Part shown: positions 1 to 64,000 of the stretch, piece after piece
Layout: each line of letters opens with the position of its first letter
How positions within the stretch are numbered: position 1 is the first letter of the stretch
Assembly: GCF_058153355.1 (NCBI RefSeq)
Contig: NZ_CM177019.1
DNA: 64,000 bases
Direction: 5' to 3' (one strand)
The notes under the pieces: model-generated
What the model saw: only the letters and a program-made list of their open reading frames with translations
Told to the model about the DNA's origin: nothing
Databases searched by the model: none
Program-made: the position numbers and the translations under genes

Positions 1-316
1 TCAGGCGTTCGATACCGTCTATTCTGACGCAAACAACGAAGCCGGATTCCTGCAAGAAGCCGCCCATATCAAACAGCTGGGCTTTGACGGCAAATCGCTG
101 ATCAACCCGCGTCAGATTGATCTGCTGCACAACCTCTACGCACCGACCCAGAAAGAAGTGGATCACGCCCGCCGCGTCGTAGAAGCCGCTGAAGCCGCCG
201 CTCGCGAAGGCCTCGGCGTGGTTTCCCTGAACGGCAAGATGGTGGACGGTCCGGTTATCGATCGCGCCCGTCTGGTGCTCTCCCGTGCAGAACTTTCCGG
301 CATCCGCGAAGAATAA
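1..316 (+). CDS. citE: Citrate lyase beta subunit, C-terminal fragment (gene starts upstream of window)
   Basis: In-frame ORF running off the 5' edge and ending at TAA 314-316, directly upstream of citF; conserved cit operon order. Confidence 0.75.
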
Positions 317-326
317 GGCAATCAAA

Positions 327-1859
327 ATGACGCAGAAAATTGAACAATCTCAACGACAAGAACGGGTAGCGGCCTGGAATCGTCGCGCTGAATGCGATCT
401 TGCCGCTTTCCAGAACTCGCCAAAGCAAACCTACCAGGCTGAAAAAGCGCGCGATCGCAAACTGTGCGCCAACCTGGAAGAAGCGATTCGTCGCTCTGGT
501 TTACAGGACGGCATGACGGTTTCCTTCCATCACGCTTTCCGTGGCGGTGACCTGACCGTCAATATGGTGATGGACGTCATCGCGAAGATGGGCTTTAAAA
601 ACCTGACTCTGGCCTCCAGCTCCCTGAGTGATTGCCATGCGCCGCTGGTAGAACACATTCGCCAGGGCGTGGTTACCCGCATTTATACCTCTGGCCTTCG
701 CGGTCCACTGGCGGAAGAAATCTCCCGTGGTCTACTGGCGGAGCCGGTGCAAATCCACTCTCACGGCGGACGTGTGCATCTGGTACAGAGCGGCGAACTG
801 AATATCGACGTGGCTTTCCTTGGCGTCCCGTCCTGTGATGAATTCGGTAATGCCAACGGCTACACCGGTAAAGCCTGCTGCGGCTCCCTCGGCTATGCAA
901 TGGTTGATGCCGACAACGCAAAACAGGTCGTGATGCTTACCGAAGAACTGCTGCCTTATCCGCATAATCCGGCAAGCATTGAGCAAGATCAGGTTGATCT
1001 GATCGTCAAAGTTGATCGCGTTGGCGATGCTGCAAAAATCGGCGCTGGTGCTACCCGTATGACCACTAACCCGCGCGAACTGCTTATTGCCCGTAGCGCT
1101 GCGGATGTGATTGTTAACTCTGGCTACTTCAAAGAAGGTTTCTCCATGCAGACCGGCACCGGCGGCGCATCGCTGGCGGTAACCCGTTTCCTGGAAGACA
1201 AAATGCGTAGCCGCGATATTCGCGCTGACTTCGCCCTCGGTGGTATTACCGCAACGATGGTTGATCTGCACGAAAAAGGCCTGATCCGCAAACTGCTGGA
1301 TGTGCAGAGCTTTGACAGCCACGCTGCACAATCGCTGGCCCGTAACCCCAATCACATCGAAATCAGCGCCAACCAGTACGCTAACTGGGGTTCAAAAGGT
1401 GCATCGGTTGATCGTCTCGACGTGGTGGTACTGAGCGCGCTGGAAATTGACACCCAGTTCAACGTTAACGTGCTGACCGGCTCTGACGGCGTACTGCGTG
1501 GCGCTTCCGGTGGTCACTGCGATACCGCGATTGCCTCTGCACTTTCCATCATCGTCGCACCGCTGGTACGCGGTCGTATTCCGACGCTGGTGGATAACGT
1601 GCTGACCTGCATCACCCCGGGCTCCAGTGTCGATATTCTGGTCACAGACCACGGTATCGCAGTTAACCCGGCACGTCCGGAACTGGCAGAACGTCTGCAG
1701 GAAGCGGGGATCAAAGTGGTTTCTATTGAGTGGCTGCGTGAACGTGCGCGTCTGCTGACCGGTGAACCACAGCCGATTGAATTCACCGACCGCGTCGTTG
1801 CCGTTGTGCGTTACCGCGATGGCTCGGTGATCGATGTTGTGCATCAGGTGAAGGAATAA
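327..1859 (+). CDS. citF: Citrate lyase alpha subunit (citrate CoA-transferase)
   Basis: ORF 285..1859; product recognised as CitF from MTQKIEQSQRQERVAAWNRR onward, so the likely start is ATG 327. Confidence 0.9.
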   Translation: MTQKIEQSQRQERVAAWNRRAECDLAAFQNSPKQTYQAEKARDRKLCANLEEAIRRSGLQDGMTVSFHHAFRGGDLTVNMVMDVIAKMGFKNLTLASSSLSDCHAPLVEHIRQGVVTRIYTSGLRGPLAEEISRGLLAEPVQIHSHGGRVHLVQSGELNIDVAFLGVPSCDEFGNANGYTGKACCGSLGYAMVDADNAKQVVMLTEELLPYPHNPASIEQDQVDLIVKVDRVGDAAKIGAGATRMTTNPRELLIARSAADVIVNSGYFKEGFSMQTGTGGASLAVTRFLEDKMRSRDIRADFALGGITATMVDLHEKGLIRKLLDVQSFDSHAAQSLARNPNHIEISANQYANWGSKGASVDRLDVVVLSALEIDTQFNVNVLTGSDGVLRGASGGHCDTAIASALSIIVAPLVRGRIPTLVDNVLTCITPGSSVDILVTDHGIAVNPARPELAERLQEAGIKVVSIEWLRERARLLTGEPQPIEFTDRVVAVVRYRDGSVIDVVHQVKE

Positions 1860-1862
1860 GCC

Positions 1863-3267
<1,405 letters not shown>

Positions 3268-3317
3268 TTATTTAAGCACTTGATAAATTTGGAAATATTA
3301 ATTTTCGGAGAACCCGT

Positions 3318-4781
3318 ATGTCTTTAGCAAAAGATAATATATGGAAACTATTGGCCCCACTGGTGGTGATGGGCGTCATGTTTCTTATCCCTGTCCCCGA
3401 CGGTATGCCACCGCAGGCATGGCATTACTTCGCTGTGTTTGTGGCAATGATTGTCGGCATGATCCTCGAGCCAATTCCGGCAACAGCGATCAGTTTTATT
3501 GCGGTTACTATTTGCGTTATTGGCAGTAATTACCTTCTCTTTGATGCCAAAGAATTAGCTGACCCAGCGTTTAATGCGCAAAAACAGGCGCTGAAATGGG
3601 GTCTGGCTGGTTTTTCCAGCACCACGGTATGGCTGGTATTTGGCGCATTTATTTTTGCATTAGGGTATGAAGTTTCCGGGTTAGGTCGTCGCATTGCCCT
3701 TTTCCTGGTGAAATTCATGGGCAAACGCACGCTGACGTTAGGTTATGCGATAGTCATTATCGACATTCTGCTGGCACCGTTTACACCGTCCAACACCGCG
3801 CGTACCGGGGGTACGGTTTTTCCGGTCATTAAAAACCTGCCGCCGCTGTTTAAATCATTCCCGAACGATCCGTCCGCGCGTCGTATTGGCGGCTATTTGA
3901 TGTGGATGATGGTCATTAGTACCAGTCTGAGTTCGTCCATGTTTGTCACCGGTGCGGCACCAAACGTGCTGGGTCTGGAGTTCGTCAGCAAAATTGCCGG
4001 CATCCAGATTAGCTGGTTGCAGTGGTTCCTCTGCTTCCTGCCGGTTGGCGTTATCTTACTTATCATTGCGCCGTGGCTTTCCTACGTGCTTTACAAACCG
4101 GAAATCACACACAGTGAAGAAGTAGCAACCTGGGCGGGTGATGAACTAAAAACCATGGGTGCGCTGACACGCAGAGAATGGACGCTGATTGGCCTTGTAT
4201 TGCTCAGCTTAGGTTTGTGGGTATTTGGCAGTGAAGTCATTAATGCTACTGCGGTAGGTCTGCTGGCAGTTTCGCTAATGCTGGCCCTGCACGTTGTGCC
4301 GTGGAAAGACATTACCCGCTATAACAGCGCATGGAACACGCTGGTCAACCTGGCAACTTTGGTTGTGATGGCTAATGGCCTGACTCGTTCTGGCTTTATT
4401 GACTGGTTCGCCGGTACCATGAGTACGCACCTGGAAGGATTCTCACCAAACGCAACGGTGATTGTACTGGTTCTGGTGTTCTACTTTGCGCACTACCTGT
4501 TTGCCAGCCTGTCTGCGCACACCGCAACCATGCTGCCGGTTATTCTGGCCGTCGGTAAAGGTATTCCGGGCGTACCAATGGAACAACTGTGTATCCTGCT
4601 GGTGCTGTCTATCGGTATCATGGGCTGTCTGACGCCGTATGCAACCGGTCCTGGGGTGATTATTTACGGCTGCGGCTATGTGAAATCAAAAGATTACTGG
4701 CGACTTAGTGCAATCTTCGGGGTGATTTACATCTCTATGTTGCTGTTGGTTGGCTGGCCGATTCTCGCCATGTGGAACTAA
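3318..4781 (+). CDS. citT: Citrate:succinate antiporter (DASS family)
   Basis: 487-aa polytopic membrane protein following citG; matches CitT. Confidence 0.9.
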   Translation: MSLAKDNIWKLLAPLVVMGVMFLIPVPDGMPPQAWHYFAVFVAMIVGMILEPIPATAISFIAVTICVIGSNYLLFDAKELADPAFNAQKQALKWGLAGFSSTTVWLVFGAFIFALGYEVSGLGRRIALFLVKFMGKRTLTLGYAIVIIDILLAPFTPSNTARTGGTVFPVIKNLPPLFKSFPNDPSARRIGGYLMWMMVISTSLSSSMFVTGAAPNVLGLEFVSKIAGIQISWLQWFLCFLPVGVILLIIAPWLSYVLYKPEITHSEEVATWAGDELKTMGALTRREWTLIGLVLLSLGLWVFGSEVINATAVGLLAVSLMLALHVVPWKDITRYNSAWNTLVNLATLVVMANGLTRSGFIDWFAGTMSTHLEGFSPNATVIVLVLVFYFAHYLFASLSAHTATMLPVILAVGKGIPGVPMEQLCILLVLSIGIMGCLTPYATGPGVIIYGCGYVKSKDYWRLSAIFGVIYISMLLLVGWPILAMWN

Positions 4782-4812
4782 TACGTTCGCCAAACGCTGA
4801 ATAAATCATCAC

Positions 4813-4847
4813 GCCCGCCAGGTAAGCCCACCTGGCGGGCTTTTTTA
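4813..4847 (+). terminator. Rho-independent terminator after citT
   Basis: GC stem cccgccaggt/acctggcggg followed by TTTTTT at 4841-4846. Confidence 0.8.
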
Positions 4848-4894
4848 TGATTTAATAGATAGTATTCAGTGTATGTATGAGTTCCACACCCATT

Positions 4895-5701
4895 ATGAAA
4901 GCATTCTGGCGTAACGCCGCGTTGCTCGCGGTTTCTCTGCTTCCCTTCTCTTTTGCCAACGCCGTGGCGTTGCAGGCAAAACAGTATGGCGATTTTGATC
5001 GCTATGTCCTGGCCCTCTCCTGGCAAACCGGATTTTGCCAGAGTCAACACGATCGAAATCGTAACGAACGAGATGAATGTCGCCTGCAAACCGAAACGAC
5101 CAACAAAGCTGATTTTCTGACCGTACATGGTCTATGGCCTGGATTGCCTAAATCGGTTGCTGCCCGTGGTGTTGATGAACGCCGCTGGATGCGCTTCGGT
5201 TGCGCTACTCGCCCAATCCCGAATCTGCCAGAAGCACGCGCCAGCCGGATGTGTTCATCGCCGGAAACTGGGTTATCACTGGAAACGGCAGCTAAACTAA
5301 GTGAAGTCATGCCAGGAGCTGGCGGACGTTCCTGCCTGGAACGCTACGAATATGCCAAACACGGTGCCTGCTTTGGTTTTGATCCAGACGCATACTTCGG
5401 CACGATGGTACGCCTGAATCAAGAAATTAAAGAGAGCGAAGCCGGAAAATTCCTTGCGGATAACTACGGTAAGACAGTGAGCCGCCGTGACTTTGACGCC
5501 GCCTTTGCCAAAAGCTGGGGAAAAGAGAACGTGAAAGCAGTTAAGCTAACGTGTCAGGGTAACCCTGCGTATTTGACTGAAATTCAGATCTCGATCAAAG
5601 CTGACGCCATCAACGCTCCGCTTTCTGCAAACTCATTCTTGCCACAACCACACCCAGGCAACTGTGGCAAAACCTTTGTGATTGATAAAGCAGGTTATTA
5701 A
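4895..5701 (+). CDS. rna: Periplasmic ribonuclease I (RNase T2 family)
   Basis: ORF 4877..5701; product recognised as RNase I from MKAFWRNAALLAVSLL (signal peptide), likely start ATG 4895. Confidence 0.9.
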   Translation: MKAFWRNAALLAVSLLPFSFANAVALQAKQYGDFDRYVLALSWQTGFCQSQHDRNRNERDECRLQTETTNKADFLTVHGLWPGLPKSVAARGVDERRWMRFGCATRPIPNLPEARASRMCSSPETGLSLETAAKLSEVMPGAGGRSCLERYEYAKHGACFGFDPDAYFGTMVRLNQEIKESEAGKFLADNYGKTVSRRDFDAAFAKSWGKENVKAVKLTCQGNPAYLTEIQISIKADAINAPLSANSFLPQPHPGNCGKTFVIDKAGY

Positions 5702-5850
5702 TCCTCTGATTTACAAAAGACGCTAATTCGTCTTCCATAAACTATGACGATTAAGATTTATACATAATGCGCTGCATTGAGGAATTCCCTGAATGTGACG
5801 CAAATCACTTCAAAGAGTGAGCAACAGTCAGTATCATCATGTGAGTTAAA

Positions 5851-5882
5851 CCCTCGCCGCCTGACGGTGAGGGTTTTCTTTT
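5851..5882 (+). terminator. Hairpin plus U-tract between rna and rnk
   Basis: 9-bp stem ccctcgccg/cggtgaggg (one G-U pair), 5-nt loop, then ttttctttt. Confidence 0.6.
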
Positions 5883-5930
5883 GGGTATGTTTATCTGCGA
5901 CACTCGCAGTACCGACGACATGGAGTAAAA

Positions 5931-6341
5931 ATGTCCAGACCAACTATCATCATTAACGACCTGGATGCCGAACGCATCGATATTCTGCTGGAGCAACCCG
6001 CCTATGCTGGTTTGCCAATCGCCGACGCGTTAAACGCAGAGTTGGATCGCGCCCAAATGTGTTCGCCAGAAGAGATGCCACACGACGTGGTGACAATGAA
6101 CAGCCGGGTTAAATTCCGCAATCTTAGCGATGGCGAAGTGCGTGTGCGCACGCTGGTGTATCCGGCAAAAATGACCGATAGCAATACTCAGCTTTCCGTT
6201 ATGGCTCCGGTAGGTGCCGCACTGCTGGGGCTGCGCGTTGGCGATTCCATTCACTGGGAACTTCCGGGCGGCGTTGCAACCCACCTTGAAGTGCTGGAAC
6301 TCGAATACCAGCCAGAAGCTGCTGGCGACTACCTGCTTTAA
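5931..6341 (+). CDS. rnk: Regulator of nucleoside diphosphate kinase (GreA/GreB-like)
   Basis: 136-aa ORF; sequence and position next to rna match Rnk. Confidence 0.85.
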
Positions 6342-6375
6342 TCCCATCTGCACAAGCGACAACTCGCTTTGCCCA

Positions 6376-6400
6376 GAGGATGCACTCGCATCCTCTTTCC
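6376..6400 (+). terminator. Rho-independent terminator after rnk
   Basis: Stem gaggatgc/gcatcctc with loop actc, followed by tttcc. Confidence 0.6.
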
Positions 6401-6696
6401 GCTCAAATATCAACCAGATTTATCATTTTGCTCTTAAGCACAGCATTCTAATCTGAACTGGTTATTCATCTGCGGAACCCCATATGAGCGAAGCTCTCAG
6501 TATCACTGCGTTTTATATATTCATAGCAGCTATTATTGTTGCTGCAGTGCTATACCTTGAACAACGCTGGTAGTACCTGGTTTTATTTATTTTCCAGATC
6601 AATCGCAAATTCAGATCGAATCAGCCTCGCAAATCATAGATTCATAATCAATAATGTGCTGTTATGTATACATGCAAAAACAAGGAGAGAATGCTT

Positions 6697-7125
6697 ATGT
6701 ACAAAACAATCATTATGCCAGTGGATGTATTTGAAATGGAATTGAGCGACAAAGCTGTTCGCCACGCTGAATTCCTCGCCCAGGATGATGGAGTTATTCA
6801 TCTACTTCACGTGCTACCAGGCTCAGCCAGCCTGAGCCTGCACCGTTTTGCCGCTGATGTGCGCCGTTTTGAAGAGCATCTGCAACATGAAGCAGAAGAA
6901 CGTCTGCAAACGATGGTAAGCCACTTCACCATCGATCCTTCCCGCATTAAACAACATGTCCGTTTTGGTAGTGTGCGGGATGAAGTTAACGAGTTAGCGA
7001 AAGAACTCGATGCAGATGTAGTGGTGATTGGTTCGCGTAATCCATCAATTTCAACCCATCTATTAGGTTCTAACGCCTCCAGTGTGATCCGTCACGCTAA
7101 TCTGCCTGTACTGGTCGTTCGCTAA
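6697..7125 (+). CDS. uspG: Universal stress protein G
   Basis: ORF 6664..7125; UspG recognised from [21 protein letters not shown], likely start ATG 6697; convergent with ahpF as in K-12. Confidence 0.85.
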
Positions 7126-7246
7126 CAGACAAAAATATTTATACCGCCCTGCCCGGAGCCATCCCGGCGGGGCTTTTTATTGCAATAAAAAAGCCGCCAG
7201 GTTTGACCCCGGCGGCTAAGCAATTGCAGGTGAATCTTACTTCTTC

Positions 7247-8812
7247 TTATGCTGTTTTGGTGCGAATCAGGTAGTCAAAAGCACTCAGAGAGGCTTTGGC
7301 ACCTTCGCCAGTGGCGATGATGATCTGCTTGTACGGAACCGTTGTACAGTCACCCGCAGCGAACACGCCTTTGACGTTGGTTTCGCATTTCGCATCAATG
7401 ATAATCTCGCCCATGCGGTTACGTTCGACTGCGCCTTCGAGCCAGTTGGTGTTCGGCAGCAGACCAATCTGGACGAAAATACCGGCCAGTTCGATGTTGT
7501 GAATATCGCCGCTGACACGATCGCGATATTCCAGACCAACAACTTTGCTGCCGTCGCCTTTCACTTCCGTGGTTTGCGCATTCAGAATAATGTCGACGTT
7601 TTTCAGGCTGCGCAGTTTGTCCTGCAGAACCTGGTCGGCTTTCATTTCTGGCGCAAATTCCAGCAGAGTTACGTGCTCAACGATACCCGCCAGGTCGATT
7701 GCCGCTTCCACGCCGGAGTTACCGCCGCCGATGACCGCTACGCGTTTGCCTTTAAACAGCGGGCCGTCGCAGTGCGGGCAGTAGGTCACGCCTTTGGTGC
7801 GATATTGATCTTCGCCCGGAACGTTCATGTTACGCCATTTTGCACCGGTCGCCACGATAATACTGCGTGCTTTCAGTACCGCGCCAGAAGCTGTTTCAAT
7901 CTGATGCAGGCCGCCTTCAACCGCTGCCGGGATCAGTTTGCTCGCGCTCTGGCTGTCGATCACATCAACGTCGTATTCATCAACGTGAACTTTCAGCGCC
8001 CCTGCCAGCTTCTGCCCTTCAGTCTTCGGTACAGAAATGTAGTTTTCGATATCAACGGTATCGAGGATCTGACCACCAAAACGTTCACCCATCAGACCGG
8101 TACGGATGCCTTTACGTGCGGAGTAAATTGCTGCCGCTGCACCCGCCGGGCCGGAACCAACGATTAATACGTCATAAACATCACGCTTGTTCAGCTCTTC
8201 TGCCGCACGTTTTTCCGCGCCAGTATCAATTTTGGCGACGATTTCGGAAATAGTCATGCGGCCCTGACCAAACTCTTTCCCGTTTACGAACACTGCCGGA
8301 ACGCCCATCACGTTGCGATCGGTGATTTCGTTCTGGAAGGTGCCGCCGTCAATTGCCGTATGCTTAATACGCGGATTCAGTACGCTCATCAGGTTCAGCG
8401 CCTGCACTACGTCCGGGCAGTTGTGGCAAGAGAGCGAGTAATAGGTTTCGAATTCAAAATCACCGTCAATATGGCGAATCTGCTCCAGCAGAGACTGCGC
8501 TTCTTTCGACGGATGACCTCCGGTCCACAACAACGCCAGTACCAGCGAGGTGAACTCGTGGCCCAGCGGGGAACCTGCAAAACGTGGCCCCTGGTTGGAA
8601 CCTGGGTTAGTGATCAGGAAAGACGGCTTACGCACTGGCAAGCTGTTATCTTCTTTAAAGGTGACTTTGTCTGACAGTTCTGCGATTTCAGCCAACAGTT
8701 CCTTGATTTCTGCCGATTTAGCGCTGTCATCCAGCGTGGCAATTAACTCAACAGGCTTGGTCAATTTCTCAAGGTAAGCCTTGAGTTGAGTTTTCATATT
8801 TGTGTCGAGCAT
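7247..8812 (-). CDS. ahpF: Alkyl hydroperoxide reductase subunit F (flavoprotein disulfide reductase)
   Basis: ORF 7247..8842; AhpF recognised from [23 protein letters not shown] motifs [10 protein letters not shown] and CPHCDG present. Confidence 0.95.
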
Positions 8813-8982
8813 GTTTATCTCCTGGGCTTTAAACATCATCATGCAAGCGGCCTCTGCGGCTACCTGGATGCAGCTTGCATCATGGTGCGGGGAAGAAAAT
8901 CGGGTGCCGCAGCACCCGATTAATTAGGTGAATTTCCGAACTATTTCGCGCCGGAGTTGGTAACGCGAAAGACGAAGGAAAT

Positions 8983-9546
8983 TTAGATTTTACCAACCAG
9001 GTCCAGGGATGGAGCCAGAGTTGCTTCACCTTCTTTCCATTTAGCCGGGCAAACTTCACCTGGGTGAGAAGCCACGTACTGTGCTGCTTTGATTTTACGC
9101 AGCAGGTCAGACGCGTCACGGCCAATGCCTTCAGCGGTAACTTCGATTGCCTGGATGATACCCTGCGGGTCAACAACGAAGGTTGCACGGTCAGCCAGAC
9201 CTTCATCTTCACGCATGTTGTCGAAGTTACGGGTCAGGGCGCCAGTCGGGTCGCCGATCATCGCATATTTGATTTTAGCGATAGTTTCAGAGCTGCTGTG
9301 CCATGCTTTGTGGGTGAAGTGAGTATCGGTAGATACTGCGTATACATCTACGCCCAGTTTCTGCAGTTCTTCGTAGTGGTCAGCAACGTCACCCAATTCG
9401 GTCGGGCATACGAAAGTAAAGTCAGCCGGGTAGAAGAAGAAGACGCTCCAGCGGCCTTCGGTATCTTTTTCGGTGATTTCGATGAATTCGCCGTTTTTGA
9501 ATGCCTGGTTTTTAAAAGGTTTAATTTTGGTGTTAATCAAGGACAT
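8983..9546 (-). CDS. ahpC: Alkyl hydroperoxide reductase subunit C (peroxiredoxin)
   Basis: 187-aa [24 protein letters not shown]..., typical 2-Cys peroxiredoxin; upstream of ahpF. Confidence 0.95.
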
Positions 9547-9918
9547 CTATACTTCCTCCGTGTTTTCGATGAGATGTAAGGTAACCAATTTTTGCCGATT
9601 CGGCTAATGCGTTTCCATTATCAAATCGATAAGTTTTACCTTACAACCGTCGTAAGACAACTTTGTGAACTTTGCACCGCCAGTGGCGATAAAAAGTAAA
9701 ATGGGCCCCCTTTCCAGGTGACCGTGTAATCTGAACTACCCTTTGGTATCTTCAGCGCCTGCCTGCAGGCTGTGGTGTTGCCCTTACAAATGCAACAACG
9801 ACATGGATTACAACACCCTCATAAACAAAGGGCAATCACCTGATCTAAGCTCTTACCTATGACAGTGATAGGTTATGCCTTTTACTCCATTTTTGCACTG
9901 ACTGAAAAGGACAAATTA
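9547..9918. promoter_or_regulatory. Divergent ahpC / dsbG promoter region (expected OxyR-controlled)
   Basis: Intergenic region between divergently transcribed ahpC and dsbG; OxyR control is established knowledge for this locus, individual sites not mapped here. Confidence 0.5.
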
Positions 9919-10664
9919 ATGTTAAAAAAGATACTTTTACTGGCTCTGCTTCCTACAATCGCCTTTGCAGAGGAACTTCCTGCTCCGGTAAAAGCGATTG
10001 AAAAACAGGGCATTAAGATCATCAAAACGTTCGATGCCCCCGGCGGAATGAAAGGTTATCTCGGCAAGTATCAGGATATGGGCGTCACCATCTACCTGAC
10101 TCCAGATGGTAAGCACGCTATCTCTGGTTACATGTACAACGAGAAAGGTGAAAACCTGAGTAACATGCTTATCGAAAAAGAAATTTATGCGCCAGCCGGA
10201 CGCGAAATGTGGCAACGGATGGAACAATCGCACTGGCTCCTCGACGGTAAAAAAGACGCGCCAGTCATAGTCTACGTTTTCGCCGATCCGTTCTGCCATA
10301 TTGTAAACAGTTCTGGCAGCAGGCGCGCCCGTGGGTTGATTCTGGCAAAGTACAGTTGAGAACATTGTTGGTTGGGGTTATCAAACCAGAAAGTCCGGCG
10401 ACAGCCGCGGCAATTCTGGCCTCTAAAGATCCCTCAAAAACCTGGCAAGAATATGAAGCCTCTGGCGGCAAACTTAATCTAAATGTGCCTACAAACGTAA
10501 GTACAGAGCAAATGAAAGTGTTAAGCGACAACGAGAAACTCATGGACGATCTGGGGGCAAATGTCACACCGGCTATCTATTACATGAGTAAGGAAAATAC
10601 GCTGCAACAGGCCGTGGGGTTGCCCGATCAGAAAACGCTTAATATCATTATGGAAAATAAATAG
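9919..10664 (+). pseudogene. dsbG: Periplasmic disulfide isomerase DsbG, frameshifted inside the CPYC active-site codons
   Basis: ORFs 9859..10359 and 10356..10664 are in different frames; the window reads ...FADPFC then 'cat att gta aac' where CPYCKQFW is expected, consistent with one missing C in a C-run near 10294-10297. Confidence 0.8.
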
Positions 10665-10871
10665 AAGATAATTCATGGGTGGTTGAAATACATCCTTGCT
10701 TTTCAACCATTCTAAAAACGCATGAATTGCTTCTTCCCCTCCAGACAACTGTGTTACTTTAGAAAAACTTAATCCAGAGTTAAGTAATAAAACATAACAA
10801 ATATAAATAAAACAGTAGAATCATTGATTACAAGAATGATTTATGGACAAGATAATATAACGGAGTATGTT

Positions 10872-11774
10872 ATGGCTAATCTTTATGATTTAAAAAAATT
10901 CGACCTCAATTTACTGGTCATATTTGAGTGCATTTATCAACACCTCAGCATTAGCAAAGCAGCAGAATCATTATATATAACGCCATCTGCCGTTAGTCAG
11001 TCGTTACAACGTTTACGCGCGCAATTTAATGACCCGTTATTCATCCGCTCAGGGAAAGGTATCGCGCCGACTACAACAGGGTTAAATCTGCATCACCATC
11101 TTGAGAAAAATCTCCGAGGCCTTGAACAAACGATCAATATCGTTAATAAGTCTGAGCTGAAGAAAAATTTTATTATCTACGGTCCTCAGCTTATTTCTTG
11201 TAGTAATAACAACATGCTAATCCGCTGTCTAAGACAAGATACTTCAATCGATATAGAATGCCATGACATACTGCTTTCAGCTGAAAACGCTGAAGAATTG
11301 TTAGTTCAACGCAAAGCTGACCTGGCAATTACACTGCAACCAGTAATTAGCCGCTCTGTCATCTGCATGCCGGTACATACTATTCGCAATTCTCTTATAT
11401 GTAGCAACAAACATCCTCGTATTACCGATACCAGTAACTATGAACAAATTATCGCCGAAGAATTCACCTTGTTGATATCTAAATCAGCAGGGATTGACGA
11501 AATTCAAATGGACATAGATGAACGTTTTATGAACCGTAAAGTTTCATTTCGCAGTTCTTCTTTGTTGACGATAATTAATAGTATTTCTGTTACTGACTTA
11601 TTGGGCATTGTGCCCACCGAACTGTACGATTTACATCGTGATTTTTTGAAGTTACAAGAGATAAAACTGGAACGACCACTTCCTACGGTTAAACTTTATA
11701 TTTCCTATAACAAGGCTTCGTTGAACAACCTTGTCTTCTCACGATTCATAGATCGTTTAAATGATAGCTTCTGA
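10872..11774 (+). CDS. ybdO: LysR-family transcriptional regulator
   Basis: ORF 10824..11774; YbdO recognised from MANLYDLKKFDLNLLVIFECIYQHLSISKAAESL (LysR HTH); AT-rich gene and upstream region. Confidence 0.8.
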   Translation: MANLYDLKKFDLNLLVIFECIYQHLSISKAAESLYITPSAVSQSLQRLRAQFNDPLFIRSGKGIAPTTTGLNLHHHLEKNLRGLEQTINIVNKSELKKNFIIYGPQLISCSNNNMLIRCLRQDTSIDIECHDILLSAENAEELLVQRKADLAITLQPVISRSVICMPVHTIRNSLICSNKHPRITDTSNYEQIIAEEFTLLISKSAGIDEIQMDIDERFMNRKVSFRSSSLLTIINSISVTDLLGIVPTELYDLHRDFLKLQEIKLERPLPTVKLYISYNKASLNNLVFSRFIDRLNDSF

Positions 11775-11920
11775 TTTATTACCACGGATAAATGTTATAT
11801 TACGCATCAATTGATTCATTGTGTGAATATAAAATAATGTGCTCTATCTTGCTTCGTTTACCCTATAATTAGCGGATTCATCTCACAAGTCACCCAGTAA
11901 CGTTCAGAGAGCGTTTTCAG

Positions 11921-13141
11921 ATGTCTATTTATAAAATCCCTCTTCCGCTGAATATTTTAGAAGCTGCACAGGAACGTATTACCTGGACACTTAACACCTT
12001 GCCCCGTGTTTGCGTTTCTTTTTCGGGGGGTAAAGATTCCGGATTAATGCTGCATCTTACCGCCGAACTTGCCAGAAAATTGGGAAAAAAAATCTGCGTT
12101 TTGTTTATCGACTGGGAAGCACAGTTCTCTTGTACCATCGACTATGTACAGTCGTTACGCGAGTTGTATACCGACGTTATTGAAGAGTTTTACTGGGTAG
12201 CACTCCCACTCAAGACGCAAAATTCCCTTTCACAATACCAACCAGAATGGCAGTGCTGGGAATCTGATGTCGAATGGGTGCGTCAGCCCCCGCAAGAAGC
12301 GATAACCGATCCTGACTTTTTCTCCTTTTACCAGCCAGGCATGACCTTCGAACAATTTGTACGTGAGTTTGCCGAATGGTTTTCACAAAAACGTCCGGCG
12401 GCGATGATGATCGGCATCCGTGCGGATGAGTCCTACAACCGTTTTGTCGCCATCGCCAGTTTAAGTAAACAACGTTTTGCCGATGATAAGCCCTGGACCA
12501 CAGCCGCACCAGGCGGTCACAGCTGGTACATTTACCCCATCTACGACTGGAAAGTAGCTGATATCTGGACCTGGTATGCTAATCATAAAACCCTATGTAA
12601 CCCATTGTATAATATCATGTATCAGGCAGGCGTCCCCCTGCGTCATATGCGAATTTGCGAACCTTTTGGCCCGGAGCAACGGCAAGGATTATGGCTCTAT
12701 CACGTTATCGAACCAGATCGCTGGGCGGCTATGTGCGCACGAGTTAGCGGGGTAAAAAGTGGCGGCATTTACGCCGGACATGACAATCATTTTTATGGTC
12801 ATCGGAAAATCCTCAAACCAGAGCATTTAGACTGGCAAGAGTATGCATTATTGCTGCTTGATAGCATGCCGGAGAAAACGGCTGAGCATTACCGCAACAA
12901 AATTGCCATTTACTTGCATTGGTATCAGAAAAAAGGTGTCGAGGTGCCACAGACCCAGCACGGGGACATTGGCGCGAAAGATATCCCCTCCTGGCGGCGA
13001 ATTTGCAAGGTGTTACTGAATAACGATTACTGGTGTCGGGCATTATCATTTAGCCCAACCAAAGCGAAGAATTATCAGCGTTATAACGAACGGATAAAAG
13101 TAAAACGTCAGGAGTGGAGAATACTATGCAACAACAATTAA
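11921..13141 (+). CDS. ybdN: PAPS-reductase-like PP-loop ATP pyrophosphatase family protein (IbrA paralogue)
   Basis: 406-aa ORF with PP-loop motif SFSGGKDS at about nt 12017-12040; matches YbdN. Confidence 0.85.
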   Translation: MSIYKIPLPLNILEAAQERITWTLNTLPRVCVSFSGGKDSGLMLHLTAELARKLGKKICVLFIDWEAQFSCTIDYVQSLRELYTDVIEEFYWVALPLKTQNSLSQYQPEWQCWESDVEWVRQPPQEAITDPDFFSFYQPGMTFEQFVREFAEWFSQKRPAAMMIGIRADESYNRFVAIASLSKQRFADDKPWTTAAPGGHSWYIYPIYDWKVADIWTWYANHKTLCNPLYNIMYQAGVPLRHMRICEPFGPEQRQGLWLYHVIEPDRWAAMCARVSGVKSGGIYAGHDNHFYGHRKILKPEHLDWQEYALLLLDSMPEKTAEHYRNKIAIYLHWYQKKGVEVPQTQHGDIGAKDIPSWRRICKVLLNNDYWCRALSFSPTKAKNYQRYNERIKVKRQEWRILCNNN

Positions 13142-13743
13142 CGCAGGATTTAACCCAATTTCTCGCCAGCTTGCCGGAAGACGATCGCATCAAAGCGATT
13201 AACGAAATCCGCCTGGCGATCCATCAGGTTAGCCCCTTTCGTGAAGAGCCAGTAGATTGTGTTCTGTGGGTTAAAAACAGCCAACTTATGCCAAATGATT
13301 ACAACCCAAACAATGTGGCACCGCCCGAGAAAAAACTGTTACAAAAATCCATTGAGATAGATGGTTTTACCCAACCTATTGTGGTCACGCACACAGATAA
13401 AAATGCTCTGGAAATCGTGGATGGCTTTCACCGTCATGAAATTGGTAAAGGCTCTAACACTTTAAAAATGCGATTAAAAGGATATTTACCGGTCACCTGT
13501 CTGGAAGGAACACGTAACGAACGCATCGCCGCGACTATTCGTCATAACCGCGCTCGTGGACGCCACCAAATCACAGCCATGTCAGAAATCGTTCGTGAAC
13601 TCAGCCAGTTAGGATGGGACGACAATAAAATCGGCAAAGAGCTGGGTATGGACAGCGACGAAGTGTTGCGCCTGAAACAAATTAACGGCCTGCAAGAGTT
13701 ATTTGCTGACCGTCAATATTCCCGCGCCTGGACAGTAAAATAA
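13114..13743 (+). CDS. ybdM: ParB/Srx-like nuclease-domain protein (IbrB paralogue)
   Basis: 209-aa ORF overlapping the ybdN 3' end; DGFHR motif (ParB/DndB-like DGxHR) at nt 13420-13434. Confidence 0.85.
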   Translation: MENTMQQQLTQDLTQFLASLPEDDRIKAINEIRLAIHQVSPFREEPVDCVLWVKNSQLMPNDYNPNNVAPPEKKLLQKSIEIDGFTQPIVVTHTDKNALEIVDGFHRHEIGKGSNTLKMRLKGYLPVTCLEGTRNERIAATIRHNRARGRHQITAMSEIVRELSQLGWDDNKIGKELGMDSDEVLRLKQINGLQELFADRQYSRAWTVK

Positions 13744-14904
13744 TTACAGCTGGCGCAGGCGTTCAGCTGCCGCCAGCAACGTCGATTCCTTCTTGGCAAA
13801 ACAGAGACGAATGAGCTTATGGGGGAAGGGATCGGCGCAAAATACCGACAGCGGGATCGCCGCCACGCCATGCTCCCGCGTCAGCCTCTGGCAAAACTCA
13901 ACGTCATCCAGCGAAGAAACCGCGCTGTAATCCACCAGCAAAAAGTAAGTGCCTTCGCACGGTAAAATCTCCAGCCGACTCTCACTTAAGGCGTTCACCA
14001 GAATATCGCGCTTCTGGCGATAAAAGTCCGGTAACGCAAGATAGTGTTCAGGTTCTGCTCGCAGCATATCGGCAAGGGCCAGCTGCGCCGGGGTATTCAC
14101 CGAAAAAGTCAGATACTGATGCACTTTGCGGATCTCGGCGCTGATGGGCGCAGGCGCAACGCAATAGCCCACTTTCCAGCCGGTCATATGATAGGTCTTG
14201 CCAAACGATGACACCGCCACCGCCCGCTCACGCAGTTGCGGATGCGCCAGCACACTGGCATGGCCCTGCTGTGAAAAGTTGATATGCTCGTAAACTTCAT
14301 CGCTAATGACAAAAATCTCGTGCCCGGCAATTGCCTGCCACAAAGCGGAAAAATCAGTCTGCTGCCAGACAGTAGCACTGGGGTTATGCGGGGTGTTAAG
14401 GATCACCAGTCGGGTGCGCTCGCTTAACAATGCGGCAAATTCCTGCCAGTCCACGCGAAAATGCGGTGGTTGCAGTGCAATACGTTTCACTATTCCACCC
14501 GCAAGCGTGATGGCGGGGGCGTAACTGTCATAGCTGGGATCAAAGCAAATCACTTCATCGCCATTGCGCACCAATGCAGTAATCGCTGCGTACAGCGCTT
14601 CCGTCGCCCCTGCTGTTACGGTGATATCGCTGTCGGCATCTGGTTGATAGCCATACAGCCGTTCCGTTTTCTGAGCAATCGCCTCGCGCAAGGCCTGCAC
14701 GCCAGTCATAGGCGCGTATTGGTTTGCTCCCTGGGCAACGTGGTACGCCAGCCGTTCCTGCAAATAGCGCGGACCATCAAAATCAGGAAAGCCTTGTGAC
14801 AGGTTAATCGCCTGGTGTTGCTGCGCCAGTGCGCTCATCTGGGTGAAAATAGTGGTGCCAAGTTGTGGAAGTTTGCTTTGTGGAATCAGAGGGTTATTTG
14901 TCAT
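13744..14904 (-). CDS. ybdL: Methionine aminotransferase (PLP-dependent, class I)
   Basis: ORF 13744..14922; YbdL recognised from MTNNPLIPQSKLPQLGTTIF; PLP lysine context SSFGKTYHMTGWKVGY. Confidence 0.85.
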   Translation of the reverse strand: MTNNPLIPQSKLPQLGTTIFTQMSALAQQHQAINLSQGFPDFDGPRYLQERLAYHVAQGANQYAPMTGVQALREAIAQKTERLYGYQPDADSDITVTAGATEALYAAITALVRNGDEVICFDPSYDSYAPAITLAGGIVKRIALQPPHFRVDWQEFAALLSERTRLVILNTPHNPSATVWQQTDFSALWQAIAGHEIFVISDEVYEHINFSQQGHASVLAHPQLRERAVAVSSFGKTYHMTGWKVGYCVAPAPISAEIRKVHQYLTFSVNTPAQLALADMLRAEPEHYLALPDFYRQKRDILVNALSESRLEILPCEGTYFLLVDYSAVSSLDDVEFCQRLTREHGVAAIPLSVFCADPFPHKLIRLCFAKKESTLLAAAERLRQL

Positions 14905-15012
14905 TTTTATTGTGCCTGACAAAGTTGCGTGTTGAAGCCACTATAACACGATGCTAGTATTTGGCAATCAAGACGTTTAGATGTCTAAATAAAACAATAA
15001 GGACAACACAAC

Positions 15013-16101
15013 ATGCCTCACAATCCTATCCGCGTCGTCGTTGGCCCTGCTAACTACTTTTCTCATCCCGGCAGTCTCAATCACCTGCATGATTTTTTCA
15101 CTGATGAACAACTTTCTCGCGCAGTGTGGATCTACGGTGAACGTGCACTTGCCGCGGCGCAAACCAAACTTCCATCGGCGTTTGAACTGCCAGGAGCAAA
15201 GCATATTTTGTTTCGCGGTCATTGCAGTGAAAGCGATGTGCAACAACTGGCGGCTGAGTCCGGTGACGATCGCAGCGTAGTGATTGGCGTCGGCGGCGGC
15301 GCACTGCTCGACACCGCGAAAGCCCTCGCCCGCCGTCTCGGTCTGCCGTTTGTTGCCGTTCCAACGATTGCCGCTACTTGCGCTGCCTGGACACCGCTCT
15401 CCGTCTGGTATAACGATGCCGGACAGGCGCTACATTATGAGATTTTCGACGACGCCAATTTTATGGTGCTGGTGGAACCGGAGATTATCCTCAATGCGCC
15501 GCAAGAATATCTGCTGGCGGGAATCGGTGACACGCTGGCGAAATGGTATGAAGCGGTGGTGCTGGCCCCACAACCAGAAACGTTGCCGCTAACCGTACGG
15601 CTGGGGATTAATAATGCGCAGGTCATTCGCGACGTCTTGTTAAACAGTAGCGAACAGGCGCTTGCCGATCAGCAAAATCAGCAGTTAACGCAATCATTTT
15701 GCGATGTGGTCGATGCGATTATCGCCGGAGGCGGAATGGTCGGTGGTCTGGGCGATCGTTTTACGCGTGTGGCGGCGGCCCATGCCGTGCATAACGGTCT
15801 GACCGTTTTGCCGCAAACCGAGAAGTTTCTCCACGGCACCAAAGTCGCCTACGGAATTCTGGTGCAAAGCGCCTTGCTGGGTCAGGATGATGTGCTGGCG
15901 CAATTAACCGGGGCGTATCAGCGTTTTCATCTGCCGACCACGCTGGCGGAGCTGGAAGTGGATATCAATAATCAGGCAGAGATCGACAAAGTGATTGCGC
16001 ACACCTTGCGTCCGGTGGAATCCATTCATTATCTGCCAGTCACGCTGACACCAGATACTTTGCGTGCAGCGTTCGAAAAAGTGGAATCGTTTAAAGCCTG
16101 A
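15013..16101 (+). CDS. hcxA: Iron-containing alcohol / hydroxycarboxylate dehydrogenase
   Basis: 362-aa ORF, glycerol-dehydrogenase-like fold (GVGGGALLDTAKA); position matches ybdH (hcxA). Confidence 0.8.
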   Translation: MPHNPIRVVVGPANYFSHPGSLNHLHDFFTDEQLSRAVWIYGERALAAAQTKLPSAFELPGAKHILFRGHCSESDVQQLAAESGDDRSVVIGVGGGALLDTAKALARRLGLPFVAVPTIAATCAAWTPLSVWYNDAGQALHYEIFDDANFMVLVEPEIILNAPQEYLLAGIGDTLAKWYEAVVLAPQPETLPLTVRLGINNAQVIRDVLLNSSEQALADQQNQQLTQSFCDVVDAIIAGGGMVGGLGDRFTRVAAAHAVHNGLTVLPQTEKFLHGTKVAYGILVQSALLGQDDVLAQLTGAYQRFHLPTTLAELEVDINNQAEIDKVIAHTLRPVESIHYLPVTLTPDTLRAAFEKVESFKA

Positions 16102-16110
16102 CGTACAAAT

Positions 16111-16308
16111 TTAGCAGCAGCGCGCGCCGCCTTTTCCACCGTAGCGCGCGTCCTGCCGCTCACGGAAAAACTCCTCGTAGGTCATCGGCGTTTGATCGGG
16201 ATGGTTAACCCGCATATGTTCGACATAGTTGTCGTAATCAGGCATACCAATCATCAGCTTCGCCGCCTGACCTAAATATTTTCCGGCTTTTGCCAGTGAA
16301 TCAAACAT
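16111..16308 (-). CDS. ybdD: Small DUF466 protein co-transcribed with cstA
   Basis: 65-aa [36 protein letters not shown]... immediately downstream of cstA on the same strand. Confidence 0.75.
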
Positions 16309-16450
16309 CAATACCTCCGGTAATCAGGTTGCTGAGAGAGTGCATTAATAGCTATCAACGCGCTCGGTCAGTCCCCTCGCCCCACCGGGGAGAGGGTTAG
16401 GGTGAGGGGGAACCCTAGGCACTACGCCAACATCCCCCCTCACTCTGACT

Positions 16451-18556
16451 TTAGTGCGCGCCTTTCGCCTGCGCCACGATCTCCTCGACATTTTCCGGCA
16501 TTGGCTCATACGGCGTTTCTTTCGCCGTTGGCTTCGGATCTTTCAATGCTGCCAGTGCCGTCTTAATCGAGAACAGCGCCAGAACCACCACAACCACCAT
16601 AAAGAAGATGGTTAATCCGGCATCCAGACGGTTGTTGAACACCAGTTGCGCCAGTTGTGACTCAGTATACTGCGACGGAATATTGCCGCTGTCGATCATT
16701 GCCTGGAACTTGTTAGCAATCGCCAGAAAACCGACTTTCGCATCCGGGCTAAACGCTTTCTGCCAGCCTGCGGTCAGGGTACAAATCAGTAGCCAGGCCG
16801 TTGGTACCAGCGCCACCCAGGCGTAACGTTGACGTTTCATTTTGAACAGCACCACAGCACAAAGCATCAGCGCCATCCCTGCCAACATCTGGTTGGCAAT
16901 ACCAAACAGTGGCCACAGAGTGTTAATACCGCCCAGCGGATCGACCACGCCCTGATGCAGAAAGTAACCCCAAGCCAGCACGCACAGCGCCGTTGCCAGC
17001 AGGTTAGCAGGCAGTGAATCAGTCCGTTTCAGGCCCGGAGAAACCACGCCCAGCAGATCCTGCAACATAAAGCGCGCAGCACGCGTACCCGCATCCACCG
17101 CCGTCAGAATAAACAGTGCTTCAAACAGAATGGCGAAGTGATACCAGAACGCCACATCCATCATGCCACCCAGCGCGCCGTGCAGAATGTAGGCCATCCC
17201 CACCGCCAGGGTCGGCGCACCGCCCGCACGGGAAATGATCGACTGTTCACCCACTTCGCTGGCAATCTGATTTAACGTATCTGGCGTAATGCTAAAGCCC
17301 CAGCTACTCACTACCTGCGCAGCAGATGCCACTACATCCGCCGTCCCCGCCGGAGCCAGCACCGCCATCGGGCTGTTCATCGCGAAGTACACGCCCGGAT
17401 CGATGATACAGGCAGAAACCAGTGCCATAATCGCCACGAAGGATTCCATCAACATCCCGCCGTAGCCGATAAAGCACGCCTGACCTTCGTTCGCCAGCAT
17501 CTTCGGTGTGGTGCCGGAAGAGATCAGCGCATGGAAGCCAGACACCGCGCCACAGGCGATAGTAATAAACAGGAACGGGAACAGATTACCGGTCCATACC
17601 GGACCAGTGCCATCTACAAATTTGGTCAGCGCAGGCATGGTCAGCGTCGGACGCATAATCAAAATGCCTACCGCCAGACCGACGATAGTCCCGATTTTCA
17701 GGAAGGTAGAGAGGTAGTCACGCGGAGCCAGCAGCAACCACACCGGCAGAACCGCCGCCACAAAACCGTAACCCACCAGCATCCAGGTCAGCTGCACGCC
17801 GGTAAAGTCAAAGTACGGTGCCCAGGTCGGGCTTTCTGCCACCCAGCCGCCAGAGATAATGGCGAAAATAAGGAATACCAGGCCAATCACCGACACTTCC
17901 CCAATGCGGCCCGGACGCAGATAGCGCAGGTAAATCCCCATGAACAGCGCCAGCGGAATGGTGAACGCAACGGTATACGTTCCCCACGGGCTATGAGTCA
18001 GGGCTTTCACCACGATCATCGCCAGTACTGCAAGGATAATGACCATGATCATAAAGCAGGCCACCAGCGCAATCACCCCGGCGGTTGGCCCCATCTCTTC
18101 TTTAACCAGCTCGCCCAGCGAGCGACCGTCACGGCGCGTGGAAACAAACAGCACCATGAAATCCTGCACCGCACCGGCGAGAACCACTCCGGCAAGTAGC
18201 CAGATCATCCCCGGTAGGTAGCCCATTTGCGCTGCCAGTACCGGCCCCACCAACGGGCCTGCTCCGGCAATAGCCGCAAAATGGTGACCGAACAGCACTT
18301 TCTTGTCCGTCGGCACATAGTCCAGCCCGTCGTTATGGCGCACCGCTGGCGTCATACGCGTCGGGTCAACCGCCAATACATTTTTGGCGATATAAAGACC
18401 ATAAAAACGGTAAGCGATCAGATAGATACAGACCGACGCCACCACAATCCACAGCGCGTTGATCTGTTCCCCACGATTTAAAGCAATGTATCCCAGAGCA
18501 AATGCTCCCATTACAGAGAGCACTGTCCAGACGAGGTATTTCCCTGATTTGTTCAT
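16451..18556 (-). CDS. cstA: Carbon starvation protein A (peptide/pyruvate transporter family)
   Basis: 701-aa polytopic membrane protein; matches CstA; located between ybdD and entH as in K-12. Confidence 0.9.
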   Translation of the reverse strand: MNKSGKYLVWTVLSVMGAFALGYIALNRGEQINALWIVVASVCIYLIAYRFYGLYIAKNVLAVDPTRMTPAVRHNDGLDYVPTDKKVLFGHHFAAIAGAGPLVGPVLAAQMGYLPGMIWLLAGVVLAGAVQDFMVLFVSTRRDGRSLGELVKEEMGPTAGVIALVACFMIMVIILAVLAMIVVKALTHSPWGTYTVAFTIPLALFMGIYLRYLRPGRIGEVSVIGLVFLIFAIISGGWVAESPTWAPYFDFTGVQLTWMLVGYGFVAAVLPVWLLLAPRDYLSTFLKIGTIVGLAVGILIMRPTLTMPALTKFVDGTGPVWTGNLFPFLFITIACGAVSGFHALISSGTTPKMLANEGQACFIGYGGMLMESFVAIMALVSACIIDPGVYFAMNSPMAVLAPAGTADVVASAAQVVSSWGFSITPDTLNQIASEVGEQSIISRAGGAPTLAVGMAYILHGALGGMMDVAFWYHFAILFEALFILTAVDAGTRAARFMLQDLLGVVSPGLKRTDSLPANLLATALCVLAWGYFLHQGVVDPLGGINTLWPLFGIANQMLAGMALMLCAVVLFKMKRQRYAWVALVPTAWLLICTLTAGWQKAFSPDAKVGFLAIANKFQAMIDSGNIPSQYTESQLAQLVFNNRLDAGLTIFFMVVVVVLALFSIKTALAALKDPKPTAKETPYEPMPENVEEIVAQAKGAH

Positions 18557-18736
18557 AGTTGTTATCCGTGTGCGTGTCCATAGAGATGTTACATTTTGTT
18601 TCTATAACATCTTTGTGCAATTTAACAACACGGCAACTATGTAAATCGGAGTTGAAACCAATATTTAACTTAACAATGTTAACTTGATCACTTCGTTAAC
18701 TGAGTTTTCCTGCAATCTCATTTAATTCTGTCGGGT

Positions 18737-19898
<1,162 letters not shown>

Positions 19899-19899
<1 letters not shown>

Positions 19900-20756
19900 C
19901 ATTTCACCTCGCGGGAGAGTAGCTTCCACCAGGCATCGATGGTCGGATTTTTCGCCAGCATGACAAAATCGATATCGCCATGCACTTTGCGCCAGCGCGC
20001 CGCCAGCGCCATCATGCGCACCGAATCCAGACCGTAATCAATTAGGTTGTCGTCATCGAACGGCTCATCGGACTCGTCCAGCAACGGCAGGATCACCTCT
20101 CGCAGCGCCGCTTTAGTTGAAGGGATCGGTGCAGGTAATAGTTCTTCGGTCATCACCACCCGGCCAGAGCGCCCGGCTACATATTTCAGCGACATCAAAT
20201 GCTCGTCACGACTGAAATCGGCCAGCGCATCCGCCACCATAAACGGTTTAATATCGCGCATAAATGCGTCGGTTGCGGTGGTCATACAGCCAATGTGGGC
20301 GTATACCCCGGTAATAATCAACTGGTTACGTCCACTCTCTTTGAGCATTTGCTCCAGCGGAGAACGATGAAACGCGCTGTAGCGCCACTTCACCAACACC
20401 GTGTCGTCGGCATCTGGCGTCAGGCGATCCACCACCTTTTGCTGTTCCGGCGAACGGGTCAGGCCCGGTCCCCACATATCATTCAACAGCGCCCGATCTT
20501 CATCGCTCTGCTCTTTCGGCTGGGCGGTGTAATAAACCGGGATATTGTGCTGTTTGCAGTAGTCGCGTAGTGCCGCAATATTCGCGATCACCTGCTCCAT
20601 CATCGGACAGTTCTCGCCCCAGAAGCTGACAAAATAGTCCTGCATATCATGGATTAACAACGCGGCACGTTGCGGCTCAAAGGCCCAGTTGACTTTATTG
20701 TGCGGAATATCGTGAGACTCCGGCAGTGCGTAAGCCTGTAATTTTGGAATAGCCAT
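19899..20756 (-). CDS. entB: Isochorismatase / aryl carrier protein
   Basis: 285-aa ORF MAIPKLQAYALPESHDIP...; C-terminal carrier-domain serine context YGLDSVRMM. Confidence 0.9.
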
Positions 20757-20769
20757 CGTGTTCTCTCCT

Positions 20770-22380
20770 TCAGGCTGATGCGCGTGACGCCAGCCACTGA
20801 CGTAATTGTTTTTTATCGACTTTCCCGACCGCCGTCAGCGGAAGTGAATCTACACACTCCACGCGATCCGGTAATTTAAATTCGGCAATACCCTGTTCAC
20901 GCAGGAAACGACGCACCTGTACCGCACGCAGTGGTTCTTTTACCACCAGATAAGCACAGCTTTTTTCGCCCATCAGCTCATCTTCCATACTCACCAGTGC
21001 GGCGTAGATCACCGCCGGATGGCGCAGCAACAGGTTTTCGATCTCTTCGGCAGCGATCTTCTCGCCGCCACGGTTGATCTGATCTTTCTCGCGCCCCTGC
21101 ACGGTGATGTACCCCTCTGGATCAATAGAGATCAGATCGCCGGAACAGTAAAAACCGTTGGCATCAAAGGCGCTGGCATTGTGCTGTGGACTTTTGTAAT
21201 AGCCGCGGAAGGTGTACGGCCCGCGCGTCATCAGGCGTCCAACTTCCCCTTGCGGCAGTGGATTTCCGTCAGCATCGGCAACCCACACTTCATCATCCGG
21301 ACACATTGGATAGCCCTGGGTATGGATAATTTTCTCCGCGCTATCATCAAGACGGGTGTAGTTCACCAGCCCTTCCGCCATGCCGAATACCTGCTGTAAC
21401 TGGCAGCCAATCTCTGCGGGAATACGCGCCGCAAGCGTGGCAGAAAGACGTGCGCCACCGACCTGTAACAGTTTCAGCGAGGCAAGCTGCGCCCGGCTTT
21501 CACCTTCGGTCAGCGCCTGTAACCACAGGCTGACTGCTGGTGGCACCAGCGCAGTGACGTTCACCTGATGTTTTGCAATCAATGGGAAGCAGAGCGTGGC
21601 GCTAGGGTCGGCAGCCAGAACGACCGTGCCGCCAGCGAGAAATACCCCCAGCGATCCTGGTGAACTCATGGCGTAGTTGTGAGCCGCAGGAATCGCGCAC
21701 AGGTAGCGTGTCTGTTGCGTGAACTGACAAATCTCGACGCTACGACGTACGCTGTAGTAATAGTCATTGTGAGTGCGTGGGATCAGTTTCGGTGTACCGG
21801 TGGTTCCGCCGGAAAGCTGAAAATAGGCCACTTCATCGGCAGGTGACGGTGTGGCAATAAAATTCTCTGCCGGATGGTTAATCGCATCCTGCAAGTTATG
21901 TTCGCCGCTATCGTTCAGCAGTTGCACCACGCGAATGGAGGAGTGCTCTGCAACAAACGTATTAAGGAAGTCATCCCCGCTAAATAGCGCATGTTGGCGA
22001 TCGGCAATCAGTAACACCGGTTCAATCTGGTTGGCGTATGCATTCAGCTCACTACGCTGATGGCTGAACAGCGCCAGCACCGGCGCAACGCCCATTTTTA
22101 GCAGCGCGAAAAAGGTAATATACAATTCAGCGACGTTACCCAGTTGTACCAGTGCGGTTTCACCGGGTTTAATGCCCTGACGACGCAAGCTACAGGCGAG
22201 ATTATCCGCCGCCTGATTCAGTTCCCGGTAACTCAACTGACGCTCGCCGTCGATGACCGCGATGCTGTCGCTTGCGGCATGACGGGTCAGAATGTCGGTC
22301 AGCGGCAAATCCTGCCAGTAGCCTTTTTCCCGATAGCGACGGGCAAACTCTTCCGGCCAGCGGGTGAATGGAATGCTCAT
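20770..22380 (-). CDS. entE: 2,3-dihydroxybenzoate-AMP ligase
   Basis: 536-aa adenylate-forming enzyme (SGGTTGTPK motif); matches EntE. Confidence 0.9.
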
Positions 22381-22389
22381 CCTCGCTCC

Positions 22390-23565
<1,176 letters not shown>

Positions 23566-23594
23566 ATCATCCTCCACAAAATGATAAAGGCTTT

Positions 23595-23613
23595 AATAAT
23601 GATTATCATTTAT
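23595..23613. promoter_or_regulatory. Fur box in the divergent entC / fepB promoter
   Basis: aataatgattatcattt closely matches the Fur consensus GATAATGATAATCATTATC. Confidence 0.8.
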
Positions 23614-23753
23614 ATTTTCGGTCGCTAACCTAAAAGCAAACGAGCACTATGTCAACTCTTGAGGTAACGCAATCTGCAAGTCGGGGTTGCATCTGCTTGT
23701 GGTTACAATGAAAATGAGAAGCATTAACTTCATTAATAACAGGAAGCTGATTT

Positions 23754-24710
23754 GTGAGACTCGCCCCGCTCTACCGCAACGCCCTTCTTTTAGCAGGACT
23801 TTTGCTTTCAGGAATATCCGCAGTTCAGGCTGCCGACTGGCCGCGTCAGATTACTGACAGTCGTGGTACTCATACCCTGGAAAGCCAGCCGCAACGTATT
23901 GTTTCTACCAGCGTCACCCTGACCGGCTCACTGCTGGCGATTGATGCACCAGTGATCGCCAGCGGCGCGACCACGCCGAATAACCGCGTAGCGGATGACC
24001 AGGGTTTTTTACGCCAGTGGAGCAAGGTAGCGAAAGAACGCAAACTGCAACGCCTCTATATCGGCGAACCGAACGCCGAAGCAGTAGCGGCACAAATGCC
24101 AGATCTGATTTTAATTAGCGCGACCGGCGGCGATTCAGCGCTGGCGCTATACGATCAGCTTTCCACTATCGCACCAACGTTAATCATCAATTACGACGAT
24201 AAAAGCTGGCAGTCGCTGTTAACGCAACTTGGCGAAATTACCGGGCATGAGAAACAAGCGGCAGAGCGGATTGCACAGTTTGATAAGCAACTGACGGCGG
24301 CGAAAGAGCAAATCAAATTACCGCCGCAGCCGGTCACTGCCATTGTCTATACCGCCGCCGCGCACAGTGCCAATCTCTGGACAGCTGAATCAGCACAAGG
24401 GCAGATGCTGGAACAACTCGGCTTTACGCTGGCCAGGTTGCCCGCAGGCTTAAACGCCAGCCAAAGCCAGGGCAAACGCCATGACATCATTCAGCTTGGT
24501 GGGGAAAATCTGGCGGCAGGGTTAAATGGCAAGTCGCTATTCCTGTTCGCCGGTGATCAGAAAGACGCCGATGCGATTTATGCCAATCCACTGCTCGCGC
24601 ACCTGCCTGCAGTACAAAACAAGCAGGTTTATGCGCTGGGAACCGAGACGTTCCGACTGGATTACTACAGCGCCATGCAAGTGCTGGATCGGCTTAAGGC
24701 GCTGTTCTAA
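23754..24710 (+). CDS. fepB: Periplasmic ferric-enterobactin binding protein
   Basis: 318-aa ORF with signal peptide; matches FepB. Confidence 0.9.
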
Positions 24711-24713
24711 GCA

Positions 24714-35769: not shown

Positions 35770-38010
35770 ATGAACAAGAAGATTCATTCCCTGGCCTTGT
35801 TGGTCAATCTGGGGATTTATGGGGTAGCGCAGGCACAAGAGCCAACCGATACTCCTGTTTCACATGACGATACTATTGTCGTTACCGCCGCCGAGCAGAA
35901 CTTGCAGGCGCCTGGCGTTTCGACCATCACCGCAGATGAAATCCGCAAAAACCCGGTTGCCCGCGATGTATCGGAGATCATTCGTACCATGCCTGGCGTT
36001 AACCTGACCGGTAACTCCACCAGTGGTCAGCGTGGTAATAATCGCCAGATTGATATTCGCGGCATGGGTCCGGAAAATACGCTGATTTTGATTGACGGTA
36101 AGCCTGTCAGCAGCCGTAACTCGGTGCGTCAGGGCTGGCGTGGCGAGCGTGATACCCGTGGTGATACCTCCTGGGTGCCGCCTGAAATGATTGAACGTAT
36201 TGAAGTTCTGCGTGGTCCGGCAGCTGCGCGTTATGGCAACGGCGCGGCGGGCGGCGTGGTTAACATCATTACCAAAAAAGGCAGCGGCGAGTGGCACGGC
36301 TCCTGGGATGCTTATTTCAATGCGCCAGAGCATAAAGAGGAAGGTGCCACCAAACGCACCAATTTCAGCTTGACCGGTCCGCTGGGCGACGAATTCAGCT
36401 TCCGTTTATATGGCAACCTCGACAAAACTCAGGCTGATGCGTGGGATATTAACCAGGGCCATCAGTCAGCGCGTGCCGGAACGTATGCCACGACGTTACC
36501 AGCCGGGCGCGAAGGGGTGATCAACAAAGATATCAATGGCGTGGTGCGTTGGGACTTCGCCCCTATGCAATCACTCGAACTTGAAGCGGGCTACAGCCGC
36601 CAGGGTAACCTGTATGCAGGTGATACCCAAAACACCAACTCCGATTCCTATACGCGCTCGAAATATGGCGATGAAACCAACCGCCTGTATCGCCAGAACT
36701 ACTCGCTGACCTGGAACGGTGGCTGGGATAACGGCGTGACCACCAGCAATTGGGTGCAGTACGAACACACCCGTAACTCGCGTATACCGGAAGGTTTGGC
36801 GGGCGGCACCGAAGGGAAATTTAACGAAAAAGCGACACAAGATTTCGTCGATATCGATCTTGATGACGTGATGTTGCACAGCGAAGTTAACCTGCCGATT
36901 GATTTCCTCGTTAACCAGACGCTGACGCTGGGGACTGAGTGGAATCAGCAGCGGATGAAGGACTTAAGTTCCAACACCCAGGCGCTGACCGGAACGAATA
37001 CCGGCGGTGCTATTGATGGTGTAAGTGCCACTGACCGTAGCCCATATTCAAAGGCAGAAATTTTCTCGCTATTTGCCGAAAACAACATGGAGCTGACTGA
37101 CAGCACCATCGTAACGCCGGGGCTGCGTTTCGATCATCACAGCATTGTCGGCAATAACTGGAGTCCGGCGCTGAATATATCGCAAGGTTTAGGCGATGAC
37201 TTCACGCTGAAAATGGGCATCGCCCGTGCTTATAAAGCGCCGAGCCTGTACCAGACTAACCCGAACTACATTCTCTACAGTAAAGGTCAGGGCTGCTATG
37301 CCAGCGCGGGCGGCTGCTATTTGCAAGGTAATGATGACCTGAAAGCGGAAACCAGCATCAACAAAGAGATTGGTCTGGAGTTCAAACGCGACGGCTGGCT
37401 GGCGGGCGTCACCTGGTTCCGTAACGATTATCGCAATAAGATTGAAGCGGGCTATGTGGCTGTAGGGCAAAACGCAGTCGGCACCGATCTCTATCAGTGG
37501 GATAACGTGCCGAAAGCGGTGGTTGAAGGTCTGGAAGGATCGTTAAACGTACCGGTTAGCGAAACGGTGATGTGGACCAACAACATCACTTATATGCTGA
37601 AGAGTGAAAACAAAACCACGGGCGACCGTTTATCGATCATCCCGGAGTATACGTTGAACTCAACGCTGAGCTGGCAGGCACGGGAAGATTTGTCGATGCA
37701 AACGACCTTCACCTGGTACGGCAAGCAGCAGCCGAAGAAGTACAACTATAAAGGTCAGCCAGCGGTTGGACCGGAAACCAAAGAAATTAGCCCTTACAGC
37801 ATTGTTGGCCTGAGCGCGACCTGGGATGTGACGAAGAATGTCAGTCTGACCGGCGGCGTGGACAACCTGTTCGACAAGCGTTTGTGGCGAGCGGGTAATG
37901 CCCAGACCACGGGCGATTTGGCAGGAGCCAACTATATCGCGGGTGCCGGGGCGTATACCTATAACGAGCCGGGACGTACATGGTATATGAGCGTAAACAC
38001 TCACTTCTGA
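35770..38010 (+). CDS. fepA: TonB-dependent ferric-enterobactin outer-membrane receptor
   Basis: ORF 35713..38010; FepA recognised from MNKKIHSLALLVNLGIYGVAQA (signal peptide); TonB box DTIVVTA; C-terminal F. Confidence 0.95.
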   Translation: MNKKIHSLALLVNLGIYGVAQAQEPTDTPVSHDDTIVVTAAEQNLQAPGVSTITADEIRKNPVARDVSEIIRTMPGVNLTGNSTSGQRGNNRQIDIRGMGPENTLILIDGKPVSSRNSVRQGWRGERDTRGDTSWVPPEMIERIEVLRGPAAARYGNGAAGGVVNIITKKGSGEWHGSWDAYFNAPEHKEEGATKRTNFSLTGPLGDEFSFRLYGNLDKTQADAWDINQGHQSARAGTYATTLPAGREGVINKDINGVVRWDFAPMQSLELEAGYSRQGNLYAGDTQNTNSDSYTRSKYGDETNRLYRQNYSLTWNGGWDNGVTTSNWVQYEHTRNSRIPEGLAGGTEGKFNEKATQDFVDIDLDDVMLHSEVNLPIDFLVNQTLTLGTEWNQQRMKDLSSNTQALTGTNTGGAIDGVSATDRSPYSKAEIFSLFAENNMELTDSTIVTPGLRFDHHSIVGNNWSPALNISQGLGDDFTLKMGIARAYKAPSLYQTNPNYILYSKGQGCYASAGGCYLQGNDDLKAETSINKEIGLEFKRDGWLAGVTWFRNDYRNKIEAGYVAVGQNAVGTDLYQWDNVPKAVVEGLEGSLNVPVSETVMWTNNITYMLKSENKTTGDRLSIIPEYTLNSTLSWQAREDLSMQTTFTWYGKQQPKKYNYKGQPAVGPETKEISPYSIVGLSATWDVTKNVSLTGGVDNLFDKRLWRAGNAQTTGDLAGANYIAGAGAYTYNEPGRTWYMSVNTHF

Positions 38011-38039
38011 TGCTAACGTCAGATTGTTGACAAAGTGCG

Positions 38040-38140
38040 CGTCGTTCATGCCGGATGCGGCGTGAACGCCTTATCCGGCCTACAAAAATCTTGCCAATTC
38101 AATATATTGCAGGATAGTGTAGGCCTGATAAGCGTAGCGC
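38040..38140. repeat. REP (repetitive extragenic palindromic) elements
   Basis: gccggatgcggcgtgaacgccttatccggcctac and an inverted partner (aggcctgataagcgtagcgcatcaggc) between fepA and entD. Confidence 0.7.
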
Positions 38141-38175
38141 ATCAGGCAGTTTTGCGTTTGTCATCAGTCTCTAAT

Positions 38176-38805
38176 ATGGTCGATATGAAAACTACGCATA
38201 CCTCCCTCCCCTTTGCCGGACATACGCTGCATTTTGTTGAGTTCGATCCAGTAAATTTTCGCGAGCAGGATTTACTCTGGCTGCCACACTACGCACAACT
38301 GCAACACGCTGGACGTAAACGTAAAACAGAGCATTTAGCCGGACGGATCGCTGCTGTTTACGCCTTGCGGGAATATGGCTATAAATGTGTGCCCGCAATC
38401 GGCGAGCTACGCCAACCTGTGTGGCCTGCGGAGGTATACGGCAGTATTAGCCACTGCGGGACTACAGCATTAGCCGTGGTATCTCGTCAACCGATTGGCA
38501 TTGATATCGAAGAGATTTTCTCTGTACAAACCGCAAGAGAATTGACAGACAACATTATTACACCAGCAGAACACGAGCGACTCGCAGAATGCGGTTTAAC
38601 CTTTTCTCTGGCGCTGACACTGGCATTTTCCGCCAAAGAGAGCGCATTTAAGGAAAGCAAGATACAGGCCGCTCAAGGTTTTCTGGGTTATCAGATAATT
38701 AGCTGGAATAAACAGCAGATCATCATTCGACTAGAGGATGAGCAGTTTGCTGTGCACTGGCAGATAAAAGAAAAAATAGTCATAACGCTGTGCCAACACG
38801 ATTAA
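38176..38805 (+). CDS. entD: 4'-phosphopantetheinyl transferase (activates EntB/EntF)
   Basis: ORF 38035..38805; EntD recognised from (MVD)MKTTHTSLPFAGHTLHFVEF; start at 38176 or 38185. Confidence 0.85.
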   Translation: MVDMKTTHTSLPFAGHTLHFVEFDPVNFREQDLLWLPHYAQLQHAGRKRKTEHLAGRIAAVYALREYGYKCVPAIGELRQPVWPAEVYGSISHCGTTALAVVSRQPIGIDIEEIFSVQTARELTDNIITPAEHERLAECGLTFSLALTLAFSAKESAFKESKIQAAQGFLGYQIISWNKQQIIIRLEDEQFAVHWQIKEKIVITLCQHD

Positions 38806-38926
38806 TTGACAACATCTGGTACGATTCGCCCGCAGCCATCACTGACCACGGGCGAAAGTGTAAAGCAGGTGCCTTACCATCCTGACCTAACAACCGGATA
38901 TGCGGGGATTACTCCCCGCACAACGG

Positions 38927-39079
38927 CTACTTCTTCGGTTCGTAAGCGAGAACAGCCCTGAACTCAATATTACGTTCCTTTACGGTGAACTCACACAGCG
39001 AGTCGCCGACCAGAAGCGTAAATCCCAGCACTGTCAAACACAGCACTATGACCGCCACAAGGGCATATTTCGTCAGCAT
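38927..39079 (-). CDS. hokE: Hok-family type I toxin (50 aa), copy 1
   Basis: [50 protein letters not shown], a canonical Hok/Gef membrane toxin. Confidence 0.85.
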
Positions 39080-39428
39080 GTTTATATTGCCTCCATGCGA
39101 AGAAGGGACTACCATCCAAATTGTCTGGTTTGGAGTGGCGGCCCCAGGGTTGATAGAAATATCTCCTGGGGCTTCATCTTTCCAGACCTCAGAGTAAACC
39201 TGAAACCGGAAAGCTTCAGGCACCCGCCGTTATCTTACCCTTCCTTAGCAAAATGGCTGTTTATTTATACAGTGAGTCCTGTTTCGGACTTCTGTTGGCA
39301 AAACTGATCATTGCCCTTAAAACGACATCGCCCGCAGCCATCACTGACCGCGGGCGAAAGTGTAAAGCAGGTGCCTTACCATCCTGACCTGACAACCGGA
39401 TATGCGGGGATTACTCCCCGCACAACGG

Positions 39429-39581
39429 CTACTTCTTCGGTTCGTAAGCGAGAACAGCCTTAAACTCAATATTACGTTCCTTTACGGTGAACTCACACAG
39501 CGAGTCGCCGACAAGAAGCGTAAATCCCAGCACCGTCAAACACAGCACTATGACTGCCACAAAGGCATATTTCGTCAGCAT
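39429..39581 (-). CDS. hokE: Hok-family type I toxin (50 aa), copy 2
   Basis: [50 protein letters not shown]; differs from copy 1 at two residues (L6F, R41K). Confidence 0.85.
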
Positions 39582-40023
39582 GTTTATATTGCCTCCATGC
39601 GAAGAAGGGACTACCATCCAAATTGTTCGGGTTTGGAGTGGCAGCCCCAGGGTTGATAGAAATATCTCCTGGGGCTTCATCTTCCAGACCTCAGAGTAAA
39701 CCTGAAACCGGAAAGCTTCAGGCACCCGCCGTTATCTTACCCTTCCTTAGCAAAATAGCTGTTTATTTATACAGTTGGTCTTATTTCGGACTTCTCACTA
39801 CGCATTAGATCAACCGAAACTAAGCCAGTTTTTCCTTCGCCCCTCAATCGTCAAAATTCTCCGCCGCCAGCCAGCTCTGCCATAACCTGGCACATTGCAA
39901 AAGTAGCCAAATTGCTTCAGTAGCAATCAGTTCACCATCACCAAAAAAAAAGAAACATTCCAGAACTTCCGCATCTCCCCCGGCCGCTCCCACTTCTATA
40001 CTGAAATGAAAACGCCAACATAA

Positions 40024-41151
<1,128 letters not shown>

Positions 41152-41216
41152 GTCGGGAATTGCCTTACAGAAGAATATCCCTGACAATGGTGTTTTAACT
41201 TACATTTAACAATGTT

Positions 41217-41465
41217 ATGAAACACCCTTTAGAAACCTTAACCACCGCAGCAGGCATTTTGCTGATGGCTTTCCTCTCTTGCCTGCTGCTGCCCGCCCCC
41301 GCACTGGGACTGACGCTGGCACAAAAACTGGTGAACACGTTCCATCTGATGGATCTTAGCCAGCTTTACACTTTATTGTTTTGCCTGTGGTTTTTAGTGC
41401 TGGGCGCAATTGAGTATTTTGTTCTGCGCTTTATCTGGCGACGCTGGTTCTCGCTGGCGGATTAA
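41217..41465 (+). CDS. ybdJ: Small inner-membrane protein (DUF1158)
   Basis: 82-aa hydrophobic ORF in the position of ybdJ. Confidence 0.7.
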
Positions 41466-41529
41466 ACGTCGATTATCGCCGTACTTCACGGCATACTTTG
41501 CTTATTCTCCTTCGCCTAAAGGAACGTTT

Positions 41530-41898
41530 ATGGATAAGCAATCACTGCACGAAACGGCGAAACGCCTGGCCCTTGAGTTACCCTTTGTCGAGCTTTGCTG
41601 GCCTTTTGGCCCGGAGTTCGATGTTTTTAAAATTGGCGGCAAGATTTTTATGCTGTCGTCGGAGCTGCGCGGCGTCCCCTTTATCAATTTGAAGTCCGAT
41701 CCACAAAAATCCCTGTTAAATCAGCAGATATACCCGAGCATTAAGCCAGGGTATCACATGAATAAGAAGCACTGGATTTCAGTGTATCCAGGCGATGAGA
41801 TCTCCGAAGCGTTACTGCGCGATCTTATCGATGATTCATGGAATTTAGTGGTTGATGGCTTATCTAAACGCGATCAAAAAAGAGTGCGCCCAGAGTAA
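41530..41898 (+). CDS. ybdF: Conserved protein (DUF419)
   Basis: ORF 41410..41898; YbdF recognised from [21 protein letters not shown]. Confidence 0.7.
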
Positions 41899-41992
41899 AA
41901 GCGAAAATCTATAGCGCATTTTTCTCGCTTACCATTTCTTGTTGAACCTTGTAATCTGCTGGCACGCAAAATTACTTACACATGGAGTCTTT

Positions 41993-42646
41993 ATGGATAT
42001 CATTTCTGTCGCCTTAAAGCGTCATTCCACTAAGGCATTTGATGCCAGCAATAAACTTACCCCGGAACAGGCCGAGCAGATCAAAATGCTGCTGCAGTAC
42101 AGCCCATCCAGCACCAACTCCCAGCCGTGGCATTTTATTGTTGCCAGCACGGAAGAAGGCAAAGCGCGTGTTGCCAAATCCGCCGCCGATAATTACGTGT
42201 TCAACGAGCGCAAAATGCTTGATGCCTCGCACGTCGTGGTGTTCTGCGCGAAAACCGCGATGGACGATGCCTGGCTGAAACAGGTTGTTGACCAGGAAGA
42301 TGCCGATGGCCGCTTTGCCACGCCGGAAGCGAAAGCCGCGAACGATAAAGGTCGCAAATTCTTCGCCGATATGCACCGTAAAGATCTGCATGATGATGCT
42401 GAGTGGATGGCAAAACAGGTTTACCTCAACGTCGGTAACTTCCTGCTGGGCGTTGCGGCGCTGGGTCTGGACGCGGTGCCAATCGAAGGTTTTGACGCAG
42501 CAATCCTCGATGAAGAATTCGGTTTGAAAGAGAAAGGCTACACCAGCCTGGTGGTTGTTCCGGTAGGTCATCACAGCGTCGAAGATTTCAACGCTACACT
42601 GCCGAAATCCCGTCTGCCGCAAAACATCACCATAACTGAAGTGTAA
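41993..42646 (+). CDS. nfsB: Oxygen-insensitive NAD(P)H nitroreductase B
   Basis: ORF 41939..42646; NfsB recognised from [19 protein letters not shown]. Confidence 0.9.
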
Positions 42647-42705
42647 TTCTCCTTTGCCGGGCATCCGCCCGGCTATTTCCCCTCAGATTATCCTGATTTG
42701 CATAA

Positions 42706-44001
<1,296 letters not shown>

Positions 44002-44005
44002 TTAA

Positions 44006-44040
44006 AAAACCGCTCTCATCGAATGGATGAGAGCGGTTTA
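44006..44040. terminator. Bidirectional terminator between convergent ybdG and pheP
   Basis: Perfect palindrome aaccgctctcatcgaatggatgagagcggttt flanked by A/T runs; REP-like sequence follows. Confidence 0.75.
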
Positions 44041-44080
44041 GGATGGTTGACATCGTTTTGTCGGATGTAGCGTGAACGCC

Positions 44081-45457
44081 TTATTTCCGACGCAGCGTTT
44101 TAAACGCCACAAACAGGAATACAATCCACACTGGCAGCAAAATCGCTGACAAGCGCATATCATCCAACGTGCACATCAGCAGCAAAATCATGCCGAGGAA
44201 GGCAATGCAGAGATAATTGCCGAATGGATAAAGCAGCGCTTTAAACTGTGTTTCACGCCCCTGACGTCGCATCGCCGCGCGAAAACGCAGATGCGCCAGA
44301 CAGATCATAATCCAGTTCAACAGCAACGTTGCCACCACCAGCGCCATCAGCAGACCAAACGCTTTTTGCGGCAGCAGATAGTTAATCAGCACCACCAGAG
44401 AAGTGATCGCCCCGGAAAGCATCAGCGAGTTGATCGGCACACCGCGATGGCTAACGCGGGTAAGAAACTTCGGCGCATTACCCTGCACAGAAAGGCCAAA
44501 CAGCATGCGGCTGTTGGAGTAAACCCCACTGTTATAGACCGACAACGATGCCACCAGAATGACGAAATTCAGCGCAGAAGCCACCACATTGCTGTCGAGA
44601 TTATGGAAAATCATCACAAACGGGCTACTGTTAGATTTCACTTCCACCCACGGATAGAGCGCCAGTAAAACCACCAGTGAACCGATATAAAACAGCAGGA
44701 TGCGATAAACCACCTGATTTACCGCTTTTGGAATACTTTTTTCCGGATCGCGCGCTTCAGCCGCAGTAATCCCAATCAGTTCCAGCCCGCCGAAGGAAAA
44801 CATGATCACCGCCAAGGACAAAATCAGCCCATTCCAGCCCGTGGCGAAGAAACCACCATAGCGCCAAAGGTTGTCGATACTGGCTTTCTCACCGCCGTGA
44901 CCAGAAAACAGCAGCCACAGGCCAAAGCCGATCATGCCGATAATTGCCAGCACTTTAATCAGCGCAAACCAGAACTCAGTTTCGCCATATAAGCGCACGT
45001 TCACCAGGTTAACAGCGTTGATGATAATAAAGAAGGCGGCAGCCCAGATCCAGGTGGGAACATCCGGGAACCAGTACTGCATATAGATGCCCGCAGCGGT
45101 CAGCTCAGCCATCCCCACCAGTACGAACATCACCCAGTAGTTCCAGCCTGAGAGGAAGCCCGCAAACGGTCCCCAGTATTTATAGGCAAAGTGGGCAAAC
45201 GAACCGGATACCGGCTCCTCAACCACCATCTCGCCAAGCTGGCGCATAATCAGGAAAGCAATGATCCCGGCGACGCCGTAGCCCAACAAGACAGCCGGAC
45301 CTGCCATCTGAATCGCCGGGCCAATGCCAAGAAACAGACCAGTACCAATAGCGCCACCCAGCGCAATCAGTTGAATATGACGGTTATGTAATCCGCGATG
45401 AAGCGTCGGCTCTTTATTCGACGCAGTATCTTCCGATACGGTTGACGCGTTTTTCAC
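44081..45457 (-). CDS. pheP: Phenylalanine-specific permease (APC family)
   Basis: ORF 44081..45493; PheP recognised from (V/M)KNASTVSEDTASN...; probable GTG start at 45457. Confidence 0.9.
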   Translation of the reverse strand: MKNASTVSEDTASNKEPTLHRGLHNRHIQLIALGGAIGTGLFLGIGPAIQMAGPAVLLGYGVAGIIAFLIMRQLGEMVVEEPVSGSFAHFAYKYWGPFAGFLSGWNYWVMFVLVGMAELTAAGIYMQYWFPDVPTWIWAAAFFIIINAVNLVNVRLYGETEFWFALIKVLAIIGMIGFGLWLLFSGHGGEKASIDNLWRYGGFFATGWNGLILSLAVIMFSFGGLELIGITAAEARDPEKSIPKAVNQVVYRILLFYIGSLVVLLALYPWVEVKSNSSPFVMIFHNLDSNVVASALNFVILVASLSVYNSGVYSNSRMLFGLSVQGNAPKFLTRVSHRGVPINSLMLSGAITSLVVLINYLLPQKAFGLLMALVVATLLLNWIMICLAHLRFRAAMRRQGRETQFKALLYPFGNYLCIAFLGMILLLMCTLDDMRLSAILLPVWIVFLFVAFKTLRRK

Positions 45458-45558
45458 GCCTTTCCCCTGTGTGTCTTTTTTGTTGAGGGGCACCTTTTAA
45501 CATTTAGTGCCCATCGTCGCAAGACACAATCCACACGGTTAAACCGGGTATCTTGCTT

Positions 45559-48500
45559 TTATTTCCGTACCCGGTGTCGGTGCAGCCACATCAGCTTATA
45601 CGCCGCCGGAATAATAAACAGCGACAGCAAAGGTGCGGTGATCATGCCGCCAATCATCGGCGCGGCAATCCGGCTCATCACCTCTGAACCTGCCCCCGTT
45701 CCCCACAAAATCGGCAGCAGACCCGCGATAATCACCGCCACCGTCATCGCTTTCGGGCGCACGCGCAGTACCGCGCCGTGATATAACGCTTCATCCAGCT
45801 TCTGCTCGCTGAATGTTTGCGGATTATCCAGGGATGGATCTGCCTCTATGGCGTGACGTAAATACATCAGCATCACCACGCCAAATTCGGCGGCGACTCC
45901 CGCGAGGGCGATAAAGCCAGTGCCCGTTGCCACGGAAAGATGAAAATCCATCCACCACAGCAACCAGATACCACCCACCAGCGCAAACGGTACGCTGCTG
46001 ATAATCAGTAACGCTTCACCCACGCGACGGAACGCCAGATACAACAGCACGAAGATGATCATCAGCGTCATCGGCACCATGAGTTTCAACTTATGGTTGG
46101 CGCGCTCCAGTAGCTCGAACTGCCCGGAGAATGCCACGCTGGTGCCCGGTTTTAACTGCACTTTCCCGGCAATCGCTTTTTGCAGATCGTGAACCACCGA
46201 CACCATGTCACGATCGCGGGCGTCGATATAAATCCAGCTCGTCGGGCGCGCATTCTCGGTTTTCAGCATCGACGGTCCAATGGAGACTTTAACGTCGGCC
46301 ACATCCGCCAGGGTGATTTGCTGCTTCATCGGCGTCAGGATCGGTAGCTGGCGCAGCGCCTGCAGGCTGTCGCGCCAGCTTTGCGAATAACGCAGATTAA
46401 TTGGATAACGGGCAATCCCTTCCACCGTTTCGCCAACCATCGCCCCGCCCACCGCAGAAGTCACAAACAACTGCACATCCGCCACCGTCATACCGTAACG
46501 CGCGGCTTTTTCACGGTTAATCTCAACGTTGATATAGCGCCCACCTTCCAGACGCTCAGCAAGAGCAGAAGCCACGCCTGGCACCGTTCGCGCCACTTCT
46601 TCAATTTGCTCCGCCATCGCGTCGATATCCGCCAGCACAGTGCCGGAAACTTTAATGCCGATGGGGCTTTTAATGCCGGTTGAGAGCATATCGATACGGT
46701 TACGAATTGGCGGCACCCACAGATTTGCCAGCCCCGGCAGACGCACGGTGTTGTCCAGTTCCTCAATGATTTTGTCCATCGTCATGCCTGGCCGCCACTG
46801 ATCCTGTGGCTTAAGCTGGATGGTCGTTTCTACCATCTCCAGCGGTGCGGAGTCGGTGGCGGTTTCCGCTTTCCCGGTTTTGCCAAACACCCGCGCCACT
46901 TCCGGCACGCTCATAATCAGCTTGTCGGTTTTTTGCAGCATACTCGCCGCCTCTGCTGCGGAAATCCCCGGCAGCGTCGATGGCATATACAACAAGTCGC
47001 CTTCATTGATCTGCGGTAAAAATTCCCCGCCAACTTTATTGAGCGGCCAGAGAACCGTCAGCACCGAAAGCGCTGCCACCAGCAGCGTGGTTTTCGGCCA
47101 GTGTAGTACTTTCAGCAACAGCGGATGATAAACACGAATCAAAAAGCGATTGAGCGGGTTACTGCTTTCTGGCGGAATTTTGCCACGGATCCAGTAGCCC
47201 ATCAGGATCGGGATCACTACGATCGCCAGCAGCGCCGCGCCCGCCATCGCATACGTTTTGGTGAACGCCAGCGGGCCAAACAGACGCCCTTCCTGTCCTT
47301 CCAGAGTAAAGATCGGGATAAACGACAACGTGATAATCAGCAAGCTGATAAACAGCGCCGGCCCCACTTCAACAGATGCATCGGTGATCACCTGCCAGCG
47401 CGTTTTATTATCCAGCGTGGCGTCAGGATGCTGGTGCTGCCACTCTTCCAGCCGTTTATGCGCATTCTCGATCATGACGATAGCGGCATCGACCATCGCC
47501 CCGACGGCAATCGCAATACCGCCCAGCGACATAATATTGGCATTCAGCCCCTGGAAGTGCATGATAATAAAAGCAATACACAACCCCAGCGGCAACGAAA
47601 TAATCGCCACCAGTGCCGAGCGCACATGCCAGAGAAACAGCGCGCAGACCATCGCCACCACAATAAACTCTTCCAGCAACTTGCCGCTGAGGTTGTCGAT
47701 GGCGCGGTCAATAAGCTGGCTGCGATCGTATGTTGTAACTATCTCTACGCCTTCCGGCAGACTGCTTTTCAGCGTTTCCAGTTTGTCCTTCACGGCGGCG
47801 ATCACTTCACGGGCGTTTTTGCCGGAACGCAGGATCACCACCCCGCCCGCCACTTCGCCTTCGCCGTTCAGTTCGGCAATGCCCCGGCGCATCTCCGGGC
47901 CAACCTGGACCTTCGCAACATCACGCAGATAAACGGGTACACCATTTTCACTGGCTTTTAAAACGATGTGATTGAAGTCGTCGAGCGTTTGCAGATAGCC
48001 GCTGGCGCGCACCATATATTCCGCTTCCGCCAGTTCGATCGACGAACCGCCCGCTTCCTGGTTTGAAGCATCCAGCGCGCTTTTTACTTCGGCGAGACTG
48101 ATGCCATATTGCGCCAGGCGCTGTGGATCGATAACCACCTGATACTCTTTCACCACACCGCCCACCGACGCCACTTCCGCAACGTCAGGGATGGTTTTTA
48201 GCTCATATTTGAGAAACCAGTCCTGCAATGAGCGTAAATCGGCCAGATCGTGCTTACCGCTGCGATCCACCAGTGCATATTCATAGATCCAGCCAACACC
48301 CGTGGCATCTGGCCCCAACTCGGCGCTGACTCCCGCAGGCAGCTTACCCTGTACCTGGTTGAGGTACTCCAGCACCCGCGAGCGCGCCCAGTACGGATCG
48401 GTGCCATCTTCGAAAATGACATACACATAAGAGTCGCCAAACTGCGAGAAACCGCGCACAGTCTTCGCGCCAGGTACTGACAACATGGTGGTGGTTAGCG

Positions 48501-48702
48501 GATAAGTCACCTGATTTTCAACGATTTGCGGTGCCTGACCGGGATAGCTGGTTTTAATAATCACCTGCACATCGGAGAGATCCGGCAGCGCATCCACTGG
48601 CGTGTTAATGATAGTCCAGGTGCCCCAGATACTCAGAAACAACGCGCCCATCAGCACCAGAAAACGGTTCGCCACCGAGCGACGAATAATCCATTCAATC
48701 AT
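45559..48702 (-). CDS. cusA: Cu(I)/Ag(I) efflux RND transporter
   Basis: 1047-aa RND pump; matches CusA. Confidence 0.95.
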
Positions 48703-48713
48703 TGGTTATTCCC

Positions 48714-49937
48714 TCAATGCGCATGGGTAGCACTTTCAGAGCGCATCCGCTCCAGTGCGCCAGAAATATTGGCTTCAGAATCAATCAGGAACAGGCCGCT
48801 GGAAACCACCTTTTCACCTTCCGCCAGACCAGAACGTAGCGCGGTGACGCCTTGCGACGCCTGGAAAACAGCAACGCGTTTCGGTACAAAGCGCCCGTCG
48901 GCATCAACGGTAATCACCCGCTGTTCGTTACCAGTATCAATCAGTGCCTGTGACGGAATGAGCAGCATCGGTTCGCTGGCGGTGTTGAGTTGCAACCAGG
49001 CGTTCATTCCCGGTTTTAGCGCCTCGTCGGCGTTGTCGACTTCCAGACGCAGTTGCAGCGTGCGGGTCGCGGCATCCACGCCGGGTAGAAGGGTCCATTT
49101 GCGGATGCTGAGCGTTTTATCCGGTCGCGCCGGAACGGTGAGCGTAAACTGCGAGGCATCTTTCACCAGCCAGGCGATGGACTCCGGGATCGCAGCAGTG
49201 ACCCACACCGGGTCCATACCCTGAATTTTCGCGACCACATTATCTTTGGCGATATTCATTCCCGCGCGCAGATCAAACGCGGTGATCACGCCATCAATGG
49301 GCGCTTTGAGCGTAAAGCGAGTCTGGATTTTTTGCGTGGTAATCAGGCGGCGAATATCGGCCTCCGGCATTCCCGCCAGCCGCAGGCGTTCAAGAATGCC
49401 TTCAGTCTGGGTCGCCGTCCCGCCGGTTTCGCGCAGCAGTAAATACTCACTCTGCGCTTCCACCCAGTCGGGAATGGTCAGGTCGAGAAGCGGTGTGCCC
49501 TTTTGCACTTTATCGCCCACGGTGAGCGGATACACCTTGTCGATAAACCCGGCGGCGCGGGCCTGCACAATGGCAAACTGATACTCGTTGTAACTCACAT
49601 TCGCCGGGAAACTCTGGGCAAAAGTCAGCGGCCCGCGCGTGACGGTCGCCGTTTTCACCCCCAGATTTTGCGTCTGGGTCGGGTCAATGCGCACACCAGA
49701 CACAGAACTCTCTTCATCGGCATATTTCGGCACCAGATCCATATCCATAAACGGCGATTTACCTGGTTTATCGAACCGCGTATTGGGATACATTGGATCG
49801 TACCAGAATAAGACTTTACGTTCTGCGGTCGACGTTTTTTCTGCGGGCGGTTCAGCCTTTGCAAACCAGGTAAAACCTGCCGCAGAAATAATACCGCCCG
49901 CGATCATGCTGCCGATAATAAGCGCGATTTTTTTCAT
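48714..49937 (-). CDS. cusB: Cu/Ag efflux membrane fusion protein
   Basis: 407-aa ORF upstream of cusA. Confidence 0.9.
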   Translation of the reverse strand: MKKIALIIGSMIAGGIISAAGFTWFAKAEPPAEKTSTAERKVLFWYDPMYPNTRFDKPGKSPFMDMDLVPKYADEESSVSGVRIDPTQTQNLGVKTATVTRGPLTFAQSFPANVSYNEYQFAIVQARAAGFIDKVYPLTVGDKVQKGTPLLDLTIPDWVEAQSEYLLLRETGGTATQTEGILERLRLAGMPEADIRRLITTQKIQTRFTLKAPIDGVITAFDLRAGMNIAKDNVVAKIQGMDPVWVTAAIPESIAWLVKDASQFTLTVPARPDKTLSIRKWTLLPGVDAATRTLQLRLEVDNADEALKPGMNAWLQLNTASEPMLLIPSQALIDTGNEQRVITVDADGRFVPKRVAVFQASQGVTALRSGLAEGEKVVSSGLFLIDSEANISGALERMRSESATHAH

Positions 49938-49952
49938 CTCATTAAACCTGGG

Positions 49953-50285
49953 TTACTGGCTGACTTTAATATCCTGTAATAAAGAAAGGTTGCCCTGCTG
50001 GACAAAATTAAACGCTACTTTGTCGCCAGTTTTAATTTCACTCATTTTCGTCTGCGGGGTGATGGTAAAGCGCATGGTCATCTCCGGCCAGTTCACTGCG
50101 GCAATCGGATCGTGGTGGATGGTGATTTTTTTGCTTTCCAGATCAACACCTTTTACCACACCGGTGGCGCTAATAACCTGTGGTTGTGCTTCGCTCATGG
50201 TTTCATGGTGATGTTCGTTAGCCTGGGCATTAAAGCCAATAACAGTAAACAGACTGAACATTACGACTTGCAGTGCTTTTTTCAT
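49953..50285 (-). CDS. cusF: Periplasmic Cu(I)/Ag(I) chaperone
   Basis: 110-aa ORF with signal peptide, between cusC and cusB. Confidence 0.9.
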   Translation of the reverse strand: MKKALQVVMFSLFTVIGFNAQANEHHHETMSEAQPQVISATGVVKGVDLESKKITIHHDPIAAVNWPEMTMRFTITPQTKMSEIKTGDKVAFNFVQQGNLSLLQDIKVSQ

Positions 50286-50307
50286 TATTCTCTCCTGGAG
50301 TTAAAAT

Positions 50308-51690
50308 TTATTGCTGCCAACCGCCACCCAGGGCGGTATATAAGGAAACTTCGTTAACCTGACGGGCATAATTCAGGTCGAGTAAAATTTGTCGGGTTGC
50401 AAATAAGGAACGCTCGGCATCCAGCACTTCCAGATAACTTACCGCGCCGTGCTGATATAATGCCCGCGCCCGTTGCAAAGTAATTTGCAGCGACGCCAGA
50501 TAACGCTGCTGGGCGCTGATTTGATCGTTCAGGCTTTGACGTAATGCAAGCGCATCTGCCACTTCTTTAAAGGCGTTCTGAATTTTCTGTTCATAATTCA
50601 CCACCGACTGCTGCTGGCGAATTTCGGCGATATCCAGATTGGCCTGGTTGCGTCCAGAATTAAAAATGGGGATCTCAATTTTGGGAATAAAATTCCACAT
50701 CCCGCTGCTGGCGTTAAATAATGATGACAGATCGCTGCTGGCGGTTGATATTCCACTGGTCAGGCTTATAGACGGGAAAAATGCCGCACGCGCAGCACCA
50801 ATATTGGCATTGGCCGCCATTAACGCGTGTTCAGCTTCCATAATATCCGGGCGCTGCAATAAGATTTGCGACGACAAGCCCGCCGGTAATTTAACGCTTT
50901 GCAGGCTGTCGCTGTTTACTGTCTGCGCTTGCGGCAGCTTGCCGTAGTTTCCCAATAACAGTTGCAATGCATTATTCGCCTGCGCCAGTTCCCCCTGACG
51001 TTTAGCGATATCACTGCGGGTACTTTCTATCACCCCGCGAGCCTGTTCCAGCGCCAGAACATTGCTGCTACCGGTCAACAGTTGTTTTTCAACAAACGCA
51101 TATGACTGCTGATAATTACGCAGCGTTTCTTCGGCTATTTGTAATTGCGCATAAGCCAGTTGCTGATTGAAATAGCTTTGCGCGACATTAGAAACCAGCA
51201 GAATATGCACCGCGCGCTGAGCTTCCTCAGTGGCTAAATAATTTTGTCGCTCGGCTTCGCTCATGTTCTTTAAGCGACCGAAAAAATCGAGATCAAAGCT
51301 GGCGTTAAGGCCAGTCGAGAACTCCCGCGTCGTGGCTGAATCGCCTTTAAGATTGCCGCTCCAGCTGCCGCTACCCTCGCCATTGAGCTGCGGGTAGCGG
51401 TCGGCATCGGTCAGACGATATTGCGCCCGTGCCTCCTGCACTTTCAGCGTCGCCATGCGCAAATCCCGATTATTCACCAGCGCCTCGCTAATCAGCGTCT
51501 TCACCTGATTATCAACAAAAAAGGTGCGCCAGCCCGCGTTCTGGTAGTTATCTACTGCGTTAACCAGGCCGTTCTGGCTGAGTGAGAACTGCTGCGGCAC
51601 GGGCATTGCCGGACGCTGATAATCCGGTGCCAGTGAACAACCGGTTAGCGCAAGGGCCACACAAAATGGCAGAAGTTTACAAGGAGACAT
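50308..51690 (-). CDS. cusC: Cu/Ag efflux outer-membrane factor (lipoprotein)
   Basis: ORF 50308..51696; lipobox LTGCS near the N-terminus. Confidence 0.9.
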   Translation of the reverse strand: MSPCKLLPFCVALALTGCSLAPDYQRPAMPVPQQFSLSQNGLVNAVDNYQNAGWRTFFVDNQVKTLISEALVNNRDLRMATLKVQEARAQYRLTDADRYPQLNGEGSGSWSGNLKGDSATTREFSTGLNASFDLDFFGRLKNMSEAERQNYLATEEAQRAVHILLVSNVAQSYFNQQLAYAQLQIAEETLRNYQQSYAFVEKQLLTGSSNVLALEQARGVIESTRSDIAKRQGELAQANNALQLLLGNYGKLPQAQTVNSDSLQSVKLPAGLSSQILLQRPDIMEAEHALMAANANIGAARAAFFPSISLTSGISTASSDLSSLFNASSGMWNFIPKIEIPIFNSGRNQANLDIAEIRQQQSVVNYEQKIQNAFKEVADALALRQSLNDQISAQQRYLASLQITLQRARALYQHGAVSYLEVLDAERSLFATRQILLDLNYARQVNEVSLYTALGGGWQQ

Positions 51691-51759
51691 AGGCACATAA
51701 TTTCTGGTGATTTTATGCCGCCAACTTTACACGCCAGGCTCTGATTTTCCGGTGACAGG

Positions 51760-51781
51760 AAAATGACAAAATTGTCATTTT
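51760..51781. promoter_or_regulatory. CusR-binding palindrome (cus box) in the divergent cusC / cusR promoter
   Basis: Perfect inverted repeat aaaatgacaaaattgtcatttt. Confidence 0.85.
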
Positions 51782-51846
51782 ACCAATAAGCGATTGCCAT
51801 CTGATCCCGCTACTCTAGAATTGCCCGGGCAACATGTGGAGGAAAT

Positions 51847-52530
51847 ATGAAACTGTTGATTGTCGAAGATGAAAAGAAAACCGGAGAATACTTGACCAAA
51901 GGGTTAACCGAAGCCGGTTTTGTGGTCGATTTGGCCGACAACGGGCTGAATGGCTACCATCTGGCGATGACCGGAGATTATGACCTGATAATCCTCGATA
52001 TTATGCTGCCGGACGTGAACGGCTGGGATATCGTGCGCATGTTGCGCTCCGCCAATAAAGGGATGCCGATTCTGTTGCTTACCGCGCTTGGCACCATTGA
52101 ACATCGCGTCAAGGGGCTGGAGTTGGGGGCAGATGACTACCTGGTGAAACCGTTCGCTTTTGCTGAACTGCTGGCGCGGGTGCGGACTCTACTGCGTCGC
52201 GGGGCGGCGGTGATTATCGAAAGTCAGTTTCAGGTTGCCGATTTAATGGTTGATCTGGTCAGCCGCAAAGTCACCCGCAGCGGCACGCGCATCACTTTGA
52301 CCACAAAAGAATTTACCCTGCTGGAATTTTTCCTCCGCCATCAGGGCGAAGTGCTGCCCCGCTCGCTTATCGCCTCGCAGGTGTGGGACATGAATTTCGA
52401 CAGCGACACTAACGCCATTGATGTGGCGGTGAAGCGGCTGCGCGGCAAAATCGACAACGACTTTGAGCCAAAGCTAATTCAGACCGTGCGCGGCGTAGGC
52501 TATATGCTTGAGGTGCCGGATGGCCAGTAA
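51847..52530 (+). CDS. cusR: Copper-responsive OmpR-family response regulator
   Basis: 227-aa [19 protein letters not shown]... Confidence 0.95.
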
Positions 52531-53968
52531 GCCGTTTCAGCGCCCGTTTTCGCTGGCAACCCGCCTGACCTTTTTTATCAGCCTTGCCACCATTGCAGCG
52601 TTTTTCGTCTTTGCCTGGATCATGATCCACTCGGTAAAAGTGCATTTTGCCGAGCAGGATATTAATGATTTAAAAGAGATTAGCGCCACATTCAGGCGTG
52701 TTCTTAATCATCCCGAAGAGACACAAGCCCGACGCTTAATGACGCTGGAAGATATCGTCAGTGGTTATTCCAACGTGTTGATTTCTCTGACAGATAGCCA
52801 CGGCAAAACGGTGTATCACTCCCCCGGTGCGCCGGATATCCGCGAGTTTGCACGTGATGCCATACCCGATAAAGACGCTCGGAGCGGCGAGGTATATCTC
52901 CTTTCCGGCCCAACAAAGATGATGCCAGGCCACGGTCACGGGCATATGGAACACAGCAACTGGCGGATGATTAGCTTGCCGGTTGGCCCGCAGGTGGATG
53001 GCAAACCGATTTATACGCTCTACATCGCGCTGTCTATCGATTTTCATCTTCATTACATTAATGATTTGATGAATAAACTTATTATGACCGCATCGATCAT
53101 CAGCATCCTGATCGTCTTTATCGTGCTGCTGGCGGTACATAAAGGCCACGCGCCAATTCGCAGCGTCAGCCGTCAAATCCAGAACATTACCTCGAAAGAT
53201 CTCGACGTTCGCCTCGATCCACAGACCGTGCCGATTGAGCTGGAACAACTGGTACTGTCGTTCAACCATATGATCGAGCGTATTGAAGATGTCTTTACCC
53301 GCCAGTCCAATTTCTCAGCGGATATCGCTCACGAAATTCGTACGCCGATTACGAATCTTATAACGCAAACGGAAATTGCCCTCAGCCAGTCGCGCAGCCA
53401 GAAGGAGCTGGAAGATGTGCTCTACTCTAATCTCGAAGAGCTGACGCGAATGGCGAAAATGGTCAGCGATATGCTGTTTCTCGCCCAGGCCGATAACAAC
53501 CAGTTAATCCCCGAAAAGAAAATGCTCAACCTGGCGGATGAAGTCGGCAAAGTGTTCGATTTTTTCGAGGCATTAGCGGAAGATCGTGGCGTGGTGCTGC
53601 GGTTTGTTGGCGACGAATGTCAGGTTGCGGGCGATCCGCTGATGCTGCGTCGGGCGTTAAACAACCTGCTTTCTAATGCCTTGCGTTATACGCCACCCGG
53701 AGAGGCAATTTTAGTGCGCTGCCAGACGGTCGATCACCTGGTGCAAGTTACCGTCGAAAACCCTGGTACGCCCATTGCGCCTGAGCACTTACCGCGATTG
53801 TTTGACCGTTTCTACCGCGTTGATCCTTCCCGCCAGCGAAAAGGTGAAGGTAGCGGCATTGGGCTGGCGATAGTGAAATCAATTGTTGTCGCGCATAAAG
53901 GCACGGTTGCGGTAACGTCAGATGCGCGGGGGACAAGGTTTGTTATCGGGCTACCGGAGAGGGAGTGA
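52520..53968 (+). CDS. cusS: Copper/silver-sensing histidine kinase
   Basis: ORF 52508..53968; overlaps the cusR 3' end; HisKA H-box motif [11 protein letters not shown]. Confidence 0.9.
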
Positions 53969-54325
53969 TTGGTCAGATAATGCAGTGGATGTTAATTGAA
54001 TTGAGAATTAGCTATTTCGTCACGAGAAAAAGCGTAAAATCCGTTTCGTGCAGATGGTGAGTTTTATCAGGGTATGGCGGTAGCGCAACTGTCTTTGGAT
54101 AATATATGTGATATGAATACATACCCCTAACAACTTCACTAACTAAATACTTAGTTTAGTTATATTAATTTGCATAATACAAACTCATCACCACGATATG
54201 TCATATATTTATAGTCAGCAATCTGGATATATTATTATATAAATGCCATATGGAAATAAAAATTATTATTTAATTCAATATGTAAATTTTACTCTTAACT
54301 ATTTTCGCAGGATAAACCAGCCTCT

Positions 54326-54772
54326 ATGAATATGACTAAAAAAGAAGCATTAGCATTCCTTGCTCTAAATCAACCTATGCCTAATGATTATGACATCACT
54401 CAGGAACTTATCGATAAATATGACGACGTAAGACTTTATTTTTGTGCAAATCCTGCTGAAGAGGCCATACCGTTATTTTTACAATCCTTTGGGGAAGGTG
54501 ATGGCTTAGGAGTATATCAGTTGGTCGAAGATTTTTTGTACAAGTGTGATAAAAACATTGTAGCTTCAAATATAGCCAACATACTGGAAAATCCTCTGAC
54601 AATAAAAAGTGTCCGATATTGGTGTACATTATTAGCAATGGCTTTTCCCGATAACACCTTAATTAAAGGATTAAATATTTCTCTACAATCTGATGATGAA
54701 GATACCCGAGACATGGCTATGTTAAGTTTAAAGATGATTACAGAGGAATATAAAACATTTGAATTCCAATAA
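54326..54772 (+). CDS. Hypothetical acidic 148-aa protein in an AT-rich islet (function unknown)
   Basis: 447-bp ORF in DNA that is visibly very AT-rich; no signal peptide or TM segment; weak Shine-Dalgarno. Confidence 0.45.
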   Translation: MNMTKKEALAFLALNQPMPNDYDITQELIDKYDDVRLYFCANPAEEAIPLFLQSFGEGDGLGVYQLVEDFLYKCDKNIVASNIANILENPLTIKSVRYWCTLLAMAFPDNTLIKGLNISLQSDDEDTRDMAMLSLKMITEEYKTFEFQ

Positions 54773-55213
54773 TTCCCCCTTGCATAAAAGATCACCATCA
54801 TGACAAAAACACAAGCAAAGTTGCTTATTTATAAAGCATTTGTTATTTTAACGTTCATTATTTCCCGGTTGAATATTAAACTTAATTAATCTAAAGAGAA
54901 ATGAAGTTAGCCTTCCTGTACCCACAGCAACGCCGTCTTTTTGTTCAGCACGGGGAAAATGTTCTCCCCTGCTCACCTCCTCCAGGCACTTCCACAACAT
55001 GATGACCTGATCGGTTGCCGCCTATCCTCCTCACTAAGACCTTCACCTCCGCGCTTTTGCCTACATCCTGCACAATCGGCAACTTTTATAACCAGTGTAA
55101 AAATAACGTGCCGCAATAATCCTACCTATTAATGATAAAAAGCTGTCACAATTCATAAAAAACTTTAATATACGCCACCCTAAACATAACCAGCGTTAAT
55201 GTAAGGTTTTTGT

Positions 55214-57451
55214 GTGGACTGGCTTCTTGATGTTTTTGCAACCTGGCTATATGGCTTAAAAATAATCGCGATAACGTTAGCGGTCATCATGTTCATCAGC
55301 GGGCTGGACGATTTTTTTATTGATGTCGTCTACTGGGTACGCCGCATTAAACGCAAGTTGAGTGTTTATCGCCGCTACCCGCGAATGAGTTACCGCGAAC
55401 TGTATAAACCAGATGAAAAACCGTTAGCGATTATGGTTCCGGCGTGGAATGAAACGGGCGTCATCGGCAATATGGCCGAGCTGGCGGCGACCACGCTCGA
55501 CTATGAAAACTATCATATCTTTGTTGGCACCTACCCCAACGACCCAGATACTCAGCGTGATGTTGACGAAGTGTGCGCTCGCTTCCCAAACGTGCATAAG
55601 GTAGTCTGCGCGCGTCCTGGCCCCACCAGCAAAGCCGACTGCCTGAACAACGTGCTGGACGCCATCACCCAGTTTGAGCGTAGCGCCAATTTCGCTTTTG
55701 CTGGTTTTATTCTGCATGACGCCGAAGACGTAATTTCACCGATGGAATTGCGTCTGTTCAACTATCTGGTCGAGCGTAAAGATCTGATTCAGATCCCGGT
55801 ATACCCATTCGAACGCGAATGGACGCACTTCACCAGCATGACTTACATTGATGAGTTTTCAGAACTGCATGGCAAAGATGTTCCGGTGCGTGAAGCCCTC
55901 GCCGGACAGGTGCCCAGCGCAGGCGTCGGTACTTGTTTCAGCCGCCGCGCCGTGACCGCACTGTTAGCTGACGGTGACGGTATTGCTTTCGACGTGCAGA
56001 GTCTTACTGAAGATTACGACATTGGTTTCCGCCTGAAAGAAAAAGGTATGACGGAAATTTTTGTCCGTTTTCCGGTGGTGGACGAAGCCAAAGAACGCGA
56101 GCAGCGTAAATTTTTACAGCACGCGCGGACGTCAAACATGATCTGCGTGCGCGAATATTTCCCCGATACCTTTTCGACGGCGGTTCGACAAAAATCTCGC
56201 TGGATCATCGGCATTGTTTTCCAGGGCTTTAAAACCCATAAATGGACCTCCAGCCTGACGCTGAACTACTTTCTCTGGCGCGACCGCAAAGGGGCAATCA
56301 GTAACTTTGTCAGCTTCCTCGCGATGCTGGTGATGATCCAGCTTTTGCTGTTACTGGCGTATGAAAGTTTGTGGCCCGATGCCTGGCATTTCCTTTCTAT
56401 TTTCAGCGGCAGCACATGGTTAATGACCCTGCTGTGGCTAAACTTTGGTTTGATGGTTAACCGCATCGTGCAGCGGGTGATTTTTGTCACTGGCTACTAC
56501 GGTCTGACGCAGGGGCTGCTATCTGTCCTGCGTCTTTTCTGGGGCAACCTGATTAACTTTATGGCTAACTGGCGCGCATTAAAACAGGTACTTCAACATG
56601 GCGATCCACGTCGCGTGGCGTGGGATAAAACAACGCATGACTTCCCCAGCGTGACTGGCGATACCCGCTCGCTGCGCCCGTTAGGTCAAATTCTGCTGGA
56701 AAATCAGGTCATCACTGAAGAACAACTCGATACAGCACTGCGTAATCGCGTCGAAGGTCTACGCCTGGGCGGTTCAATGCTGATGCAGGGGCTGATTAGC
56801 GCCGAGCAACTGGCACAGGCGCTGGCAGAGCAAAACGGCGTGGCGTGGGAATCTATCGATGCCTGGCAGATCCCTTCTTCGCTGATTGCCGCGATGCCGG
56901 CCTCCGTGGCGCTGCATTATGCAGTACTGCCGCTGCGTCTGGAAAATGATGAGTTAATTGTCGGCAGTGAAGATGGTATTGACCCGGTTTCGCTGGCAGC
57001 CCTGACGCGTAAAGTCGGACGCAAAGTGCGTTACGTCATTGTTCTGCGGGGACAAATTGTCACGGGGTTACGTCACTGGTATGCACGCCGACGCGGTCAC
57101 GATCCGCGGGCAATGTTGTACAATGCGGTTCAGCATCAGTGGCTCACGGAACAGCAGGCCGGTGAAATCTGGCGGCAATATGTGCCGCATCAGTTCCTGT
57201 TCGCCGAAATACTGACCACGCTCGGTCATATTAATCGTTCAGCAATTAACGTGTTGTTATTGCGCCATGAACGCAGTTCTCTGCCGCTCGGCAAGTTTTT
57301 GGTCACCGAAGGCGTTATCAGCCAGGAAACGTTGGATCGCGTCCTGACAATTCAACGCGAATTACAAGTTTCGATGCAATCACTATTACTCAAAGCAGGT
57401 TTAAACACAGAACAGGTTGCGCAACTGGAGTCCGAAAATGAAGGAGAATAA
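55214..57451 (+). CDS. nfrB: Inner-membrane glycosyltransferase with C-terminal c-di-GMP-binding domain; phage N4 adsorption protein B
   Basis: 745-aa ORF MDWLLDVFATWLYGLK... (GTG start); matches NfrB. Confidence 0.9.
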   Translation: MDWLLDVFATWLYGLKIIAITLAVIMFISGLDDFFIDVVYWVRRIKRKLSVYRRYPRMSYRELYKPDEKPLAIMVPAWNETGVIGNMAELAATTLDYENYHIFVGTYPNDPDTQRDVDEVCARFPNVHKVVCARPGPTSKADCLNNVLDAITQFERSANFAFAGFILHDAEDVISPMELRLFNYLVERKDLIQIPVYPFEREWTHFTSMTYIDEFSELHGKDVPVREALAGQVPSAGVGTCFSRRAVTALLADGDGIAFDVQSLTEDYDIGFRLKEKGMTEIFVRFPVVDEAKEREQRKFLQHARTSNMICVREYFPDTFSTAVRQKSRWIIGIVFQGFKTHKWTSSLTLNYFLWRDRKGAISNFVSFLAMLVMIQLLLLLAYESLWPDAWHFLSIFSGSTWLMTLLWLNFGLMVNRIVQRVIFVTGYYGLTQGLLSVLRLFWGNLINFMANWRALKQVLQHGDPRRVAWDKTTHDFPSVTGDTRSLRPLGQILLENQVITEEQLDTALRNRVEGLRLGGSMLMQGLISAEQLAQALAEQNGVAWESIDAWQIPSSLIAAMPASVALHYAVLPLRLENDELIVGSEDGIDPVSLAALTRKVGRKVRYVIVLRGQIVTGLRHWYARRRGHDPRAMLYNAVQHQWLTEQQAGEIWRQYVPHQFLFAEILTTLGHINRSAINVLLLRHERSSLPLGKFLVTEGVISQETLDRVLTIQRELQVSMQSLLLKAGLNTEQVAQLESENEGE

Positions 57452-60410
57452 CCTTAATCGCGTCATCGGATGGTCTGGTTTACTGCTGACGTCTTTATTG
57501 AGTACCAGCGCACTCGCAGACAATATCGGCACCAGCGCAGAAGAGCTGGGGCTGAGCGATTATCGCCATTTTGTTATTTATCCCCGTCTCGATAAGGCGC
57601 TGAAGGCACAGAAAAATAACGACGAAGCAACCGCCATCCGCGAATTTGAATATATACACCAGCAGGTGCCGGATAATATTCCGCTGACTTTATACCTTGC
57701 GGAAGCCTATCGCCATTTTGGTCATGATGACCGGGCGCGGCTGTTGCTTGAGGATCAACTGAAACGTCACCCAGGAGATGCCCGACTTGAGCGCAGTCTG
57801 GCGGCTATTCCAGTTGAAGTGAAAAGCGTTACGACTGTTGAAGAACTGCTTGCCCAGCAAAAAGCGTGCGACGCTGCGCCGACCCTGCGTTGTCGCAGTG
57901 AAGTCGGGCAGAATGCCCTGCGGCTGGCACAATTACCTGTCGCCAGAGCGCAACTGAACGATGCGACGTTTGCTGCATCGACGGAAGGAAAAACGCTGCG
58001 AACCGATCTGCTGCAACGGGCAATCTACCTCAAGCAGTGGTCGCTGGCAGAAACGTTGTTCAGTGAATCACGGCAACAAAATACATTAAACGCAGCTGAG
58101 CGCCGTCAGTGGTTTGATGTTCTGCTCGCAGGCCAGCTGGATGATCGGATCCTGGCGCTGCAATCAGAGGGGATCTTCACCGATCCACAGTCGTACATTA
58201 CTTACGCGACCGCGCTGGCTTATCGTGGCGAGAAAGCACGCCTCCAGCATTATCTCATTGAAAATAAGCCGCTGTTTACCACGGACGCACAAGAGAAAAG
58301 TTGGCTCTATCTGTTATCTAAATACAGCGCCAACCCCGTTCAGGCGTTGGCGAATTATACGGTACAGTTTGCCGATAACCGCCAGTATGTTGTTGGCGCG
58401 ACGCTACCGGTGCTGTTAAAAGAAGGTCAGTACGACGCAGCGCAAAAACTGCTCGCCACCCTCCCCGCCAATGAAATGCTTGAGGAGCGTTATACCGTCA
58501 GCGTGGCGACTCATAACAAGGCTGAAGCTCTGCGTCTGGCACGATTGCTGTATCAGCAAGAACCGACAAATCTTACCCGCCTGGATCAACTGACCTGGCA
58601 ACTGATGCAGAACGAGCAGTCACGCGAAGCTGCCGATTTATTGCTGCAACGCTATCCTTTCCAGGGCAATGCGCGTGTCAGCCAGACTTTAATGGCGCGA
58701 CTGGCGTCTCTGCTGGAAAGTCATCCTTACCTGGCAACTCCGGCGAAGGTGGCGATTTTATCGAAACCCTTACCGCTGGCGGAGCAACGTCAGTGGCAAA
58801 GTCAGTTGCCGGGTATTGCAGATAATTGCCCGGCAATAGTTCGCTTGCTGGGCGATATGTCGCCTTCCTACGATGCCGCCGCCTGGAACCGTCTGGCAAA
58901 GTGTTATCGGGACACGCTACCCGGTGTGGCGTTGTATGCATGGCTTCAGGCCGAACAACGGCAACCGAACGCCTGGCAACATCGTGCGGTAGCCTATCAG
59001 GCGTATCAGGTTGAGGATTACGCCACCGCACTGGCGGCCTGGCAGAAAATCAGTCTTCACGACATGAGCAATGAGGATCTGCTTGCTGCTGCCAATACCG
59101 CCCAGGCGGCAGGAAATGGTGCGGCTCGCGATCGCTGGCTTCAGCAGGCAGAACAACGTGGGCTGGGAAACAATGCCCTCTACTGGTGGCTGCATGCGCA
59201 ACGTTACATTCCTGGTCAGCCGGAACTCGTACTGAACGATCTCACGCGCTCAATCAATATTGCGCCTTCTGCCAACGCTTACGTTGCGCGGGCGACAATT
59301 TATCGCCAACGTCATAATGTCCCGGCGGCGGTGAGTGATTTGCGCGCCGCTCTGGAACTGGAACCGAATAATAGCAACACCCAGGCAGCGCTCGGTTACG
59401 CCTTGTGGGATAGCGGTGATATCGCACAGTCGCGGGAAATGCTCGAACAGGCGCATAAAGGGCTACCGGACGATCCGGCACTTATCCGACAACTGGCCTA
59501 CGTGAACCAGCGTCTGGATGACATGCCTGCGACGCAGCACTACGCCCGGCTGGTGATTGATGACATTGATAATCAGGCGCTGATAACCCCACTGACCCCA
59601 GAGCAAAATCAGCAACGCTTCAATTTCCGCCGTCTGCATGAGGAGGTCGGTCGCCGCTGGACGTTCAGTTTCGATTCTTCTATCGGCTTGCGTTCCGGCG
59701 CAATGAGTACCGCTAACAATAATGTCGGCGGCGCAGCGCCAGGGAAAAGCTATCGTAGCTACGGGCAACTGGAAGCTGAGTACCGCATCGGACGCAATAT
59801 GCTGCTGGAAGGCGACCTGCTCTCGGTTTACAGCCGTGTATTTGCCGATACCGGAGAAAACGGGGTGATGATGCCGGTGAAAAATCCGATGTCCGGCACC
59901 GGTCTGCGCTGGAAGCCGCTGCGCGATCAGATCTTTTTCCTCGCCGTCGAACAGCAATTGCCGCTGAACGGACAAAACGGCGCATCCGATACCATGCTGC
60001 GCGCCAGCGCCTCATTCTTTAATGGCGGCAAATACAGCGACGAATGGCACCCGAACGGTTCAGGCTGGTTTGCCCAAAACCTGTACCTCGATGCGGCGCA
60101 ATATGTCCGCCAGGATATTCAGGCGTGGACGGCAGATTATCGCTTAAGCTGGCATCAGAAGGTGGCGAACGGACAGACTATTGAGCCTTACGCTCACGTT
60201 CAGGACAACGGTTATCGTGATAAAGGCACTCAGGGCGCGCAGCTTGGCGGTGTCGGGGTCCGCTGGAATATCTGGACCGGCGAGACGCACTACGACGCCT
60301 GGCCGCACAAAGTCAGTCTCGGCGTCGAATATCAACATACCTTTAAGGCGATTAATCAACGTAACGGAGAGCGCAACAACGCGTTTCTCACCATTGGAGT
60401 GCACTGGTAA
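57438..60410 (+). CDS. nfrA: Outer-membrane protein, phage N4 receptor / exopolysaccharide export component
   Basis: ORF 57417..60410; NfrA recognised from MKENNLNRVIGWSGLLLTSLL; overlaps the nfrB 3' end. Confidence 0.9.
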   Translation: MKENNLNRVIGWSGLLLTSLLSTSALADNIGTSAEELGLSDYRHFVIYPRLDKALKAQKNNDEATAIREFEYIHQQVPDNIPLTLYLAEAYRHFGHDDRARLLLEDQLKRHPGDARLERSLAAIPVEVKSVTTVEELLAQQKACDAAPTLRCRSEVGQNALRLAQLPVARAQLNDATFAASTEGKTLRTDLLQRAIYLKQWSLAETLFSESRQQNTLNAAERRQWFDVLLAGQLDDRILALQSEGIFTDPQSYITYATALAYRGEKARLQHYLIENKPLFTTDAQEKSWLYLLSKYSANPVQALANYTVQFADNRQYVVGATLPVLLKEGQYDAAQKLLATLPANEMLEERYTVSVATHNKAEALRLARLLYQQEPTNLTRLDQLTWQLMQNEQSREAADLLLQRYPFQGNARVSQTLMARLASLLESHPYLATPAKVAILSKPLPLAEQRQWQSQLPGIADNCPAIVRLLGDMSPSYDAAAWNRLAKCYRDTLPGVALYAWLQAEQRQPNAWQHRAVAYQAYQVEDYATALAAWQKISLHDMSNEDLLAAANTAQAAGNGAARDRWLQQAEQRGLGNNALYWWLHAQRYIPGQPELVLNDLTRSINIAPSANAYVARATIYRQRHNVPAAVSDLRAALELEPNNSNTQAALGYALWDSGDIAQSREMLEQAHKGLPDDPALIRQLAYVNQRLDDMPATQHYARLVIDDIDNQALITPLTPEQNQQRFNFRRLHEEVGRRWTFSFDSSIGLRSGAMSTANNNVGGAAPGKSYRSYGQLEAEYRIGRNMLLEGDLLSVYSRVFADTGENGVMMPVKNPMSGTGLRWKPLRDQIFFLAVEQQLPLNGQNGASDTMLRASASFFNGGKYSDEWHPNGSGWFAQNLYLDAAQYVRQDIQAWTADYRLSWHQKVANGQTIEPYAHVQDNGYRDKGTQGAQLGGVGVRWNIWTGETHYDAWPHKVSLGVEYQHTFKAINQRNGERNNAFLTIGVHW

Positions 60411-64000: not shown

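Follow-up and report, generated by a model that had tools for sequence, protein, structure and literature searches.

The interval between rna and rnk in Escherichia coli contains, in short succession, a CRP-like dyad, a possible -10 element, and a strong terminator-like hairpin, raising the question of what is transcribed from this interval and how expression of rnk downstream of it is determined. The original prediction, made from the sequence, was that the arrangement would produce a very short terminated RNA or act as an attenuator for rnk. The window, which is the whole stretch of 64,000 nucleotides that was analyzed, is from E. coli and carries citT, rna, rnk, and uspG, plus ahpF on the opposite strand. 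The product of rnk is a Gre-family protein that binds the secondary channel of RNA polymerase. Genes and the transcribed spacer are located as follows.

3318-4781: citT
4877-5701, plus strand: coding sequence of rna (RNase I), based on its open reading frame, Pfam Ribonuclease_T2, and the K-12 annotation; the mRNA extends to the terminator at 5881
5702-5881, plus strand: 3' UTR of rna, 180 nt, enclosing the entire rnk promoter and leader; the TTS at K-12 644017 is window position 5881
5931-6341, plus strand: coding sequence of rnk, based on its open reading frame, Pfam GreA_GreB and Rnk_N, and the K-12 annotation
6664-7125: uspG

The rna-rnk spacer is 229 bp and collinear with that of K-12 MG1655 (K-12 coordinates are 649898 minus the window coordinate, on the K-12 minus strand), and positions 5777-5885 are identical between the two. 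Divergence from K-12 begins at ∼6405, just past the rnk terminator; ybdR, located between rnk and uspG in K-12, is missing here (window 6342-6663), and a diverged yldA-like small ORF is present at 6484-6573 (MSEALSITAFYIFIAAIIVAAVLYLEQRW vs. MAEAFYILIGFLIMAAIIVMAVLYLENHS of K-12 YldA). In the 3' flank of citT (4810-4848) there is a G+C-rich hairpin followed by a T-run (GCCCGCCAGGTAAGCCCACCTGGCGGGCTTTTTT), probably the citT terminator, overlapped by weak, sub-threshold Rfam matches (minus strand: STnc310 and ncr1175; plus strand: Trp_leader and isrB). A 6-bp hairpin without a U-tract (AAGACG-CTAATT-CGTCTT, 5716-5735) lies 15 nt past the rna stop codon; it is not kept even in the nearest Escherichia relatives (L002 and L003) and is therefore probably not functional.

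The interval is already on record as an RNA element, one that ends just short of rnk.

5777-5885, plus strand: full-length match to Rfam RF01771 (rnk_leader, "Enterobacteria rnk leader"), by covariance-model score

The match scores 124.9 bits (E = 1.5e-24; model positions 1-109 of 109), relative to a gathering score of 50 bits, and is directly upstream of rnk on the same strand (start codon at 5931). All other Rfam matches in 4700-6700 (snoZ223, STnc310, and others) fell below the gathering score and were taken as chance. The family derives from Naville and Gautheret (2010, Genome Biol 11:R97), who counted greA/rnk among the genes with the most frequent 5' terminators, proposed an attenuator for rnk with an antiterminator said to be detectable, and cited Hfq co-immunoprecipitation of the E. 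coli rna-rnk intergenic region. The RefSeq genome annotation does not show the rnk leader element, and because of this omission the original prediction was made unaware of it. Its statement that no annotated sRNA lies here was wrong: besides the RF01771 match at 5777-5885, Salmonella sRNA10 and E. coli "5'rnk" are on record. The element, the binding of CRP, and the 3' end have each been published or deposited in a database, and the finding is in this sense already known. The locus and RF01771 are the same element, alike in position upstream of rnk and in the terminator, and the match is full length. They differ in that the first helix of the model coincides with a CRP site and lacks covariation, and in that no antiterminator is conserved across the 77 leaders compared here. 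About half of the RF01771 "RNA" model looks like promoter DNA when leaders are aligned. The sole new point is that Rfam helix 1 and much of the "leader" appear to behave as promoter DNA and not as RNA structure.

The comparison used 80 rnk loci taken from genomes of Enterobacteriaceae species, from which 77 distinct leaders were aligned; base pairs were counted on the Rfam structure for covariation. Upstream of the dyad, the leaders are unconserved (0.26 bits per column). From there toward rnk, conservation is confined to discrete elements: the hexamers and CRP half-sites carry 1.75-2.0 bits per column, 8-12 variable nucleotides separate the -10 element from the terminator stem, and the terminator and its U-tract are conserved. 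The block of CRP site, -35, -10, and terminator is immediately upstream of rnk even in genomes in which another gene, on the opposite strand, intervenes between rna and rnk. In Citrobacter and Kluyvera this is an alpha/beta-hydrolase gene (L005, 395-1225, minus strand; L057, 436-1362, minus strand), and in Enterobacter a flavin-reductase-like gene (L025, 641-1258, minus strand). The block stays with rnk despite the intervening gene; thus, the hairpin cannot be solely the terminator of rna. A further conserved block (TTTTTCGCC/ATAAAATTCA) is located between the inserted opposite-strand gene and the rnk CRP site.

The elements of this block, in the order in which a polymerase would meet them, have these coordinates.

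5794-5809, no strand assigned: CRP binding site TGTGACGCAAATCACT, with one mismatch to TGTGA-N6-TCACA; corresponds to helix 1 of the Rfam model
5809-5814, plus strand: -35-like hexamer TTCAAA, from the promoter scan; shares one base with the CRP site
5832-5837, plus strand: -10-like hexamer TATCAT, from the promoter scan; 17-nt spacer to TTCAAA
5843-5845, plus strand: predicted transcription start, at the conserved A at 5844, placed by geometry
5848-5876, plus strand: terminator stem-loop, with stem 5848-5859 paired to 5865-5876 (12 pairs, seven G-C) and a 5-nt loop
5874-5882, plus strand: U-tract TTTTCTTTT, from the sequence, with the 3' end mapped at 5881 (Yan et al. 2018, Supplementary Data 1)

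The near-consensus CRP dyad that the original prediction placed at 5794-5809 is present, and published data bear it out. In CRP ChIP-seq of ETEC H10407, a peak assigned to rnk has the site AGTGATTTGCGTCACA, the reverse complement of 5794-5809, so that the proposed ChIP check is answered by an identical 16-mer under an in vivo peak (PMC4287617). By genomic SELEX, rnk was identified as a new CRP target in K-12 (PMC3105977). The bare pattern is not significant, with one match in the 64-kb window versus 1.96 expected and at least one match in 78 of 100 shuffles; the reality of the dyad rests on conservation and the published ChIP-seq, not on the pattern match. Half-site TCACT is found in all 77 leaders and TGTG[A/C] in 73 (TGTGA in 51 and TGTGC in 22), and the six bases between them are free to vary (0.61 bits).

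Promoter hexamers are held in rigid register with the dyad. TTCAAA-17-TATCAT is the only promoter-like site that the scan reports in 5600-6500, and a simple scan independently recovers the same site in Salmonella, Enterobacter, and Kosakonia. The -35-like hexamer is TTCAAA in 65 of 77 leaders and TTCACA in nine. The tatcat sequence, originally described as a possible -10 element, fares well: TAT[C/G/T]AT, varying at the fourth position only, occurs in 76 of 77 leaders, 17 nt from TTCA[A/C]A. All 77 leaders have a spacer of exactly 17 nt that is, apart from its last three bases (CAG), free in sequence (0.56 bits per column), and no gaps occur between TGTG and TATnAT. A spacer of fixed length and free sequence, followed by a -10 hexamer that varies only at its fourth base, is a signature of a sigma-70 promoter. 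The CAG preceding the -10 (5829-5831) is almost invariant across genera and matches neither a TGn extended -10 nor the C(-13) typical of sigma-S promoters. A minus-strand promoter read from the reverse complement of CAGTATCAT was rejected, as by eye there is no suitably placed -35 and the variable base falls at position 1 of the hexamer. Likewise rejected was a leader peptide; the only candidate, an ATG-TGA at 5839-5844, is specific to E. coli and not conserved among the 77 leaders. There is a weak possibility of an additional upstream promoter in E. coli at CATAAT (5763-5768), a sequence not conserved in Salmonella or Citrobacter.

In promoters of class II that depend on CRP (galP1, for instance), the CRP site overlaps the -35 region and is centered at approximately -41.5. 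At rnk, TGTGA-N6-TCAC likewise lies over the -35 region, ∼41.5 bp before the predicted start, and is accompanied by a weak -35 and a good -10. From the center of the site (5801.5) to the first base of TATCAT is a distance of 30.5 bp, and the center is thereby predicted to be at -41.5 for a start at G5843 and at -42.5 for a start at A5844. Relative to the known class II promoters, the rnk start site and its CRP dependence are predicted, and the center may be at either of the two positions. We found no demonstration in the literature that transcription of rnk depends on CRP. Of the start and the 3' end that the original prediction expected to see mapped here, the 3' end is on record, at 5881, but for the start we found none near 5844 in the supplementary texts of Cappable-seq or SMRT-Cappable-seq, the latter a method that loses short RNAs. 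The supplementary texts of Cappable-seq (Ettwiller 2016) contain no entry at the coordinates expected for it, whichever genome version is used, and the start-site table may lie outside their scope.

The hairpin at 5848-5876 is the only terminator-like site found by scan on the plus strand between rna and rnk. In a 51-nt segment, it folds with -21.3 kcal/mol (z = -4.23), equaled by none of 200 shuffles. Across the 77 leaders, three of its 12 pairs show compensatory changes and 99.2% of cells are paired, so the 3' helix of the Rfam model is a Rho-independent terminator with covariation. In SMRT-Cappable-seq data for K-12 (Yan et al. 2018; PMC6131387), a reverse-strand transcript from 645034 to 644017 covers b0611 (rna). 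Among 37 reads from the rna start, ten stop at 644017, a TTS labeled as novel in that data set and corresponding to window position 5881, inside the U-tract; four end within 50 bp downstream; and two read through for a median of 470 nt, across rnk to its end (PMC6131387). These ends and the read-through reads identify the hairpin as the in vivo terminator of rna, one that leaks into rnk. The strong hairpin and U-tract of the original prediction are hence confirmed as an intrinsic terminator, with a 12-pair stem and a U-tract reaching 5882. Neither rnk nor any coordinate in 6435xx-6441xx appears among the curated and thresholded Term-seq 3' ends of Adams et al. (2021), suggesting that the RNA is rare in LB and M63-glucose.

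Downstream of the U-tract, the scan found no promoter-like site in the 49 nt that precede the rnk start codon, so rnk depends on read-through. A small hairpin is present in this segment.

5895-5909, plus strand: small hairpin CTGCG-ACACT-CGCAG, from the sequence, just upstream of the rnk Shine-Dalgarno GGAG (5922-5925)

Stems like it, differing in loop and stem bases, are found in Citrobacter, Enterobacter, and Kosakonia but not in Kluyvera. In the read-through rnk mRNA, the hairpin may form a 5' UTR structure.

We favor, with moderate confidence, a reading in which a class II CRP promoter, nested in the 3' UTR of rna, fires into a promoter-proximal terminator and gives rise to an RNA of ∼38 nt and a read-through rnk mRNA. 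In this mechanism, cAMP-CRP would occupy the dyad at 5794-5809, as it does in vivo in ETEC and in vitro for K-12. The adjoining TTCAAA and its fixed distance to TATCAT would place the start near A5844, a class II sigma-70 geometry that conservation points to. Four nucleotides past the predicted start, the transcript would enter the 12-bp G+C-rich hairpin, followed by U4CU4, and be subject to intrinsic termination. Most polymerases would stop there and release the ∼38-nt RNA begun at the CRP promoter; the rna mRNA ends at the same place, as does Salmonella sRNA10 (∼100 nt). A minority would continue the further 49 nt into rnk. Output of rnk would then be the product of promoter activity, rising on exhaustion of glucose, and a roughly constant read-through fraction. 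With respect to the original alternatives, the attenuator is a proposal that RF01771 and its source paper share, but the very short RNA is predicted from the layout, and we found no mapped start for it.

Among competing explanations, the one that survives best is that the interval encodes a trans-acting, Hfq-binding sRNA, the sRNA10 of Salmonella and the "5'rnk" of E. coli, derived from the 3' UTR of rna or transcribed from a promoter further upstream, with AUCACUUCAAA as its seed and CRP as a secondary matter. In Salmonella, sRNA10 (sRNAscanner, Sridhar et al. 2010; Kroeger/Colgan annotation) is an RNA of ∼100 nt from the same interval and strand, gives a Northern signal only in late stationary phase, has a 5' end mapped by RACE, and is present in Hfq co-immunoprecipitation libraries (PMC2916834). 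The RACE end has two possible placements on the sequence, both upstream of the CRP dyad, implying that at least one transcript starts or is cut further upstream. Accumulation of sRNA10 is RpoS dependent, with six reads in an rpoS mutant versus 117 in the wild type (PMC4014581), a dependence that a plain CRP/sigma-70 promoter does not predict. Its expression follows an SPI2-like pattern and it is filed under a 3'-end location (PMC5001712). The rna mRNA ends at the leader terminator. In E. coli, the intergenic region is represented in Hfq co-immunoprecipitation, and 5'rnk has been seen in Hfq interactome studies, with fepA reported as a partner. The candidate seed is invariant. For fepA, the only target compared, pairing is at chance level: the longest perfect complement is 8 nt, compared to a shuffle mean of 8.6, and this candidate interaction was rejected.

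Salmonella and E. coli are alike in interval, strand, terminator, and association with Hfq, with a reported identity of 0.77, but sRNA10 is ∼100 nt and its 5' end is upstream of the dyad. They differ also in that Salmonella has an additional upstream promoter-like sequence, TTGAGA-18-TAAAAT, that in E. coli lacks a good form. In S. enterica subsp. diarizonae (L020), it is created by a degenerate, tandemly duplicated copy of the CRP block, in which CCCGAATGTAGACTAAAATTCACT at 1309-1332 is paired with CCCGAATGTGAACTAAATCACTT at 1357-1379, i.e., 48 nt upstream of the real block, and in which half-sites are spaced by 8 nt as opposed to the 6 nt of the real block. The good promoter-like TTGAGA-18-TAAAAT so formed is at 1297-1326 and may drive sRNA10; alternatively, sRNA10 may be a processing product of the rna 3' UTR. 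Against a seed as the reason for conservation, neither the invariant 17-nt spacing to TATnAT nor variation confined to the fourth position of the hexamer is explained by it. Moreover, genera with an opposite-strand gene upstream have no source of rna read-through, and complementarity to fepA is no better than that of shuffled sequence. We consider it rather unlikely that a trans-acting sRNA accounts for the locus. Nevertheless, a longer RNA with AUCACUUCAAA (cf. UCACUUCAAA) as its candidate seed may act in trans, which would be compatible with a CRP promoter that fires into the terminator.

The classical cis-acting attenuator of Rfam and of Naville and Gautheret is improbable. It posits a leader of ∼105-110 nt that begins near 5777, forms a first hairpin (GAAUGUGA...UCACUUC), and switches between antiterminator and terminator to control rnk. 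That the RF01771 model extends over all of 5777-5885 at 124.9 bits, that its source paper reports a detectable antiterminator, and that the ∼100-nt Salmonella RNA has its 5' end upstream of the dyad are all in line with such a leader. But helix 1 of the Rfam model, made up of the CRP dyad and GAA/UUC, has compensatory changes in none of its seven pairs, and two of these pairs are disrupted in 23 and 24 of the 77 leaders, or about 30%, with the left arm varying and the right arm never. The sequence of the 5' helix (model positions 15-35) is thus present and coincides with the CRP dyad, but it does not behave as an RNA helix. The RNAalifold consensus of the 77 leaders has only GTG/CAC and the terminator, with no conserved structure that is mutually exclusive with the terminator. 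An extra hairpin in the minimum-free-energy fold of E. coli is built from the unconserved spacer. Between genera, sequence upstream of TGTG is unconserved, so no shared promoter is visible for a leader of this length; the fixed 17-nt spacer of variable sequence is a signature of a promoter, not of an RNA; and a conserved leader peptide is absent. As no antiterminator is conserved, the terminator downstream of the CRP promoter is predicted to be a fixed damper and not a switching, riboswitch-like attenuator.

CRP could instead be a repressor, or a roadblock to polymerases that started upstream of its site, and so lower transcription into the terminator and rnk. The start would be by read-through from rna or at a TAAAAT-like box that is kept upstream in many genera and that has a counterpart in E. 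coli.

5752-5757, plus strand: TAAGAT box, from the alignment; its function as a counterpart of the TAAAAT box is putative

If transcription starts upstream, as it does for sRNA10 in Salmonella, the CRP site falls inside the transcribed region. By eye, there is no good -35 for the TAAGAT box in E. coli. Between genera, the distance from the TAAAAT-like box to the dyad varies (16, 31, or 36 nt), and that from the dyad to TATnAT never does; the box is consequently not coupled to the CRP promoter. Furthermore, it is in late stationary phase that sRNA10 builds up, and cAMP-CRP should generally be active then. We therefore regard a roadblock as very improbable.

That the hairpin is merely the distal terminator of rna, with the dyad and TATCAT being chance or nonfunctional, has in its favor the rna TTS in the U-tract (the hairpin does end the rna mRNA at 5881), a dyad pattern that chance alone would produce about twice per 64 kb, and curated Term-seq lists that assign no 3' end to the rnk 5' UTR, but it is scarcely credible and already contradicted by the aligned leaders, given that CRP occupies the site in vivo, that dyad, -35, -10, and terminator form one rigid block beside rnk in 77 leaders, including those of genomes where an opposite-strand gene separates rna, and that the 49 nt before the rnk start codon have no promoter-like site.

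The arrangement favored here, a CRP promoter followed at once by a terminator, resembles that of the E. coli greA leader, whose RNAs are known as GraL (Potrykus et al. 2010). There, a leader terminator with an 11-bp stem stops two-thirds of greA transcripts, yielding RNAs of 40-60 nt, and the efficiency of termination is unchanged with growth phase (PMC2836576). In both cases, a Gre-family gene is behind a strong intrinsic terminator close to the promoter (stem of 11 bp in greA and of 12 bp in rnk), most transcripts are ended as very short RNAs, the gene relies on read-through, and no antiterminator switch is known, with the short transcripts of rnk being predicted. The two have no sequence similarity (according to Naville and Gautheret 2010). 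In addition, promoters of greA are sigma-70 and sigma-E and not CRP dependent, GraL RNAs have been seen on gels whereas the ∼38-nt rnk RNA is predicted, and the rnk terminator also ends an upstream mRNA, that of rna. The full proposition, in which the rnk leader is no folded regulatory RNA but a class II promoter and a terminator, gives a GraL-like RNA of ∼38 nt that hardly extends beyond the terminator hairpin, and sets rnk expression as CRP-driven initiation times a fixed read-through, strikes us as evenly balanced between true and false.

As a discovery, this is of little consequence, but it has two modest points of value. One is a caution for RNA-family databases, in that a palindromic transcription-factor site and promoter hexamers can enter a covariance model as a "helix". 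The other is that records are tied together, namely, the Rfam leader, the CRP ChIP-seq peak, the SMRT-Cappable-seq TTS, sRNA10, and "5'rnk", for which we found no such linkage in the literature. Joined, these records predict control by carbon source of Rnk, a poorly understood protein of the RNA polymerase secondary channel. If the proposed arrangement is true, the enterobacterial Gre-family paralogues greA and rnk would share a design of strong promoter and immediate terminator, and the Hfq-binding hairpin RNAs might themselves be the selected product.

Follow-up and report, generated by a model that had tools for sequence, protein, structure and literature searches.

In the window, i.e., the whole analysed stretch of 64,000 nucleotides, a short interval lies between rnk and uspG, and it holds a 29-codon open reading frame (ORF). 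The question is how this interval is related to that of Escherichia coli K-12 and whether the ORF is a gene. A preliminary description had placed ybdR, of roughly 1.2 kb, between uspG and rnk in K-12, and considered it apparently absent here. The best explanation, which is held with good confidence, is a natural short rnk-uspG haplotype without ybdR, in which the small gene yldA is kept as a diverged allele; its product would act in a YoaI-like mode.

Layout of the interval and alignment to K-12

The gene order in the window is citT, rna, rnk, the spacer and uspG, followed by ahpF and ahpC on the minus strand. The features of the interval are given below.

5931-6341 (+): rnk coding sequence (regulator of nucleoside diphosphate kinase), left flank, from the ORF and the RefSeq annotation of matching genomes
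6342-6696: rnk-uspG spacer, 355 bp
6350-6372 and 6375-6396 (+): two hairpins 3' of rnk, from folding and inverted repeats
6403-6678: haplotype-specific block, 276 bp, from blastn against K-12
6474-6477 (+): GGAA resembling a weak Shine-Dalgarno, 6 nt ahead of the yldA ATG
6484-6573 (+): yldA, 29 codons, from ATG at 6484 to TAG at 6573, encoding MSEALSITAFYIFIAAIIVAAVLYLEQRW
6574-6696 (+): yldA-uspG interval, 123 bp
6682-6687 (+): uspG Shine-Dalgarno AAGGAG, inside the yldA-uspG interval
6697-7125 (+): uspG coding sequence (universal stress protein G), right flank

With the rnk end at 6341 and the uspG start at 6697, the spacer has the length of about 355 bp that had been reported. The rnk gene showed 100% nucleotide identity to K-12 rnk over 408 nt. 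In the second of the hairpins behind it (6375-6396), a perfect stem of 9 bp closes a 4-nt loop, and UUUCC comes next. The region 6342-6420 folds at -24.1 kcal/mol (z = -5.65), a value equalled by 0 of 200 shuffles, and a stricter terminator scan made no call at these hairpins. The hairpin at 6375-6396 is the probable rnk terminator, a weak one with a short U-tract.

The terminator scan also made no call in the yldA-uspG interval, the fold of 6565-6660 was no better than shuffles (z = 0.19), and a consensus promoter scan of the spacer found no sigma-70 site. In Rfam over 5700-7300, only rnk_leader scored above its gathering score, and no antitoxin or sRNA family was found in the spacer. This rnk_leader (RF01771), a known cis-regulatory leader, was placed at 5777-5885 (+), just upstream of rnk, at full length with 124.9 bits against a gathering score of 50, and it includes a terminator-like hairpin at 5848-5876. 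In a permissive Rfam search, snoZ223 was matched in the spacer (E = 0.003). The model describes a eukaryotic snoRNA and its gathering score was not reached; the match was rejected as chance.

On either side of yldA, at 6451-6472 and 6595-6616, lie the arms of an imperfect inverted repeat of 22 nt with 77% complementarity. Its duplex energy was unusual (z about -3.2) in the window and in a single close relative (locus L009), but not in locus L008, E. albertii, K-12 or other genera. It was considered as the mark of a mobile cassette or as 5'-3' pairing of the mRNA, and both were rejected because it is absent beyond the window and its close relative. The repeat is probably not functional.

In MG1655, the order is rnk > yldA > < ybdR, uspG >. 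There, yldA (90 nt) lies on the rnk strand between rnk and ybdR, and ybdR, of 1239 nt, lies on the opposite strand with its stop codon 3 nt from that of yldA. A gene of the size first noted is thus indeed found at this place in K-12, where rnk and uspG are not adjacent. Since K-12 has yldA as well as ybdR, the window ORF is not a stand-in for ybdR and does not occupy its place.

The window was aligned to K-12 by blastn (word size 7) over 5701-6402 (98.9%) and 6679-7300 (91.5%) only. The polymorphism was confirmed by this alignment, and its boundaries are the breakpoints 6402/6403 and 6678/6679. The left breakpoint lies 6 nt past the stem of the second rnk 3' hairpin, and the right one 18 nt ahead of the uspG ATG, just before AAGGAG. 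The 276 bp between them (6403-6678) correspond to 1611 bp of K-12, which hold the K-12 allele of yldA, ybdR and the region upstream of uspG.

The alternative that a K-12-like ancestor had recently lost ybdR by a simple deletion, with the ORF left behind, was weighed against this alignment. The segment 6403-6678 gave no BLAST alignment to either K-12 flank of ybdR. A YbdR remnant was searched in the spacer by tblastn with seven YbdR proteins and none was detected (all E > 1), which bears out the absence of ybdR from the window. Moreover, the window and K-12 yldA alleles are identical at only 15 of 29 residues (52%) and 47 of 87 nt (54%), with saturated synonymous sites, although the adjoining rnk is 100% identical. 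Judged from these alignments, the difference from K-12 is the replacement of a diverged block including yldA, and not a clean deletion of ybdR.

The divergence is also raised on the uspG side. The uspG gene showed 91.1% nucleotide and 98% protein identity to K-12, and identity to K-12 was 93-94% over 6501-7500 against 97-98% further right up to about 10000. The raised silent divergence continues rightwards from the block for about 800 bp, across uspG and the 3' end of ahpF (6697-7500). Such a pattern is as expected if recombination is suppressed beside a non-homologous segment.

Other observations were made on the surroundings. A second strongly diverged segment, near the uspG one, was found at 10501-12000, where identity to K-12 was 84%, 82% and 75% in successive 500-bp bins versus 92-98% in neighbouring bins; by position, it falls between dsbG and ybdN, in the citR (ybdO) region. 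Over the first 20 kb of the window, no complete E. coli genome in the collection exceeded 99.0% identity. The window lineage therefore either lacks a near-identical complete genome over 1-20000 or is a mosaic. The rnk gene is identical to that of K-12, yet the window spacer matched only 18 genomes at 99% identity or more.

The small gene yldA

The ORF at 6484-6573, with its 29 codons and its translation as first noted, is the already known gene yldA, which is annotated and has a curated family. The window protein is identical to RefSeq WP_349813939.1, annotated as "small membrane protein YldA". The commoner allele of the short haplotype, WP_001287361.1, is the E. albertii sequence and differs in a single residue, i.e., G6 instead of S6 of the window. 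In the NCBIfam equivalog model NF041476 (YldA), which has a curated cut-off of 45 bits, the window protein scored 57.9 bits (E = 6.8e-16, aligned over 1-29 of 29), and all 34 orthologues described below were matched. In Pfam PF23689 (YldA-like), the window protein reached 26.5 bits (E = 6.5e-6) against a gathering threshold of 27, whereas K-12 YldA scored 73.6 bits and an Enterobacter orthologue 31.4. From these scores, the Pfam model is apparently centred on the K-12-type allele.

The codon at 6484 is the first start codon past an in-frame stop, which excludes an extension at the N-terminus. The protein has one hydrophobic core at residues 5-23, with a best 19-residue Kyte-Doolittle mean of 2.65, between the N-terminus MSEA and the C-terminal tail YLEQRW. 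This agrees with the small protein with a single transmembrane segment that had been proposed, and the segment is a prediction.

The orthologues were searched in one genome per species with Rnk, i.e., 80 Enterobacteriaceae loci. A 29-codon hydrophobic ORF at the same offset downstream of rnk was found in 34 of them. In 44 loci, yldA is lacking and uspG is kept, and the remaining 2 of the 80 are cut by contig ends. Degraded yldA was sought in the yldA-negative spacers of the 44 species, and none was found (maximum 8.5 bits, within the shuffled range). The genera with yldA are Escherichia, Citrobacter, Enterobacter, Lelliottia, Leclercia, Phytobacter, Kosakonia and Pseudenterobacter, in which it lies about 143 nt downstream of rnk. 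The ORF is on the rnk strand and starts about 140-150 nt past the rnk stop, and the window ATG is at 143 nt.

The 34 loci, the window and K-12 were combined into a set of 36 sequences, and the length was exactly 29 codons in 36 of 36. The entropy at codon positions 1, 2 and 3 was 0.66, 0.48 and 1.18, and the median pairwise dN/dS was 0.22. The window and E. albertii alleles differ at 8 nt with one amino-acid change. These values indicate that yldA is under purifying selection. In a 34-sequence protein alignment from the set, the residues M1, E3, A21, V22, L25 and E26 were invariant, and all six are present in the window protein.

The Shine-Dalgarno had been called weak, and this holds for the window. 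The anti-Shine-Dalgarno duplex of GGAA was -3.5 kcal/mol, a value matched by 29% of random 20-mers of the window, against -7.1 for uspG and a mean of -6.1 kcal/mol for the yldA orthologues. A purine-rich GGRR motif is found at the same position in the orthologues. In K-12, the YldA protein is made, as detected by a chromosomal SPA tag and immunoblot in LB (VanOrsdel 2018, Table 1; PMC6001520); this detection applies to the K-12 allele only. In an RNA-seq analysis, ybdR and yldA were listed as a convergent overlapping pair (PMC12288877). No YldA relative was found in the PDB.

A chance open frame in an AT-rich spacer could have the same appearance. As many as 60 ORFs of at least 25 codons overlap the 4.5 kb of 4500-9000, so the length of the yldA ORF alone is not beyond chance, and its Shine-Dalgarno is weak. 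However, the length of exactly 29 codons in all 36 sequences, which come from 8 or more genera, the codon-position pattern and dN/dS, the passing of the curated equivalog model and the detected K-12 product all speak against it. Conservation and family membership lift the ORF above chance, and the chance reading has a negligible probability. That yldA is a real small membrane protein gene is nearly certain. The preliminary description was correct in what it observed and how it interpreted it, and the feature is ordinary and already known. Beyond it, the ORF has a name and an annotation, K-12 also has yldA, and the difference is a block replacement.

Haplotypes in E. coli and turnover across genera

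The short form, i.e., the window type with rnk, yldA and uspG contiguous, was found in about 1815 of 5426 complete E. coli genomes. An uninterrupted rnk-yldA-uspG stretch like that of the window was matched in 1816 genomes, where the ORF is likewise labelled "small membrane protein YldA" by RefSeq. The window-type block 6403-6695 was present at 99% identity or more in 18 genomes and at 95-99% in 1783. The K-12-type yldA-ybdR segment was found in 3600 of the 5426, and in genomes without it the match was confined to the first 61 nt past rnk. Presence or absence of ybdR is thus an ordinary and common E. coli polymorphism, about two-thirds with and one-third without.

The short spacer of the window is collinear with those of E. 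albertii (85-91%) and Citrobacter sp. R56 (64-73%), at distances that track those of rnk and uspG. The yldA-uspG interval alone is also collinear, with 85% identity to E. albertii and 64% to Citrobacter sp. R56. On the other side, the ybdR genes of Salmonella and C. sedlakii share about 79.5% identity with that of K-12, i.e., they are at genus-level distance. From the genus-level distances of ybdR and of the short spacer, both blocks are old, apparently of the age of the genera, and the ybdR difference is inferred to be an old two-haplotype polymorphism, not a recent deletion. The two E. coli YldA classes (52% identity) each have their nearest relatives in Citrobacter. The short form was found in three of three non-K-12 Escherichia representatives sampled, and it is therefore more likely to be the ancestral state of Escherichia, as judged from three representatives without E. 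fergusonii, which was not among the loci.

Real ybdR deletions are found elsewhere, and they leave scars. In E. coli HH97 (locus L004, 2962-3306), the rnk side is of the K-12 type and a deletion of most of ybdR leaves a 192-bp pseudogene. Its yldA is fused into a 46-codon ORF, MAEAF...LENNSWQRLVLIYFPGSIAKFR, and its uspG-side flank aligns to K-12 at only 79%. HH97 is a third arrangement of the rnk-uspG interval. The short form of Enterobacter asburiae TN152 retains about 47 nt of the ybdR 3' end, as compared with a ybdR-carrying relative. Deletions of this kind make a recent loss conceivable for the window as well, but its entire spacer is collinear with E. albertii and the Citrobacter lineage at distances tracking rnk and uspG, and together with the alignments to K-12 this makes a recent deletion extremely unlikely.

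Across the 80 Rnk-anchored loci, ybdR was found in 22. The combinations of the two genes are as follows.

yldA present, ybdR present: 12 loci, e.g., C. sedlakii and several Enterobacter (also K-12)
yldA present, ybdR absent: 22 loci, e.g., other Escherichia, several Citrobacter, Lelliottia and Phytobacter (also the window)
yldA absent, ybdR present: 10 loci, e.g., Salmonella, Silvania and some Enterobacter
yldA absent, ybdR absent: 34 loci, e.g., the C. freundii group, Kluyvera and most Kosakonia

On this distribution, gain and loss of yldA and of ybdR are independent of each other across genera. When yldA was clustered with 35 nt upstream, four groups were obtained. The window group holds E. 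albertii, two other non-K-12 Escherichia representatives, Citrobacter sp. R56, NCU1 and Awk4, and C. amalonaticus S646, and all of its members are without ybdR. The K-12 group holds C. sedlakii, C. amalonaticus AUH and a Citrobacter MAG.

The two C. amalonaticus loci, S646 (L019) and AUH (L023), share a species label and carry a window-like and a K-12-like yldA class, respectively. With 481 and 513 bp, the spacers of both are unusually long. These two loci suggest that the two-haplotype polymorphism is present in Citrobacter as well.

The locus is of interest as one in which a 29-codon gene persists under selection while its surroundings turn over. The two E. coli yldA classes differ as much as alleles of different genera, and this matters when K-12 small-protein data are extrapolated to B2/ExPEC-type strains.

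The three genes rnk, yldA and uspG point the same way in the short haplotype, and the yldA stop lies 123 nt before uspG. Transcription of yldA would come from rnk read-through past the weak terminator or from a putative promoter in 6403-6483. Because no terminator was found past yldA in the short form, transcripts may continue into uspG. In ybdR-carrying genomes, yldA transcription would converge on ybdR. Any regulatory coupling would accordingly be expected to differ between the two-thirds and the one-third of E. coli strains.

This arrangement also brings in another reading of the ORF, namely as a leader or upstream ORF whose translation tunes uspG or reports rnk read-through and whose peptide is functionless. 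The shared orientation and the short terminator-free distance to uspG would suit it. However, purifying selection acts on the amino-acid sequence, with its six invariant residues, a convergent ybdR separates yldA from uspG in 12 of the 34 yldA loci and in K-12, and 44 of the 80 loci have uspG without any yldA. The homologue YoaI, moreover, acts as a protein (PMC11429745). A leader ORF is thus very unlikely.

Homology to YoaI and comparison with known systems

In the NCBIfam equivalog model NF041475 (YoaI), the window YldA fell short of the cut-off of 45 with 30.2 bits (E = 3.6e-7), and all 34 YldA orthologues were matched at E of 0.01 or less, the best at 1.2e-8. In the reverse direction, YoaI matched the NCBIfam YldA model at E = 0.035 only. 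A YoaI profile was built from K-12 YoaI, taken from the genome, and 23 relatives found by phmmer over the full library. With our own HMMs, YldA scored a mean of 21.3 bits against the YoaI profile versus 0.4 +/- 1.8 (maximum 8.6) for shuffled sequences, and the reciprocal test gave 24.7 bits versus 0.2 +/- 2.0. Seven unrelated small membrane proteins, used as the control, did not exceed 8 bits. The hhalign comparison gave 96.7% probability (E = 3.8e-10) over 27 columns in register, i.e., E3 to E8, I7-T8 to I12-T13, V22 to V27 and E26 to E31. Short hydrophobic helices can converge in sequence, but the shuffles and the control proteins speak against it. By these profile comparisons, YldA belongs with YoaI as a homologue or paralogue and is not itself a YoaI. 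No paper linking YldA to YoaI was found, and YldA is absent from the YoaI paper and from a 2025 review of small membrane proteins. The homology is possibly one new point.

According to Vellappan et al. (PMC11429745), YoaI interacts with EnvZ in a two-hybrid assay and increases the output of EnvZ-OmpR. Ser26, Val27 and Glu31 of YoaI are invariant, and Glu31 lies in a short cytoplasmic tail. Both E31A and E31Q abolished EnvZ binding and activation (PMC11429745).

YldA is predicted to cross the inner membrane once, by a helix of about residues 5-23. Its topology would be N-out and C-in, as proposed for the homologue YoaI, with the acidic M-S-E end in the periplasm and the Y-L-E-Q-R-W tail in the cytoplasm. 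It most likely binds a larger inner-membrane protein, as YoaI does with EnvZ. The best candidate for the partner is a sensor histidine kinase, which would be contacted via the invariant juxtamembrane Glu26 in the motif A-V-L-Y-L-E. By analogy, the retained YoaI glutamate suggests modulation of a sensor kinase by YldA, and this role is put forward only tentatively. The partner of YldA may differ from that of YoaI, because a serine is changed to alanine and five N-terminal residues are fewer. A more specific proposal, and a somewhat doubtful one, is that YldA is an unrecognised YoaI paralogue that tunes EnvZ or another sensor kinase via Glu26, with the two allele classes differing in partner or strength. 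The allele class would also go together with the fate of yldA transcription, which enters uspG in the short form and meets ybdR head-on in the long form. If it is true, one-third of E. coli strains would wire a stress-signalling connector otherwise than K-12.

Overexpressed YoaI delays growth (PMC11429745), and this would also suit a hydrophobic peptide resembling the type I toxins Ibs, Ldr, ShoB and TisB and silenced by an antisense RNA. The ORF is small and hydrophobic with a weak Shine-Dalgarno, and the imperfect 22-nt inverted repeat flanks it in the window. However, neither an antitoxin nor an sRNA family was found by Rfam in the spacer, conservation of the repeat does not extend to E. 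albertii or to other genera, yldA is single-copy at one conserved chromosomal site, and K-12 YldA accumulates during normal growth in LB (PMC6001520). A toxin of this type is thus highly improbable, and the short haplotype with a diverged yldA allele stays the preferred reading. The additions of the analysis to what was known are modest, i.e., the block replacement, the independent turnover of yldA and ybdR, and the YldA-YoaI homology.

As an accessory-gene polymorphism, the locus has the usual features, i.e., a single metabolic gene at a fixed site, patchy across Enterobacteriaceae, and YbdR is a member of the zinc-dependent alcohol dehydrogenase family. Unlike an ordinary accessory-gene indel, a whole diverged block including the second gene yldA is exchanged here, and the divergence runs into uspG.

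K-12 YldA (MAEAFYILIGFLIMAAIIVMAVLYLENHS; NF041476, PF23689) is among the closest known counterparts. Both proteins have 29 aa and a single hydrophobic helix, lie about 140 nt downstream of rnk, have the six invariant residues in common and score 57.9 bits on NF041476. In contrast, the flanking DNA of the K-12 gene is not alignable to the window, and K-12 yldA converges on ybdR, whereas window yldA is followed by uspG. At the C-terminal end, the window has QRW, near the family consensus ERHW, and K-12 has NHS.

The small proteins MgrB, SafA and MzrA are known modulators of kinases (PMC11429745, PMC12648545). The mode of action proposed for YldA is like that of the pairs MgrB-PhoQ, SafA-PhoQ and MzrA-EnvZ, in which a histidine kinase is bound by a small membrane protein. 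The likeness is no more than an analogy, and no sequence relationship was found between YldA and MgrB, SafA or MzrA.

YoaI is related to YldA in sequence. It has the columns E-x-L-x-I-T ... I-A ... V ... V-L-x-(L/I)-E-R in common with YldA; its Glu31, needed for EnvZ binding, aligns with the invariant E26 of YldA, and its V27 with V22. YldA is 5 residues shorter at the N-terminus than YoaI (34 aa), and the invariant Ser26 of YoaI is Ala21 in every YldA. The loci are different, i.e., yeaK-yoaI-yeaL for YoaI, and YoaI is PhoB-regulated. The homology gives a specific functional lead for an orphan small protein.

Follow-up and report, generated by a model that had tools for sequence, protein, structure and literature searches.

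We found that the GC-rich palindromic stretch between cstA and ybdD in E. coli is a copy of the repeat BoxC, also called PIT or TMECO. We analyzed a 64-kb stretch of DNA, referred to here as the window, in which this BoxC copy is wholly intergenic and lies inside the 142-nt cstA-ybdD spacer (16309-16450). The reading that we favor overall, with a probability of roughly 0.8, is that a BoxC unit of type A mm, together with an inverted-pair spacer and what is left of the partner copy (its third block), makes up a passenger repeat that would act as a barrier in the RNA. The family itself is already known, having been described since the 1990s and characterized biophysically between 2000 and 2015, and the observation is real but ordinary.

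The element lies between two genes for pyruvate uptake

The window comes from E. coli: the best match to a 361-nt query (16200-16560) is 99.4% identical, and an 801-nt query (16000-16800) finds 99.1% identity. The upstream gene of the pair, cstA (16451-18556, minus strand), encodes the pyruvate/proton symporter CstA; we identified it as an open reading frame that is annotated as cstA in a near-identical E. coli locus, with a TAA stop codon read from the sequence at 16451-16453 (minus strand). The downstream gene, ybdD (16111-16308, minus strand), encodes a 65-residue small protein of the YbdD/YjiX family, and its open reading frame corresponds to a 198-nt coding sequence annotated in the near-identical locus (WP_000460431.1). 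The ybdD ATG, also read from the sequence, is at 16306-16308 (minus strand), and a GGAGG Shine-Dalgarno sequence lies upstream of it at 16314-16318 (minus strand). This Shine-Dalgarno sequence belongs to the 45 nt of locus-specific spacer sequence at 16309-16353. The K-12 RefSeq annotation lists no feature in the cstA-ybdD spacer.

Pyruvate uptake requires both the CstA and YbdD proteins (PMC5847655; that paper contains no data on co-transcription or on the spacer). From this shared requirement, from the lack of a promoter-like site between the genes, and from the basal spacers of 14-63 nt found in other genera, we infer that cstA and ybdD are co-transcribed. The preliminary description of this DNA had placed the element in a 3′ UTR; its position is instead intercistronic, 3′ of cstA and 5′ of ybdD.

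On the other side of ybdD, the gene hcxA (plus strand, ending at 16101) converges with ybdD (minus strand, ending at 16111) across a gap of 9 nt (16102-16110). With so short a gap, any read-through from hcxA must cross ybdD and the BoxC spacer in antisense (plus strand, 16111-16453). A Rho termination region that Adams et al. 2021 (PMC7815308) reported in K-12, at 631994 (-), is antisense to the 3′ end of cstA and just beyond the BoxC element.

The spacer contains a complete BoxC unit of type A mm

We searched the window with an nhmmer profile built from 10 K-12 copies at 5 other loci, with the cstA-ybdD locus excluded. The sole significant match in the 64 kb was at 16354-16412 (E = 1.1e-13, 46.7 bits). 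This match, together with alignment to K-12 pairs, defines a complete BoxC (PIT/TMECO) unit of type A mm on the plus strand, consisting of a leader (16354-16373) and a core (16374-16409). BoxC units of 50-56 nt are given in the literature, and the 59-nt profile match fits this reported length. The G-rich three-block strand of BoxC is here the plus strand, which is the template strand for cstA-ybdD.

A regular expression parses the core (16374-16409, plus strand) as CCCTCGCCCC-ACC-GGGGAGAGGG-TTA-GGGTGAGGGG, within the string cccctcgccccaccggggagagggttagggtgaggggg located at 16373-16410 on the same strand. Block 1 (CCCTCGCCCC, 16374-16383) is the pyrimidine arm of the core hairpin and occurs unchanged in 13 of the 23 K-12 copies that Table 1 of PMC4666352 lists. 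It is joined by loop 1 (ACC, 16384-16386) to block 2 (GGGGAGAGGG, 16387-16396), the purine arm, with which it forms one G.A mismatch, the "mm" of type A mm. Loop 2 (TTA, 16397-16399) defines type A, and it leads into block 3 (GGGTGAGGGG(G), 16400-16410), a mirror repeat of block 2 that has been proposed as the Hoogsteen strand of a triplex. Read in reverse, block 3 is GGGGAGTGGG, which equals block 2 (GGGGAGAGGG) save for one T opposite A. All of these parts lie on the plus strand.

The "A mm" rows in Table 1 of PMC4666352 show exactly the blocks and the TTA loop of the window, and type A mm is the commonest TMECO class (PMC4666352). BoxC was the name given to the motif on its first description in the 1990s; the Maher laboratory later found it again and called it the PIT (potential intrastrand triplex) element (PMC4666352). 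Holder et al. 2015 (PMC4666352), who cite the earlier BoxC reports and Hoyne & Maher 2000, 2002, tabulated 23 copies in MG1655 and named the motif TMECO.

The 22-mer core has 1 copy in the 64-kb window and no match in 100 shuffles of the window. Across complete E. coli genomes the picture is one of dispersal: an 82-nt query matched 73,954 places in 5,418 of 5,426 genomes, with a median of 15 and a maximum of 26 per genome (3-7 matching places per genome in the closest relatives of the window). The preliminary description had suspected a dispersed enterobacterial intergenic repeat of the BoxC type, and the exact type A mm pattern, the profile score and these counts bear that out; the element is far from unique in E. 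coli genomes. The copy shows every defining feature of BoxC that can be tested: it shares with other BoxC/PIT/TMECO elements the blocks and TTA loop, a conserved leader, an intergenic position, multiple copies, an inverted-pair architecture (spacer of ~25 nt) and a hypervariable locus. It differs from them in that its partner copy is reduced to the third block and its loop 1 is ACC, where TTT, TCT or TCC is usual.

Searching Rfam at a permissive threshold, we found no family that reaches its gathering score. The best, Antizyme_FSE (21.2 bits against 40, E = 0.36), is a chance match to a C-rich/G-rich hairpin.

The K-12 copy between cstA and ybdD is missing from the 23 tabulated MG1655 copies (PMC4666352), and the names cstA, ybdD and ybdH do not occur in the supplementary text of that paper. 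In K-12 the third block of this copy is degenerate (GGGTGAGAGGG), whereas that of the window is intact. The degenerate third block is probably the reason why the K-12 copy was left out of the published table. The present copy adds a locus to that table. For annotation, the spacer should be labeled a BoxC repeat region and not a terminator, REP or RIP. The feature itself is of little importance, and BoxC/PIT/TMECO is still without a demonstrated function.

The inverted partner is reduced to its third block

We aligned the window to the K-12 inverted A+B pairs at fepB-entC, ygfF-gcvP, alx-sstT and hrpB-mrcB. Homology extends beyond the core to the ~20-nt leader (…GCGCTCGGTCAGT), a ~24-nt central spacer and a distal CCCTCAC block. 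The central spacer of the inverted pair (16411-16433, plus strand), defined by this alignment, forms the loop of hairpin 1 in the RNA; it is homologous to the K-12 A+B-pair spacers in length and partly in sequence, and in many E. coli it contains an 11-nt tandem duplication.

Past the central spacer lies CCCCCCTCACTC (16434-16445, plus strand), which alignments with the K-12 pairs, E. coli alleles and Escherichia outgroups identify as the third-block remnant of the inverted partner. The remnant breaks off 5 nt short of the cstA stop codon. It makes up the 5′ arm of hairpin 1 in the mRNA, and it is the only repeat-derived piece retained in every Escherichia allele. Since the partner copy ends at its third block, the repeat-derived DNA is 16354-16445. 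An element at 16312-16450, as first proposed, amounts to essentially the whole spacer (16309-16450), but the repeat-derived part is confined to the shorter interval. Nor is it a single repeat of ~90 bp: it is composed of the 59-nt BoxC unit, the central spacer and a fragment of the inverted partner.

The spacer RNA folds into two hairpins without promoter or terminator signals

In the mRNA sense, the RNA of the whole spacer folds with a predicted energy of -68.1 kcal/mol (z = -4.5), and none of 200 shuffled sequences folds as well. RNA of the opposite (plus) strand is similarly structured (-64.6 kcal/mol, z = -4.6). The stable structure on which the preliminary description depended is therefore present.

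Two hairpins account for the fold in the mRNA. Hairpin 1 (16400-16445, minus strand) begins 7 nt after the cstA stop codon and has a 12-bp stem in which GUGAGGGGGGAU pairs with GUUCCCCCUCAC (-29.3 kcal/mol, z = -4.2); its 3′ arm is the complement of BoxC block 3. Hairpin 2 (16372-16398, minus strand) is the BoxC core hairpin, CCCUCUCCCC-GGU-GGGGCGAGGG (-17.2 kcal/mol). A 5-bp helix, GUCAG/CUGAC (16445-16449 with 16367-16371), closes both hairpins into one domain of -50.8 kcal/mol (z = -4.0).

Neither hairpin is followed by a U-tract, the sequences that come after them being UAACCC and ACUGACC. A consensus scan of 15900-16800 returned 0 terminator-like sites on either strand and 0 sigma-70 promoter-like sites. 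The element is thus not a simple terminator, as had been suspected from its appearance. PIT elements were reported to have neither promoter nor terminator activity (Hoyne & Maher 2002, as cited in PMC4666352).

The cstA-ybdD spacer is hypervariable in E. coli

We compared the spacer across 5,419 E. coli genomes using the anchored 361-nt query (16200-16560), and took span lengths from 60 evenly sampled records. The spans in this sample were 331, 346, 360-362, 372, 391, 394 and 400-401, representing at least 7 length classes. Query coverage fell below 80% in 1,187 of the 5,419 genomes (~22%), a group that includes all 13 of the records with the 331 span among the 60 sampled. The BoxC core is absent from AHB18 and KKa019, the examples that we fetched of the 331 and 346 classes, respectively. 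About two thirds of the sampled records have a K-12-like span, and the REP-less 142-nt form found in the window is rare (~3% of sampled rows).

Eight aligned alleles, with spacers of 112, 127, 142, 143, 153, 172, 175 and 182 nt, form a mosaic of four variable parts: the 11-nt tandem duplication in the loop, the BoxC core, a REP palindrome and small deletions. The K-12 allele (182 nt) combines the core with a REP next to BoxC, the 11-nt duplication and the degenerate third block. None of the eight alleles departs from the others in the 5′ arm of hairpin 1 or in the GGAGG Shine-Dalgarno sequence. The core is missing from the two shortest, which retain a simple stem-loop, GAGTGAGGGG...CCCCTTACTC (-22.9 kcal/mol). 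The existence of core-less alleles in E. coli, which would account for about 22% of genomes, indicates that the BoxC core is dispensable.

The cstA-ybdD locus is hypervariable, as PMC4666352 reports for TMECO loci generally; the matched-control comparison, in which TMECO loci were more variable than control and random-hairpin loci, is that of Holder et al. (PMC4666352). The same paper describes a "palindrome effect" at paired TMECO sites, which our alleles resemble: two short E. coli alleles and other Escherichia have lost parts of both copies, leaving a stable stem-loop. The window allele differs in that it is intermediate, having one intact copy and one reduced copy. The polymorphism could alternatively reflect relaxed constraint on any spacer and not instability caused by the element.

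The locus is of modest value as a clean natural allelic series (core plus REP, core only, and stem-loop only) between two pyruvate-uptake genes. Together with the RNA 3′ end mapped in K-12, this series makes it a convenient place to test for an effect of BoxC at the RNA level.

Stem-loops of unrelated sequence occupy the same slot in other genera

Among 80 genome records with a ybdD locus, the spacer could be measured in 77, and we folded the 74 Enterobacteriaceae spacers of at least 40 nt. The common state in other genera is a 47-63-nt spacer with a GC-rich stem-loop of genus-specific sequence. These stem-loops arise from unrelated sequences, among them a two-block CCCTCTCC/GGAGAGGG type, REP-like hairpins and Kluyvera-type hairpins; the Atlantibacter spacer has a terminator-like hairpin with a T-run. 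Three species have a cstA-ybdD spacer of 14-20 nt with no hairpin.

Complete BoxC copies, often in pairs, occupy the slot in Enterobacter, Leclercia, Lelliottia, Phytobacter, Pluralibacter, Pseudocitrobacter and Cedecea. In most of these pairs the first blocks face each other, whereas in Escherichia the third blocks do, and this difference in orientation suggests separate events or rearrangements. Within Escherichia, E. albertii, E. whittamii and another species have the stem-loop and a REP and lack the core; all of the Escherichia outgroups that we examined carry this reduced form plus REP.

In the mRNA sense, 66 of the 74 spacers fold with z < -2, and in 59 species the sense strand gives the more stable fold, against 13 in which the antisense strand does (Wilcoxon p = 1e-7). 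The median z is nearly equal on the two strands, -3.4 and -3.2 across these 74 spacers from related species, so base composition explains much of the asymmetry in stability. As a control, we folded 13 other same-strand spacers of the window, and 7 of them likewise reach z < -2.

The CCCTCTCC...GGAGAGGG hairpin is found in 47-63-nt spacers of Citrobacter, Salmonella arizonae and Kosakonia, where its two halves look like BoxC blocks 1 and 2, with no counterpart of block 3. Such a hairpin might be what is left of a decayed BoxC, or it might serve as a seed from which BoxC is acquired by gene conversion.

Two of the records appear under unexpected names. A 465-bp contig labeled Streptomyces sp. 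DH24 encodes a 98% identical YbdD, and in a contig of a "Bacillota bacterium" metagenome-assembled genome, the cstA-ybdD spacer is Enterobacter-like and includes a BoxC copy. Each of these has the look of contamination or mis-binning in a public assembly.

An RNA 3′ end maps just past the structure in K-12

In the Term-seq data of Adams et al. 2021 (PMC7815308), an RNA 3′ end classed as "orphan" is listed at MG1655 632098 (+), 84 nt upstream of ybdD, with 1,686 reads. The entry is on the second sheet of supplementary file 1 of PMC7815308, which stands between the LB OD 0.4 and M63 sheets; from this position, the condition is presumably LB at OD 2.0. By coordinate mapping, the end is the G in …GGGGACUGACCGAG|CGCG, and its equivalent in the window is 16363 (minus strand), although the measurement was made in K-12 and not in the window strain.

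The distance from the core hairpin to the K-12 end is 10-11 nt, and that from the closing helix is 4 nt, the end being downstream of both. This geometry and the absence of a U-tract fit a stall of a 3′-to-5′ exonuclease better than intrinsic termination. The peak at 632098 is a single, low-count signal from one condition, in a K-12 allele that differs from that of the window.

At five other K-12 BoxC loci, the Term-seq tables of PMC7815308 list no BoxC-adjacent 3′ end, which indicates that an RNA barrier is not a property of the family at the sensitivity of this dataset. The 3′ end listed at gcvP corresponds to the terminator of gcvP itself.

A separate, strong 3′ end lies in the fepB leader at K-12 624680 (-), with ~103,000 reads in LB at OD 0.4 (Adams et al., PMC7815308). 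A distance of 4 nt separates it from the type B BoxC copy that lies downstream in this 5′ leader, so this RNA ends just before the repeat and not after it.

BoxC as a probable passenger repeat and putative RNA barrier

Taken together, we propose that BoxC would be essentially a passenger repeat here, with no required function at cstA-ybdD. At the DNA level, its palindromic and mirror-repeat structure may favor insertions and deletions in the spacer. During transcription, RNA polymerase would read through BoxC, and the two-hairpin domain of the RNA would most likely act as a barrier to 3′-to-5′ exonucleases. Such a barrier could leave a cstA-only RNA ending ~10 nt past the hairpin, which might modestly skew the levels of cstA mRNA relative to ybdD mRNA. 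We propose this skew by analogy with REP elements in other operons.

REP/BIME elements can act as intercistronic mRNA stabilizers, as in malE-malF, and stem-loops of the REP type that lack U-tracts can block 3′-to-5′ exonucleases and create RNA species of the upstream gene only. Like them, BoxC is a dispersed GC-rich palindrome that is transcribed in operons and forms stem-loops without U-tracts, and the K-12 3′ end, 10-11 nt past the hairpin, fits REP-like barrier behavior. Unlike them, BoxC belongs to an unrelated sequence family, and the five other BoxC loci are without nearby 3′ ends. We know of no demonstration of exonuclease-barrier activity for BoxC. An effect on mRNA stability, as the preliminary description envisaged, is in our view plausible, and the one datum in its support is the K-12 Term-seq 3′ end.

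Alternative explanations for the element

Selection might instead favor a stable RNA stem-loop in this slot, one that sets the ratio of cstA to ybdD expression, in which case BoxC would have been recruited or retained as a functional element. The prevalence of strongly folded spacers (66 of 74 Enterobacteriaceae spacers with z < -2, built from unrelated sequences) points this way, as do the BoxC copies or pairs in seven other genera, arranged unlike those of Escherichia. Hairpin 1 is kept in all eight E. coli alleles and in 4 other Escherichia species, even where the core is gone; the stem of the short allele includes a G.U pair, which can form in the mRNA sense alone; and both the greater stability of the sense strand (59 species against 13) and the K-12 RNA 3′ end just past the structure agree with a role in RNA. 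Structured spacers are common, however, as the 7 of 13 other same-strand window spacers with z < -2 show, and with medians of -3.4 and -3.2 the strand asymmetry is largely explained by composition. The species are also related and not independent, three of them have 14-20-nt spacers with no hairpin, and the position and size of the hairpin are not conserved. We therefore hold selection on the slot to be a tentative possibility, and we are more doubtful of its long-term form, in which a stem-loop uncoupling cstA from ybdD in mRNA stability would have been selected and BoxC recruited or retained independently in several genera. If true, this long-term form would give BoxC, which has had no known function in 30 years, its first concrete role at the RNA level, as an exonuclease barrier. 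An intrastrand purine-motif triplex on the G-rich plus strand, stalling replication or repair and thereby causing rearrangements in place of the hairpins, is likewise doubtful. The sequence would allow it, because reversed block 3 matches block 2 save for the T opposite A, an allowed triad, and BoxC copies with such a block match form a triplex in vitro by CD and NMR (PMC4666352); the excess variability of TMECO loci over control and random-hairpin loci (PMC4666352) and the at least 7 length alleles at cstA-ybdD would also be expected from it. Yet in vivo DMS footprinting detected no stable triplex, and the double-stranded form is B-DNA (PMC4666352). Several of the indels at cstA-ybdD are ordinary, namely the 11-nt tandem duplication and the gain or loss of REP, and the G-rich strand is the template strand for cstA-ybdD and, from K-12 replichore geometry, probably also the leading-strand template and so less exposed.

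The remaining explanations are much less probable than these. Strong GC-rich hairpins starting 7 nt after the cstA stop codon, and an RNA 3′ end mapped in the K-12 spacer, are what an intrinsic (Rho-independent) terminator of cstA would produce, with ybdD transcribed separately. Such a terminator is very improbable, given hairpins that lack U-tracts, a scan with 0 terminator-like sites, a 3′ end that falls 10-11 nt past the stem and not in a U-run, and the cited lack of terminator activity in PIT elements (per PMC4666352); moreover, ybdD has no promoter-like site, and the 14-63-nt basal spacers of other genera leave no room for a promoter. The strong structure of the spacer might also suggest a small RNA gene or another curated structured RNA, but with no Rfam family at threshold, no promoter-like site and a sequence that is a multi-copy repeat, the chance of this is slight. 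To our knowledge, no discrete, independently initiated transcript from this element has been described. RIP and BIME are built from REP (PU) palindromes, and a RIP also requires that two REPs flank an IHF site. In K-12, the spacer does contain a canonical REP palindrome next to BoxC, but the window spacer contains none, the sole close match in the window being at 38050-38079, and the sequence here comes from another family; an identity as REP/BIME or RIP is refuted for the window allele, and the earlier label "RIP-like" should be dropped with it.

Other repeats in the window and in K-12

At fepB-entC, the window has a clean empty site (23724-23726), where K-12 has a 183-bp segment carrying an inverted BoxC A+B pair (TMECO 7 and 8). 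The four convergent K-12 A+B pairs (hrpB-mrcB, fepB-entC, ygfF-gcvP and alx-sstT) share ~150 nt of homology. On the A side it reaches ~35 nt upstream of the core (...GATGACAA...), and on the B side it extends ~15 nt beyond the core (...GAAAACGGTGC). This shared homology across four pairs indicates that the A+B pair behaves as one composite repeat unit. The ~150-nt composite may be, we presume, the 152-bp repeat that the original paper on the K-12 genome called "RSA".

The 183-bp segment is bounded by TAA on both sides in K-12, at the one site examined, and we considered the composite as a MITE with a TAA target duplication. We dropped this idea as unsupported: at this one site the 183-bp indel is longer than the ~150-nt shared unit, which also argues against precise excision at the ends of the element.

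The REP palindrome GCCGGATAAGGCGTTCACGCCGCATCCGGC, a 30-mer of the K-12 cstA-ybdD spacer, has an exact copy in the window at 38050-38079 (minus strand), the only match within 3 mismatches in the 64 kb. Four other spacers in the window are strongly structured (4782-4876, 7126-7246, 44002-44080 and 61302-61483; z of -3.5 to -6.0 against mononucleotide shuffles), and these are probably terminators or REP-type repeats.

Follow-up and report, generated by a model that had tools for sequence, protein, structure and literature searches.

A tandem pair of complete hokE/sokE units between entD and ybdK is a known, common copy-number state of Escherichia coli

The stretch of DNA analysed here (64,000 nt of contig NZ_CM177019.1, assembly GCF_058153355.1; hereafter the window) holds, between entD and ybdK, two closely similar reading frames for small Hok-family toxins. 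Is this pair a novelty of one strain, is each copy a complete toxin–antitoxin module, and does the antitoxin of one copy act on the toxin messenger of the other? A preliminary description, made from the sequence alone, took the interval to be a tandem duplication of the entire hokE locus and supposed that such a pair had not been described before. As regards the extent of the duplication this was right, each copy having its own leader and antisense gene and an intact toxin ORF.

That tandem units of ~0.5 kb lie at this site is borne out by the repeat finder, by pairwise alignment of the two copies and by synteny with annotated E. coli loci, which gives entD and ybdK as the neighbours (Table 1). 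The units, 468–469 nt long, follow each other head to tail with a period of 502/503 bp and have diverged by ~4%, being 96.1% identical over 469 nt; mean column identity is 94% when the non-repeated ends are counted. The repeat finder splits the repeat into three collinear blocks (38826–39125 against 39328–39627, 97% over 300 nt; 39124–39180 against 39627–39683, 96%; 39180–39293 against 39682–39795, 96%) because of two 1-nt indels in the leaders. A repeat of such length and identity cannot have arisen by chance. In the direction of transcription unit 2 is upstream of unit 1, and the short junction between them provides the T-run behind the terminator hairpin of unit 2 (39357–39328, tail TGTCGTTTTA), which was the sole terminator-like site detected in the terminator scan. 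The 3' hairpin itself is the same in both units (39318–39357 compared with 38816–38855), with this T-run behind that of unit 2 only; the hairpin of unit 1 is followed by ATCGTACC, as in single-copy strains.

Table 1. Coordinates of the features of the tandem hokE/sokE locus, in positions of the window.
Feature	Position	Strand	Basis or remark
hokE/sokE unit 1, entD-proximal, complete repeat unit	38826..39293	-	Direct repeats and alignment
hokE/sokE unit 2, ybdK-proximal, complete repeat unit	39328..39795	-	Direct repeats and alignment
Inter-unit junction, 34 nt	39294..39327	-	Junctions compared across loci; poorly conserved among strains
hokE-1 CDS, 50 aa, R41 variant (RefSeq WP_000956467.1)	38927..39079	-	ORF list, Pfam
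hokE-2 CDS, 50 aa, L7F and K41, rare variant (WP_176225438.1)	39429..39581	-	ORF list
hok leader 1	39071..39225	-	Rfam RF01794, 83.9 bits (gathering 59), full model 1–157
hok leader 2	39573..39727	-	Rfam RF01794, 76.4 bits (gathering 59), full-length
Putative hokE-1 mRNA, ~400 nt (tac 39218–39225, fbi 38867–38874, 3' hairpin 38826–38855)	38826..39225	-	
Putative hokE-2 mRNA (tac 39720–39727, fbi 39369–39376, 3' hairpin 39328–39357)	39328..39727	-	
sokT target hairpin of hokE-1, loop CC-AGACAA	39103..39143	-	Rfam consensus hairpin
sokT target hairpin of hokE-2, loop CCCGAACAA (K-12 type)	39605..39646	-	Loop comparison
sokE-1 antisense RNA gene, ~59 nt	39123..39181	+	Aligned to K-12 sokE (b4835)
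sokE-2 antisense RNA gene	39625..39683	+	Identical to K-12 SokE except for one U fewer in the 3' U-tract
Candidate sokE-1 promoter, TTGCCT-17 nt-TACCAT, 8/12 matches, ending 7 nt before the Sok 5' end	39087..39115	+	Inferred
Candidate sokE-2 promoter, same sequence as in unit 1	39589..39617	+	Inferred

Both 50-aa toxin frames are intact and lie on the minus strand exactly where the preliminary description had placed them. Two substitutions had been noted between them, of which R41K is correct as given; the other, reported as L6F, is L7F when residues are counted from Met1. The hokE-1 peptide matches Pfam PF01848 (HOK_GEF, E=3.9e-8, model positions 1–42 of 42), is the same as that of another locus (L006, 2501–2653) and was found by exact-sequence look-up in at least 1000 public contigs, where it is named HokE. 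The hokE-2 peptide is two residues off this PF01848-matching sequence, and the same look-up returned 3 public contigs only, all with the name HokE of E. coli. Two NCBIfam Hok models, which are centred on other Hok subgroups, did not reach their cut-offs: NF007290 (HokA equivalog, cut-off 89) gave 49 and 46.8 bits and NF007279 (Hok family subfamily, cut-off 73) gave 39.5 bits. Since PGAP names identical proteins HokE, these scores are no argument against Hok membership.

Both peptides have the conserved cysteines C14 and C29 and, at position 46, where the family has Cys or an editable Tyr codon, Y46; the functional roles of the two Hok cysteines and of position 46 have been laid out previously (PMC12214031). 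According to the same study, the Tyr46 site of the K-12 hokE mRNA is edited from A to I by TadA, to the extent of ~40%, giving Cys. The codon for Y46 is TAC with G as the next base, and the UACG context is thus kept in both copies of the window (codon 46, minus strand, 38942–38944 and 39444–39446), so that by analogy with K-12 both toxins could be editing-dependent. K-12 HokE was also among the toxic controls of a recent hok assay (bioRxiv 10.1101/2025.08.07.668861).

The leader upstream of each toxin frame matches a single Rfam model along its full length. This model, RF01794, is named 'sok antitoxin', yet its match is to the hok-sense strand and extends only as far as the hok AUG (Table 1), and it therefore describes the hok mRNA leader, not the antisense RNA. 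We took the start of the model as the putative 5' end of the mRNA (39225 and 39727) and the GC-rich hairpin that closes each unit as the putative 3' end. The leaders had been proposed as the place to look for fbi and tac elements, and when the transcripts were folded a tac–fbi closure was predicted in both copies: in the MFE and the centroid structures of both 400-nt transcripts, GGGUGCCU (nt 1–8) pairs with AGGCACCU (nt 352–359), the fbi sequence lying ~40 nt from the 3' end. Such 5'–3' closure is typical of inert full-length hok mRNAs. Predicted folding energies are -170.8 kcal/mol for the hokE-1 transcript (z=-6.6 against shuffled controls) and -173.4 kcal/mol for that of hokE-2 (z=-7.4).

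It had further been suggested that indels between the leaders change the reading frame upstream of the toxin. The indels do exist, as two differences of 1 nt. One falls in the sokT loop (CC-AGAC against CCCGAAC), where it commonly distinguishes alleles; the other, an absent T near 39684 in the U-tract of the Sok-2 terminator (plus strand 39682–39684, CATCTT-CC), is private to the window. It is the sole difference over 6,073 nt from GCA_043012465.1, which has TTT, and a T is present at this position in all 32 other hokE leader variants collected; it therefore reflects a mutation private to this sequence or else a sequencing error in the homopolymer. The frame that the indels shift is an in-frame extension of hok rather than a mok-type overlapping frame, and it is probably untranslated. 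An in-frame AUG does occur 12 codons upstream of hok; as a coding extension this frame was rejected, the indels lying in RNA-structure elements and no ribosome-binding site preceding it. Overlapping the hok start is a 42-codon out-of-frame ORF with a TTG start, open in both copies (39119 to 38991 and 39621 to 39493), with no recognisable ribosome-binding site in either. Among the ORFs of the window there is no convincing mok-type frame with a ribosome-binding site, and the RefSeq annotation of K-12 has no mokE.

On the opposite strand each unit carries a sokE gene, located by comparison with K-12, where the RefSeq sokE (b4835) is 60 nt long and has its 5' end 44 nt upstream of the hokE ATG. 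A sigma-70 consensus scan of both strands of 38750–40050 at a threshold of 9/12 found no promoter, and the hok and sok promoters were therefore placed by K-12 sokE homology and the start of the Rfam model. The candidate Sok promoter segment is invariant in 49 distinct units. In the predicted folds each Sok gene ends in a strong hairpin and a U-tract; sokE-1 begins with a single-stranded 5' tail, GUCUGGUUUGG, and its differences from K-12 sokE are confined to the first 6 nt and a single stem position. Sok starts inside the loop of the Rfam consensus hairpin, i.e. the sokT target hairpin, and two base pairs in the stem of that hairpin vary in a compensatory manner, A-U to G-C, among 33 leader variants. 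At least four sokT loop alleles occur in the loci collected (L001–L061), with stem forms CCAAA/TTTGG and CCGAG/CTCGG.

The other part of the preliminary description, that such a tandem pair is unusual, does not hold. A BLASTN search of E. coli genomes had been proposed as the check, and it showed two copies to be common, not rare: the 299-nt core (CDS plus leader) was present in 5,407 of 5,426 complete genomes, which together have 8,352 chromosomal matches to it (median 2 places per genome, never more than 4), in a collection that is clone-biased and with BLAST 'places' that approximate copies. At least two places were present in 29 of 60 evenly spaced records. Prevalence was estimated from places per genome, the junction being too variable among strains for a junction-specific BLAST count, and these figures can fairly be read as two or more copies in about half of all complete E. 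coli genomes. Among the multi-place records that were opened, most have two or three PGAP-annotated hokE genes 502–504 bp apart (these include O157:H7, O111:H8 and, with three copies each, APEC O78:H4 and 2013C-4282), and two of the opened records have an IS-interrupted arrangement. Unit matches were also doubled in 12 of the 41 unit-bearing metagenome contigs.

The arrangement has also been described in print. For AIEC NRG857c, a table published in 2020 lists Hok-2.1 as 'homologous to hokE' and Hok-2.2, 504 bp apart from it, as 'Duplication of hok-2.1' (PMC7232551, Table 1). Type I loci are known to be prone to tandem duplication (PMC2887945), and hok 'islets' of 2–6 copies, formed through local duplication, hold 13.5% of the chromosomal hok genes of Escherichia (bioRxiv 10.1101/2025.08.07.668861); Faridani (2006) makes no mention of hokE or of tandem copies. 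With about half of complete genomes, the RefSeq annotation and a published table all pointing the same way, the tandem hokE pair in the window is an already known, common and annotated copy-number state.

We therefore favour, with a probability of about 0.9, the reading that the window carries two complete, independently equipped hokE/sokE modules, which together are one allele of a long-standing polymorphism of one, two, three or occasionally four copies in E. coli and its sister species. Copy number was presumably made and reshuffled via unequal crossing-over and gene conversion between the ~502-bp units. Each copy encodes its own Sok, and each unit most likely works in the manner of hok/sok of plasmid R1. 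In the R1 paradigm, the stable full-length hok mRNA is inert through pairing of its 5' tac with its 3' fbi element, slow trimming of the 3' end gives a refolded, translatable form that exposes the sokT hairpin, and the short-lived Sok RNA, made from the opposite strand, pairs with the hok mRNA, which is then destroyed; Hok, when it is made, damages the inner membrane. By analogy, a closed and inert hokE mRNA would be slowly trimmed at its 3' end until sokT is exposed and the messenger becomes translatable, the 5' tail of the ~60-nt Sok would start pairing at the sokT loop and so bring about destruction of the hok mRNA, and any HokE translated would be expected to damage the inner membrane.

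The likeness to R1 hok/sok (parB) covers the Hok/Gef toxin, the Rfam leader model, the predicted closure of the mRNA and an antisense RNA that starts in the loop of the target hairpin. Unlike the R1 system, the window locus is chromosomal and not plasmid-borne, and no clear mok frame was found in it. Post-segregational killing is not expected of a chromosomal locus, and papers that cite Pedersen and Gerdes (1999) report that intact chromosomal hok loci mediated none. K-12 hokE/sokE (b4415/b4835) shares with the window the entD–ybdK site, the leader architecture and a 50-aa toxin, which is two residues apart from each of the window's two peptides, and its sokE is that of unit 2 apart from one terminal U. 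In contrast to the two units of the window, whose 3' ends are intact, K-12 and its derivatives carry a single hokE copy with IS186 behind it, as the preliminary description had stated for K-12; IS186B starts 19 nt after the stop codon and cuts off the 3' fbi and the terminator.

Closest of all are the annotated tandem pairs and triplets (O157:H7, hok-2.1/hok-2.2 of AIEC NRG857c, APEC E12049), which are like the window in locus, 502–504-bp period, orientation and position-matched copies, and from which it differs in allelic details only, namely L7F in copy 2 and the private 1-nt deletion. Duplication of whole toxin-plus-antisense units within one intergenic region, with a copy number that varies among strains, is likewise seen in ldrABC/rdlABC, ibs/sib, zorO-orzO/zorP-orzP and the hok islets; the first three belong to other toxin families, and the islets include the type of locus found in the window.

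Whether one Sok could rule both messengers was approached through predicted duplex energies. Between the two Soks there are four differences, three of which fall in the first 6–7 nt, and the predicted full duplexes amount to -129 kcal/mol for cognate and -113 to -118 for cross pairings; for the 5' tails the values are -50/-51 and -37/-40, a loss of ~10–14 kcal/mol, in a computation that covers duplex energy. As modelled, partial cross-repression between the copies is most likely. A stricter separation can be imagined, in which selection keeps the Sok 5' tails and sokT loops different and each Sok mainly governs its own hok mRNA. The Sib RNAs, which act on their cognate ibs mRNAs, are a model for such insulated control.

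Several features of the locus speak for a separation of this kind, which we nevertheless think unlikely. No other segment of the unit varies as much as the sokT hairpin (0.115 pairwise differences per site in 49 distinct units, against 0.035 for the CDS and 0.000 for the Sok promoter/SD), and the changes in its stem are compensatory. The loops differ between copies in 9 of 9 multi-copy complete-genome loci and in E. whittamii, and do so even where the CDSs are identical (L004, L008, L015, L037); in the window, the copies differ at 4 of 33 sokT positions but at 11 of 370 in the remaining transcript. However, leaders are identical in five metagenomic pairs (L017, L034, L038, L040, L046), cross duplexes are still predicted to be very stable, and positional inheritance combined with short gene-conversion tracts in the CDS gives the same pattern without selection, in a sample that is small and phylogenetically non-independent. 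A general rule that tandem copies always differ in the sokT loop fits all nine complete-genome loci as well as the species representatives and is refuted by the five identical-leader pairs; a loop difference is therefore not obligatory. We are equally doubtful that the Sok 5' tail and sokT loop form a selected specificity code, the toxin genes meanwhile being homogenised by gene conversion; under such a code the a-type and b-type loops of the window would be one insulated pair.

The pair in E. whittamii (L015, hok ATGs at 10096 and 10599, hok-sense reverse strand) deserves separate mention. Both of its copies share the species-specific residues V17A and G25R, and they differ at 0 of 153 positions in the CDS, 9 of 101 in the 3' UTR and 3 of 33 in the sokT hairpin. 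From this comparison, gene conversion seems to have been restricted to the coding part.

Completeness of both modules could also be questioned for unit 2, which might be decaying toward a pseudogene, with a rare toxin variant and a shortened Sok U-tract. The T missing near 39684, unique among the 33 leader variants, does shorten the U-tract of the Sok terminator and removes one base pair from the 5' stem of the hok mRNA, and L7F is rare. But the ORF of unit 2 is intact, its leader still scores above the Rfam gathering threshold (Table 1), the predicted full-length fold of copy 2 is as stable as that of copy 1, and the missing T is possibly a homopolymer sequencing error, the near-identical assembly having TTT. 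Decay of unit 2 thus seems to us a rather improbable reading.

As to age, the two copies are matched by position across strains. Unit 1 of the window shares 98.6% and 97.5% identity with entD-side copies from two other strains (the former that of E. coli 2013C-4282), and unit 2 is closest to ybdK-side copies (97.5% and 96.9%). In a pattern scan of one genome per species, tandem pairs with a 502–503 bp period were found in E. whittamii, Escherichia sp. MOD1-EC7003 and a divergent E. coli representative, and single copies in E. albertii and Escherichia sp. E1V33. The positional match across strains and the pairs in sister species therefore speak for an old duplication, which predates the split of these lineages and has been lost, re-expanded and shuffled repeatedly since.

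A recent, strain-specific duplication new to the lineage is in our view highly improbable. The L7F peptide of copy 2 is rare, as would suit such an origin, and some metagenomic pairs are identical or nearly so over the transcribed unit (L038 throughout; L017, L034 and L046 from the leader through the CDS), so that recent duplication or homogenisation does occur at this locus. Within the window, however, the two copies are less similar to each other (96.1%) than each is to same-position copies elsewhere, and the combination of an a-type and a b-type loop is also present in E. coli 24A16CRGN010, in SCPM-O-B-8794 and in E. whittamii.

That a single hokE unit was wrongly expanded to two during assembly is very unlikely: short-read metagenome assemblies do often break at the locus, many of the 41 contigs stopping close to the match, but the copies of the window differ at ~4% of positions, including two amino acids, and are therefore not an expansion artefact, which would yield identical copies, while for each the nearest relatives among complete genomes are copies in the corresponding position, and thousands of such genomes carry the pair. 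The pair is also present in an independent E. coli assembly, GCA_043012465.1, which an exact-peptide look-up brought up; over 6,073 nt this assembly matches the window with 0 mismatches and a single gap (99.98%). The GTDB species representatives came no closer than ~94–96%.

Some further observations at and around the locus are recorded here. IS elements have struck it repeatedly (L058, which is K-12, 3508–4852; L009, 1–572 and 1312–2424; L007, 3253–4622; L040); in FDAARGOS_401 a copy of IS186/IS421 lies behind each of two hokE copies, and in strain R3 the leader of one copy contains IS150. For IS186, the GC-rich 3' hairpin is a possible hot spot. On the plus strand, opposite the entire hok unit, there are long antisense ORFs (38900–39307, 135 aa; 39402–39656, 84 aa); PGAP calls their counterparts elsewhere 'hypothetical protein', and many of these counterparts contain a frameshift or internal stops (e.g. 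WP_009008364.1), so that the ORFs are probably spurious. In two metagenome contigs (L044, L045), which carry a rearranged or disrupted variant, the hokE leader and first 16 codons continue into an unrelated C-terminal sequence. Elsewhere in the window, the fepA–entD spacer (38039–38126) has REP-like matches to naRNA4 (38.4 bits, below the gathering threshold of 59.5) and ES036 (44.4 bits, above gathering), an rnk leader match lies at 5777–5885 and a tRNA at 62294–62367.

As found, the pair in the window matters little, being a common annotated copy-number variant of a known toxin–antitoxin locus. K-12, with its one IS-damaged copy, is a poor reference for the hokE locus, since most natural Escherichia genomes sampled have intact units and about half have two or more. 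The questions about expression of both copies, and about control of both by a single Sok, concern thousands of known genomes and not the window alone. If recognition loops turn out to keep the tandem copies functionally apart, the locus would offer a handy natural setting in which to ask how an antisense RNA discriminates among near-identical targets, and how duplicated toxin–antitoxin modules avoid or exploit cross-talk.

Follow-up and report, generated by a model that had tools for sequence, protein, structure and literature searches.

A candidate orphan immunity gene of a HEAT-like protein family in the remnant of Rhs locus 4 between cusS and nfrB of Escherichia coli

The cusS-nfrB spacer and its open reading frame

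The window, which is the whole stretch of 64,000 nucleotides that was analysed, carries cusS and nfrB in the same orientation, with an AT-rich spacer and a 148-aa open reading frame (ORF) between them. Both flanking genes were identified by DNA matches of >90% to annotated cusS and nfrB of E. coli genomes. The features of the spacer and its borders are the following:

52508..53968, plus strand: cusS flank; the listed ORF is read from an upstream TTG, and annotated homologues have 482 aa
53969-55213: cusS-nfrB spacer, 1,245 bp, between the end of the cusS ORF at 53968 and the GTG start of nfrB at 55214
54208..54235, plus strand: the sole sigma-70-like promoter match 5' of the ORF, TTTATA-16-TATTAT, 9/12; a weak candidate
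54311-54314, plus strand: AGGA, weak Shine-Dalgarno candidate read from the sequence, 11 nt 5' of the ATG at 54326
54326..54772, plus strand: listed ORF, ATG start, 148 aa; candidate orphan immunity gene for a HEAT-like helical repeat protein
55214..57451, plus strand: nfrB flank, c-di-GMP-activated glycosyltransferase; listed ORF and DNA matches

A preliminary description of the region, made from its sequence, had called the spacer far more AT-rich than the genes on either side, and this is borne out by a GC content of 0.349 (0.336 in the ORF, with a GC3 of 0.275), against about 51% in the flanks (GC and GC3 of 0.515 and 0.588 for cusS, and of 0.518 and 0.578 for nfrB). The dip is visible in a profile of 300-bp windows, in which GC falls to 0.29-0.36 across 54050-54950. 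No match to an RNA family was obtained when the spacer was scanned against Rfam at E<=1, and none of the listed ORFs in the spacer is a partner ORF with any family match. Upstream of nfrB there is a C-rich stretch (54800-55250) with a strong negative GC skew of about -0.29, which is common to island-bearing strains and, from 55065, to K-12 also; neither an ORF nor an RNA family was found to explain the skew.

The stop-to-stop frame of the ORF extends over 157 codons, a length reached in only four of 2,000 dinucleotide-preserving shuffles of the spacer (mean 78, sd 17), and the earlier view that an uninterrupted frame of 447 bp is improbable by chance is upheld. The conserved start is probably the ATG at 54332 (Met3), giving a protein of 146 aa, because in the family alignment described below the homologues begin to match at the third residue, and this Met3 hardly varies. 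The product is acidic, with 24 D+E against 12 K+R residues by sequence count, and has no long hydrophobic segment. Its predicted structure is a soluble all-helical repeat, in keeping with the acidic, soluble product without signal peptide or transmembrane (TM) helix that had been proposed. An immunity protein of this kind is expected to be small and cytoplasmic, with neither signal peptide nor TM segment, and the product of 146-148 aa agrees with this. Two minus-strand ORFs of 76 and 94 aa overlap the gene and were disregarded as by-products of an AT-rich coding strand.

Signals for expression are sparse. The ribosome-binding site had been described as weak and was found to be so: the sequence offers AGGA ahead of the ATG at 54326, and no Shine-Dalgarno sequence was read ahead of the conserved ATG at 54332. 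The promoter match at 54208..54235 is no evidence of function, because the region contains fewer matches than its shuffles (two, compared with a mean of 6.3). A promoter and terminator scan found no terminator-like site between cusS and the ORF, and read-through transcription from cusRS is therefore conceivable.

State of the locus in other genomes

The interval between nfrB and cusS is 'locus 4' of the conserved Rhs positions in E. coli and Shigella (Jackson et al. 2009, PMC2935791, Table 3), and the spacer is therefore regarded as what is left of an Rhs element. In K-12 (L014) the cusS-nfrB gap is only 149 bp, and comparison with this empty site and with occupied sites delimits three segments:

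53948..55064, no strand: island relative to the K-12 empty site, an AT-rich remnant of Rhs locus 4; K-12 homology ends at 53947 and resumes at 55065
53969..54149, no strand: left junction segment, common to immunity-array strains, with 95-97% identity to L001, L004 and L003 and 86% to L002
54839..55064, no strand: right island segment adjoining nfrB, C-rich, with 99.5% identity to L003 and 92% to L002

No Rhs core or YD-repeat is present in the spacer of the window, but such sequence occurs at the same site in E. coli AMSHJX01; what the window holds is a leftover of Rhs locus 4, no longer an Rhs element in the strict sense. In AMSHJX01 (L016:22720-35107) the cusS-nfrB site is occupied by vgrG, a DcrB-related chaperone gene, a gene for an Rhs-type protein (1,619 aa, annotated with an AHH domain) and an immunity gene, which together make up a complete T6SS cargo module. 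This module is followed by IS3, small orphan ORFs, an RHS pseudogene fragment and ISEc1. The AMSHJX01 arrangement is the undecayed state of the locus. E. coli 118UI has at this site an HNH/EndoVII toxin fragment, WD40/BNR genes, a PAAR-like gene, a SUKH-3 gene and two copies of ISEc1, together with a homologue of the 148-aa ORF and a 142-aa gene, and about 150 genomes give the same match of ~92%. Smaller arrays are found in other E. coli strains, in the order cusS, SMI1/KNR4, 122-aa gene, ORF, nfrB or in the order cusS, ORF, 142-aa gene, 56-aa gene, nfrB. An equivalent array lies upstream of nfrB in E. albertii, where a CdiI_N immunity domain is encoded by the gene that follows the homologue. 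A gene of 142-145 aa stands 3' of the ORF in many Escherichia arrays (L002:9556-9984, L003:10202-10630, L022:1810-2247) and is absent from the window; since its E. albertii version has the CdiI_N domain, it too is probably an immunity gene in the orphan state.

Among 5,426 complete E. coli genomes, DNA related to that of the spacer was found in 180 (about 3%). The site is thus polymorphic for presence and absence, ranging from the K-12 gap through small immunity arrays to the full vgrG-chaperone-Rhs-immunity module. The suggestion that the AT-rich DNA was horizontally acquired agrees with this polymorphic Rhs locus and with its GC content (0.35 vs 0.51). AT-richness is also one of the two traits of xenogeneic DNA silenced by H-NS, the other being occupancy by H-NS, and the silencing that had been proposed for the spacer is putative. 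The term 'islet', which had been applied to it, stands in so far as acquired AT-rich DNA is meant, but the DNA is better seen as what is left at the end of the decay of an Rhs/T6SS cargo island than as a fresh insertion.

The left junction segment (53969..54149) is absent both from K-12 and from the full vgrG-Rhs island of AMSHJX01, and on the right side homology to AMSHJX01 begins at 54968, directly after ISEc1. The C-terminus of CusS reads ...FVITLPA* in K-12, ...FVIGLPERE* in the window and in L003, and ...FVIMLPERE* in AMSHJX01; the left island junction falls inside the last cusS codons, so that the tail of CusS varies with the state of the island. From cusS to about 54480 the spacer of the window resembles L003, and from 54326 on it resembles L001. 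The spacer is thus a recombinant of the two array types, with a crossover within the 5' third of the shared ORF that has removed the neighbours belonging to both parental arrays. The ORF is the single gene kept when both neighbouring array segments went, and the window version is the most reduced state among the loci seen; in none of the 5,426 complete genomes was >=80% of 53900-55300 found in one piece. Two variants of the flanking genes were also observed. On a contig from a human-gut metagenome (L028:4889-7117) nfrB is split into two ORFs of 390 and 339 aa and is apparently a pseudogene, and in CP027520 (L029:1155-2633) CusS was called as 492 aa and not 482.

The protein family and the Rhs toxin domain linked to it

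The exact ORF protein is encoded on 142 E. coli contigs, always under the name 'hypothetical protein'. No named family had been recognised for it beforehand, and searches of Pfam (even at E<=10), NCBIfam and PADLOC were likewise empty, and the ORF sequence, searched by itself against PDB sequences, had no meaningful match. A word-indexed search returned 40 relatives with 46-97% identity from Escherichia, Citrobacter, Cronobacter, Klebsiella, Hafnia, Snodgrassella, Gilliamella, Vibrio and an actinomycete. An exhaustive profile search returned 756 clusters (50% identity representatives) at E<=1e-3, with 354 at E<=1e-10, from Proteobacteria, Firmicutes and Actinobacteria, most members being 165-175 aa long. 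Family members elsewhere are named 'hypothetical' or occasionally 'HEAT repeat domain-containing', and neither Pfam nor NCBIfam has a model of the family's own. The family alignment (A1) has 19 invariant columns and the core motif SFGEGDGxGVYQLVED, and the window ORF scores against the A1 HMM with an E value of 2.4e-73.

The AF2 model of the ORF protein consists of eight helices (pLDDT 92.3, pTM 0.86). In a Foldseek comparison of this model with the PDB, the top matches were almost all HEAT, alphaRep and armadillo repeats with TM scores of 0.45-0.57, none reaching E<=0.001, and no solved immunity protein was matched. In addition, the A1 profile matches alphaRep sequences (E 8e-10), and Pfam HEAT_2 (PF13646) is reached by 5 of 27 family members (best 3.5e-12), with the window ORF below threshold. 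On account of these model, fold, profile and domain matches, the protein is predicted to be a small HEAT-like alpha-solenoid.

Outside the cusS-nfrB locus, homologues are found next to Rhs toxins. In Vibrio mangrovi two genes for DUF4123 adaptors of the T6SS come before the gene of a 1,625-aa Rhs protein, and the homologue begins 2 bp beyond the Rhs stop codon; in Snodgrassella alvi it overlaps the end of an Rhs C-terminal fragment by 4 bp, inside an array of Rhs-CT/immunity cassettes. After the DPxGL boundary, the C-termini (CTs) of the Vibrio and Snodgrassella Rhs proteins share a domain of ~115 aa with 63% identity by tblastn. In a reciprocal test, searches were made with this toxin-CT domain and the next gene was scored with the A1 HMM; it proved to belong to the ORF family in Clostridium saccharobutylicum, a Pseudomonas sp. 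and Yersinia entomophaga (HMM E 1e-58 to 1e-69), and immunity genes from the same neighbourhoods, taken as controls, gave no score. The distance from the toxin stop to the start of the homologue is 1 bp in Pseudomonas, 2 bp in Yersinia and 96 bp in Clostridium. A further copy of the toxin domain, still intact, lies in the yeeO/tRNA-Asn island of E. coli CREC-544 (L021:8801-9719), within an Rhs gene that is otherwise truncated by IS3 and frameshifted. There a homologue with 69% identity to the window ORF shares 4 bp with the end of the toxin CT. A further orphan pair, again of Rhs-CT and immunity gene, comes after these two.

In all six toxin-linked contexts the homologue is therefore directly downstream of, or overlapping, the same Rhs C-terminal toxin domain, on the same strand, and in four of the six the two genes overlap by 4 bp at the toxin stop or the homologue starts within about 2 nt after it, as in translational coupling; this coupled context is lost in the window copy. 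Elsewhere homologues are found in poly-immunity or orphan arrays, in Gilliamella, Hafnia, an actinomycete and Escherichia, where neighbouring genes belong to SMI1/KNR4, SUKH-3, SUKH_5, CdiI_N, Imm-NTF2, TriTu, Imm44 and Imm26. The homologue of K. aerogenes is solitary among metabolic genes and says nothing on a partner. When both toxin CTs were used as tblastn queries, no toxin-CT remnant was found in the spacer of the window or in the E. coli cusS-nfrB loci L001-L004, which makes the window copy an orphan; genes of this kind are known to occur in that state. Immunity is usually allele-specific. No toxin was found for the window's own allele (the group with >90% identity), for which E. albertii gave an orphan array only.

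The ORF had previously been likened, by its size and composition, to orphan immunity or antitoxin-type proteins. The first half of this guess is strengthened by the six of six toxin contexts with one Rhs CT, the arrays of immunity families and the polymorphic Rhs locus, which together point to an immunity protein of a polymorphic toxin. The second half does not hold if a type II antitoxin is meant: no adjacent small toxin gene and no family-matching partner ORF lie in the spacer, and the protein has no Pfam or NCBIfam domain.

The toxin CT (~115 aa) has an invariant PHH..Q, T.N, H motif, with H33, H34 and H58 invariant, and no family was assigned to it by Pfam, NCBIfam, PADLOC or PDB sequence and profile searches. 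Homologues are present on the C-termini of Rhs proteins in Cronobacter, Yersinia, Apibacter and Clostridium and behind PT-HINT domains, and fusion to both Rhs cores and PT-HINT pre-toxin domains indicates that the domain behaves as a polymorphic toxin. The PHH motif had suggested an HNH/EndoVII nuclease of the AHH/LHH/WHH-like kind. This is supported by no profile match, and the fold search gave TseN instead, so that the HNH idea stands only as a lead. The predicted fold of the toxin is closest to the C-terminal domain of this T6SS DNase, an assignment that rests on one of five AF2 models (pLDDT 89; others about 55). TseN is a T6SS effector of Acidovorax citrulli with DNase activity, in which H254 is essential for toxicity and activity (PMC12574953; PDB 9J9W). 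Its authors describe a new effector class, and the immunity protein TsiN has an alpha/beta fold (PMC12574953). The toxin CT has only 14% identity to TseN and no sequence-level match, and it is carried by an Rhs trunk, whereas TseN has a FIX/NoLS N-terminus; the immunity partner is a predicted HEAT-like solenoid here and alpha/beta in TsiN. With moderate confidence, the cognate toxin may be considered a TseN-class nuclease with an unrelated HEAT-like immunity protein.

Retention and possible function of the orphan gene

The reading frame is kept in all the E. coli and E. albertii copies examined, and pairwise Nei-Gojobori dN/dS values among the orphan copies of these two species are 0.11-0.21. 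For two comparisons the substitutions were counted as follows:

Window vs E. albertii (L022): 27 synonymous, 12 non-synonymous, binomial p 5.5e-11
Window vs L004: 16 synonymous, 8 non-synonymous, binomial p 9.5e-7

By these substitution patterns, the orphan copies in E. coli and E. albertii are under purifying selection; part of the synonymous excess could date from ancestors that were still linked to the toxin. The frame is intact in other genera also, and with dN/dS of 0.1-0.2 and no match to a housekeeping family, the ORF comes through the conservation check that had been suggested for it and is to be taken as a genuine, conserved gene. Truncated variants do exist in E. albertii and E. coli (P0024, 96 aa; P0028, 108 aa), and because of these, and because only about 3% of complete E. 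coli genomes carry related DNA, the gene is considered to be often lost.

The ORF very probably belongs to an Rhs-toxin immunity family. The favoured reading, to which we give a probability of roughly 0.8, is that its product is the immunity protein of a polymorphic Rhs toxin and that the gene has been retained as an orphan without that toxin; that the window copy is protective at present is somewhat less firmly held, although it is the side to which we incline. The Rhs position between nfrB and cusS houses a complete T6SS cargo module in some strains and only arrays of small immunity genes in others, and these arrays were left behind as C-terminal displacements and deletions followed one another. 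If it acts like other immunity proteins, the ORF product, as a cytoplasmic alpha-solenoid, would bind and block the ~115-aa CT of a cognate Rhs effector, presumably a DNase. A toxin injected by the T6SS of a competitor would then be neutralised in the cytoplasm, so that the strain is protected without the cost of the weapon, as in 'acquired interbacterial defence'. Expression of the window copy would possibly come from a weak AT-rich promoter or through transcripts that run on from cusRS.

It is also conceivable that the ORF, while a member of the immunity family, is a non-functional relic that is silent here and intact only through recent loss of the toxin and neighbouring genes. A weak ribosome-binding site, one weak promoter match and no terminator would fit such a relic, as would the disappearance of related DNA from about 97% of complete E. 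coli genomes, the truncated variants in both species and the visible decay of the locus by IS elements, an RHS pseudogene and deletions. This is nevertheless judged unlikely, since none of the E. coli and E. albertii loci examined has a disrupted frame and the synonymous excess between orphan copies at the same locus is significant (dN/dS 0.11-0.21, p down to 5.5e-11). Moreover, the exact protein recurs on 142 contigs, and it was this one gene that was kept when both neighbouring array segments vanished. Still further from the favoured reading is a HEAT-repeat protein with a role unrelated to toxins, for example as an adaptor or regulator of cus/nfr, a type II antitoxin or an anti-phage component. 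HEAT-like repeats are generic protein-binding modules, nfrBA is an adsorption locus of phage N4, which makes a phage-related role imaginable, and the K. aerogenes copy stands alone among metabolic genes. Such a role is very improbable, given that PADLOC, Pfam and NCBIfam are empty and no toxin or partner gene is adjacent in the window, that the gene is missing from K-12 and most E. coli, which keep cus and nfr, and that homologues in other genera are linked to Rhs CTs and immunity arrays and not to cus/nfr.

Retention of an immunity gene without its toxin has precedents. Orphan immunity genes and islets of acquired interbacterial defence (AID) have been documented as SAIDI-1 in Salmonella Typhi (PMC7400221) and as the Bacteroides AID clusters cited there. 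As in those islets, the window has a small AT-rich islet in a core-genome gap, an immunity-type gene without matching toxin, strain-variable presence, and homologues downstream of T6SS/Rhs toxins in other bacteria. Unlike SAIDI-1 and the AID clusters, it contains a single gene and not an array, it lies in the decayed resident Rhs locus 4 and not in a dedicated mobile defence cluster, and protection is putative here. The spacer shares its chromosomal position with the Rhs elements of E. coli that show C-terminal displacement (Jackson et al. 2009, PMC2935791), and in other strains locus 4 has vgrG, an Rhs core, displaced CT/immunity cassettes and ISEc1 (H-repeat), as in elements of that type, whereas the window has no Rhs core, CT fragment or IS and one immunity gene only.

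Orphan immunity genes at Rhs/CDI/T6SS loci are already established, and the current understanding of them is unchanged by this locus. What is new is the assignment of a 'hypothetical' family to a specific unannotated Rhs toxin domain, the link of that toxin to TseN by predicted fold, and the decay series between cusS and nfrB. A family so far only 'hypothetical' is thereby given a likely function and a testable partner, and the variable cusS-nfrB gap is explained by different degrees to which Rhs locus 4 has decayed. The link of an unannotated Rhs CT to the TseN DNase class would provide a further case of unrelated immunity proteins for one toxin fold, and the ORF is a candidate marker of resistance to T6SS attack. 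A wider reading is offered tentatively, at slightly less than even odds: that the HEAT-like family (>=756 clusters) and the 'PHH' toxin are an undescribed, widespread pair, in which a TseN-class DNase fold is neutralised by a non-TsiN immunity fold, and that Escherichia actively keeps the locus 4 orphan as stand-alone protection when other enterobacteria, such as Cronobacter, Yersinia or other E. coli, attack with Rhs toxins.

The nearest described immunity type is Imm-HEAT (Zhang et al. 2012, PMC3482391), which comprises all-alpha, HEAT-type, RHS-associated immunity proteins of polymorphic toxins, their published toxin partners being Ntox34 or Tox-REase-7. The ORF family is likewise predicted to be all-alpha with HEAT-type repeats and is RHS-associated. 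It differs in that the cognate toxin CT matches no Pfam toxin family, and is thus neither Ntox34 nor Tox-REase-7, and in that the window protein falls below the HEAT_2 threshold. Four members of the ORF family (P0055, P0068, P0106 and P0116) have 327-435 aa with two to three matched stretches of the immunity domain, and may be tandem fusions of immunity modules.
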